This document shows, in pieces, positions 1 through 64,000 of a stretch of DNA of 64,000 bases (positions are counted from its first letter, which is position 1; every line of letters begins with the position of its first letter). A model generated the notes under the pieces. It did not search any database. It was not told the DNA's origin and saw nothing but the letters and a program-made list of their open reading frames with translations. This DNA is from Lytechinus pictus (lineage: Eukaryota): assembly GCF_037042905.1 (NCBI RefSeq), contig NC_087251.1, positions 19,780,001-19,844,000 of the forward strand, read 5' to 3'. Both the position numbers and the translations under genes were made by a program.

Positions 1-925
1 AACATAAAGATTTACTCCAAGAGTTCTATAACCCTGTAGTCACGTCCTCTCATCGTCGAAGACTGAAACTTTGAGTAGAACCGGCGCAGGATTTTTCCCG
101 ATAGTTCCCTTGAACGAATGATAAGATTTCCACTTCCAATCTCATTAATTAGTCAACACGCTGTTAGGGTGTTGTGTTTCTCGCATGGCTTTGCTCATGT
201 TGGCAAAGATTTGGCTAGGCTGATGAGTTCCCAAAGACGATGAAGGTAGTTAGCTTTGAGACAAAAAATTATATCGCGAGATTGTGTAATGAGAGAAAGA
301 ATTTCAACTGAAATATATGCATATATATGAATCCGAAAGGCATGGTACATGACTTAACAAAAGTCTCCATGATGCTTCTCGTACGGTTTAACTAAATTCA
401 TCTCTATTCTTGAGTTTATGACTAAAATACGAATAGCACAATGTTTTTCATAAAGTGTGATTTTTATTCCACGATTGGCACATGTAACTTTTCCCAAGGA
501 AAGAAGGAAGGGTCGACCGGCTTACGCTATGTTTGAACGATAAAGTATGATGTTGGTTCGTCAAGATCTGACACCTGAGTAAATATTAAGATCATCATCA
601 TCGGTTCGGATGTTTAACCCAGAGTATGGTACAATAATAGTTACATCCGTTCCCTATCATATTATGTCCAATATAAACATTACACAGTGTCAAAATGTGT
701 ATAGCTGATTACCCGAATTATCCGCTTAATAAATATTTCAATTTGATGGACATCTATTATACATATTGTTATTTGATGAGCCTCACCTATCCTTTATCCA
801 ATACCATGTCTGATGAGGTGCCGGCTTAAAAATCATTAAAATTATAGCTTATTTTGTATATATTAGGCTGATATTCTTTTTTTTTCAAAATGATATATGA
901 ATAATGAGAAAGCCTGGTAGACCAG

Positions 926-1097
926 GTGGCCGTTTCATAAAGCTGTTCGTAAGTTAAGAGCGACTTTAAGAACGACTGGTGATCCTTTCTTACGCGCTAA
1001 ACCATCGCCTATGGTGTATACCATTTACCAAAAGAAAGGATCACCAGTCGTTCTTAAAGTCGTTCTTATCTTACGAACAGCTTTATGAAACACCCAC
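926..1097. mobile_element. Fold-back MITE, probably PIF/Harbinger-type, with 3-bp CAG target-site duplication
   Basis: About 65-bp near-perfect inverted arms (GTGGCCGTTTCATAAAGCTGTTCGTAAG...GATCCTTTCTT / AAGAAAGGATC...CTTACGAACAGCTTTATGAAACACCCAC) around a ~40-bp spacer. CAG flanks both ends (923-925, 1098-1100). The superfamily is inferred from the 3-bp TSD and termini. Confidence 0.85.
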
Positions 1098-1136
1098 CAG
1101 GCAGCTTTAATCTAGTAATACCACTTTAAAACTTAC

Positions 1137-1185
1137 CTTTAATAATCTTCTTTTTAATAGGTTTTGGTCTAGTCTTCCGGTCCAT
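1137..1185 (-). CDS. Candidate first coding exon of a host gene running off the left edge: MDRKTRPKPIKKKIIK + G, phase-1 intron
   Basis: Minus strand reads aaaATGG (good initiation context), then 16 open codons, then AAG|GTAAGT (consensus donor, plus-strand acttacc at 1131-1137). It sits downstream of a promoter-like region. No second exon is visible in 1-1130. Confidence 0.45.
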
Positions 1186-2200
1186 TTTGGAAAAAGTATA
1201 TTAACAACCTCATTTGTGTCTGACTGCATTCACCTTTCCTTCTAATACCTTTAAAATGAGCCAAGGGTGATGAAATATTTGATTTCCTTGATTTAAAAAC
1301 AAATAACAAACGGATAGACTCTTTTCACGCCTTAGACCTGACTTAGATTTCCGTAACACCTCAGGCATATTCTTCCTTTCCGTACTTGATCTTGACTTTC
1401 AGCTAACTCTTTCATTTGTTAAACATGTAGACTTCTTTATCAAAGATATGTCATTGAAATACCATATTCCTTCGAGGTTTATTTCCATGAAGATCCTTCA
1501 GGATATTGAGAAGATCGAGAGGGGGTAAGGGTGGTTGGGGAGAAAGAAGAAGTCAGTGTGTTCAAAGGACCTTTTAAATTTCGCAGAGTCAATGCATGAA
1601 AACATGATTAATGCTCTCTTCGCTCGATCAATATTGGGATTTCGATTGGGCGTATACCCAAATGTAAAAAACATATTACCAAATGCTTTTTTTTTTCTTC
1701 AATTATTGCAATTTCTATTGTAAAGTGTAGTAAACATTTTTTGTTCATTACTTATGATTTTACTATAGTCCTTTAAAAGAAGAACATATTTGACAAGATG
1801 AAAAGTGACAAATTTATTGAAATTAGACAAAATAATTCAAACTTAATCCACAAAATTCTGAGAATGACTATACAATATTGCAGCCATCTTTATGAACGAT
1901 ATCAAATGAACTTGGTATCTTGTATACTCTCTAGTTGATGGATGTTGTGCTGATATCATTTACTAAAGTGTTTAAATTGATGCATATTGTATGAATAGCC
2001 TGAAACCGATAGGCCTCCTTCAAGTGAAAAAGTGTGCCCCTCTTCTACAATTTTTGTTGTCCTCTTTCTTCTGTCGATTTTTCTCTCTCTTTCTTTGTGT
2101 TCTTGTTTCCTGTTTTTGGAGAGGAATTCCTGCTGAACCAGCGAAGCAAGCTCTGCAGTAAACCTGATACATTTCTCTGCTTGGTTGACTGACAGAAGAA
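1186..2200 (-). other. Putative long 5' UTR of the minus-strand gene, with upstream ATGs/uORFs
   Basis: Non-repetitive sequence between an Inr-like TCAGTC (minus strand, ~2186-2191) and the ATG at 1185. It includes uORF 1887-1843 (MAAILYSHSQNFVD*) in aagATGG context. Confidence 0.3.
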
Positions 2201-2720
2201 TGACAGCAAGAATGTTCGATCGCCCATTGTTCTAGATACATGACGCCACGGTCTCGCCCGTAGCGCCCCCAGCAAGGACTTGCCGATAATTCACTCCAAA
2301 CAGCTCATCGCTTACACTTGTGTTATCATTAGCATTAATCCGAGAGGGATCTTGAAACAAAAGCCTAACGACAAGTGGTCACCATTTTGATTTTCTCTCT
2401 TTTTTTATCAGGTGTAGTCAGTATTGGTTACCTTGGATAATGGTCAGTAAACGGGACATGATCGCCGGACCACCGAGACCGGGTGTGGGTAGGTCCACCT
2501 TCCCCCTGGGCATGGCAACGGGAGGGGACCTGGGAGGGGGACAAGGTAAATGATTAGACTAATGACTCGGACATCCAGGCCAAGTTATGCGGACATTCTG
2601 GACACGGTGGTGGTCACTAGGGGACTCCGTCCTTGTGCTATAAGTTCATGGAAAGTCCGTGCAAATCCCTGGACTCCTCGGGCCTGAACTGGTGCAGAAA
2701 GAGAAGATTGAGATCTGAAT
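2190..2720 (-). promoter_or_regulatory. Putative promoter / proximal regulatory island
   Basis: Clearly GC- and CpG-richer than the flanks. Contains CRE-like TGACGCCA (2241-2248), G4 motif GGG-A-GGGG-ACCT-GGG-A-GGGGG (2520-2540), X-box half CATGGCAAC (2511-2519) and AP-1-like TGACTC/TGAGTC sites. Confidence 0.4.
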
Positions 2721-5700
2721 GAGTCGTGATGACCACAATATATGTTCACACTGCTCGATGTTTCATTCCCACAATTCCAGGTTTATTACAAGACGGTATG
2801 CAGGAACTTGAACTACATCATAAATATAGTCATAAAGCTACGACGCTGCCTTTAATAGAGACGCCTTACAAAACTGAATTAACACATGGACCTATATGTC
2901 CATGATTAACGCCATTAGAAAGGATAATGTATCCATGATCTACATCTGATAATTTTTATATCCGATAGAAATATTTAAACTATTATTATGAAAAATTGAA
3001 TAATAGACTCCCGACACAAAATGTGTATATTTTTATGATTGTAAAGGTTTCTACTTCGTATCTTGATTTTTGAAAGTTGAATATTGATTTCAAACATCTC
3101 AGAGAAATGATTTGACCACATTAGCTCGTGTGGATGTAAGGGGCTGTCCACCAGAATGAAATATAATTTTTGGCAATGTGATCTGATTGCAAAGTATCCT
3201 TGGCCATTACTTGAACACGTTAGAGGGCATGACCAGAAAGATCAAAGCATCGTTAGTACGTGTCTGTCAAAAGACAACCCAGTGGTCAGTCCGCCAAATT
3301 TGTCACCCCAAAACCTCATCGTGTTTTCGATCACCACCAACGGTCAGCTCGATCATGGAGGAGAATACTAAAAGATTTTCGCGTCACTCTACCAAAGGTG
3401 GCTCGGGTAAGCCGAGATGGCCAGTTCGGAGTCAAGGGGTTGGCAAGATGATATATGAGAAGGATGGTGTTGTTTATACGCGATCCCCCATTGTAGCTTG
3501 AACTAGCTTGTGGCCTAAAGTCAAGTCTATTGCTTCCTCATATCATCACCTCATTAACCTATCATTCTGTAGAGGGACGAAATGCTTTATGACCCTTTTT
3601 ATTCACCACAAATAACTCTCCGATTTAACGAGTGTCATTGACACCAAAAGGCGATTTGTTTAACACGTAATTTGCGCGTTAACGTTACGGGTACAGGTGT
3701 ACTATTGCACATGAGCTTTTTTGGAGGGGGTGGATAAAATAAGAAATAGGGTTGAATCGGGGGAATAAGATCAAGAAGCTCTTGAGACTCTAGAAACAAG
3801 ACCACAGTAAGCATACTGGGGTTAATGTGTGAATTATTTGAGCTAAACACGCACCAATAAAAATATCAACAAATTCAAATGACGTTGCACTGATGGATGG
3901 GCATAATCTAATTTTGTTCGTCTCGCACTCACCGGTCGAAATAACTTAAATTTTAGTTGTAGCAGACATCTTGTAAGATAGCTAGTTGATACGAATATTA
4001 CAAACAACAATTTTTTTGTCTTAAATTGATAATCAAGCAGTCAAGCCTTGTTCATTTATATATTTTAGAAGTAATAACGAAGCATTTAATACTGTGCATG
4101 GGAAGAAAGAATCTTTGTCTAAAATGTGTCTTATTTCAAATGAGAGTACCTTGCTATATTCTGCGGGGCAACGAGCAAACGTGTTAAAAATGTTATTTAT
4201 CGGGAGCGCCCTCTGTTGAGCGATTGCGACACTGTAAATGCGATGCATGAAAAAAGATTAGGGGTTATTTCTTCAATTATTATGCTTGTTTTTCATTTGT
4301 TAGTTTCTTACTTCACATATGATGTGATGCACTGACGATTTATTCCATATAATGCGAAATTGCTGTAATATATTAATGTTCATAACATAAAGTCATAATG
4401 GAACTGTCATAACTGTCTCAGAGGAACAAAAATAATCTCGTTCGTTTAATGATAACATCATTGGCTCAAATCACTCTGTATAAACAACAAAAGTATTGAC
4501 AATAAACTATAGTCATATAAAAAAAAAAACAAGACATACATTTCGGGGTCAAATTGTGTTAAAAGATGGTCTAATAAAATATCAAATATCATATCATTTC
4601 TGTTCATCGATTTTTCTGTCATTCATCTGAAAAGCGCATTAAAATGAAGCCAACTATCGTAAAGCAAATATACAGGCATATATCCATCATGAGCTTTCTT
4701 TTGAAAGGCATATGTCATATTGGTAAATGTCTATATTCAGTACAAATGTTGATTGACGTCGGGATTTGAGTGTTTTCCTTCACATATGCGATCTGTTTAA
4801 TTTCAAGAGAACGGAGTTTGGAAAGACAGCGTATAAGGCTCTATCAAGCCCTTCGGTGCAAGCTTCATATAAATAATGTTAAAAACCCGAGATAAGTCTC
4901 AACCTCGAGGAAATATGTGGAGCGGTGTCTTTGCCAGTGATTTACTTCCCCCACACCTGAGAATCCGTGTTTATTTAGCTAGTTTTATAACTTTCATCAC
5001 GTACAAGTCCAAATGCATCTGACGAGGAAGGAAGGAGAGAAAGACGCGAAACCCTTTTCCCTTTTAAATTTTACAAATGCGCGGCGAGGATCACCGTAAA
5101 TCACCCAAAGATGAGAGAGGAAGAAGTTGGGCAAAAGTTCTCTCTTCTCAGCTCCCATCGTGAAAATAGAATTGTCAAGTTGGATGTTTGAAATCGATAA
5201 ATCGTGAACCTGAACGTGCACGTCGTGTCATTGGCTAAAAACTGCGATCTCCGCATCCCATGGGATTATTTATAAGTTTGTGAAAGATTAACAAATATTT
5301 ACGGGCTGGCTCGGAAAACAATGGCACAACTTAACCAAACAAGCGACATAGGCAAAATATTGATGGCTTTGGCCTTTGACCGGGGGATGTCACAAATTTT
5401 TTGGTGAGGGAGGAGGATTATTTTTTTCTTTCTTTCTATATTTCAGCAGACAACGAAGGCGTGATGACACTGCGTGCAAACATGACATCGTCGAGAATGT
5501 CCATCCGATTTAAAGCAATAAACATGCGAGCCTACAATCACTTCTCACTCATCTTTGATAAATTCCGTTGCCATGACAGCGTTCACCTTCCAAAGTACAC
5601 CTCGAAATAAAAAGAACCATGAGAATACTCACCTACAAAACCGATTAGCATCGCGCACAAATAGAAGCGGCATTCTCTCAGATTTTTAAGTGTCCATCCA

Positions 5701-6447
5701 TCTTTCTTTTTTGCATGGTAACAAGAAAACAGCCTCAAAACTGCATCCCATTCTCTGTGTGAGATGGGTAATTACGAAGAAAAGAAAGTGAGAGAAAGCT
5801 TCAGGTAAGATCCAAACAAAGTTAAAGATAATACACCAGAAGAGATTTATCGTGGAAAATTGTAACAGCTGGGTTGGCTGTTTGTGTATGTTGAAATCAC
5901 GTCCGTGACCATCTTCTCAAAACTTCTCCCGTTTCCGACGATTTATAACGGCGTGGTGCAAATTAAGTCTTTACGATTGATGTTCAGGAATTTCCCTTGC
6001 TGAGCAGTGACAAAAAATATACCTAAAAAATGAGTAAGCAAATGGAGTTTTTGTCGAAATTGCTACCGAAATCATAATTTCATTCAAAATGAATAGGGAA
6101 ATATGTGTGTACATTAATCTACAGAAAATATATACGATTTTGAGGGGATGGTTTTCTCTCTTTTGTGAATAAAATTTTTCTTAATCTAGTCTGAAGTTTT
6201 GATAAAGGTTCAATAATGTAATCTACATGAGTGTAATTTATCATTCAAATCTTTAAACCAGACAATTCGAACAGTTTTCTCAAAACTGTAGTGAAGAAAC
6301 GTATTTCCTGAAAAATGTAAAGCCAATTCCATAGCAAAAAAAAATGGTTTCATTCAAAAAGAGAAAAAATATCTAGGGCCTACTGATATTGTTCTTCGGA
6401 CGCCGATCCTAATATACCTTCTTGTGAAATGGTAATTTCACCTGATT

Positions 6448-6713
6448 CCTTTGCAATAATGCAGCGATAAAGTTTGTAATATTTAAAACCTTTTTTTGCG
6501 ATAAAGTTTGTAATATTCAAAACATCTTTTTACATAGTTCTAGTTTATTACTACATTATAAGAACACGTATGTGCTAAATTTGTTCGGAAGTATGGAAGT
6601 TACTTCCAAACAACTTTAGCATATACATGTACTTATAATGTAGTAATAAACTAGAACAATGTAAACAGATGTTTTAAAATATTACAAACTTTATCGCTGT
6701 ATTATTGCAAAGG
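6448..6713. repeat. Long fold-back inverted repeat (MITE-like) with a ~35-bp tandem duplication in the left arm
   Basis: CCTTTGCAATAATGCAGCGATAAAGTTTGTAATATT... pairs with ...AATATTACAAACTTTATCGCTGTATTATTGCAAAGG. Pairing continues inward (TAGTTTATTACTACATTATAAG / CTTATAATGTAGTAATAAACTAG) to a tiny centre at ~6590-6605. GCGATAAAGTTTGTAATATT occurs twice in the left arm. Confidence 0.85.
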
Positions 6714-9700
6714 CTAAACAAATATATCTGATACTATACTGTATCCCCTGAAAATTTTGGAAGAATGCTCGAAATAACTTTGGACATAGTGATACAGTGA
6801 TTAACTGATTAATAAAAGTAAAACTGGTTGCGGTAACATTGAAATATATACCTGTAAAAGGCAAAGGCAACTATGTAATATTTATTTGATGGGTTTTATT
6901 TACACTGGACAATTTTAACAAAATATTCAAATTTAAGACCCAGTACAAACATTAAGTGCACATTGTATTATGTTTCTGCAAAAATCTGACACATGATTTG
7001 GTCCATAAATCTCAAAATAACGTTCAATATCATAAAATGCCAAGTCATTCCATGCATTGCACTCAATGTTGCCTTTGCCTTCGGTCACGTCGATATAGAA
7101 TACATGTCAGGTGCATGGTCTGTTTAGAATGATTGTTAAAGTCAATGATGTCTATTCGTGTGTTGCAAGTATTACTCATTCTCTCAGCTTTTCCGATAGC
7201 AGCCTCCTGGTTCACTGCACTGCCATCAATAGTTTACTCAAAACTTTAAAGGATGACAAACTTCTCCAACCTAGACAGGTTTATTTGTAAAGATAGCGAT
7301 TGAAATCAGTTGATGGTGGTTCGTATATTCAAGATATTGGATATCTGATATTTGTTCTTGCGAAAATTGTTTGAAATGAGACATCTGGATGCCAAATAGA
7401 AACATGATTTTATGCTAATATAGGTTCCTAAAACCGGAATTTAAAAACTTCAGATTATAGAATGAATGATTCAATAATTGAATATATCAAATTAGCAATT
7501 AATTAAAAAAGCGAACGAAATAAAGAAAAAATGTATTCAGTACTTACAAAATATTAATAAATCCTATAAAAAAAATTAGGATTATAGCAAAGATGTATTC
7601 AAATACACCATGTTTTGTAAATTAATTTTTATGCCAATTAGCATTATTATATACTCTTTCTTATTGTAAATCTTAAAAAAAATGAAATGAAAGTAGGCAT
7701 GGCAACTCGGTGTTACAAATTGTTAATGTTTATATCATATTTACAAGCCGATGTAATTATTCTGGCGGTGTTATCCTTGTTCAACGGTGATGATTTTTGC
7801 AAATTGGAAAGTAAGATAATAATGGCTACAGCCACGGCATAATCGTGGTAACTAAACGAAGGGACACTGGTTTAAAGAAAACGTTTACAATACCTTTAAC
7901 GAATAATCCCTCTGAGTTATGATTACTTCTCCCTCTTGAACTAACACAGGAAAGTAGTTTGTCGTTCCCAGCTACATTTTCCCCCATAAATCCGATTCGG
8001 AAACTCAGTCATGCCTCAGTGAAAAAAAGAAAACTTATGACTGACTTGGCATCGCTTATAGCTTCAAAGGTTGGTGTATATCTCTTTTTAATAAATTCTC
8101 CGGATGATATGGGTTCTCTCTTATTAGCCTTGTCTTATACAGTACGTCCAAATAGGGTATGAAATAGAAAGGGGTATACAGCAAGTAATCGTGCTGTATG
8201 AAATTAATATAACGTGAAAAAAAAAAATCGACCCTTCCCTTTACCCCTCCAATCACAGACACACACATTCAACCTCGCCCACGCGCACACATATATGCTC
8301 TCTCTCTCTCTCCTCTCTATTCCTCCGTATGCATAGCATATTTAGAGTGTGAGAACGAGGAGATATAATAAATGATAAGGAAACAGAGGGAGGAATTTAA
8401 TAGATCAAAAGGAGGGTGACAATAATAAAGTGCTTTGAGGATATCTTTGGGCATACGAACCAGCATCCGTAATATATAGCCCCACATCAAGTCCTTAACT
8501 ACTCCTATCTGGCATGGTTCATTACCCATAGTTCAACATTCTCAGCAGTGTAGACTTGTAATATAGTCCTAATATACTTGAATTATAAAACACCAATGCA
8601 TTACTCAATATAGCAATAATCATGTTACCAAGTAGCAAAACAAAAACAGCTAACTTCCCTCTTAAAAACATTCTAGATTCTACCCACAAAAAAAATTTAT
8701 AAAGTAATTGATCACATGTATTACTAAAAGTTACCTCTCAAAGTATATGTAAGACTATTGATTTATTACACACAGTCCATGAGAGACAACACACAGGGTT
8801 AGTCAGTTCGCTCTGGTGTTCACGATATGTGTTCACACACCCTTGTAACCCCCATTACGTATCGGTGAATCAAACAGATAGTTGGTATTAATTACCAATA
8901 ATTATATTATTAGTTTACTTTTTATAATACAAATTCGGTCAATTTTCTGAGTTTTTTTTTAATTACTTGGCAATATACTCATATCTAATTGAGCATCGAG
9001 TACACGCCAATAAACCCACACGACTCTATCCAAACCTATGTAATGTCTGTACACAATATACTCATATAATGTGTCTGCACAAAATTATTTCGTAGTTTTT
9101 CAAGTACACGACACATTATAAATGCGAGATATAAGCGTCGATTTGCCAAACTTGAATTATCGAAAGCTGATGAATTAATAGAAGCTACACATGAATCATA
9201 ATTTATACTTCCCTTTGTGATGAACATACTGATAAACCAAACAGGTTTTGTACACTGTACGCGCTCGGGTTATGATCTGAGATGGCGTCCATTCACCATG
9301 CAACGTCCACGTGATTAATAATCAAACCACGTGGTCAAACTAATGGTGATATCATAACCAGCAGCATGACTGTCAAATATTGTTACATTGTTTTATCAGT
9401 TGATTATCGCACAACAGTTAAATATGGAAGACCGAACATTAATTCTCTAGTCTTCTCAGAGTGAAATCTTCCAGTAACTGGGTAAAATAACTATCAAATA
9501 CGTCGTCTTTAGATGTGAAATTATTTTTTAACGGTATATTTGTAATTATCCAGCTACAAATTTGCAAGTGGTCTAAACTATTAATCATAAGAATGAAAAA
9601 TGCTAAACAATGTTTTCAAGATTAAAATCAATCTCTCTGTTCTTAATTTATTCATACACATTGATAGTAGCGAGTATTCATAACTATCTAACTGTGGGTA

Positions 9701-11381
9701 AACCTTGATAAAACTTAAGATTGTATTCTGTGTCCGTAATAAGATGCAAAATGCTTGACAAATCATGTTTCATAGAGACGACGTCGACAAAAGAAATTAA
9801 ACAAATACTATTTTCATAAACTTTCTAATATGTATTTCAGTTTCTATTGCAATAAGGAAATATCACATGTGCAACCTCACTTTTTAGTGATACAATTCAG
9901 CTGATATAACAAAATTGATACAAGTGAATTGATTGAATTATTGAAAGCATGTTCGGAATGGAAAATGGGTCATCGTAGCTAAGAGCGAAATAATTTTTTA
10001 CGAAATGTTCACACTGCTTGTATTTGTCTTCCTGCATTCAATACATTTGTGGACAAACGGCTGCGATTTTTATTATTTTCGAATAGCTTTAAAAGGTTCA
10101 TCATATCCGTTATTATAGTTACATCAAAACACAGTGTAACCCTTTAATTTCATTTTAAAATGTGAGTGGTTTTGTATTTCAAACTTGTAGGCATCATCCA
10201 CAAACTTTACTTCTGACACCAGTTGGTCAAAACGTGTCCTATCTAAATCAACCCTATACTTTCCCCATGTATATTCCCATGGAACATCTCTATTTCATGC
10301 TCATGTGTTTCAAATTTGCAAAGATTGCCGACAAAGGTGTAAAATGCTTGTCACTTTGGCCGCTTCCTGGAGGGGGCGTCGACGAAAGGAATTCTACCTT
10401 TCATATTCTTTTATTTTTTCCGTAATGGATTGTATCAAAACTACATCGACTGGAATTGAGAGAAAGTAGGAGATATTGAGGTGATAATTCTTACCATGTT
10501 GTCAGAAAGTGATGACAGTTTTGCTTCGGATTTTATTTATATGTCGTTCAGTCCGTTTCGTATCAATTCAGCCGATTTGAAAGAAGTGTCGAGTAATGGA
10601 AATTTAACAGATAAGAAGAATTAAGATTATACTAATTGAATAATAATTACAATCATGATCATGTTTAAAATTACATAATTAAGTACAATATTATCAATTT
10701 GAATGTATTTGATCATGTTTGATATTGCATGATTAAGTAAAATATTAGTAATTTGATGTAATTTCTAGGTGTGTGTGTGTGTGTATAATATATTTTTGGA
10801 TTATGTGATTTTTTAAAAATTGCATTTCATAAATATTTTATAATCTTGAGAATATACTTTATCTAAAAATCGTCAATAATTGATTGAATATTTGCCCGGG
10901 GGTACTAATTTGAATCCCGGCATTTAGACTTAAATTTGATTGGAGAGTGAAAATAAAGAAAAATAGGGGTAATAAAATGATCAGACTGACAGACCGGGTA
11001 CAAAAAAGAGGAGATTAGAGTAAGAAACGGAATGACTACATCAAGATGTGATAGAACTGGAATAGCTTTTGTCATTTCGAAGATCGAAGTTCAGAGGTGA
11101 CGGTCCTGGCTATGAAATGACCTGAGGGGAAGTCCTTTTGACAATTCCACGGTGATAGAGGAGGGTCAAGGGAAGAGAATCGGTAACTTTAGAAGAGGTC
11201 ACGTGTCCTAAGGCAGTGCAGCAAACCACGTCTTTACTTCTCACCTCCAAAGTTTCGACGTCCACAGTCGAACTTGAAAGAAAGACATAGGCCTATAAAA
11301 AGAGTGTGAAGGGAACGATTCTGGGTCAATTTCATTGGGGGAAAAAGAGGGAAAATTTCGGTCGGTATAATATTTACAGGC

Positions 11382-11643
11382 ATAATTTTTCATATAGCGC
11401 CTTCTATCAAGATACAATCTATTCCGATACCGACTATTACCCCTACTTTAGCTCGAGCTGCCGTTTCTAGCGCTGAGAGCTAATTATGTCGAGTGCCCAT
11501 TTACGTGAATAGGGTTGAGTGCAGCACGATGTACATTAATTTAATGCTGAAGGAAATTACGCCATGGCTGGGATTTTGAACTCGTGACACTCTATTTCAA
11601 AGTCCGGGGACCAATGTACCATGTCTACAGGGCCACAACGCTC
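11382..11643 (-). mobile_element. Decayed tRNA-derived SINE (echinoid SINE2 type)
   Basis: Minus strand begins GAGCGTTGTGGCCCTGTAG (A-box region) ...GGACTTTGAAATAGAGTGTCACGAGTTCAAAATCCCAGCCATGGCG (B-box region). Body is GTGCTGCACTCAACCC...GTAAATGGG, with a 3' end GCGCTATATGAAAAATTATG. This matches my recollection of sea-urchin SINE architecture. Confidence 0.75.
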
Positions 11644-11874
11644 TTCTTTGAGATCAGGATTTCCATGAGACTTGTTTTTATGGAGACTTATCTCGCAATA
11701 TGATGGACCCCATCAACCATTATCCAGGAAAAGAAATTTCTATCATTTTGAAAACTTTAGATTTTTTTAAATATATATCACAATGTACTCATTCGCCATC
11801 CACACACACATTAAAAAATGCACTTACTATCGCTACGAATTTATAGACTCTTGTATGATATCATCGTCACATTT

Positions 11875-12260
11875 CACATACACACACATATTCATATGAG
11901 AATATTCGTTTACACTCGTGACAGGAGTTTCTGTCATGCACCACACACACACACACGCACACCCCCACATACCTACACACACCCTTGCCGCAAAGGTATA
12001 CACCAATGTGCGTACCCGCGTTGATGTGGGTGTGAGTGGGTGTATAAACTGGTTTTGGCAGTCAATGTGTAGTTCATTTACAAGTGTGTGATATAGCACA
12101 CACACACGCACCCCTCATCCACCCGCACCCGCACCCACATCCTTTCGACGCACACATGTACACACAATCAAATAATGATGTTCTTACACGTCTTTCGTAC
12201 TTACGCACTAATCCACGCACAGACACTCCATCCCCCACCCACACCCACACCCTCTCACAT
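11875..12260. repeat. Degenerate CA/CAC-rich low-complexity region
   Basis: Multiple interrupted (CA)n and CACCC tracts; explains the HT-rich spurious ORFs. Confidence 0.7.
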
Positions 12261-12798
12261 TATCGAGCGCTCGGTTTAGTTGATGTAATCTCATCGAAAA
12301 ACTAAAATCTGACATGGGCATTGATACGCATAAATACCTACATGTGTAAGTTCGCTCAAATCATCACGCATTTACATTCGCTTTTATACACACACACACA
12401 CCCACATGTTATAATCGTTAATTAGAATTTTCTTTGCGTGCTTTTATTTTCCAGGATTCTTTATCCACACATTTATAAATATACTTGGTTCAAACAGGTC
12501 TCATGCCAGTTACAAGGAAATAATCACACATTGCACTTTTTTCATGTATACTTAACAAATATAATTTCATCTTGAATGGTTTCTTACCATAACAACGGAT
12601 ACTGGAATCGCCTTAGTAAAAGCCAAAAAAAGGAACAAAAAACAAATATGGGTGCATTATACTGATCATGCATAACCACATCAAACCTTTGAAGAATTTA
12701 AATTATGATCAATAAGTATCTTGAGGTTTATTACTGCAGAAGATATACAGTAAAATATGTACAAATTTTATAATTTACTACTTTTTATTTGAAGCATG

Positions 12799-13022
12799 CA
12801 CTCTTAAAATAAATGGGCAAACATTGCCCAACTTTTAACCAAACCTGGGCAACATACTGTTAAGACAGCTTTTGGTTAAAATCTGTCCAAATTGGGTAAT
12901 AAAAACTAATAATTGGGTCATAAATTTGTTCAATTGGATAATAATTGCCCAGAATATATATATTTTTTACCAAAATACATTACCCAAGACAGTGGACTGT
13001 ATGTTGCCCAACATTTTAAGTA
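12799..13022. mobile_element. Degenerate non-autonomous DNA element with CACTCTTAAAA terminus (CMC/EnSpm-like MITE)
   Basis: Starts CACTCTTAAAA. Subterminal TGGGCAACATACTGT is inverted against ACTGTATGTTGCCCA near 12995-13010. Internal TTGCCCA/TGGGYAA repeats. The right terminus (TTTTAAGTAT) is decayed. Confidence 0.55.
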
Positions 13023-16000
13023 TATGCTGTTGTTGTTAGCTATGTTTAAAGTTATCCAAATTTTGTTTGCTTACCCTCAATGAACACAAACAATATTATT
13101 AACAGTAAAATCATAAATGAAAGAGGAATGTAATTTGCCTCATGAAACATGATTATCTAATCGTCATTGTAATATAAAATTTTTGTAATAGTTGTACATT
13201 AATATTGTGTAAATTCATTTTTATTTGTATTTTACATCTACCGAAAAAAATGTTTTTCGTTTTAAGTGATCCTACGTTAATCATATAATGTGAAAATAAA
13301 ATCAAACGTATGATAAACCTGTATGTCAAAGTATAAGGTAAAAGTAAGCACATTACTTTCTGGTACTGTAGAAATGGCTGCATCGGATGGGAGAATGAGG
13401 GGATAAGATACGGGTGGGTTGACCGAGAGAGATGCAACGTCGCTCGCGTGTTCCATCCAAGCCTCTCAATTGCTTCTTCTTTCATCGCTTTCTTTCCTCT
13501 ATTTGAACTCAAACATGCGCATAATAGAGTAATTTATGTGGGTCTAAACGAGGTGCACCGACTCCCATCGAATGTGAAAAAACGAAGGGAAGGGGAAAGG
13601 AAGGGGAGAGGGGAGGGGATGAATGTAAGATGGTGGAGAAATTGAGTGAGAGCGAGGAAAGGGGAGTGGGGAAAAAATCTTTTACATTCACACGATTTGC
13701 GAAACTTGAAACCCTTCTTTGTCCCTTTGTGACACTTCTCTGTCCGACTGAAGAAGAATTAGAAATTTGAAGGGGAAAGGCGGCGGGCGACGGAATCGAA
13801 AGAGTTACCATTATTTGTGAGTTTATCTCCAATGGTAATACTTGATATGAAAATTCGGACACTGTTGAGCATTCTCCCATATGCTGTACTGATTGCGTGA
13901 CTACCAGAGTTGCATGAAAATGTGGCAATTCTATGACATTTCCTCCCAGCACAATGAATATGAAAGGATTACATTTCAAATGTGTAATTGTTTCAAATAT
14001 CAAATTAAAGTGAATTATCACTCTCCGAGAAGTCCTATTATAGTAGAGGAAACCAACCCCAAAGATATAGGCTCTGATAATTTTCTAAATAATGGCCTTA
14101 TGAGTTATTTAGAGCTTTGCACTTGAATTTGTGTTCTAATAAATATACCAAAGGTTCTGTCATTGCTTTGATGTACCATGATTAAAATTCAATAAATACA
14201 AACGCAGCCACTATTGGGGAGAGAAGTGTCCCTGCCATACATACATCTGAGGTTTCAGGATTGTTGACCAGTTTATTAATGATCCAAAGTCAACATCGAC
14301 GAATTCTTGGTGATCTGTAGGCAGGAAAAAAGAAAAATAAAAGAAAATTCTAAACGTAGTAATTTAACACTTACAGTACATTGTACACGAGGATGCTGCG
14401 TAATTTTGTGGATATTCATATTTATTTATCTATGTCTTTTTCATTCAATTACACTGGGAGATATGGATATTTTCATTCATTATATCGATACTTTACAAAT
14501 AGTTTATCAAACATTGTTATCTCGCAAATCATGATAGCATGGACAAAAATATTTTTTTTTATAGTGAAAGCAAACAAGCGTGAATAAAGCATGACACATT
14601 ATTCTCGCTGATTTACCGAGTTTTTTAAAAGACATTTGCCTTTACACGAACATGACGAATGATTACATTCTGAGATGTGCGTAATATGTGTGTGTATGTG
14701 AGGGAGGGTGTCTGATGGTGTAAGTGTGTGTGTGAAAAAGAGAGAGCGTTTGTTTAGTTTTATCAGGCATATATGTGTTGTTTGCTTACTCGACATAGAA
14801 TATATCAAATCACATAATATATTATTCGATTCAACTCAATTTTATCCACATACTTCAAAAGACACATCAAATAATTTGGCAGATGCAATTTTACAAATCA
14901 ATACAAATTACATAATATAACACTAGAATGACATACATACACATATAACATTATAAAATAAATACTAAATATGCAATGTAGATGATGTGGGGAAATAATA
15001 AGACCATTGACCTATATAAATGTTTATTCCCAAATTTACCACACTTCAAATAATGAAATACCTGTACACACTTAAACACAGTAGTTAATCATATATATTA
15101 TTTTCGCCTGAATTACGCATGAAGAAGCATCTCGATTTACATACTTAATTTAATTTAATTCACTTACTAGTAATTTACTTACTTACTTAAAATATTATTT
15201 TAATATGACTAATGCCTCTCAATATTCTTACTGAAACTAAATTGATTATTCGAATATTTCGGGAAAAAAAAGAATTTGGTAACGACATATAACTTTACAG
15301 TGTGTATCGTAAGAGCACATGAAAGGGCAAACCAAAATGTGAGTGACATTTCTGATATTGTTATGATTACGTCACTTCCTTCCACATGCCCGGATGAATA
15401 TGAATTTGTGTCATTTCCTGCCACTTGCCTATTACGCCTATATTATTGTGGAGATGTTTCCATTCGATACTTTTGGCAAGGTGACAGTTCTGAGTTTATC
15501 TGTTGACACTTTGACCAGGCAAATCTCACATCTTCGAGAGGACTATACTCCTCCTGACTGGGCCCACAAGGATTAGTCAAGAACAATTCATCTACATCAA
15601 TGTGTAATCGAAAATGGATCGAAGATCTGATTAAATATTTTTGACAAATACCCCGTCTTATCTCCTCTCATTAACTCGTAATTATTTGTAATATTTAGCA
15701 GGATTAAACCATCCATCTGTTACAATATCATGAACAGAATTATGACCAAAAAAGTTATAATGTTTACCAACACTCTTTAAAAAATAGGTTCAACTTTGCT
15801 CCTTGGTGATCCTATAATGAAAAGCTGCAAATTACATCTGTAAAGGTGTTCCCAGTATGATAAGGTTGCATCTTATAGGTGCAACTATCGAAAACCTTTA
15901 TTGTTTTTCGTTGATATAATCGAAAAGTAAAACCTTTGTTTTCTAAATAAAGAAAGATACTCCAGGCTTCGGAAATGTAAGTAATGTTTATCCCCTTTGC

Positions 16001-17926
16001 ACTACCGCCGGTCCCCATCAACAGCCTTACGATTCAGAAGCAATACAATGCTGTAATCCCCTATTCGATATCTATGATTTTTGACGCGAAGGCCTATATT
16101 TCCCGCCATGGACTCACCTCGACCTATTTTCTCTTGATTACCTGTCATCTCCACTCCCAAGTTCCCATGCATCATCATTGATCCCCGGTCTTATAGCATC
16201 GAGACACCAAAACCAAGTCATCCTTAACCCCCTCAACACATCATCATCATCGAAGGCACCCGTCGTTGCAAGATTCTTTAACGTCTTCATAACATTCTTA
16301 ACGGCCAATGGGTTAACCTGCATATCAGACAAGGTCAAGGATGCATGGTCAAGTTTCAAAACCGAGCTATCAATTCTTGACTTTCTTGATTCTTTAGGGG
16401 TTTTTTCGGGGTTTATTTGTTTGCTTTGCATTGTGTTTCTTCATCATCAGATCATGTATAATCCCTGCATTATTTTGTCTCTGACGCTGTTTGCGATGTC
16501 AGGCCATGGAAGTCTTAATTCAAAAATATTCGCCGATCTTTGTTATTTTCTGTTTTATTCTCATCCCTTTGTCTCATTTTTATCATTCATTAATTTTTTT
16601 TTTCATACAGCTCTTAATTTTTTTCACATTTTCGAATCTTTCTTCACCATTGACGTGATTGACACCCCGAAATACAGGGCGGTTCAAAACTATCTTATAT
16701 ATCAAATGGGACTATTTCACCATAAATCACATTTGCCAAGTTTAAATTCTCCAATAATTCAAATAAAGCCTTTGAATTGAAAAGATATACCAACTAAACA
16801 CTTTGACATTGTATCCTTGTAATTATACCACTTTCCATATACCTTCTTCCTTTCATTTAGTCTTTTATTAACAAAGTCAAATTATCCATACATCGAATGT
16901 GGAGTGTAATATCACTCGTAACTTTTATCATCAATCGTCCAAACGATTTAAACGTTCAAAGGACTTCATCCTTTCCAATCAATGTACATAAATCAGTTTT
17001 TCTATTTCTGTGTGATATATCTAAAGACCCACCATGGAGATACCATTTTAATTTATTTCAGTCAAGTCGAAAGTGACTCTCTGAAATAATTGGATCTCTC
17101 TAGCAAAAGGAAATAAACATCAAGAAACAATTAGGAGAAGTACGTGTGTATATGACAGATCGTGCTCATCAAGCAAGTCTGATTTGTATAAGTGTTAAGA
17201 ATCAAATGTTGCCTCTCTATCATTCACTTTGTGTACGTGTTAGACAAACGAGAGGAAGTTTTAAATTTGTTAATTCATCCATCATTCGCAATAACTCTGG
17301 TATCATAAATTATTGTTCCAATGGCTGCTTCAAAAACATTCTCCTGAAGTAATGAAATACTTTATAGGACACACGCCTGTAATTATTATGCCATACACTC
17401 ATATAGAAAAGAGCATGAGCATTTCAAGAAAAGAAACTCATTAGGAATAATGATGACACTATTGAATCCCTTTTCATTTGGTAGATTGTAGAAGGAGAAT
17501 TGTCCCGCGGTTTTTGTTTTTGTTTTCTCGGTAGAGCCTGCAACTACCACCCTAAACTAGGTTGTTAAACCAAATATCAATGAAGTTAGGATTCCGTATG
17601 CCACCAAAAATGTCCATAAAAATTCGACGTGGAATCAAAGGATTATCTCTCTCTCTCTCCATCTACATATATTTATCTAGCTATCTCATTATACCACTAT
17701 AGATATGAAAAGCACTTCTTTAAGGTCGTATAAAAAGAGGTTTTATAATATGGTATGCTTTTATTGTACAAAAATTATGTTTATGTTCATATATATTATT
17801 ATATCCTTCATGAATTAAATCATGTATGCTGATTGGTTTAAATAGCATCATGTGACCAAACATGTTCTCACTTTTTTGTGATAATGTTGGAAATGAAACG
17901 CCCACTGGAGAAAAAATTGATATTCC

Positions 17927-17972
17927 GTGACGTCAATGATGGATTAGTGCACTATTCCATCATTGACGTCAC
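17927..17972. repeat. 46-bp near-perfect palindrome with a full CRE (TGACGTCA) at each end
   Basis: GTGACGTCAATGATGGATTAGTG|CACTATTCCATCATTGACGTCAC, one mismatch, no spacer. Confidence 0.85.
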
Positions 17973-18314
17973 AGATCATGACGGCGCAAGCACTAATACG
18001 CGTTCCGCGCGCTGAGGGCGTGGCTTGAGGAAAAGTAGGTCAGTAAGCGCAGCGGGTTATCTTGGTTCAGATTTAAAAAAAGGTTGAACTACGAGTACAA
18101 AAACTAGATTATCAAGATCTATATTGTTCTAACTTATTAAAGTAAGATATAAAGCAAATATACTAGGCCTTTATTTCGAGAATATAGAGGGAATTTACTA
18201 TGCCAGTCCCATCTCGGATGAATAATTCCCGCTATACTTACTCAAAGCCTGGTATATTTGTATACTATATCTGTCTGCCATTTTATATATGTATATACAG
18301 ATTTTTTTTCATTG

Positions 18315-18395
18315 TGCAGGGCCCTCAATGAAAGCAGTTTGTCTACTGAAGATGCTACCCTGTTGAAATAAAACTAGAAAAGGTTGATTGAATCA
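18315..18395 (+). mobile_element. Remnant 3' end of an L2/Crack-group LINE
   Basis: CAGGGCCCTCAATGAAAGCAG...ACTGAAGATGCTACCCTGTTGAAATAAA followed by TTGATTGAA. Same layout as the 3' UTR of the LINE at 41668-41880. Confidence 0.45.
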
Positions 18396-20389
18396 AGGAT
18401 ATTTTTCTTTTCAGTCATTACGTCAACTCAAATCATCTTACCTAATCATACATGTAATTATATAAGTTTGACCCTCGCAATTAACAGGAATATGATGTGC
18501 CAGGTTAGGATGATTGATTAAAGCTTACTTTGTCTTAATCTCCTACCCCCCAGGTTCTTAAAAAGGAGAGACGACACTTTAGACAGGTAAGATGATAGAT
18601 AATGCTTCTACTTAGGAGTGTTCGTAGATAGTGCGTATATGGTGGAATTAAATTTGGTGACTCTCATACATATCTGTCATTGCATGAGGAGATATGCTGA
18701 ATGATATGATATATCATCAACAGGTATTTATATTGATGTTCACAAGTGAAACCAGTTTGGTGACAGTAATGAAGTACCTAACGCGCCCTCACCAAACCAA
18801 ACCCAGACGCCCGAAACTTGTATTTAAAAAAAAACTCAAACGAGACGCCATATATCTATGACATTATGCTGTCCATCTTTTTTTTTTTTTTTTTTTTTTT
18901 ACTTCTATCTATGTCTCTGTTCTTCCTCTGATGTAAGAGAACCTACCATCACTATGTCTGGAACCAGATAACTTTCTTTTCATGCTTTCAGATACTCTTT
19001 ACCAAAATTATGTTATCATTATGTTATGTACAAGAGGATAGAAGCGAGAGAACAAACATTGCAAGTCATTATGAAATAATTTTCATGAGTATCGTCACTC
19101 GTTTTTCATGAGGGAGTTGGTAGGGTTTGGGATTCTACGTTCATTTAATATATGCCCTTCACTCCCTCGATATGACTGATGTAGTGTGATTAGAAAATGA
19201 TTTCAGTTGTCTCATTCATTTTGTCATTGAGATTATTTTCGTTGTATTTGCAAGTATTCATGCTACAATGAATGATATACCTTACACGAGGAAAGATGCA
19301 AGAAGGCCAATTTTTTCAGTGAAAGATGTTTACAAAACCAATAACACAGTAACCCATTTCCAACATATAAAGGAAACAAGATGAAAAAAGTGCAGGTAGA
19401 ATAGAATAAAAAGTTGGGATTAACCACTAAAAACGAGAAAGTATAAAGTCGAGTATCTAGGAAACGAATCCCACCTATCAAAGGATACCAAAGGAGTCAT
19501 TTATAATGCCACTCCTGTCTAGCTCTATGCCCCCTTCCCCTTCTTCTTCCTCCTACCCACAATCACGCCCTCCCATGTGCATAGAGTGATTGATACTATA
19601 CACACGTCTACTGATGGATTGGGGATGGAAGTGGTGACGGTAGAGTTGTTATTTGGGACAATACTTGTTGAAAGTTTAGGCAGGAAACACGTAACGAGTG
19701 GGTTCAATCACATTGTTATTTACTGACAATTATTGGAGAGCGCCCGATCAGTCAAGGCTGCATGCGCGCCCAGCCCGTCACCACGGGGACACAACTGAGT
19801 CGGGGTACGATTTAAAATACCAATATTTTTTTTTCTTGTGCAACTATGGTCCTGCAACATGACATTTGGAAATCAATATTGTGTGGGTGATTTTTTTTTA
19901 ACGATTAATTGCATTAATCAACATGTGCAATCAGTCGTACATCAACTATAAAAGTTTGTGTAATACGGGATTCTGTTTTGTTTATGATGGTTGACACCGG
20001 GCGACTGGTGAGCAAGGGAGTGGTAGTAGGGTGTGTGTGTGGGGGGGGGGGGGTAAACTGACCTACCATTATAGGTAATTTCGTCTCATATTAAATACTA
20101 GTGTCTAGTAAGTTGTTTTGGTGAATTTGATGAATTATTCTTAAAATGTACTATGCATCTACGATTCAGGTCACAATGAAGTACCATTTTAATGATAACA
20201 TTCCAGAGCAAGACTTTTCTAAGAAGGCTACCAAAATGTCATTAAAATCATTCTAACCAATATTCTTTCCTTTCTGTTCTATGATGAATATTTCTTTACA
20301 TTGGCCCATTTCTACCTAGCTGTGGTAGATGCATTATAGTTACCAGAGTTAGCATTGTTAGCTAACCCATTAGCATTAAATGCATGCAT

Positions 20390-21200
20390 CAGAGGCTTCG
20401 ATCCTGGGGGGCAGGGGGGCGATCGCCCACCAATGAAAATATTGAGGGGGCAAACATATCGTTTTGCCCCCCCCCCATAATTCCGAATGTGCCAAAATAA
20501 AATGAAGTTGTAGTGTAACACAGCAATCGGCAATAGAGATTGAGATACACAAATCGTTCTTTGTTTAAAATCGTCTTCAAAATGTCCGCTTTTCAGATTG
20601 TAATATAAAAATTTTCAGCTCGCGCTTCGCGCTAGCATCATTTCTTTACCAAAAACCCATACTTTTCATGATTTAATAGGTGAATAGAATGTCCCGTTTT
20701 CAGATCTAAACCTCAAAAGAACTCCCGCTTCGATTGGCAATAATCTTTTGTTAGATATATATCTTGTTCTTTATTAAAAACGTCCATTAAACTGTCATTT
20801 TTCTTAAGATCAAAATGTCAAAATTTTTAGCTCGCGCGCTTCGCGCTCGCATTTATTGTTCTTTTAGATACCCATCTTCATCATTGGTACCAAAATTGCT
20901 TTCAGGTCAGAATAGAAAGGAGTAGTGAGGTATGTATCCTTCCCATTACTACAAACAGTCCTAAACAGGTACTTTTTCCTGTTTTCAGGTCAGTATACTA
21001 AAAAACTTCAGCTCGCGCTTCGCGCTTGCATTAGAATTTGTGGGTTGTAAAAGTGTCTCATTCTCATGAGTCATATATATATAGGCCTATGTGTGTGTGT
21101 GGGTGAGTTTGTTTGTTTTGTGTGATCGAGCGCCTTTGGAACGTTGATTCATAATTTTGCCCCCCCCCCCCCCATCTGAAAAAATGGATCGACGCTCCTG
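20390..21200. mobile_element. Non-autonomous hAT-type element with perfect 8-bp TSD and internal tandem units
   Basis: 15-bp imperfect TIRs CAGAGGCTTCGATCC (20390) / GGATCGACGCTCCTG (21186-21200). TSD GCATGCAT at 20382-20389 and 21201-21208. AGCTCGCGCTTCGCGCTxGCAT occurs three times (~20617, ~20829, ~21010). G- and C-run subterminal regions. Confidence 0.88.
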
Positions 21201-24200
21201 GCATGCATGTATGTATGTATGGGTGTGTGTATGTATATATATGTGTGTATTAGTGTCTGTTCATGTCTTATGTGAACCAAAATATTTTATGGTAATATTG
21301 ACATTATTTTTAAAAAAGAAATCGGCAGTAAAAAATCATCAAACGGTAATTTAAGAAAATCTTTACGTTTCTGTACCCAATTTGTGTTAATTTCGGTAAT
21401 ACATTTCTGACGAAGTGGTCAATAATGCCCTCTTCGTTGGCTTTTCACGTTTTATGATAATTATATAGGATTAGTCAACGTGTTGCGCTATGTTTCGTGT
21501 AACTTTGTATCGATATCTTCAGAGTTGAATGAGACCTAAAGTGACAAAGGTCTGTTGTTTGTTTGTTGTTGTTTTAATCATGCTTACATTATTTTGTGAT
21601 CGAAGGGTTGGAGCTCTTTTCTCACCAAGGCATACTAACGGACTCATAAAACCCTAAAATGTTGGAGACTTAAGCACATAACTGCTCTCATGAGTCGCGT
21701 TCTGTCATGCAGAAGGGTCGTTTTAGGCGCCTTTATATGATTTCATTTCCTTATAATGTTAGACGGTCATTGCAGGCCATGCATGGCTCTCGAAATTCTG
21801 TCAGTCATCAAAATACATTTAAAAGAGAGTCTGTACATTTTGACAACTTTATCTTTCGCTTCTTTTCGGAAATGTTAGAGTGCACCCACAAGGCTCGTAT
21901 ATTTTAGTGGACAAAAACTGACAATTATCCGGCTTGTGATTTAACTGATACCTTTCAGGATAAAATAATGATATCAATACCACCCCTTCCACTTTACCCA
22001 CTTATACGACCTGAAATACGCAAACAATCAGGAATATACAAACCCACAGTTCGAAAGTGTTCTCGAGGAGGTAATATTTAAATAGTCAATATCAACTTCT
22101 TTGTATCAGCTAACCTCATTTTAATCCAAATATTGATATGGAAAAGGAAGAAGAAAAAAATTATGTTTGTAGAAGCTCCCCAAAATAAAAAATTACTTTA
22201 GATATGAATTGTTAATGAGATGAGATGTTGTATCTACTTTATATGGATATTAAAAATACAATTATTCTGTTTCGGGTTTTCTACAAATACGTTTTCCTCA
22301 ACTGCAATATAAAGGGACAAAGTATATCGTACAAACATATACAAATTTCAACCTCGCAGCCTAATTTTCACCTTCTTTATTTGTTACCATACAGAATGGG
22401 TCTCGCATTACGTCTGTCTCACAAATATACCGCTAATATTGATTCAAATCTCTGGCAAATACACGAAAAAGTGGTCGAAGCGGTTCGTCCAGTAAAAAGG
22501 CAAATAAACGCCTGTTGAAATAGATAAAATAAACGCAAAGGTTTGGTATTGAAATTGGTATTATCAATGCAGATTCGATTCGGGTTGCAGTACTTTTCAG
22601 GGAGTGAACATACATTTGTCATTGTAACAATGAACGCTTTACGATGGCTTGATTTGCTCACCTCATGTATTTAGCACAGTTCTTTTTCCGTTTGCTTGTC
22701 TTAGACATATATGAAGATCGATGCAGGTGTCCTTGGAACAAAGATTGCATTCGTGTCTGCCGATGTAAAGTTGAAATGAAATCTCTTAAACATTCTATAC
22801 TTGGCCAAAAACCTACTTTATATGCATTACGTCATCAGAAATAATCCTCTCGTTCATGCGTGCATACATTCAGACTTTTTTTTAAGATTAATTTTATCCA
22901 GTCACGTGACAGTTAGCATAAGCCCAAGAGGTATTCATTTTTTTCAATGAATTTTATTCGTTGTGGGATTACTTAACACCCAATGACGGGTCCATTTGGT
23001 TTAACGACATACATCATGTACATTGACCTTAATTATCAATCCGTAAATGGAAGCGATCATCTTCTTCTATATCTAGGAATTTCTTGGAATATGTTTTTAT
23101 TTCTATCCGATTGAATAATTTATGTCGAACGAGTATCATTGCCCGAAACATATCAACAGAAAAAATGTAGCGATGCAGCATCCATTCTACTTGCCTCATC
23201 GCAAACTAAACATAAACAAGCTGCCTTTTTAGGCAAGCTCGGTAGAAGAGGAAGGAATCGAGGGGGAAATACGCGTAACAATTCTTTAGCAGTGGCGTTT
23301 TCGGCCACATGGTTGTCAAAGAAAATAGATCGGATGTTGTTGTGGTTCACTTGAAATCAGGGGTTAATGGTATTTTTACATCGGATCTAACTCGGCTAGC
23401 TGTTGGGACGTTTTCATAGCAGCTCGCGTGGCGTCTTCACCCTATTCTCTCATTCTCTTTCTCCCTCTCCAGCCCTTCCTCTGATTTGGTCTGAAACTAT
23501 TCTACAGACTTCAAATCTTTCTTCTCTCTCATTTTATTGGTGCCGCGGGCGGCTAACTTCAAATCGGTAATGTTAGAAGCCTGGATGATCCTTAAAATAA
23601 TAATAGTAATGCACTTATGAGGTACAAATGGCATTTCTTAGACGGATGGAAGCGGAAATGTTGTAATAGGTATTGCGTAGGGGAACGATGTAGCACTGTG
23701 CATAACAAAATATAACAAGACACTTCAAGAAGCATCGTGTTACCCTTACCAGGGTATCATACTTCATATTGGCATATACCCACAAGTATATCCTTTTATT
23801 TAAACTACTTCTTGCATTCTTTTTATTGCCTGGAGACACTATATAAAAGAGTCTCATTTTTGTTGGCTCAAAAAGGTTCGAGTTACTGAAGGTAGTTCTT
23901 CACCGTCTGACGAACAGTACCCAAGTTCAAGGTCAGGTCCGAAGCTTGTCATTTAAATGGACCCCGCTAGAAACACTTATATAATTTTGTTTTGAGAAAT
24001 ACCTTAAAAAGCCTAAATAATGTGAAATTAAATATGAAAACGACGAGATCCTGACGTTACATCACATATCAACTCTAGCATTCAAAACACGATTTTACTT
24101 AAAGAAAAGACTGCAAGTCTTGATCATTTGAAACTCTAACAATCAAAACTTGAAATTATGTTATCTGTTAGTTGTAGATTAGGGAAAATAGATTTTCTTG

Positions 24201-25801
24201 CAAAGATTTACTCACATTTGTGGTATGAATAATTGTTTCATTTCTACAGATTATGTGGTTTTCAGAAATACATAGACTTCTATTTCTTTAAGGGAAGAGA
24301 GTGTGGGTTTCTTTCGCAAATTCTAAGGCGAAAAGCGTCCCTGAAAATTATGACAATCTCGAATTTGAATAGTCAAACTATTTGTGTGAAATCTTAATTC
24401 ATTAAGGAAAAATGAATTAAATCGCTTCCTATGTCTCTAATAAAATAGAAATATAACAAGAATTCATTTGACAAAATAGACTTCATAAACATGAAAACAG
24501 ACATCTAATGAGGGCTTAACATAAAAGCAACTCTCACCCATCTGAACATCCCTGAGAAACCCTAGAAACATGCTGCATACAAATATATACATATATTTTT
24601 TCTACAGTTTTTAATGATCCATTTTAAAATCATTACGGATAATGACAACTACATTGACAATATTCATAACACTGAATTAAATTTGAAATCGTACATACAT
24701 GCAATTTCGAGGACAGCTCCCCCCCCCCCCCAAAAAAAAAGAGATAACACTTCTTGACGGTGATTTTGATGTATTAGTGGTTTACTTAGTAGAAAAAAGA
24801 AATATCCCCCCTCCATTTACTTCTGATTTGGCTGATATGACTAAAACATTTTTTTTTTGCATATAATAGCTGCCCTCTGCAGTTTTTAAGATTATTTCAT
24901 CTTGTGCTAACAATATTGTATTTATGTCGAAATTATGTTATCACTCCTCTATGATAAAATTATCACAGTCATAACTAGTATATATTTACCAAATTGCGTA
25001 TCCTACAGGTTCACAAAATGTGGGTAATTAACAATGACAATGATTTTCGTACTCTCGAACTTTGACAGACTGACACGAAACAGAGGCTTAAATGCCAATT
25101 TTCATTGCCTACGCAGGGTATTAAACTAAGCATTAAGCATGTTAAGTGTTTTAAAGTAGAATACATTTTTTTTCGTAATGTTAAAATAAAAAAACAATTA
25201 CCATGCCAGCAATCACATGGGCTTTACAAGATGGCGACGTTGAAACCCAGAGTTAAGCCAGGGTCAAGATAATTTGAAGTAACATTGTCATGAAAGAAAC
25301 CCCTAGAAAACAAGAACACTGGAGAGAGAAGGTGGTTACCGTCATAATATTATGATACATATTGGAAAATCATAGCCGTCTTCTCCTTGCCAAAGCTGCT
25401 CTGCATTATAAGAAAAATTCTTCAACCGTTTCTTGGTTTTCAACAGTGTCATTAAAGCTGCTATCAAAGGCAGGAAAGTCAAATTATGAGCACCTGGATG
25501 GGTTGGAAGGAGATCTGTCAGTGACTTTCTTGCTTTGACATTTAACTTGAAATGTTTGGGAGGGCAAGCATGCACGCTTTTTGGCGTCAGCTGCCAAAGC
25601 TTTTGATAATTCTTAGCTTGTTCATGTCGTGCAAGTTCACGTTGATGGTATGGTGTCTGTCACTTTCAATCAGAATATGTGATTCCATCATACAATTTTC
25701 TTTCTCTCCTTTTCGTACACTTGTTAGTAATTTTGTATTAAACACAAATATCATCAACCTCAACTTCACTCACATGCGTATAGGGAGCTCTTGGAGGATA
25801 T

Positions 25802-25814
25802 CCCCCCCCCCCCC

Positions 25815-25847
<33 letters not shown>
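25802..25847. repeat. C14-A32 homopolymer pair, probably within a decayed repeat (~25770-25970)
   Basis: Direct reading. A similar C-run/A-run junction occurs at 24719-24740. Confidence 0.8.
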
Positions 25848-25851
<4 letters not shown>

Positions 25852-28800
25852 GACCAAGAAAAAAAAAGGAGAAAAGGAAAAATATGACATAATTTTCTTA
25901 ATAGTATGTCAAAATTAGTATAAAAAAGGACATAATTTCAGCCTTTTTTCTGAAAATTTTTTTCCAGTAGCTACGATTTATACAAATATTGGATTTTAGT
26001 GTTCTACATGTATATGCGCTGATTTGAAGTTGCAAATGTTGTTTCGTGATAATTTTTGTGTTTATGTATGATTAAAACAACACATTCAGTGTTAATTATC
26101 TTGCATAAAGCATGCAATCGTACATGTGTCCAAGTGTATATATTCCTAAGCCTTGTACATACATTACCATCTAGAACTCGGCTGTCCGATTTGGACGGGG
26201 GCAACCTGACGGTCTGCAAGTGACAGTTATTTTGTCAACCAACGAAGGACTAGCGTAATACCGATGATTTTTACCAAAATATCGGTGGCGATTACGATGA
26301 GATGTTTAGTGAGAAAACTCTGAGCAAAGCCGCTGCAGAGTAGTTGTGTTGGGACCGGGTATTGGGGGAGGTATGGGTGCTGAGAGAAAGAGAAAATACT
26401 CTGCACTGCACCACGCATAGCCTTTAGGACAGTATTACAGCTCTCCACTTTTAAAAAAGCCAGACGCATAATCCCCTTCTTGAACGATTATTTGTCAAAA
26501 TAACCGAGAGGGAGATAAAAAAAATCCTAGTGCTGTAGGAACAAGAACAACAAAGTCGGCGTGAAAAGCTAGAGGAAACAATACTTTGCTCTCCCTATCG
26601 AGTACAGTTAGATAGCAACGTTTTCTTTCAGGCAAAGTTTAGGTGACAAATCCACATTTTTCTGCGCTTTTATGGAGAAAAGAAGAAAGAAGGGAAAACT
26701 TCATGAATTGGTAGGGTATCGTTTACTGCGTTGGGTACGCGGTGTTTATATGGAATATGCCAAGCGGGGATTTGGTTTTTAGCGAGATTTTTACTCATCA
26801 TGGCGACCGCTTCCCTTGGCGGAACAAACGCGAAGGATGATCAGCCGAGACCGGTTCGCTCTGTTCATGGAGCTAAATAGGTACATAAACCCTTCTAAAG
26901 GATATACTTAAATAAAATTAACGCTCATTGTGCGTTATGGCGTGATTGAATTCGTAATGTAGAATAAATCGAGAAGATAGAAGCTTTTATTCATCGAGTG
27001 TTTTATATCCTAAAAAGGTTAGCATTTTTAAGCCCGGATATGAATAATGTAGATCAACATAAACAATTAACCGAATAAATCGAGGAACATACTTATGCAG
27101 CTATATGTTGCATGGATTTGTAATAGCTTGATGAATTAAGATAATTACATCCCTTCCTAACATTGAATAACATAATATCCATACTTGAACTTATCATGGG
27201 TGAGTGATGAAATACAAATTAATTTCATATCGTATGCAATCCCGTATAGTTATCATGCACATCGTTACAGGCATTTACGACATCACGCTTTTGAACGCTA
27301 AGTCGTTGGGTATATAATAATAAAACCTCCAAACAATATTGAAGCACGATGCATATATTTATTTATATTAAGTACTGATAATTTATTCTTCCTTTTTTTT
27401 TTCGCTCATCTGGAGCATGAAAAGAAGGTTTCGCTATGTAAATGAGTTCTTTTATAATCGCGATTGACTGCCAGTACTTGCCGAAGAGTCACACACAGGC
27501 ACCGTCTAAGCGATTGCTGTCCGCGATGTCTCTTTGGTCAGAGGAGTGCAATGTTTGTCAGCGCCCTGCTACAACGTTTGTTTGTAGAGCGTGTAAAAAC
27601 GATCAACTTCTACCACTCAGCCCGTCAATAATTCTTTATATGTATACCAATATCCTCAACACCTTAGCATCGATCAAATAACGCTTCCAATTTTGGGGCA
27701 ATAAAAAATGGGCCAACTTCTATTCCATTCATGAACAACATTATGTCTAGAAGTATTTAGATATAAGGTATTGATTTTGATTCCCCTATTCTACATCGTA
27801 AACTATTTTCAGGAATAAAATCTAATATTACTGAAAATTATATTATTGTGATTCATTCATGCTTATTTAATATATTACCAAATGATCAAGATTGACCATG
27901 CCATTTTTATTTTTTTTACAGTATAAATATATTTCAACCTGCAGTTCCAATCATCTTTATGGTATAAAATGGTAGGGCCTACATAGTTATCAACCTAATT
28001 TCCCAAATACATCGGTGCTGGAAATGCGTTTGAATATCATATGTATCGATATAATAAATGAATAATAATCGCACTCAAAATTACATTTGATAAAATAGCA
28101 ATATTTTTTTTTTAATATAAAATATTTATTGATATCAATAAATAATGGACCTAATAAAGTATATAAACCAAGGGAGAAATATTTGAAAATGAAAGGTTAA
28201 TATAATTATAACTTTATTTTTTTTAGCGATAATATCAATCTAAACTTGTCATAAATGTTTAGAGACGGGTTATTCATGTAAAGTAAGTACTATGCTTACC
28301 ATGCACGTATGTGATCCCTATAGGAGTTTGATTATACCATGGACCATGATTGTACAACCTCAGTCACAAGATCAAGGTCGAAAGTTTCACTGTCGCATCA
28401 TCAGGATGTGACGACATAGCGTACGTACCACTCCACCGTGTCTTTCTTTACCTTCACTCACGATGATTCTCCGACTGCATTGTCACTGGACGTTCGCAGA
28501 ATGCTGCCAACTTTCTTCTTACGACAAATGATAAACATATCTTGAACAATGTACGAACATACTTATCGTCAAACGATTTACGTGTATCTGCCAGCAAAGG
28601 CTAGCTCGAGTCTGACTACTCAAAAGCAGTAGCACTCAAAATGCATCATGTAGCAACTGTCGAGTCGGCACTGCATCGCCGAGGCAACTGTCTATCTACG
28701 ATGTCATGACATATGTAATTCAAAGCACTCGAGATATCTACACCAGAATAATCTTATATTGGTCACTCTAGAAGTTGATGAAGTACTTGCAGACATTGGC

Positions 28801-31455
28801 GAACAGGCAGGCAATGGGTTCGGTAATTTCTGACCTCGGCACATCTATTTTTGGGGATTCGATTGTAAAAAAAAAAATATTACAGAATAAACACGCGAAT
28901 AGTTACATTCCCACGATCTCCTCAGCAGGAGAGGTATATGTTCTTCTATTTCACATCATAGCTCCAATATCTAGGCTTTAGAATGACCCCCTTTTTCTTT
29001 TCGACTGAAAAACAACGCTGCCGAAAAGATTCGAATACTGGTTTGCCAGGAATGAACTGAGGTGATGGATGACGGCATAGAGGTCGATACGGTTATTGAG
29101 GATAACATCAACCATGTCTGAATGCACGATCAGATCGACACTGTCAACAAAACATACGAATTACTACAGAGAACAATATAAATGAACTATAGATAACTAC
29201 TCATTCAACAACCACACCACGGAGCTAATAATGATTATATAATAATAATAATAAATGTTCTCTACTCTTGTCTCTTATCTCTTATACATCTTTCTTATGC
29301 TTTTTGGGGTGCGCATTTCTACTTTTATTTTACATAACAAAAATATTGTATTTTCTGTGATATCTTCAATTACCAATACGAAATTAAATGTGGATAAAAT
29401 GACGCAGTATGTCATATCATGTTTGTTTCGTTGCTTTAATCAGTGGTCACCAATGAAAATGACCAGATGAGGACAAGGTTTTGCAACCCAAGATGAACTT
29501 TAACCTTTAGTTTTCTACCATCCATGATTTAATAATTGACGATAACAACAAATATGATTGCAATTCACTGACTGCTTATGAGGTATATGAAATATGGATA
29601 GTCTGTTGGGATACTAACCTAATGAAACAAAATTCCACAGTCAGATTTTCGTGAATACCTTTTCACCCTATGCATTATTGCATTTTTTTAAAAGGGAAAT
29701 CAAAGCTAACCATAAATCATTCCTTCCTGTCGATTAGGGATTTACGACAAAAGAACGTTGACATATCCAAAAATGTACAAAAGTAAACAAGAAGTTTTTA
29801 TTCTGTGTTTTATTTGACAGTGTCTCCTTTTCTTTTCGGGGTTGCTCTGTAGGTTATGCGATGTACCCCCTAGAAGGTTTTAAAACCACCAACATATGGC
29901 CCGATAACTGTTTAGTGATGAGTGACAGTTATTGGGGTTGTCCAAGAAACGAGTTGAAGTCTTTTAGGACGTCGTTAAACTTGACCACGACTTCAAATTT
30001 GGAAAATAGGAAACTCGATCCGTCGGTTTAGAGCTATTCCTGACGGGAGAATAGGTCGGGTGTGTTAACAGATTTAGGTCACAATTTCACGTCTTGTCCT
30101 AATTCAGTCCATTCAGATTACCATCTTTTCCTAGAAATAAAACAAATTATAACAAGTTGACTTTCACATTTTTTCTAACGTTTAATCATACATACGTCTC
30201 ATACATCTCATAAAAAAATTGAATAGGCCTTTAAAAAATTCCCCATGTAAATGTTATCGAAAATTACACGGGCATGCTACACTCCTAATATGATCTAGGT
30301 ACCTACTAACTGGAAAACGACGCCAACACCGCCTGACCACAGAATTCATTGTAACATAATGATTCATGCATAATCGTCTCGTCTATTTAAAGAAAGTTTA
30401 TTGAAGGAGCAATGCTTAATGATGATATGAAATATTGTAAACCCTTTAAATATCACATTTTTTAAATTACTTTTTTCTAAATTTAATTAAAAAAAACGAA
30501 TTGTAGTTTTTCGTCATGGTATGAATATCACAGCAATTTTGAAAATGGCAGCCATTATGGACATTTTTCAACACTTCAAAGAGGAGTTGGTGAAATATAA
30601 CATGAAAGAAGGAATAAAGGAATGGATTTGCCTCCCGGGTGTTTTTGGTAAAGCACTACAAGAGGCGTTCTGGGCTTAACGAGTAATCTACAGGAGCAGG
30701 GATTGACAGCAACAGGAAAGCAATGAGAGGCAAGGTGTGTGCGAAGATTTCTGCGAGAGAGGGTGGGGTTGTACGGTGTTCTCGCAGGAGAACGCAGAAA
30801 AAAAAAGATGATCATCGATGAGTTTCATTATCATGATGATGGTCGGGGAAAGATAACTCATTAGCTTCGTTCGGAGTATATTCAACATCTTTTAGGAAAG
30901 CAAAACAAAGATATTTTTTCAACAAAGAAGAAAATGCCTGGAGAATGACTCATAGCATAGATTATCAAATGATGGTTTACCAATGGTAATACATTATGTG
31001 CATAGGGATCATACAAAATGCTATACTAATCGAAGCATTTGAGAAGCGGCTTATATAAATATATTAAATCTGGTAACACAATCAATAAAATGATTTATTT
31101 AATTACTGCACACCTTTATGAAGGGACCATTCCTAATTAATACTGATCGTTTGCCATTTATTATTTACATATTTCGCCACCATTATTGGGATACAGTTAG
31201 TAAAGTAGTTAAAGGATAGGGTTATCAAAATATTTAAATAAGCATGATCAGGATCAGTTTCACATAGTGATAAGTGAGACTCATACGCATATGCCAAAAG
31301 CGCATAATAGTTAATGCGTGTGATGTAATTCGTTAAAACGGGTAATGCGCGTGCCTTGAGCGTAACTTGACCAAAGCGATTTTGCTTCTGGTTCTGCTAA
31401 TACAAGTGCTACGTTTGATAGCACTTTATTCTTTTTCAAACAATATGTTGTGACT

Positions 31456-31544
31456 TATTATCATTACTACTTATCATTATTATTATCATCATTGTTGTTA
31501 TTATTATCATTATCATTATTATCATCATCATTATCATTATTATC
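31456..31544. repeat. Imperfect (ATT/ATC)n trinucleotide microsatellite
   Basis: TTATTATCATTACT...ATCATCATCATTATCATTATTATC. Confidence 0.8.
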
Positions 31545-34500
31545 AAATTGATGTTCTTTACCATCCAGTTTTTATAACATAATTATGCAGAGAACTAGAG
31601 CTGTTGAGGGCAAAATGATCAGAGTGAAATGAAATCGCAAAATTTCATTTACGAAATAATGATCTAGTTATTTATCATATTCAATATAAAATTGCCAAAT
31701 CCCTTGAATTCGAGAACATTATTTCTATTCGGCAGACCAATCAAAAACTTTTGAATTGAAATCAGCTGTTTTGGGGAAATTGCTTTACCATTACTTGAAT
31801 AAATTGGCCAATATAAACACAGATTGTCCGTGACATGTTCGTAGTGTTTTATGTTTAACTCTCTTCCACACACCATTGACATTAATTCCATGGTGAAAGT
31901 CCAATAGGATTTATTTGTCATACATCGCCCTGGAGAAAAAAAAATACCGAAATTGCTCAAGAAAAGTGGTTGGAAGTTGGACCGGGTCGATAAGAACCAT
32001 ATGTAGGCGTTATTTTGGAGTGATCTTGACGAGATGCTGAAAATCTGATGACAGACGCGCGCACCATGAGTTGGTCTACAAGTGTACCTCATTTCGCCAA
32101 GATGATCTATGACAGAATGCACTAACACACGATGTCAATAGGCGGGTCTACGCAAAATCCAAAGCATGACAGTTTAAAGTGCGCGAATTAGATTAATATT
32201 ATCAAGTGCTTTAGGGGGCGCGCCGTCTTGGCCCACTGTAATGAAATACGATTGAAAACTTTTGTCAGACGTGAGGGATAATAGAGTTTACACCCACACC
32301 AGATTTCACTTTTAATTCCTCACAGTCCCTCTTCCATATAATCGTCTTACCTCTGTGCCGATCCTCGGGCCTCACACGCTATGATTCTTTCTCTCGCCCT
32401 ACAAGCTCCAAGCACTGCCATCTTGGACCACCACCAAACGTTTTTGACTCTCCTATGTGGAGATCCAATGGCTTAGCCATTAGCAATCTGGTCTTGCTTT
32501 CTTCTCCTAAAGGGTTCTGTCTGAAACAAATTCTGCATTTAGCGCTTAAACCATGCGAGATGAAAAAGAGCGGGCAAAGAGGAAAGTAGACCTCAATTTC
32601 CATACCATTGTCAAGGGTAAATAAACGTCTCGGCGGTTTAGAGAAACATCGAGACCTATTCGTGAAACCGCGATGGTTGACATAAGCTGCCAGCTCCACA
32701 CACCTGGTGTATTTAAAACTTAGAGCGACCTTAAACTTTTCTAAACATATCCCCTATTCTTGTTGCTAACCGTTTCTTTGTGGCAAAGCAGCAATACGAG
32801 ACGTCCATCAAAAACTACTTTTCCTACAAATTCTTCTGTAACAGGCCCGAATGCACCCTGCCCATAGGCTAGCCCCCTCTTTCACCCGCAACCGCGGCCA
32901 GAACCACACGCGCATCAATACACCAGCTCACAGCAAACACACTCCATTGAATAGCTCTCAGGGCATCTATCCTCGGTCACGTCCCCTCATCACGCCAGCC
33001 ATCGCCGTTTTCTCTTTCACCAGTCCTTTAAATGGTCGTTCAACAACGCAAACAATACCTACTTATCCTATCTATGGATTTCTATTTTTTCTCTCCCATT
33101 GAGCCCAGTTACTTGCACCCAGGAGTAAAACATTTTCTCCTCGGCTTTTGTTCCTTACTGTCAATTCTTTGTGGCCCACGGGTGTGAGTAATGTGCAACA
33201 ATAGTGTAGCTTCCAGGGACATGGCAGACTTAAGAGGTCAGGATAACAGGAGTTCTAACACCTTCCCCCATTCCCTTCGTCATCACCCTGGTATTCCTTA
33301 ATCCATATACCCTATATGTGTTGCCAACATTGCTCTTAACATGGAGAAGAGAATGTTTAACCCTAACAAGTTTAACAGTTTAACTAAATCTGTATAGAAA
33401 TATTATGTGGATGTCTGAAGCTTTGGCAGATGATGGACTCGATGATAGTCCGAAGACTTTCTCTTGGATTTCTTTGCCCTATATTCGTTCATTACGTGTG
33501 AAATTTAGTCACCCATTATTAGAAGATACATTTAAGCCACTGAGGGTTCAAATATCTTCCAGTTCCAAAACATGCTTATGTGGATGATTATATGCATTAT
33601 TATACTAGAGTTTCACAATCCCCAATTCTAAAATTAAGCACATCGTACATGTCGTAGTTCGCTTAGCACTCTTGGTTGTCATTTTACGTCACATCGTCAC
33701 CCTGGTATGCAAGACTGTTCGTCACTATATGGTTTGCTCTCATTTCGACAAATTGACTGTGAGAACCAATCATATGTATAAATACCATTACTATAAAAAT
33801 ATACCTGCTAATCTGCTCATAAGAATGATCGTGAGGATGGGGACGCATATGATGCGGATACAGTATACCCAGGTGTTTGAATTACTACACCTCATTCAGC
33901 AAGTTGTAGCCTATTCAGTTTATCACACGACTTTGAAAAGAAACGATGATAATAATGATATTGTGAGAGTAACAATCCAAACAATAGTACAAATAATAAT
34001 AACATTAAACATTACTATAAGGAAAATAAAAATAATGTTAGCAATAATGGTAATAGTGAATAAATATACATTGAATTTAATTGATCTATTTTCAAATAAA
34101 AGGAAATTCGATTCCCGCTAGTGATAAATAGAATAGAGGTAGGCCTATACAAATTATTATACATAACAATGATATTGACAATAAATTTAATGAATTACAA
34201 TAGTAAATAACAATGATGATAATAACAACAATAGTCATTGTTATAATATATCTGTCAGGCACATTATTTCACACTATTACATTTTATTATAGTACTCCCT
34301 ATATAATAATTATCCGTATTCAAAAGACGATTGAGAGTGTGTACTGACGGTCTAAAGAAAATGAATGGAACTTTAACTATAATTATCTTCTAGTCCCTAA
34401 TTATGAAATAAAATACTTGATAAGAACAATATATTAATGGAAATGTGGGAGGTTGAACTTTGGCTGCCTTTCTTAGCGAAGGGAAAATTAATGGGACTCT

Positions 34501-37001
34501 CTCTTCTCTAAGCTACCATTTCACAAGGTAAAGAACCGTCATCGGCCAAATTTGTTTACTCAATTAATTTCCTGAGGATTCGAAAGTATTACTATTATCT
34601 CTCCATCAGTCGGAATAGCGTATTCGATGGCAGCCTGTCAGAACAAAACTAGAAATTAAACTATCGTTTTGTTTCAAATGACACTGCCAATTTGAATTGA
34701 ATCTTTCGAAAAAAAAATTGACGGCGCCCACTGACACTTTTATCGACCGGCTAAGGTTTGCTTAAATGTCTCCCTGGTCCGATAAGGCATCCTAATTTTT
34801 GCATACTAGTCGCTGATCTACAGATTGTATCTTTTCCCTAAAATGAAGTTTGCTTACCTGAGTCTTCCCGGGCATTAGCATTGAATAATAACTTTATAGA
34901 TATAGGTTTCTATGGTAACCGCAAGTCATTTATCCCGTCGTTATTAATTTCATTACCGATAAACGTTATCCTAAATGTATCATTGTTGTTGTAGTTGGTA
35001 ATTATAAATTTAAGATGTTCCGTATCCAAATTGTCAGATGAGATGATAATCGTGCAATTTTAATTTCCTCTGTACTATCATACTCGAATTCGACGGGCAT
35101 GATATTTATCTGGATAGCCGAAGACATCCGAAAAAAAAAAACAATATCGAAACTTATTTTAATTGATCTTAATCTTTGGAGAATCATAAAGGGTGGCTAA
35201 CCCTGAAAAAACATTGCTAAAAGGTAAGGGTATCAATAGTAATGTTATTGCTTTTCACTCTATGAAGCAACGTCAAAGTCTTATTAAAAAACAACGATGC
35301 TGTAAAATTTGCTACAAAGATCCTAAACTAAAGTTAATTGCAATGTTAACTTTTCCTATATTGCATCAGACTTATTATCATCATTACCATCATCATTATT
35401 ATTATTATTATTACTGTCATTGTTCTTGTTCTTGTTGATATTGTTGTTAAAGGAAATTACAGCAAATTTTCAAATGCTGTTCTTTCACCCCTTGGTCAAG
35501 CTGGTATTGTTCTTATGTAATGAATGATATCGTGCCCTGTTTTAGCCGCTTGTCGTTCATGACTTGTGATTTTCCAATCAATACACCATTTATGCTAATG
35601 TTTGGCTGAAAAAATCCCATGGTCAGTACCTTGAGGGCAACAGGTGGACCTGGGCTAGTCGATACACGAGGTCACCCTGGCCACTGTTTGCAGTCCGAAG
35701 AGGAAGCTACGCATCTCACCAAGAGAAAGATAATAATTACAAGGAAACAATATCCTTCCGCCAGCGATTAAATAGAAGCCGGTCCGGACCGCGAGGGGAA
35801 ACGCAATACTTTGTGTAATATTGATGACATACCAATCGGCTTAAAACAGTAAGAAAAAGAAACTTATATGAGTGATACTAGTATTCCTTTAGCTCAGTCA
35901 CAGGTAGGGAGAGAACGCCCCCAGTCGTGGATGCCGGGATGATTGCACATTTCCCTTCGCAGCTTCTTATGCTTTATTTTGATAGATTTCGATTAAAACA
36001 AACTGAATCGAATGAACATATCTTATGACATGTAACCCCTACCTTCCCAAATTAACAAAAATAAAACGTTTTCAGTCTATAGCGCACGTTTTCGTCTCAT
36101 TTCATCACTTGAGATCGGGTTTACTTTTTCTAATATCATCGAAAGGAAAGAGGAGGAAGGCAATCCTATGCCATGAATAAAGAACTCTCTTAATTGCGTA
36201 GAATGAGACTAAAATAAGAAATTTCTGAAAACAGGGGGTCTTAACTAAATAGAAAAAAATATCGAGTTACAAATCTTAGCTGGGATTCTTCGTGAGACCT
36301 GGTCTTTCCGATCGAATAAGATTCCGATCCATCACCAATGGGGAAGTTAAGGCTTGTGATTTATGGGTCCAATCGACCCTTGTCACCAACAGATACTCCT
36401 AAAAGCTATCATTTTCTATTATATTCTCGCGTCTTTGCCCTAGTTCGATCACTATTTTTATTGAGTTTAGTCTGAGTCGATAAAAAACAATTGTGTGGAG
36501 TTATTTGAAGAGACACCAAGTTCCTTCTTCTATAGGAAACGATATCTGACTATATCTTGGCATTTGTCTTGAACTCTTAGGCTACGATTCAAACATGTAT
36601 TTGACGATTAGGATGACACATCAGTGTCCGAAGAGCCTTTTACACGTGCAAATTTTTGCTTTAATACCCCCTGTACTATAAGAAGACAGATGGTTCTTAG
36701 TCAGTAAAGGACTATCATCATCTACAGGGTTTTTTTCTGATCGAACATTAATATTTCCGTACTAACTGCCCCCCCCCCATAAAGAAAAGGGCGACATGCA
36801 ACCCTTGTATAATAACCTCACAATCCATGATGACAATTTTAGTAAAAAAAACATGACAAATGATTGCCTGGTTTGGTAGATATTACATGCACAATCTACC
36901 AAAGTGAAATGCTAATTATAGTTTTAGTTAATGAAATACGGGGGAAAAAAACAATTTTGATGAAAATATAGAACTGAGAGAAGCTATTCCATCAAAATCG
37001 G

Positions 37002-37210
37002 TTAAACCTAACTTAACGGGGGTAAATTTGACACCCCAGTCTTGCGTATCATTTAAGACCGAATTTCCGACGCCCGGGTACGCCGTTCAGAAATTAAGCA
37101 ATATATTGTAAGTGCATGAAACACGCAAAATTGCTAAAAAACGTGATTTTTTTTGTACAAAGTCAATCTTTTTTTTTTCAACCAAAACCATAAATGTATG
37201 ATTATTCTTA
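37002..37210 (+). mobile_element. Decayed fragment of a TTAA-CCCT-type (piggyBac-like) non-autonomous element
   Basis: TTAAACCTAACT...GGGGGTAAATTTGACACCCC terminus-like motif followed by a repeat-like body. No opposite terminus found. Confidence 0.35.
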
Positions 37211-38809
37211 AAAATCATAAAGCGAAGAATTACAAATGATACTGTCGCATTTATTCATATGGATAGCATGACCCAGTTTTATTTGAGTCATTGATTTAGC
37301 ATCACATTTGATTTCACTTCACATGTCGAACGACATGAATGTTTTACAAAGATCCAAGATGATATCAAAGTAAATTTTGGCCAAATCCTGGCAAAATGGT
37401 TTGAGCAAGAACACTCTGGAGAGATGATACAAGTGTGTTATCGTTTGTAAAAAGTGGGTCATCGATGATGATTATTAGAATCATCCCCTGATTCTGCATC
37501 AAACGTCAATCATACGATGAAGATAAGGTAAAGCACAAACCATTCAGATTCGTATCCATGCGCAAAATAAAGAAAAACATTTATACAAACATCTTCCTAT
37601 GGTTGATGCAAACCCGGATAGACGGAGAGGTTTGGGAATCAATTCTGGAACTCTCTGACATAAATATCATTTTTTTCGAAAAGTCATGTTATCCTGTCTA
37701 GCCTTATTTAGTAGGGTTCATAAGGAGAGCAGGCAGCCAATGATTTCTTTTTATCCATAAATAAAAAAAGGAAAATATCTTTTAACTTAAACACTATTTT
37801 TGGAATAAATAAACTCTATTAAATTCTTGCTTCGCAAATAGGACGCTATTGAAAAAAAGAAAGATAAAACTCTTAAATGAGACCAAACGGATAGAGTGTT
37901 CGTTCCGCTCTGTTTATTGCAACAATTGTAAAATTAATGGATACACATGTCATCAAATAGGTTTTGAGGATGCGTTGCAGCTGTCACTGTGGTAGAGAAA
38001 TAGCGCCTATATCCGAACTGCGTTGCTCCATTTCCAACCTGCACTTCAGCGAATAATCTATTTGTTAATAAGTGTATTGAATGAATAAGGAAGGCGATGT
38101 CATATATAATTACGTGTGTCTTGATTCACCTCCATATTCTTGCTCAAACTCTCTTGTCTTTGTAAATGTTTACTTAAAGGCCAGATGCCGTCTGCTGGGA
38201 ATCTTCGCAAGATGAACATTGGATAAAGAGCATTCAAGGAAGACATGGATAACGCATTTTATTTATGTCGCATAATTCCATTTTGATTGTAAAAAGTGGA
38301 TGGATGTAAATCTTGATCAAATGGAAACCAAATGAAATAAAAGCAGATTTTACTACACATTCATTCATAATGTAAGCATAACCAAGTGTTTTGCCTTTTT
38401 CTGAATTAATTGCATATTTACGTAGTCGAAACACTAACAGGTTGCCAAATGGTGGCCTAACACTCCATGATTTTTCTTTTATTTCCGTGAAAAATGACAT
38501 TTGTGACGAAATAGACACTTTCAATTGGGAAATTGATATTGATACCTAAACTTGCATGTTGTCGTATAATATTTTGTGTATTTCTTATGTATACATCCCA
38601 TCAATAATATTACAATATTCAACATGTTAAGTGTGTAAATATCATAGATGAAAGCCTTTTCTCCAATATACGAAGTTTTCTATAAATACCTTCTTCCTAA
38701 CAAAGTTTTTCTTAGGTATCCGATTTGCCAGATAAATCTTTCTGAAAAGAATTTTGATTTGCTTTATTTTTTTTTCTTCTGCAAAAAGAATGTAAAAAAC
38801 TGACATGGT

Positions 38810-38811
<2 letters not shown>

Positions 38812-38887
<76 letters not shown>
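38812..38887. repeat. (TA)n microsatellite, left flank of the palindrome
   Basis: Pure TA run of about 75 bp. Confidence 0.95.
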
Positions 38888-38889
<2 letters not shown>

Positions 38890-38915
38890 GTGATGAGGCC
38901 AACTCAAAAGATGAC

Positions 38916-38975
38916 GCAGGACACCATTTCAGCTTTAGATTTCGTCTTTAATAAGACTTCGTCAGAAGCGTCTGC
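38916..38975 (-). ncRNA. Type I hammerhead ribozyme motif, predicted inactive copy
   Basis: Same motif as 39244-39303 but reads GAAA-UCU-AA-AGC-UG: position 15.2 G>U (38939) breaks the first stem III G-C pair, and the triplet is CUG (38930), violating the NUH rule. Confidence 0.65.
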
Positions 38976-39243
38976 AAATATAAGGAGATACAACATCCAA
39001 GTTTCTCTTGCACATCAGTGAATTATCATTAAGTTAAATATATTCCATAATCTCATTAGAAAGATGAATGAATGAATAAATTAATTGATTGATAAATAAC
39101 AAATAATTAATTCGAATTAATTATTTGTTATTTATCAATTAATTTATTTATTCATCTTTCTAATGAGATTATGGAATATATTTAATTTAATGATAATTCA
39201 CTGATGTGCAAGAGAAACTTGGATGTTGTATCTCCTTATATTT

Positions 39244-39303
39244 GCAGACGCTTCTGACGAAGTCTTATTAAAGACGAAAGCTAAAGCTAAAATGGTGTCC
39301 TGC
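39244..39303 (+). ncRNA. Type I hammerhead ribozyme motif (minimal, PLE-associated type)
   Basis: Core CUGACGA (39254-39260) plus extra A; stem II GUCUU/AAGAC with AUUA loop; GAAA (39276-39279); short stem III GCU-AA-AGC; triplet CUA (39287-39289). Stem I is UU/AA, 3-nt bulge, GACGC/GUGUC, GCA/UGC. Confidence 0.75.
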
Positions 39304-39387
39304 GTCATCTTTTGAGTTGGCCTCATCACAATATGTTTCATACTCACACCTCAAGAGCGTTTGGTACAAGTAAACTTGTCATCACAT

Positions 39388-39388
<1 letters not shown>

Positions 39389-39419
<31 letters not shown>

Positions 39420-39437
39420 ATATATATATATATATAT
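39389..39437. repeat. (TA)n microsatellite, right flank of the palindrome
   Basis: Interrupted TA run. Confidence 0.95.
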
Positions 39438-39546
39438 GTAACTTATTTCTATCTCATATTTTTTTTCTTCATTTATTTTATTTATTTGATTTGATTTATT
39501 TATTTTCTTCTGCAAAAAGAATGTAAAAAAAAAGACATGGTTGTAT

Positions 39547-39550
39547 TATA

Positions 39551-39624
<74 letters not shown>

Positions 39625-39660
39625 TATATACATATATATTTATATATATATATATATACA
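39547..39660. repeat. (TA)n microsatellite following the duplicated ~45-bp flank
   Basis: Interrupted TA run of about 110 bp. Confidence 0.95.
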
Positions 39661-39760
39661 CATTTAAAATTCCAAAATGTCAGAAACGAAGAATAAAACA
39701 TACACGAAGACTTCATCAAACTTACTGTATTCAGTATATTTTGTTACATTGGTACTTTTA

Positions 39761-40035
39761 CTCTCTAACTGCAAAGGAGCTGAGCTGGTCGCTAATCACA
39801 CTCCTCTCAGGGTGAGATGAGGGATCAGTCTTGAAGGAATGATAATTCAATCTTTAAAGAGTGAATGTTTACCTTATTGAGAGTGATAGTGGTAAACAGA
39901 TGCACACTTTCACTCCCCAAAAAGGTAAAATGCCCTCTTGAAAGATTTAAATATCATTCAATCAGGGTTGATCCCTCATCTCACTCTGAGAGGACTGTGA
40001 TTAGGGACCAGATTAGCTCCTTTGCATTTAGAGAG
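39761..40035. mobile_element. Fold-back MITE with ~100-bp imperfect inverted arms (CxCTCTAA termini)
   Basis: CTCTCTAACTGCAAAGGAGCTGAGCTGGTCGCTAATCACACTCCTCTCAGGGTGAGATGAGGGATCA pairs with TGATCCCTCATCTCACTCTGAGAGGACTGTGATTAGGGACCAGATTAGCTCCTTTGCATTTAGAGAG. Confidence 0.85.
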
Positions 40036-41036
40036 GTTTTTGTAGGAAAAAATAGAAAAATAATGATTGAACTCAAACTGAATAGCTAGCAAACATACCG
40101 TAAGATATTAAATCGACGTTTTACCATAATATGCAATAAATTATGCGACAAATTATCAGACAAATATGATATTAAAACTATTATTACTACAGTATAACCC
40201 GAAGCTTCATATTTGTATTCATCTTTCTAAATAAAACGGGCCCACATTCCTATCATTCCACAGAACAAACTATACATCAACAATTCTTTTAAGATGTAAA
40301 AATATATCTACATAAAAAAATAAATTTTCCTGGTTTGTCCTATAATAAATATATCTTTAAAATTTTGAACCGTCGGAAAACATGGTGTTTGGGTGGGTGA
40401 ACATGTGAAGGTGTGTGTGTGTTTTAAATCATTATACTATACTGGACCTAGGATACAGAATGACATGCCAAAACATACATGTGTGAAAAGGTGTACGTGT
40501 TTTTTAAATTAAACTTTATCTGTTGTGTGTGTATGGGATGTGTGTGTGAGGGTGTGTGTTTGTGTATACAAACGTACACCTCTACTCTGGCAATCGAAAC
40601 ACGAATTTCACATTCAGAATGAGGACGGCGAAGCGATTACGTCATCGGTTTGCGGGCAATGTCAAATGGTCTCAAATCTTGTACTGGTGGGTATAGGGGT
40701 ACAAACTTATTAAGTCCTCGATTTATTCTTCGGTTGCATAGTAAAATAAATTCGTACTGACTCAAAAGTCCCTATAATATAGTACATAACTTTTCTGAAA
40801 AATGGGTCCTCATTTTCCTGCGTAAACGAGTGTGTTCGTGTGTATTTTGTAAATGTGCTATATTTCTGAATAATTCAATTTATAATGGGAAAGTGTTTTT
40901 TTTTACGATTTCATGCAAAAATTTCCCAATTCTGCGATGCTCTCTTATTACATTTTGATAATTTTTTATGTCGTGTTTTATGTATAAATGCAAAATGCTT
41001 ATTTGACTTGTGTTTTGATAAATTATTTTATACACA

Positions 41037-41555
41037 TTATTAGCCCGACTGCGTCACTATATTGATCAGAAAAATTTGAAAATTGTGTACAATGCCATTA
41101 TCCTCCCTATATTTGATTATGGTGATATAGTACATGGTTCAGCATGTGCAAAATACATCGAGCCATTGCAGAAACTTCAAAACAGAGCATGCAGAAGTAT
41201 ATTAGGAATAAGTCCATACAGTCACGTGTCTATACGTGAGTTACATGTTCGTTTAGGTTGGAAAACCTTATCAACCAGACGTTGTTGTCATCTAAATACA
41301 ATGGTCTTTAAGGCCTTAAATGAACTTGCTCCTCAATATTTAAAAGTATTTTTCCAACATACTAGTAGCCAGTATAATTATTCTCTCAGGTCCCATGGAA
41401 ATTTAATATTAGCAAAACCTAAAACAAATTATTGTAAACGTTCCTTCTCGTACAGAGGTGCTTCTCAATTCAATAATCTCCCTGCAAATCTAAAGGTCCC
41501 TTGTAGTCTCAAAGTATTCTTACATAGGCTCAATGCCTTCCTCCCTGATCTATGA
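41037..41555 (+). pseudogene. LINE ORF2 C-terminal fragment (RT thumb / C-terminal region); no genuine start codon
   Basis: LLARLRHYIDQKNLKIVYNAIILPIFDYGDIVHGSA...LQKLQNRACRSILG...LGWKTLSTRR...FKALNELAPQYL...YSLRS...PKTNYCKRSFSYRGASQFNNLP carries the motifs typical of CR1/L2-group ORF2. Confidence 0.88.
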
Positions 41556-41880
41556 AGTATTTTGAATTTGATACTGGAACCCCCCCCCCCCCATGTCCCC
41601 TATTTCCCCCTTATGCTCTAAGAGATTTTTGTAACAATTTTCTTAATAACTTGTGTTTTAATCATTGGACCCCATGGAAGAACAGTACTGTCTATGGGCA
41701 GAGCTGAACTGGGTGTCCTTCCGATTTCACTATTTATCATGTCTATCTCATATTTTTTTTTGTATATATCTGTTCTAATTTGTTATTCTTTTATACTTTG
41801 CTTTTATATGTTCATTTGTACATTCATGTTTATTTTTTTATTGTGAATTTCGGAAAATAAATAAATACAAATACAAATAC
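41037..41880 (+). mobile_element. 5'-truncated L2/CR1-group (Crack/Daphne-like) LINE with 3' UTR and (AAATAC)n tail
   Basis: Uninterrupted frame encoding the post-RT ORF2 C-terminus. 3' UTR motif GGACCCCATGGAAGAACAG...CTGGGTGTCCTTCC, then AATAAATAAATACAAATACAAATAC. ATACACAT flanks both ends (41030-41037, 41877-41884). Confidence 0.9.
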
Positions 41881-44800
41881 ACATGTACATGCATTTCATT
41901 CTTTATTTTGTTTCGCTTTATGAAGTATTGAATAACTTGTGGCTTTAAATCAAATTATATAATTTTCTTCACTTTTCCAAATGTAAAGTATATAAAAACA
42001 GGGGGAAACGGAAGATTACCTTGTACTCTAACATATATAGACATTTACTCTTCATTCATTATTTTTCCTTAATTTTTTCGTTTACATTAGGCCTTACATA
42101 CATCATACTTATGATTCTAATTTGCTGCTCGCCCCTCCCATTTGTCATATTTTATTCATTTATCTCAAAGGCAGTTATTCTTCACCAAGTGGCTTATTCG
42201 CACAAGCAGGTCTGATGGCACTTATCTAACGGTCTCTTCACTTCACTAGCTCCCAGCTGCTCCCGGTAAAATCATCCTTGATCCGTCTTTACTCCTTCTG
42301 GCGGTTCTTCTGCTAATAGCTCTTCAAAGCTTGCAATATTGAAGACGGAGGCAAACCAGAATAAATCAGCGAGGTCGGTAAAGAAAAGGGTGGAATGGTT
42401 TGTTTCAGTTCGCAAATTAATGAATTTAAGTGTACGTTTCCGTGTTTCGCGAATCATTATAGATAGATGATGTATGAGGGCTAGTCACAGTTTGGAATTT
42501 CATGCACATGGTAGAAGGCGGATCTCATCATTCCACATATTATGGATGCTTATCCACACTGTGTATCAATAGCACTGTTAAGCGCTAGAAAACATTTTTT
42601 TGTTCGGGGAATTTAGTCTTTATTGAGACGATGCAAAGTTTGGAATGGTAGAAACTTTTGAAATGATGCTAACTGTACTTACGAATTTGAAATATGCTCA
42701 TCCATTGTTAATGGTTCAGGTTTCTTGTCATAATAAGCCCCAGAGTCAAGTAATTTACTACTTATGGATATAAAATATGATTTAGTCGCATAATGACCCA
42801 TGTCCGTGTGTAATATATACATTTATATCGCAAAAACAAATTTAAATTTCAATTGATACTGAATATGAATGTCAGCAGAAATTGTTGCATAATGATAATG
42901 TTTCCATTTCATTATGGTAAGCCATCTGTAGTGTAGTATTATTAGAGGAAGGTTCTTTCTTTTTAAATAAGTGAAATAAAGTTTTGCAACCATAGATCGT
43001 CAAACTCAAGATAGCTGTACTACCTTGGCGTCTTTGCAACTGAAAGCGATATTACATCTTGCCTTTGTGCAGAATTGTGCGTTCTGAATTGTTTTTGCCC
43101 CTCTGCCCTGCGGCACTTTCAAGCTTCTTCTTTCTTCTAGACAATTGCTCAAATTCTCCATTCAGATTTCATCGACATATCCAGCAGATGAAATAATATC
43201 AATCTGAAATGCAATCCCGACAGCTCATTTCTACGTCTCTATTTATCATAGCTTTCTTCTTGCACGGTTTTTCCTTCTCTATACATTTTTTTCCATTCGA
43301 AACGACCTGACAAGAAAGGAGAGAAAGTTGAAAAGTGGCAAACTTGAGAAGGTAGGTATAGATGCCCATCTACACGTGTGCTGTTCTGTTACGTGAGATC
43401 GAGTGGCGTTAAATGTATTCCTGAGTGTGAATGCTTTCCTCTCACCCTCTCCCTTTTTTTCGCTGCTTCTACCGCTGATATCACCTTACCGTTGATATTG
43501 TTGTAAGGAGTAGTCGAGGGAGCTGTAGGTCGGAGAATGACCTCACTATCAAAACGTTCACAATTACCTGTTTGGAGAACGTGCTCGCTTTTCGAGCGAG
43601 GGTCCTCACAAACAGACGAGAGTTCGCTTCTCAAAACAGCCCTGCATACTAATTTCTGGCGGTTTCCAAGGTGACATTTACTATAACCCTCTCCTCTCTT
43701 GCTCTTTTCACGTCAGTGGAGCACTTAATTCAGATCGAGAACACATAGCACACGCCATAATGCGGCATTTATATATTTGGTGGCTCGTAGTGGCTATTCT
43801 ATGTACATGTTGGCCTTACATTTAGAGGAGAGATTGAAAAAAATGAACGAAGTGAGCAGGACGATGGGATCAGGTTTCAAAGCTGTCACACACAGTTCGT
43901 AATTTGTCAGCGCTTCTAGCAGGCAATGAACTGCGGAGCATAAATCACGCGCTTCGAGTCTTTGCTTCAATATTAAACAATCCTTACCCCCAATACTCCC
44001 CTCTCCTCTTCCCCCATCCTCCCGTACCTCCCTCCATCCTCCAGACCTCGATCATTTCAATAAAAAATTGACGGGCAAATGGCCGACGGGGGATGGAAGG
44101 GGAAACAGGTCTCCAGACGAGGTTCTGTAATCAAGGAATATTTTTGAGAGGTTGCCAATTTTCTCTGCCTGCTCCTCTGGCCCCGATGCGCCTCCGCAAT
44201 CAGGCGGTTCATTATTAGGCTTAGGACAATCCTGCGACGTTTATCTCTAATTGGCAACTGGAAGGGATGCGGAGATGTGCACGGTCCTGGTGTCGGGTTT
44301 CATCTTTTCCCACCAGGGAGAACTGTGGATGTCAACAGAAGAACCGAAGAGGCCAACCTCTCAATGTATACTCTTAATATAAAAATGTATCCAAGGATAA
44401 TTAGATGGGTGATATATATTCGCACTGTGCCTGCTACCATGATAAATCCAGTGAAAATCCCCCCCCCCCCTCTTCTTCTGAGAATGTTCAATTAAGTATA
44501 TTACGCTCCGTGGTATCATGGGCCTGTGGTGATCCCTTTTAAAATTTTAAAAAGCACAATCCTCTCATTTGATACTGGCGCTTATAATGGGTCAATCCGC
44601 AATCACTTTCGTATCATTCGCATCGGGCTAAATCGATAGAGTCTTAGCCTAAACACTTGTTGACTTATAAAAAAAAATTATATCGGAATATTAGAAATGC
44701 CAGCGTATCACTTACTCCTTTTTTTTTCACGTCAAGCTATTTCAATGAAATTTGCATTTGGTAAAAACTGAACTCTCTCTCCCTAGCCCAAAAAATATCT

Positions 44801-45571
44801 GGCAAATAACAGGCAGAATTACGGTAGGAGGCTAGACGTGTTGTTTCACATCTGTTAAAAAAAAGCAATCTTAATTTTTCATGGGGCGGAGAACAACTAC
44901 TACCTTATATATTTCCCTGAATATGAGATGTTATGTCAGCATATATATTAACCCATATGTAAACCTTGGGGATATAAGATTCAAACACATCTTTTCTTGC
45001 ATTTGAAAATCCCAGCTTTTATTTCTCCACTATTCTTGCATTATTTCTATATTCGAGAGAGGAGTTCCCTCTTTCATTTTTCGATAGCTGTATTCTGGGG
45101 CAAATACATGAATTATTTATCTTGATGGCCAAGTCAGAGCCCTTCACTCGGAGCACAGATACAAGATGGCCCCAAGGTCTTCAGTTGAGAGATTTCAGAT
45201 TTATTCTCGGTAGAGATTAGCTTTTTGTCTTTGCATGGAGAGGAGGAGCCTTCTTCTTCTTTAAAGACGTCGATCCAAAATAGTGGAATATAAAGGCTTT
45301 AACATTATTTTGCTCCTGATTTTGCTTTTCTTTTATCTCAGGTGTAAAATTTCATATTCATCTATCATTATGAATCGGTATTTTCTATTTTTTTCTCATC
45401 CATATCATTATCTGTATATTGGTATTTGGAATATGCCATACCCCTCCCCTTTTAAATATGTATATATACATGTACATATAAGTGCAATAAATGGGCTATG
45501 AGACGGTCGTAGCTTATGAGTGACCGACAGTGTTTATCAGCTCTCGGAAAATATATTTCACTATATACATA

Positions 45572-45638
45572 TGTGTGTGTGTGGGAGAGAGGGTGTGTGT
45601 GTGTGTGTGAGGGCGAAGGTGTGTGTGTGTGTGTGTGT
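45572..45638. repeat. Interrupted (GT)n microsatellite
   Basis: Three GT tracts separated by short purine-rich spacers. Confidence 0.9.
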
Positions 45639-48497
45639 ATTGACACCTGTCTCCCTCACCACTCTCTGTCTCTCTATTTTTCGCACATTAAATCAATGTA
45701 TACTAGATAATATCACAATCCTGAAATAAACATGATGTAGAAAAAAAATCACTATGTCAACTGAAAAATACCGCTCCTGAATCTATTGACCCAATCATTT
45801 TATTGTGCTCTCAATTATTCAATAACAAAGATCAAGCAAGATACCCGTTACAACCGTTGATATTCCGTCGAAAGGAATGAATGAATGAATGAAAAAGGAA
45901 ATTCCCGGTTGTGACGTCAGACACAGAACCATCTTCACTAGTCAGGAATCAGAACAGAGGTGCCTTCTGTCACGTGATACGATTAATGGCGCCGCACAGT
46001 GATACACATTTATGATGCATTGGAGATGTGTGCATGATGGTATATGCAGAGAGCGTCAAAATCTCAATCTCCCCCCCCCCCTCTCTCTCTCTATCTATAA
46101 ATCTCTCCATCCATCCACACATCTATTTATCTGTCTATCAATTTCTTCCTCTACACGATCTGTTTCAGATCTGCTTTTCCACAAACGATTTGTGAGAAAA
46201 TTCTCGAAGTACAGAATATTATTTTTAATAACCATCACTTACATTATAACAGTAATCCGTACGATCATCTAAACTATATTTACTTTATAACAGTTGATAT
46301 ACTGATATAGAAACAAAATCCAACTTATAGTAATGAGTGATACTGACTTGTTAATGCATTGTTGCCAATTGAAGAAAGAAATTCTGAACTTGAGATAATA
46401 AATTATAAAGCGACATTGCAATATTCATGTTAATATATAACTTTGGCTCATTGACTTAATACTTATTAAAATATATGTAACTGCGTGATTGTATTATGTA
46501 CTGTATGTGTGTATGAGTGGATGTATGTATTAATGGAGTGAAAGGTGGCATGACTGCAATAAACATAAATTCAGCCAATTGTGCCGCATTTTCACATTGT
46601 TTTACTTTATTTTTTTAATTAGCCCGAAGTTTAATGTCAATTAGGAAAGTGAAAATATTACGAGAAAATTATTTCCAATCAGAATGTTTAGAGATTCATA
46701 TTAAATGAAGATTCATAATTCGTAGTTTGCAATGTTCTGACGAAATTGGAACACGGGACATGTTGCGTAGAAATATGCCGATGACAGAATCAATCTTTCG
46801 CCAACAAAGCAGTTCTATATTTTGTATAATTTCTCCCATTGACGTTTGATTTATATGTATGTCACTCCTTTCTTTCCTCTGATTCCATTTATCATTATCC
46901 TTGCTTGATCTTCCAAATTGCCGGCCAGAAAGAAAAGGACCTCGTCTGGCCACTGGCAAACGCCAGTAACTAATAAAAGCGAGTCTACGCCTCTCGAAGA
47001 CTTAAAATGTACACTGTCTCGTTTAGAGAGATCCTTTGTAAATGATAAGGGATTCTAATGCCCCCCATGATTTTCATTTTCTTGTTTTGTTGATAAAACT
47101 CCAAAATTGTGGATTTCATGTCAATACGATTTTGTGGGAGAATCTGGGTTGGCATGGTTGGTGTGTGTAATACATTTCTATTTATTTTATTCCACCCAGT
47201 TCAGCTTTGGGCTGCCATATGGTTTTTTAATTAATACCTTTTTCAATTTCAAATACAAGTTTTTTGGGAAACTAGATCAATATAAGTTAGATCAATATAG
47301 GTTAAATATAAAGATGAAAAGGATGTTAATTTTTTCCTTCATTCTGCGGAGTATTCAGGAACTTATTCATGTCTATGATACCGGTGAAATACTCAACATG
47401 TGCTGTTGTTAGACGTTAACAGAACTGGGACAGTTTCTTTGCAAAATGAGATCCCCCCAAAAAAGAAATGAATTCCAGAAATTAATCCCTCCCAAGCATC
47501 TCGTTCACACTCATCGCCTCCCTTATTTTATAAACAAAAATAGACCCACGATAACTTTCCACCCGTCATATAGTCACGATGATTTGCTGAGCACTAAAGA
47601 GAATAAATAATTACGTCTTTTCACTGAAGCCCCCCAAAACGTTTCATCGTCTCTGGTCTACCAAAGTTTATCCTTTTGGTGTGAAGTGAAAATAAATGGA
47701 CAACTGCGTGAAAGACACTTTGGTATGAATGAAGTCTACAATGAGCGTTCAGCGGAAATTCGATTACTCTGAATTTGTTATTATTCGGAAACATCAGATT
47801 CATATATGTGATTACAGATAGCGCCATTTCCTGCCCTCCAGCCAAATACTGGTGAATGAAAAGGTGATATAAAAATTGTACATGTATCTATTTGGTTTCA
47901 TATGCGTCGCAGCAATCTAAAAAGACTAGTTTTTACTTTTTTTCTATGTTATACCATACAAGGGTAAAAGCTGATTTCATCTCATCCGTCTATTTTATGA
48001 CTACGCTATTAAACTCTGTGATTGTTTCCATGGTCTTGAATTAATATGTATAATAAGTTACATTATGGCTGTCTAAAAGTAAGCTATATTAATTAAACTT
48101 ATCTTTATTTATCGCTGTAGTAAGAGACCGTTTTTATTATTTTTTTCTAGGCTACACTATATAATTATGTTGATTTAATATCTCAAGGAATTAGGTACTC
48201 TTCCGCGATTATCTAATGATTGCATCTGATTTTCAATTGTCAAACTTGTTTACCTTGTCTTAACTGGGAGCAAACAGGCAGCGAAGGGAGGATATTAATT
48301 CACCTCTTCATACTATGCTAACATCATTTAATTAGAAATCAGAATCAACATTTGATTCTATTTATATTTTGTCCCCCCCCCCAACGAGATTTACTAGATA
48401 CAGCACTCGCTAAAATCTATACATAGGCAGAAGATATGTCAAAACAAATTGTCTTTCATGCTCTGTTCAAAGTGTCTACTATTCTGTAAGTCATTAA

Positions 48498-48695
48498 CAT
48501 GGGGCGGAATAAGGATTTCGGGGGGGGGGGTATTTCGGTTCAGAAAAAAATAGGTCTTCACTCCAGAATGAAGATGATTTAAAATTAATGATGAAAAAAT
48601 GTCTTCGCTTGCGTATGCCCTACATTTTTCACTACAATTATATTTGTATAGCTTTCAAAGCGGAAGGGAGGAGGCAATGGCCTGATGCCTCTCCA
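48498..48695. mobile_element. Decayed CAGGGGCG-type non-autonomous DNA element fragment
   Basis: CATGGGGCGGAATAAGGATTTCG, a G-run and AAAAAAxAGGTCTTCA motifs, resembling the terminus class of the 20390 element. The right end is not resolved. Confidence 0.35.
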
Positions 48696-51600
48696 ACACT
48701 TTTAGTACATTTTAATTTATGTTCCATTATACATGTTATATAAAACTAGGAATTCAAAAGAAGCACAATTTCGAAGGGCACGTAAACAAATTTATATATC
48801 AAAATAATATTTTTGAATACTAAAAGTGCATTTCAAGCTTGAAGGAAAATATATTTAATACGGGATTCCTGTGATGATAATTAAAAATTTGTAAAGAGAA
48901 TGGACAACTGTCCTTTATCAATATTGAAAATTGAAAGTCATCAAGTTTATATTCATGTTTCATATTCAGCGACGGTACGTGAATAATCATTCATTTGATT
49001 GTTCAACAGAATACCTATTTATTTGTGCTGTTGTTTTGTTTATCGTGTCCACTCATTCATTTATTCATTCATTCGTTTTCTGTGTATCATTTTTATTTCT
49101 ATTTTTTTATTCATGTTTATATAATCCAATTAAATTATTTAAATTTTTATTGTTAATTTCTGAAGTATTTCTTGAGGGTAGTAATTCCTGCACCCACCCC
49201 CCCCCCCTTTAGTAGGGGCTGACCAGCAATTCGTTATTCTCATAATAACGCTTTTTGAGGTCAGCTTACACTGATGTCTGAATGGTATATAGATATTTTC
49301 TTTACTCTATATTATAATAGCCATGGTAGCAAACAAACGTTTCGAATTACCGTGTGCGTGTAAAAGCTCTAAAAACAGAATGTGTAGTTAGTCAGTAGAT
49401 CGTTAAAGACTTGAGTACCATAGCAAAAAAAATGTATTTCACCTTTTGTGGTCATCTCAGTTTGGGATTTACTTTGCGCGTGTGTTTTTATTGAAAATAT
49501 GTAGACAGAGGATAGATAATTATTTCAAAGTGTACAAAGCAAAGTTACTATATGCACACAAAAAACGAAATGAAATGAAATGTGAAGCATAAATTGGGGG
49601 AAAAAATGAAATCTAACCTGGCCCTGTCTGTTTAGGAGTTTCGTATTTCACGATTAATAAAGGATTCAAAATTTGATCCTTTGATGTTTGTAGTAAAAAT
49701 AACGGTATCCATGGGAACCAAACGATTTGTTAATATATATGTATTTAGCTGAACAAGGAGACATCATCTCAGCATCATACCAACGTGTGGTGGCGCATTC
49801 CTATATTATCGAATTTATTTATTCATTTCTTCGACTTTTTACGTTCAAATGACAATTGTCAGTCATGATGATGTGCAACTAACATAAAATAATAAAAATA
49901 TGAAAATGAGAAGTGTTAAATTTACTTTATTTAGATCTAACAATTTGAGTAATAAAACAAAGGGAAGAAGGTTCGATCTATCACCAATCATATGTATATT
50001 GTGCATAATCCCTGGCATTACAAAAGATTATACGTTCATTATGTCGAACTCCGCTCATACAATGTCAATAAGATCCTCATTATAGGTACTTGGTTAAAAA
50101 ATGACTGTTAAACAATTTTTTAAGATGAGAAAGAAAAAATATGGACTCTTTGGGTTGGATAAAGCCAGGAGAATTTAAAGAGGTAAAAATACTGAAAAAA
50201 ATTGTAATTATGGTGACGACGTTTTTCGAAAATTGGTTGTAATTATTTCAAAAAATGTCCTTTAAAAAAGAGAGACAGAAATTCTTAAAAGGGGGAGTTA
50301 ATATCCAAGGGGTATTATTTTCATTCGCACTATACTGAGAATGGTATATAAGTCAACATAGCAACAACAAAACACGTGATTATAATTACTTTAGTTTTCA
50401 CTTGTATTTCGTATATCAATATTCCCCCAACTGATATTAATGTAGACACAATACATTTTTTGTGGTATTTCAATGTACTATTACCACTTAAAGATAACAT
50501 GGCCGATATACAAATTAACAAATATATTTTTACAATCATAGCTAAAAATGAATTAAAGAAACAATTTTATCAAATTATCAAATTTATTAAATGAAACCAT
50601 CTCCTCTTCATCAATAATCTCCTCTCAAGAGGCATATGTTCTGTCATATTTTCCACTACCACCATTACAGGCATGACTATTGAATTGAATAAAGAAAACA
50701 TACCTCAAAATTTGATATAGACAAAACAAGCAAACTACCTACTAGTTCGTGCACAGTTACCAAGTCATGAGGGGCGGAGTGGTGTGTCTCTTCAGTGCCA
50801 CGCACATCTGGCTAAATTCAACTCGGCAGAACTAGGCCTCCCCATCGTCTGGCTGTGAAGCCCAACGGGTATACATATTAGTCTTTTGTTTTTGTGAGTC
50901 CATCGTTTATTGGATTTAATTCGGACGCATTTTCCAATTCTGTGAGGCGGCATTGCCGTGGTCTTCCTGCATCACCTCAGTCACGGTGCGAGGTCAGGAG
51001 GTTGGAAAACGGAGGAGCTATCTGACACTAAGGAATCTTTCAGAAGCGAAAAATAGGCCCAGTCGTCTACGATCCTGGTTAGGTGATCTCAATGGTATGA
51101 TAACAAGCAAGTGCATTACACACATAAGTTAAAGACGATTAGTCTCTAAGTGTAAATAAGCACGTCTGGTATCAACAAGGATTAATAACTGAAAATATAA
51201 TTGCGTAACGCTTTTACAGTCAAGGGCGTTCGGGTAAGATTTTGTCAATCCCCATTATTTTTGTAACGAATTTATATTCATAAAATTTACAAGCAAATTG
51301 ACAGGCGAAATCCCAGTTTATTTTGATGGAATATTTCGTTTTGATATAAAAAGTATGCTTTTTGTGAGGGTGTGCACACATTCCTGTAATAAAACATGAC
51401 TTGATCGACGGAAAGACATATACTGTACAACCCAGATAGGAACATGAAAAAGTAAACTATATACTGTTCAGGACATTGAACTTAGTCATTATTCATTGGG
51501 CATTGTCACCAATAAAGCATTTGGTTATTTTCAAGATGCTGACATATTGTGTGGAAAATAACATTGATGATGATAATGATTTAATTCACACACGCAAATC

Positions 51601-54600
51601 CAAGATGCTAGGAAGTACTTGTTTATCAATAAATGTTGTCACGTCTTCATCTAAAAATTGACATACAAAGAAGATAAAATGAGAAGAAAAAAGGGAACTT
51701 TTATATCGCCAAAAATAATATCAACTTTGAAATCATATAGGCCATTATAAAACAAAAGTTCTTACGCATGCGCACTTTTAGACTTACTTTTCTTGTTCTC
51801 TCCTATGTCTCGGGGGAATTCAGTGAGAACTTCCCGCCACTCATAATTAGACATTCTCACCGCAATTCTCTTGAAGCTCATTACGTGTCATAACCAACTA
51901 TCATTCGCAAATCAAGTTTGCTTAAGCCATTTTGTCTCCCATTTTTAATAGCAAATTTACAAAAGGAGCCAAGTTGCTTGTTCTCGCGAAATGGAAATAT
52001 AATAACTTCATCCTCTGCCGTTTGCGTCATTATGAAATCAAAGACAATCGCCGGAGTCACATCCAACATGGCTTCATTTTCATTTTACGACCAGTCTCTT
52101 TCCCCAGACGTATTTAGCATGCAGACAAGGGAGGAAATTACGAATACCCCGAAAACGGTTGGTATGGATTTACCCCCTTTTATCAGGTATTGATGCATCC
52201 ATGTTGTTTTCACAGACTGGCAAAATGCGTGCAATAAAAAGTGAACTGGAGGAACTCGACAATCCCGCCGATGGAGGAAGCCCCCTTGACGACCTTGCCG
52301 TTGACCCGTTTCAATGACAACCTTTTGAACAAGACCCAAGACCACAATATCTGACTCAACCAACGGACCGTGCCATTTACGAGGATTGGGTGTTTTTATC
52401 CTTTCCTTTATTAACCTCCCTTAAAAACGATACTTCGTTTTCATTGTCAGGGGTAAACAATTAAATAAAAATATGATGTAACTATCTAATCAGAGACCCT
52501 GAAGTAGAAAAGATTTTCTTTGCAAATACGTTTTTGAATGTTATACATTAGACAGAATTTCACAGTTATGATTAATTTCATCTATGATTTCGGAATTGCT
52601 CTTTTGGATACATGTCAAGAGCAAACAGACAATAATTATTTTGTTCCACCATTTTTGTTTGAAACTTCAAACATCAAAGGGTTCGATGTGAGATATTTCA
52701 AACAAAATTAACGTTTTACATTGATAAGACAGATAAAATCGAAATTACCCGAATTATAATAACGAGATATACATGTATATGCATCGTTTATTACAATACA
52801 AATGTATATCTAATTAATTTGCAGTATATTACATTACATGCTTTAAGGAACAAAATCAATAATGCTATAAATGCGACTTACCGAAAAAAAATCATCATAC
52901 TAATCTATTATATGATTATACATATCATATCTCTAAGTTCTCTAAGTACTTTAACATCGTCATTCCGTTTTTTCAAAATTCATTTGACAGTTCTTCTAGT
53001 CTAAACCTTTCTGGGATCAGTTCATATAGTATAATTTTCATTTCATATTTTTTCAAATATTCAGTATTAGTGCAATTGCATAAGAAGCTATGCAATGATG
53101 AAGTAACATGGCACTCTTAATAAACGATAAATTAAATTTGGGATAGTTTACGATAATCATCCGGACGGAAGCAGCTGCCAAAAGCATAGATAGAGTTTTA
53201 ACTTACAATTTAATTCATCGGAAATTCCATTTTTTTATGATTGACTCTGATTAGGAGATAAAACTCGCAATTTTTAATCACATTTTCGGAAGCCATGTCA
53301 AGCTAGTAATCATGTTCACGTCGTAGGGTGCTCATACTGATGTACAGATTTCACGGTACTCTATTGTCAACTGACTCGTTCGTGAGTTGACAAATCTTTC
53401 ATCATAATTAGACGTTTCATATATATTTTTTTATATTACATCCATAATATTACAATAAAAAAATACCAAGAAAGGTCTTCAATTTATAGAGTAAACCGCA
53501 TTTAATTTGTACGGATTGGTTTTATACAATATTTTGAAGTCTAGTCTACAGTAGACAGCAAAAGCAAACAAAAGCTTCAAAATATATTTCAGTATTCAGT
53601 TAAGTGATTTTGAATATTCTCCACACAGTAAAAAATTGTTTGCGAATTTTTAACGTGACAATAATTTCCTTTCCATTATATATTAGTTTTTTTAAAGATA
53701 ATCATTGATTATTTTCAGTGTTTTAGGGAGAAAATTTAACAATCCATGCCCTCCTTTCTCATTTATGAACGCAGGTATGATGTGAGGGGCTCAAATTCAA
53801 ATGTCATATCAATAAGCTCAAGTTCAGAGGTCTATTTATAGGGTTTGGCTTCGAGACTCTCCTCTGACCTTGACAGCAGCGACACACTGGCTGGCTCATC
53901 AAACCTACCCCGTAGTATATCGATGACATAACTATCCAGATAAATACCTCGAATTAAACCTTCACTTTATGATTTTTGTTTGCTAAATGCATTCATCCCT
54001 GGATCGGGTTCTCGATCAAGTGGAGTTTGTGTCGCTGTCAATGTGAGTGACAGGCTATGGAAGACTTAATCCCAGAAATCGTAAGCATTCTTCGCATGGA
54101 TATTTTGAAGATGAGATTGCTCTCCTTTAAGACACATGTCATGTCATAACCTGGTTTGTCTCTTAAACCAGTCGCTCTATGGATATAAAATCATATCGAA
54201 TGACTTTTAATACTATGCCATGCTTAAACTCATCAAATCATATGTCTAAAGACCAACATTAAGTAACAAACCATGTACCAATCGGACGGAAACATAAAGA
54301 GTGTATAAGTCAATTCCAATGCATGTAATGTTTGATCAAAATTGACGAAATCGTATTCTTCGCACGCCAGTCGTTATGACGATGAATCATTCTATTTTAA
54401 TAAACAGCAGCAAAGCACTATACGAACATATAGTGATATTGATGCATGTCGTAGAATACGGAATAATTGGTTGGGATGTTCAGTATTTAAACTAATAGAT
54501 TATTTTGGGGGATCATTTGTTTCCTTCGCAAAAGTAGATTCAAATTCCTCCTAAGATGACCTTAGACATAGAAAAAGAAAATTGTAGAAAATCAAATGTT

Positions 54601-54699
54601 TTGATTACATTCAATCTAAATTCAAATTCGAATTCAAAGTTTATTGATTTAGAAAAAAATGAAAACAAATAGGGAAAAATTCAGGTCTAAAGTTTAAAA

Positions 54700-54980
54700 C
54701 TACTATTTTTCATTTCTTTCAGGAGAGAGTGTGAAATGATTTGTCTGTTGATTTAATGAAAAAATATTTTCAATTTTCTGAGAAAATAACATTTCATTAA
54801 TTTGTGAAGTTATATGTCAAAAATTAAAATTCGACCATCTTTTTATTTTTTTTATACATTTTCCTCAATCCTTTACCAATAAAACTATTGCATTGTTTCG
54901 ATGAATTCAACGATTCTGTTTTTGTTGTTTTTTGTGTTGCTAATTTACTGTATTTTTATCAGGGTGAACTTCCCCTTTAA
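54700..54980. mobile_element. Right end of a TTAAAGGGGAAGTTCACCC-type (Kolobok-like) MITE
   Basis: Ends AGGGTGAACTTCCCCT-TTAA (AGG terminus with TTAA site). AT-rich body; left end decayed. Confidence 0.45.
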
Positions 54981-57900
54981 TAAATATTTTTGTATTGTCT
55001 CGATAAAGTCAGCGATTCTGTTTTATTCTGTGATCCATCTGCTATGACTATTATCCATATTCTTTAAAAAATAGCTTATGTTTTTTTAATGTGAGGGGAA
55101 AACGGGAGTGGCAAAATATGACTTTTGCGTATATGCATTTCAACTCATGAGATAAACTTATTCTCATGGTTAATATATTATGGTACAACATTGTATTGCC
55201 TAAAATATATCTATATCCCTATCGTAAGCTATATTTCTTGCCCAATTTAGCCTACAATATTTTGATAAACATAATAAACTTTAATTGCATCGCTTTCCAG
55301 ATGGACCCTTTTGACTATATTTCTTAATAAGATAAGTCTTAATTATAACGGTGATTTCCTGAATATGTGAGAGCTCCATTGGTCTACGAACTATAAATGA
55401 GAAAGAGAATTAACACAATAACTCAAACACCTTCATCATCCCCCGAGTATTTTTCCAAATTATCAATGGCACACAAGCATGAACTGGGTGCGAAATGCTC
55501 GGTTATAAATACAGGCCTATCATATTTCTTTCACTTCACGGCCATTTGAATGAAACCGTATCAGGCAGAACGCATTCCCAATGAATCATGGTAGCACAAC
55601 GTCACTAATCTATGTGGGAGCCCGTGACTAGTGCATGCAAATCACGACCCGACGGTCTTAAGTTGCCCCTTTTTTCTTCAAGTAACACTCCCACATAAGA
55701 CAAAGAAATTGGGCTGATATTAAAACCTGAGTCACGTGTGATATTGAAAGACCAATACCCCCTGAAAAGTATCTAAAAATCGACCCCCTATCTGCCCTTG
55801 AGAATGGCGGAATGTTTGTGCAGTGATAGGACAACGTTCATGTCCATAGAGCATAACTACTGCATCAACCGCTCCGATGTTGTCGTTCAAATTTTAATAA
55901 CAACTTCCCCGTCGGCCATACAATTCCTTATATGTAATTCGGAGGAAGCTAATCGATTCACCAACTGGCAAGATATTTTCTTGATAAAGGTGATCAAGCA
56001 ATAAAGCTCATCGAGCACGACCGAACCCTCATCCCGCGGTCCCTCAGGACTCGCCCGCTGGACCACTGGAGGAAACAAGAATGCCCGTGCGCCCAACAAC
56101 GCCGCGCGGGCGATGATTACTTGAAATGAAAAATTGCGAAATGAGGGTGTAGGACTGGAGTAGTTTAGCTGTGACCGGGAAAGGCCTCTTTCCCTCGGCG
56201 GACGATGATAACTTTACCTGAGGGAATGAAAGAGGTTTGTGAAGATGAGTGAGTGCCTGCTGTTGCTTCGATGAGAGTACGCAACTACTACTATCCCCCT
56301 CTCCAAATCCGCCATTCTTGAGACGCGTTGCTAAGCAAGATTTTCTCTCTCACATACGGATATTATAAACTTGCCATGGGCGCACAAAATGTATAATTTT
56401 CCGCCTTGCTTCGTTTTGCCGATGTTTGCTCGAGGCCCCAATGTACAAACGGGCAGCATAAATAACTTTCGGCCAAATCAGACCCAATATTGACACAGAA
56501 TTTAACAAGATAGTTGCTTATCGAAACGCATTTCCACACTTTTCTGAAATTGAGCTTACCCAAAATGCCCTATTAGCCACATACTTACCAAGTGGGATGA
56601 CAGCATGCACAAAATATGAAAATATTCCGTTGCTCCTCCCTACGACAATCGATGGACGAGCGATGCACTGGGAATTGCGGTACTCTGCAAACTACTCGGA
56701 ATCATCGAACTGAACGTGGCTGTGCTTATGTAGGTCACCTTTCGTCGAAGCAAGGTCAAGATCGAATAGTGCCTCAAACACACCGGTCAACATAGCAGAA
56801 TTGGTCAGAATAAATGCATGCATTACTCTCCAGCATTTCCTAACATAATGAGCTAGCTACCTGTAGATTTACATTTAGGCACATCCACTCTCAGGCGAGG
56901 GCACAGTTTGCTTTGAGCTGAGTAAGAAACGCAGAATATGATCATCGTTTCTGTGTTTGTTACGATATAAAAATAATTTCATTAATACAAGATTACATTA
57001 CGTCACATGCATAATTTGAATGGAAGGACTACGGTCATGATAATACCTGAATTTTTGATACGAATGGATTTGAAAAAAAAATGCAAAAAAACAATTGGTT
57101 TATTTAAAAATACGCTTAGATACTGTTGATTGATATTAAACATTACCAGACGGATGCATTCGCTTGACCATTACCATGATTACACAACATTGGCGTTCGG
57201 CCAGAAATTGGAACCAGACTGGTCATATGGCTCGTATTAAGAGAATAATTATGTTGCAAGAAAAAAATACGATAAAGGATTTCCCTATTATTGATATTTC
57301 TCGACACTGCTTTGGTCAAGAGATATAAGTGGAATTAACAAGACTATTCATTATCTTATTTATGATGATAATTACTTTCTTACTCGAAATGTGGGAGGTA
57401 AATGCAATAAATATAATGATGAATAAACAATATGATACTTCGGACAATAAAGACTATCACAGTGTCCGGTTCTGACCACTACAAAATACTGGCCGAAAGC
57501 CAGAACAATACAACTGCATGGATTTAATTAAAACATGATACTAAAGCCATGATAGTTATATACGTGGAATGAATATTTCCCTTCCATACCTGCAATCTAA
57601 TAACAGGGAGGTCTGTTTTTTTTCTAAAGATCTTTTCATATTTTTTTTTTATATCTAAGGACAAATTGCGAAATCAGATTTTTTCACAGAGAGCAGAAGA
57701 AATATTATTTCCATAACCCCTTAAAAGGATGAACTGTTAATAATACGATATACATGTAATCATTGCATTTGCCATCGGCATTTGGGGGAAAAAACATTGT
57801 TATTCTAAAGTATCAAAATCATAGATACCGCATGTCGTTATTACTTCTATCAATGGGGTAAAGGTAATACAGGGACTAAAGACACGAACATTTAGTTGAT

Positions 57901-59330
57901 TTTTTTTAAATCCAGCATAACAAAATGAAAAGAACAACACCCGAAAATCCTACTACCATAAGCAGTTATGGTTTGCCCGATAACAGGCATGTACTTTGAC
58001 AAAATACATCGTAGCCATTATCTTGGGAAATTATGAAATTCAAGAATAAGAGTTAAGATTATTTCAGTTCTTACCCACATGTCACTCAAATACCAACAAG
58101 AGGGGATTGTTCATAAAACTAGAATAATTTTAAACTTGATAAAAGAACATAATCAAGGGAACTTACAATTAACCAAAAAAAAGTCATTATCTATCTTTTA
58201 AACTAATCATGAATTTTTATTATATTTCAGTACATCTTTCAAATTATGTTCATTTTCTTCAAGCAATGTAATAACACATTCGGGAAAGATATGAAGGAGG
58301 AAAGAGATATCAAAATGGCATTATTCCAACATTATAAAGCATGGCTTGATCTGGTAGTTTGACAGTTTAAAATGGATAAGGAGTGCAAAAGTCTACACTC
58401 GGAAATCCTGCTATTGATGCGACAATCTTTCGAGATGGGTCTTCCTGATCACGTCTTTCGTCATAATAGAGTCACTTAATGGATATTAAAATAAACCCAT
58501 GTACAACTCAGCAAACTATTCAAACAGTTCTATGCACTGTCAGGGCACAAAACCACCACCAGTGATAGAGAAAACGAAACCTTTGTGGCTCATGATAATT
58601 ATAATTTAAAAATGTAATGATAATTGCAAATTACAAAATGCTCTTTGTACTCTCACGTAAGATTAATCTTCCTATTCATCGTTGTATCTTTAAAAGATGA
58701 AGGAAAACGAGTGGGCTATCTTAAGAGAACAGGCCTGAGGTAAGAGGATACAGGGCTCGGCAAAAATATGAAACCTGAATCGAGGTAGATAGGGCCACGA
58801 TCGCTTTACCAGACCGGACAATCGTCACCCGTAGGAGTGAGGGGATGCTTTGGACACGTTCATACAGCCTGTCATCAACCCTCCAGGCGAGAATTTGCCC
58901 CTAGGCCCACCAAAACCTTCCTCTAACCCTTAAAGGCATGCTTCATCCACATCCATTCATTCACATTCCCTCCATCTCTTTACTTTCCATCGCATCTCTC
59001 TCTCTCTCAGTTTTCCTCATGTTATCTTTCTTTACAGCATGGGCTAGTGGCGTCCGAGTAACCGTAACTTATCAATTAGTGAAATTCGTCTCGGCTATGG
59101 CGTAGAGGCTTCTTCCTTCTCTTGATATGAGTGTCACGTGGTCTTAACCGTTGAGAAAGAAGATCCTTCCTAATGGCTAAACTCAGTTAAGAAAGCTGCT
59201 GAGATGTTTTAATCATGATAAACTACGGAATTTCATTACATTTCAAAGTTGGAGAAACATGTTGGAACTGTGCTCTCTTGAACATCTCCTTCTGCCAAGC
59301 TGTACCATATTATGTGCGTACACTCACGCA

Positions 59331-59381
59331 CCCACCCTCCCCCTCCCCTCCACACACACACACACACACGCGCGCGCGCGC
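59331..59381. repeat. C-tract G4/i-motif abutting a (CA)9(CG)6 alternating purine-pyrimidine run
   Basis: CCC-A-CCC-T-CCCCC-T-CCCC followed directly by CACACACACACACACACACGCGCGCGCGCGC. Confidence 0.85.
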
Positions 59382-62300
59382 TCGCACCCAATACACACGA
59401 ACTCGGAACAATCGTCCCTTCCCCCATACATACACACATACCCAAATTATTACATTATAAGTGCCATAGCTGAAGAGATCATAAGAACCCATTGACAAAA
59501 ACATCATTAAATATTTTATCAAGAAGTTATATACAATTTCGTAAGAATATTTATATTACAAGAATCAAATTGATGTTTAATAAGATATGGTATATCAATA
59601 TAAAAGTAATACACTACACCACACCTTCCGAAAAAAAGGTGTTCAGCGCTGGCCCGGTTGCTCAATAGATCCTGAAAGCAATTTCTAACCATTCTAGACG
59701 TTGATTAGTTTCTAATAGTTGTCTCTTCTCTTCAGTAGAATTTGACTTCTAGAAAGTACGAAATATATTAGGGTACATGATTTTGCGGTCTTTGAACAGA
59801 CTCTTGTACGAGTCTCATCTATGGTACACTATATTTCAACAATATGTTTCCAAAAAGTGTTTCATTCGGTATTTCCAGAAAAGTAGTTTTCTTATTTCAA
59901 ACATGTACAAACTATACACATCAACGAAAATGTCTTACCATTGCCAAAATACTTTCTATGAGTAATTCACTTGATAAGACTAACGAATCTGAATATACCC
60001 TCTTTAGTAAAGTTTTTGACATAGGAATACAAATAATATTTCAACATTATTGATATTTATCATGATCGCAGAACTATGGTTAAATTCATATAAATATAAG
60101 TTGAAAGTAAAAACAGTTTATAATGCATGAATAATATAAATGAAAAAGCATTATAGTGAAATCTCCCATGCGTCATTTACCTTTAAATCGACCCCTAGAT
60201 CACCCTCAAATGAAATTCTCGATAACCAAACACGATATGTTTCATGATGGTAAGGTACAACCTGCTGTGTATAACGAACCTGTGATACCTCACTCAGCAA
60301 ATCTTCTTGTCATGTCTACGTCTCCTGCTTACCCACTCTTCTGACCATCGGTTTGAACTGCCACTGACCACCAAAGAATACCAAAAAATGACGGTTTCAT
60401 TTTGGGAATTGTACAAACATACCCTTTTTACCGCATGCATATCCACTTGATATGATTAATAAAACTGTACTTTTTTGGTTTGTCTCAACTGTCATGCGAC
60501 AAATTACGATTGCCCCACTTGGCGGGTGAAAAATTTGCTCGTGTAAATTAAACTATTCAAATCTTCCTTCACTATCTATGGGTGTTGATTCTCTACATTA
60601 TTCTCTCCTTCATATTTAGACTATAAATGCTTTATTTACACAACAGCACCCACGAGTAAATATCGAGGAAGAAAAAGCACGTATGAAACGAGAATATGTT
60701 TGAACTTAGGAACCACAGAGCAGTGCATGCACTCTTTGACTCCGCTGTCTTTGGATGAATCCACTTTGGTAAGTTTTTTTTATAATGGCTAATTGCGAGT
60801 TAATTTATTGCCTACTGTTTAAAGTACTAACTCATTAGTCGGCTTATATACATATATATTTTTACTTAAGACTGGATAGATGATTTATGATTATGCTTAT
60901 AGGGTAAGTAAGTATTCATGGTATTCAATCGTTGAATCAACTAGTTGGTAGTCATGTAATAGTGCTGTTTAATTATTCATCAGCTATTGACATGATGGTG
61001 GCCGTTCTGCTAGTTACTATGCCAGTCGTGTCGATTAGTTAGTTGGACTATAGATAAAAGTTCAACTGGGAGATATATATTCATTGCAGTATGTTGAATA
61101 ATCATGTTCTAACTTGTTGTATTTGTACATAAGGCAGAATGATTACTTTTATTTTAAGCATCATAGGTAGTATAGATGCATGAAGCTGAGTTAACCCTTG
61201 GCAGAGATACCCCTCGTCGAGGAAACTGGCCATCAAGTTCGGGTTAAAGCTGGTCTACATGGCAGTCTCTGTTGAATGATGAGCTTTGGTGGATGAAGAA
61301 TTGACGACGAACACATTCGCGCTGATGATGTAGGAGAGAAACATATAAGCGTGGAGTGAAGGATGATGAAGGTTAAGGTTAGCTTCTAGGAATATCATGA
61401 GGTGGGAGTGTTCCACGGTGGTTTCCTAATAGGTCGAATAAAAAATGGAAGAAAAATGCGATTTGATGATCTTTGTTACAACAATAGCAACGACATCCCT
61501 CATTACCATTTCATTATATAAGTAAGATGCTGCGTTATTTTTGCCTGCACAAGTTCACAATCAGTTTTGATTCCCCAAGGAAAAATATATCAATATTTTA
61601 TATTTTAACCAGTCACAGAAGAATTACCAATGATATGTACATATTTTTCTGATTGTCATTCTAAAATCAATAAAAGCAGAATATAAACAATGATATAAAC
61701 GTGGCGAATTTAGGGTTGCCACTTATATTGTATCTTGCATCTTGGTTCGCAGCTTTCAGGTAGAGCAAAAGGACAAACGTAAGAAAGGGAAAACATAATA
61801 AAAGAAGGAAGTAAGAAAGTTTTTAATGTGATCAACAACCACTGGAACGCCGCGATTTCAAAATTAGCCAAGTTATTTGAAGGGGTCCGATTTTAGCATT
61901 TTTCGGCCGTTGGAAGGGGCTCAATTTGAATAGCTCCGGGTGCTGTTTTTCTCCCTAAATACGCCACCGGTGTTGAATATGATGTTAAATGCTAGTTTTT
62001 ATTTACATCTGCCCTGCTGCACATGTAATTGACTATTAACAGAGGTATACATTGTACAAGGGAAAAGGACGAAACACTTATGGGATCAAATGACAAAAAT
62101 GACACAATTTAGTTAAAACACTTCCCATTAAGTTCCACACCTAATATCGTAAAATCATAATATTGTGTGTCTAAACCAAATTTGAAGGACATAAGCTTCA
62201 ACAAATAAACATCGGGCAAATGAAAACTTTACATACCTAGGTTATTCAAAGATAATGGCATTAAAAACAAGGTTTTTTTAAGTGTATAAGGAACTAATGC

Positions 62301-62435
62301 TTTTAATGGAAGACGGTCCACGTATTGTAGGTTGTCATTGAACAGCAAGTGTGTAGTTATTTGGAAGCCCTTGTCTAAAGCTCGAATCTAGTAACACCTC
62401 CTCCTGTCAGCATCCCAATCCAATGTTAACCCAAT

Positions 62436-62600
62436 CAGGGGTCCGTAACACAAGAGTTTACGATCAACTACAAATTTAAATCAACACTTCTGATTGGCCA
62501 GTGGTCAGTTTTTGTTCACAATGCGCTTGCAGTGATGATCTCGATTGGACAACTGCCATTTTGTCGTCGATTTTAATCCTAAATAAAACACGATGACCTG
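62436..62600. mobile_element. Decayed Harbinger-like MITE
   Basis: Left terminus CAGGGGTCCGTAACACAA resembles the terminus class of the 926-1097 element. Internal GATTGG motifs; right end eroded (...GACCTG). Confidence 0.4.
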
Positions 62601-63585
62601 AACATCAGGAGCGACTCAAGAAAGGGAGGAATGGAAATAGGGAAACGTTTCCACTATTTGAAACTCGTTGTTCTTAGACCTCAATGCTGTAATGGATTGT
62701 TGATTCGATGTCATAATTAACATGGTAAAATAAAGAAATTGATGAATCCTAACAAATTGGAATCAAGAGGACTCTTGTCAAAATAGCAATCAATTAGTTA
62801 TTTCTTTATAACTTCTCCCGCTTTCTTAGAGTTATAAAAACAATAGTCCTCTAATATATTCCTATGTAGAGTTACTGCAAAAATCGGGAGAAAAAAACCA
62901 AATGAAGAAGATTACCACAAAATGATTTTCCCCCTTTTTACTATGACGACATCTTTATGATTTTCAAACATCAAACAAGTCATTTGTCAATGACACATCC
63001 AACTGAAAGAGACGTCTCAAATCTAATACGAAAGAGGAGAAAGAAATGATGTAATTTGACCTGAAGATTCCATTATTTAGGTGTGGTTAGATAGTGTTTC
63101 TTTGTCATGCAGCAAGTAACATTAATCAACGTCTTAGCTAAATATGATCCTGCTAATGAGTCTCGCCAGGAAACAGCCATTTTGGGGGACGATCATCATT
63201 GATAAATTATATTTCGTTTTCCTACGTATTCTCTTGAAACAGTTCCTTAAAATGTTATAATTCTTCTAATACTTTCGAAATTTTTCACCATAAACCTTAC
63301 CTCATTTATCCAATCCCTTACTCCTTTAAATCAGTATTTGTTTGTAATCATCTTGTATAAAATTGAAAAAAAAATCCTTAGGATTATTTGAATCTACGTG
63401 TTGGGAGGATTTCACTCACAAAAGACGAGGAAGAGACCAGATAATGTCAAAGTGTTGTTAAAAAATAGATCAAATAATACAATAATTACATATAACTTTT
63501 TTTTTTCATTTGTCCAAATGAAAAATAAGTTTATATTTTGGACGAAAATGTCAAAGAGTATGGAACTATACATAGACATCTGCAA

Positions 63586-64000
63586 GACTGATTGATTGAT
63601 TGATTGATTGATTGACTGATTGATTGATTGATCGATTGATAGATAGATAGATAGATAGATAGATTGGTCGATTGGCTGATTGATTGATTGATTGATTTTA
63701 TTCTTCTTCATTTCAAACTCAAATAGAATAATAAGGTAAGTAAAAAGCAGAATATGAATAACAGAAATGAAAAAAGGGAACGGACCATGCCCATTGGAAA
63801 GCATCGATTGTTTATGTGAGTCCCATGCAATGAATAACTGATTTAGATATATCAAATACAAATAGTTATTAACAAGGTTCTATAGAATAATAAAAAAAGA
63901 ATACTATGTGCGAAAAATTCATACAATTATGACAATATATCATACCCTGGTATAGAAAAAATAAACAAACCTAAGATACAGATAGAGCATAGACAAGACG
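63586..64000 (-). mobile_element. Probable LINE 3' UTR with expanded (AATC)n/(TATC)n tail, continuing past the window edge
   Basis: On the minus strand a T-rich UTR with a GGGACTCACATAAACAATC...CCGTTCCC motif ends in AATAAAA, followed by a ~110-bp tetranucleotide array (63586-63696). The microsatellite is certain; the LINE origin is inferred. Confidence 0.55.

Follow-up and report, generated by a model that had tools for sequence, protein, structure and literature searches.

A loop-less palindrome in the window, the stretch of 64,000 nucleotides analysed here, almost certainly consists of the 3' ends of a Penelope-like element (PLE), of the kind that encodes an RT and a GIY-YIG endonuclease, placed head to head. 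The locus is very probably a single 5'-truncated head-to-head insertion of such an element into a (TA)n microsatellite, likely made by priming from both target ends. No ORF is left in this copy, because the truncation falls inside the pseudo-LTR.

The palindrome and its surroundings

An earlier note on this DNA had described a spacer-less palindrome of about 440 bp with (TA)n on both sides. The palindrome is real and measures 442 bp; its arms meet without a loop at TTC/GAA (39111-39116) and agree at 94% when aligned, differing by a few substitutions and by about 8 nt absent from the right arm. Both TA runs are also present, but on the right side a non-palindromic tail parts the arm from its run. 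The features of the locus are the following.

38812-38887, no strand: (TA)38 run, left portion of the target microsatellite.
38889-39113, minus strand: left arm, 5'-truncated end of a PLE pseudo-LTR, with a "short" 3' end that lacks the tail.
38932-38969, minus strand: minimal type I hammerhead, left copy, with G changed to U at position 15.2.
38972-39113, minus strand: 3' part of the retained intron, left arm.
39112-39115, no strand: junction TCGA, a 4-nt self-complementary word of the family sequence, likely the microhomology that joined two cDNAs.
39114-39330, plus strand: right arm, the portion mirroring the left arm.
39114-39247, plus strand: 3' part of the retained GT-AG intron, right arm, with the last base of its acceptor AG at 39247, 6 nt from the ribozyme core.
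39250-39287, plus strand: minimal type I hammerhead, right copy, with helix I GCUU/AAGC, core CUGACGA, extra A, helix II and GAAA-GC-UA; predicted cut after 39283.
39331-39386, plus strand: "tail", about 55 nt in the family and 56 nt in the window copy, non-palindromic, which yields the "long" 3' end.
39388-39437, no strand: (TA)n run, right portion of the target microsatellite.

A direct duplication of about 60 bp encloses the insertion (window 38753-38814 and 39485-39546, each copy followed by (TA)n). The reading of it as a target-site duplication was rejected, since its copies are only about 90% identical, it is found at these two places alone genome-wide, and no other pair of the family has one; the duplication is probably older than the insertion. 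A second, older palindrome lies nearby at 39759-40035, with arms 82% complementary and a 13-nt loop. It belongs to a MITE-like family of fixed length (about 277 bp) and fixed ends that begins TACTCTCTA and has 398 candidate places, 40 of which were scored. Further on, positions 41022-41555 of the plus strand hold an open frame of 177 codons, without a Pfam match at E<=0.01, which we take to resemble the C-terminal end of a non-LTR retrotransposon RT.

A family of Penelope-like elements

The right arm has relatives at 338 candidate places in the genome, 40 of which were scored and gave 51 matches, and the exact ribozyme motif occurs 184 times, against none in a reversed control. Comparison of one arm with the genome, a check that the earlier note had proposed, returned dispersed copies, recurring head-to-head pairs and the same ends flanking copies with an RT and GIY-YIG ORF. 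Its idea that the locus derives from a PLE pseudo-LTR which carries a type I minimal hammerhead and has inserted into (TA)n is borne out by this family and its ORF-bearing relatives. Most copies run on upstream of the point at which the window arms are joined. For the analysis 91 loci with 104 distinct ribozyme-bearing ends were taken. Since they were chosen through similarity to the window arm and through searches for the exact motif, the sample is no census and the conservation of the motif within it is partly circular. Two subfamilies, about 84% alike, can be distinguished: A, to which the window copy belongs, and B, which is young, its copies being about 99% alike.

The coding capacity of the family is preserved in a B copy, L031 (G000:C19:10761000-10770999, 344-7985), a 5'-truncated palindrome of 7.6 kb with the same two outer ends and arms 99.9% alike. 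It carries an uninterrupted open frame of 954 codons that matches RVT_1 (E 6e-11) and GIY-YIG (E 2.6e-6), both above the Pfam cut-offs. Within the window's own subfamily, L002, which is 94% identical to the window arm, retains endonuclease codons upstream of the pseudo-LTR, with 94% amino acid identity and one stop. The features that mark EN+ PLEs are found across these copies, namely the RT and GIY-YIG of L031, the endonuclease remnant of L002, the tail at one end and the retained pseudo-LTR intron. The L031-type protein has a Cx4CxxC before the GIY-YIG domain, a CxxC inside it and an HFxxxxH after it. In the available text of Craig et al., the Neptune clade is defined by a CX2-5CxxC linker between RT and EN and by CCHH cysteines and histidines, Nematis having a reduced linker (PMC8557442). 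Judged by these motifs the family would be a Neptune-type or Nematis-pattern PLE, the choice of the two histidines being our own reading. A search for a full-length copy with the 5' part of the ORF returned two places genome-wide, both 5'-truncated.

Several arrangements of copies occur in the sample. Inverted copies and 5' truncation are met together with a partial tandem arrangement in young copies, where L026 (474-1598) and others contain a tandem duplication of about 560 bp inside the B pseudo-LTR that does not include the ribozyme. Copies at L003, L013, L034, L038, L077 and L082 are nested in or beside one another's TA runs, so that these microsatellites act as repeated landing sites. At L081 (G000:C9:4439900-4441400) short intron-less units stand head to tail in one arm, about 108 bp apart; this array might be the beginning of a retrozyme-like tandem in which two ribozymes share a strand.

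Two 3' ends and back-to-back pairs

Two alternative 3' ends, about 55 nt apart, occur in the family; each finishes with a similar word, CATCACA or CATCTCA, and TA repeats follow. A TA run (TATATA) lies within 14 nt after 45 of the 48 long ends, and the short ends were typed by their TA run. Among the 104 ends there are 33 adjacent back-to-back pairs, 52-7365 bp apart: 26 combine a long end with a short one, one is short with short, none is long with long, and six contain an untyped end. The long and short combination accounts for 26 of the 27 typed pairs (p 2e-7), the tail being at one end only. Two of these 26 are complex, L034 being a partial tandem and the sole splice-discordant pair, and L003 a nested insertion. 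The latter was considered as a two-template hybrid of both subfamilies and rejected, since its young end sits in a TA run inside the older arm. No ribozyme-bearing partner accompanies 38 of the 104 ends, 34 of which could be typed (14 short and 20 long). Four of these short ends and one of the long ones adjoin an inverted piece that stops before the ribozyme; with only five of the 34 abutting such a piece, single-arm insertions are common.

The tail opens with an ATG and 18 open codons that show conservative differences between A and B, and for this reason it may be the start of the ORF. The search with the 5' part of the ORF gave no full-length copy linking the two. The situation is likened to that of the anole element, in which start sites lie inside the ORF (PMC11167929, in part).

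The two arms of a pair resemble each other closely. Their splice state is the same in 30 of the 31 typed pairs (57% expected) and their diagnostic allele in all 19 (59% expected), although two RNAs transcribed from a single source locus, or gene conversion between the arms, would also make the alleles agree. Nine of the 16 clean intron-bearing pairs have 5' ends at most 35 nt apart, against a permutation mean of 1.7 (0 of 100,000 permutations reached nine), and arms of 0.8-1.8 kb terminate 6-21 nt from each other. When 5' reach was compared in 15 pairs, the tail-less arm went further in nine, by up to 726 nt, the tailed arm in five, and one pair was equal. The window arms share four variants found in 0-1 of 18 other copies of their subfamily.

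Two readings would set the palindrome apart from these pairs. Loop-less palindromes are a known type of artefact, so that an error of assembly or a fold-back in the library has to be considered; here it is hardly credible, as the arms differ by substitutions and a deletion and terminate at two different family-specific ends, and the flanks show no mirror symmetry. The earlier note had seen in the locus a palindrome with ribozymes and no ORF, possibly a mobile family in its own right; such a family would move as a whole, in the manner of a retrozyme or MITE. The lack of an ORF in the window copy and the frequency of short palindromes in the family agree with that view, but the 26-nt sequence across the junction exists at one genomic place, the window itself, every other pair has a different junction, and the same ends delimit ORF-bearing copies in a continuum of lengths that extends to 7.6 kb. 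A mobile palindrome of the MITE or fold-back type keeps its length and structure at many loci, as the neighbouring palindrome of 277 bp does with its fixed length and ends, whereas spacing in this family varies over the whole range given above. Non-LTR retrozymes consist of head-to-tail monomers, each with a hammerhead; the locus has no tandem monomers, and its motifs stand head to head, one per strand and never two on the same strand. Movement as a unit is accordingly very improbable, and sister pairs at spacings from 52 bp to 7.4 kb point to one truncated insertion.

The intron of the pseudo-LTR

The pseudo-LTR contains a GT-AG intron, of 173 nt in the young subfamily, which is defined by sister copies that lack it precisely. 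It is kept in 69 of the 104 ends, absent from 32 and could not be assigned in three; both window arms keep it and break inside it. The intron-less joint is clean in nearly all the ends that have it and is found in both subfamilies and in both B alleles, which indicates that it arose repeatedly. Since CAG closes both the exon and the intron, the sequence beside helix I is almost unchanged by splicing.

Splice state and length are strongly associated. None of the 31 mapped intron-less ends extends more than 80 nt upstream of the donor, and many stop about 55-65 nt upstream of it; among the intron-bearing ends that reach the donor, 42 of 49 extend more than 80 nt beyond (p 9e-16). In D. virilis Penelope the intron begins 46 bp after the transcription start (PMC2377424, in part). 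We infer that the intron-less copies are run-off cDNAs of a transcript's spliced 5' end, and that synthesis of the long ones begins in the 3' pseudo-LTR, which is unspliced. Neither the pairing of long with short ends nor spliced copies bounded by the start is stated in the literature searched, a body of texts that lacks key early papers and supplements.

How the palindrome may have formed

At the window locus the endonuclease would have cut both strands of (TA)n. One target end would then have primed just after the ribozyme, giving the short end, and the other about 55 nt further, giving the long end, the template for both probably being the same intron-retaining RNA. Both cDNAs would have stopped inside the intron, after about 220 and 275 nt, and their 3' ends, annealed at TCGA, would have copied each other. 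In the family at large the two enzymes would often stop together, and the cDNA ends would anneal at a short self-complementary word. Experiments in vitro with a purified PLE protein show cleavage of the two target strands, extension from each, and initiation at two positions, one on either side of the tail (PMC11167929, in part). This route, with two primers and one RNA, is the one that we favour, with moderate confidence.

A single cDNA could also have snapped back at TCGA and been copied on itself, the endonuclease having trimmed the tail from one side. A loop-less centre, near-equal arms in nine of 16 pairs, common alleles and a common splice state would all follow, and so would the four rare variants that the window arms share and the absence of any 5' offset between them; moreover, Craig et al. 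attribute the tail to the resolution of an intermediate by the endonuclease (PMC8557442, in part). Such a fold-back requires, however, that the tailed arm be made first and reach furthest in the 5' direction, and the nine of 15 pairs in which the tail-less arm goes further make it an unlikely explanation. Since a fold-back from the tailed arm cannot give tail-less arms that reach further, and one from the tail-less arm cannot make the tail, each arm was likely reverse-transcribed from RNA. The templates might then have been two separate RNAs, each carried by one subunit of a PLE dimer and copied from one of the target ends. Overlapping arms would then require no strand displacement, the anole PLE protein is predicted to form a dimer (PMC11167929, in part), and the agreement in alleles follows if both RNAs come from one locus. 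Two independent RNAs would nevertheless hardly be expected to share their splice state in 30 of 31 pairs, when both states occur in both subfamilies and both alleles, nor to give arms of 0.8-1.8 kb that stop within 6-21 nt of each other, and the only pair of mixed subfamilies is a nested insertion; we consider this origin improbable as well.

The two-primer, one-RNA route can be joined with the behaviour of the intron in a wider proposal, which we put forward tentatively and with slightly more doubt than confidence. Inverted copies would arise by twin priming on one RNA, each target end using one start site, and intron retention would be positional, only the intron of the cap-proximal pseudo-LTR being spliced. 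Spliced cDNAs would be short run-offs ending at the transcription start, and every long ORF-bearing cDNA would start in the unspliced 3' pseudo-LTR and pass the intron on.

The hammerhead motifs

As the earlier note had observed, two opposed hammerhead motifs are present, one per arm and on opposite strands. The sequence CTGACGA-A-GTCTT-ATTA-AAGAC-GAAA stands at 39254-39279 (plus) and 38940-38965 (minus), two matches in the window against 0.05 expected from shuffles, and helix II has 5 bp in each arm. The Rfam search suggested in that note, run on 38000-40500, gave no hammerhead family at E<=10, the hits being chance matches to AT repeats. The note's register of helices I and III also had to be changed. 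Its stem III (GC-UAAA-GC), with a cut after 39289, fits only 28 of the 100 family ends that could be parsed (27 of 40 in A and one of 60 in B; four ends were unparsed and the sample is enriched for the motif), whereas the minimal fold given above for the right copy, with GAAA-GC-UA, helix I GCUU/AAGC and a predicted cut after 39283, fits 91 (33 of 40 in A and 58 of 60 in B). The same 91 of 100 show the features of minimal hammerheads, that is, the CUGANGA and GAAA cores, an extra nucleotide after A9, a palindromic 15.2-16.2, NUH and a short helix I. The left window motif departs from them, as the change of G15.2 to U destroys AGCU, the palindrome from which helix III of a dimer is predicted to form. 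Folding of the right-arm motif alone counts against the minimal fold, as neither helix I forms: the small hairpin of the earlier note has a probability of 0.90, and helix I of the two models 0.03 and 0.00.

The earlier note had also predicted that a read-through transcript would form a long hairpin competing with the ribozyme, and computation agrees: the whole insert is predicted to fold into a single hairpin of about -350 kcal/mol that abolishes helix II (closing pair probability 4e-15). Any transcript of the locus contains one sense motif only, and a minimal hammerhead is expected to require a second copy in tandem on its own strand; those of PLEs give no cleavage as monomers and weak cleavage as dimers (PMC4209133, in part). 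With its motifs on opposite strands, buried in the hairpin and devoid of a same-strand tandem partner, the window locus is likely inert in these models. The extra A has been described before, and so have hammerheads paired on opposite strands at distances of 100-700 bp (PMC4209133, in part); an extra A10 is known from a viroid hammerhead (PMC3705267, in part). Judged from sequence, the hammerhead is an ordinary passenger of the pseudo-LTR and a predicted ribozyme.

RNA reads matching the right arm in four runs amounted to 8, 15 and 0 reads plus 9 contigs, with no joints and no pile-up of ends, 23 reads being too few to map ends; the source of the spliced-type loose ends among them could be intron-less genomic copies. 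On the 5' part of the ORF, four runs yielded no reads. Three further minimal hammerheads, unrelated in sequence, were noticed at G000:C21:4974242, C2:7619133 and C4:17272218. They have the same layout, with the extra A, an AAUU palindrome (A-U at 15.2-16.2) and other helix I pairs, and the one at C21:4974242 lies upstream of a PLE-like RT remnant.

Implications

Craig et al. regard two matters as open questions: how inverted repeats arise in PLEs, and why these elements retain their introns (PMC8557442, in part). The window locus by itself is a dead-end insertion of a known class and matters little. The clues to mechanism at the level of the family may matter more, at least to specialists in retroelements, and if the proposal is true the family is a readable record of the PLE insertion cycle. 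The counts yield predictions for the existing in vitro PLE system: each pair should combine a long with a short end, its two arms should match, and spliced copies should reach no further than the transcription start.

Comparison with known systems

In L1 twin priming, cDNA synthesis starts from both ends of the target, each cDNA is copied from a different stretch of the RNA, and the resulting 5' inversion is joined at a microhomology. The route proposed here is alike in two-end priming and in microhomology, but both cDNAs would copy the same part of the RNA, and a palindrome results.

The family is closest to C-terminal EN+ PLEs of the Neptune type (Craig et al. 2021, PMC8557442, in part), with which it shares an RT followed by GIY-YIG, the Cx4CxxC linker and two cysteines in the GIY-YIG core. 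Like these elements it has strongly 5'-truncated copies, partial tandems, inverted copies that lack their 5' part, a one-sided tail, a pseudo-LTR intron and a hammerhead; inverted truncated copies and one-sided tails are standard for PLEs in that source. The tail has 30-40 nt there and about 55 nt in this family, and the window copy differs in being truncated inside the pseudo-LTR, without an ORF. The minimal hammerheads of metazoan PLEs (Cervera and De la Pena 2014, PMC4209133, in part) are likewise without loop 3 and have a palindromic 15.2-16.2, a short helix I, G10.1-C11.1, an extra nucleotide between 9 and 10.1, and opposite-strand pairs 100-700 bp apart. In D. virilis Penelope, according to the same text, the intron ends at helix I as it does here, whereas helix II has 7-8 bp in Schistosoma and 4-5 bp in this family.

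The Anolis Poseidon element PAc, studied in vitro (Frangieh et al. 2024, PMC11167929, in part), is similar in its two internal start sites, which bracket the tail downstream of the ribozyme, in its AT-rich target and in the cutting and extension of both strands; in the portion of the main text available, no connection is drawn between these start sites and the paired arms of inverted insertions. Non-LTR retrozymes (bioRxiv 10.64898/2026.07.22.740005, in part) resemble the window copy in being non-coding, in their type I hammerhead and in their kinship to PLE pseudo-LTRs. Their units, however, are arranged head to tail with a ribozyme in each, whereas the window locus is head to head with one motif per strand.
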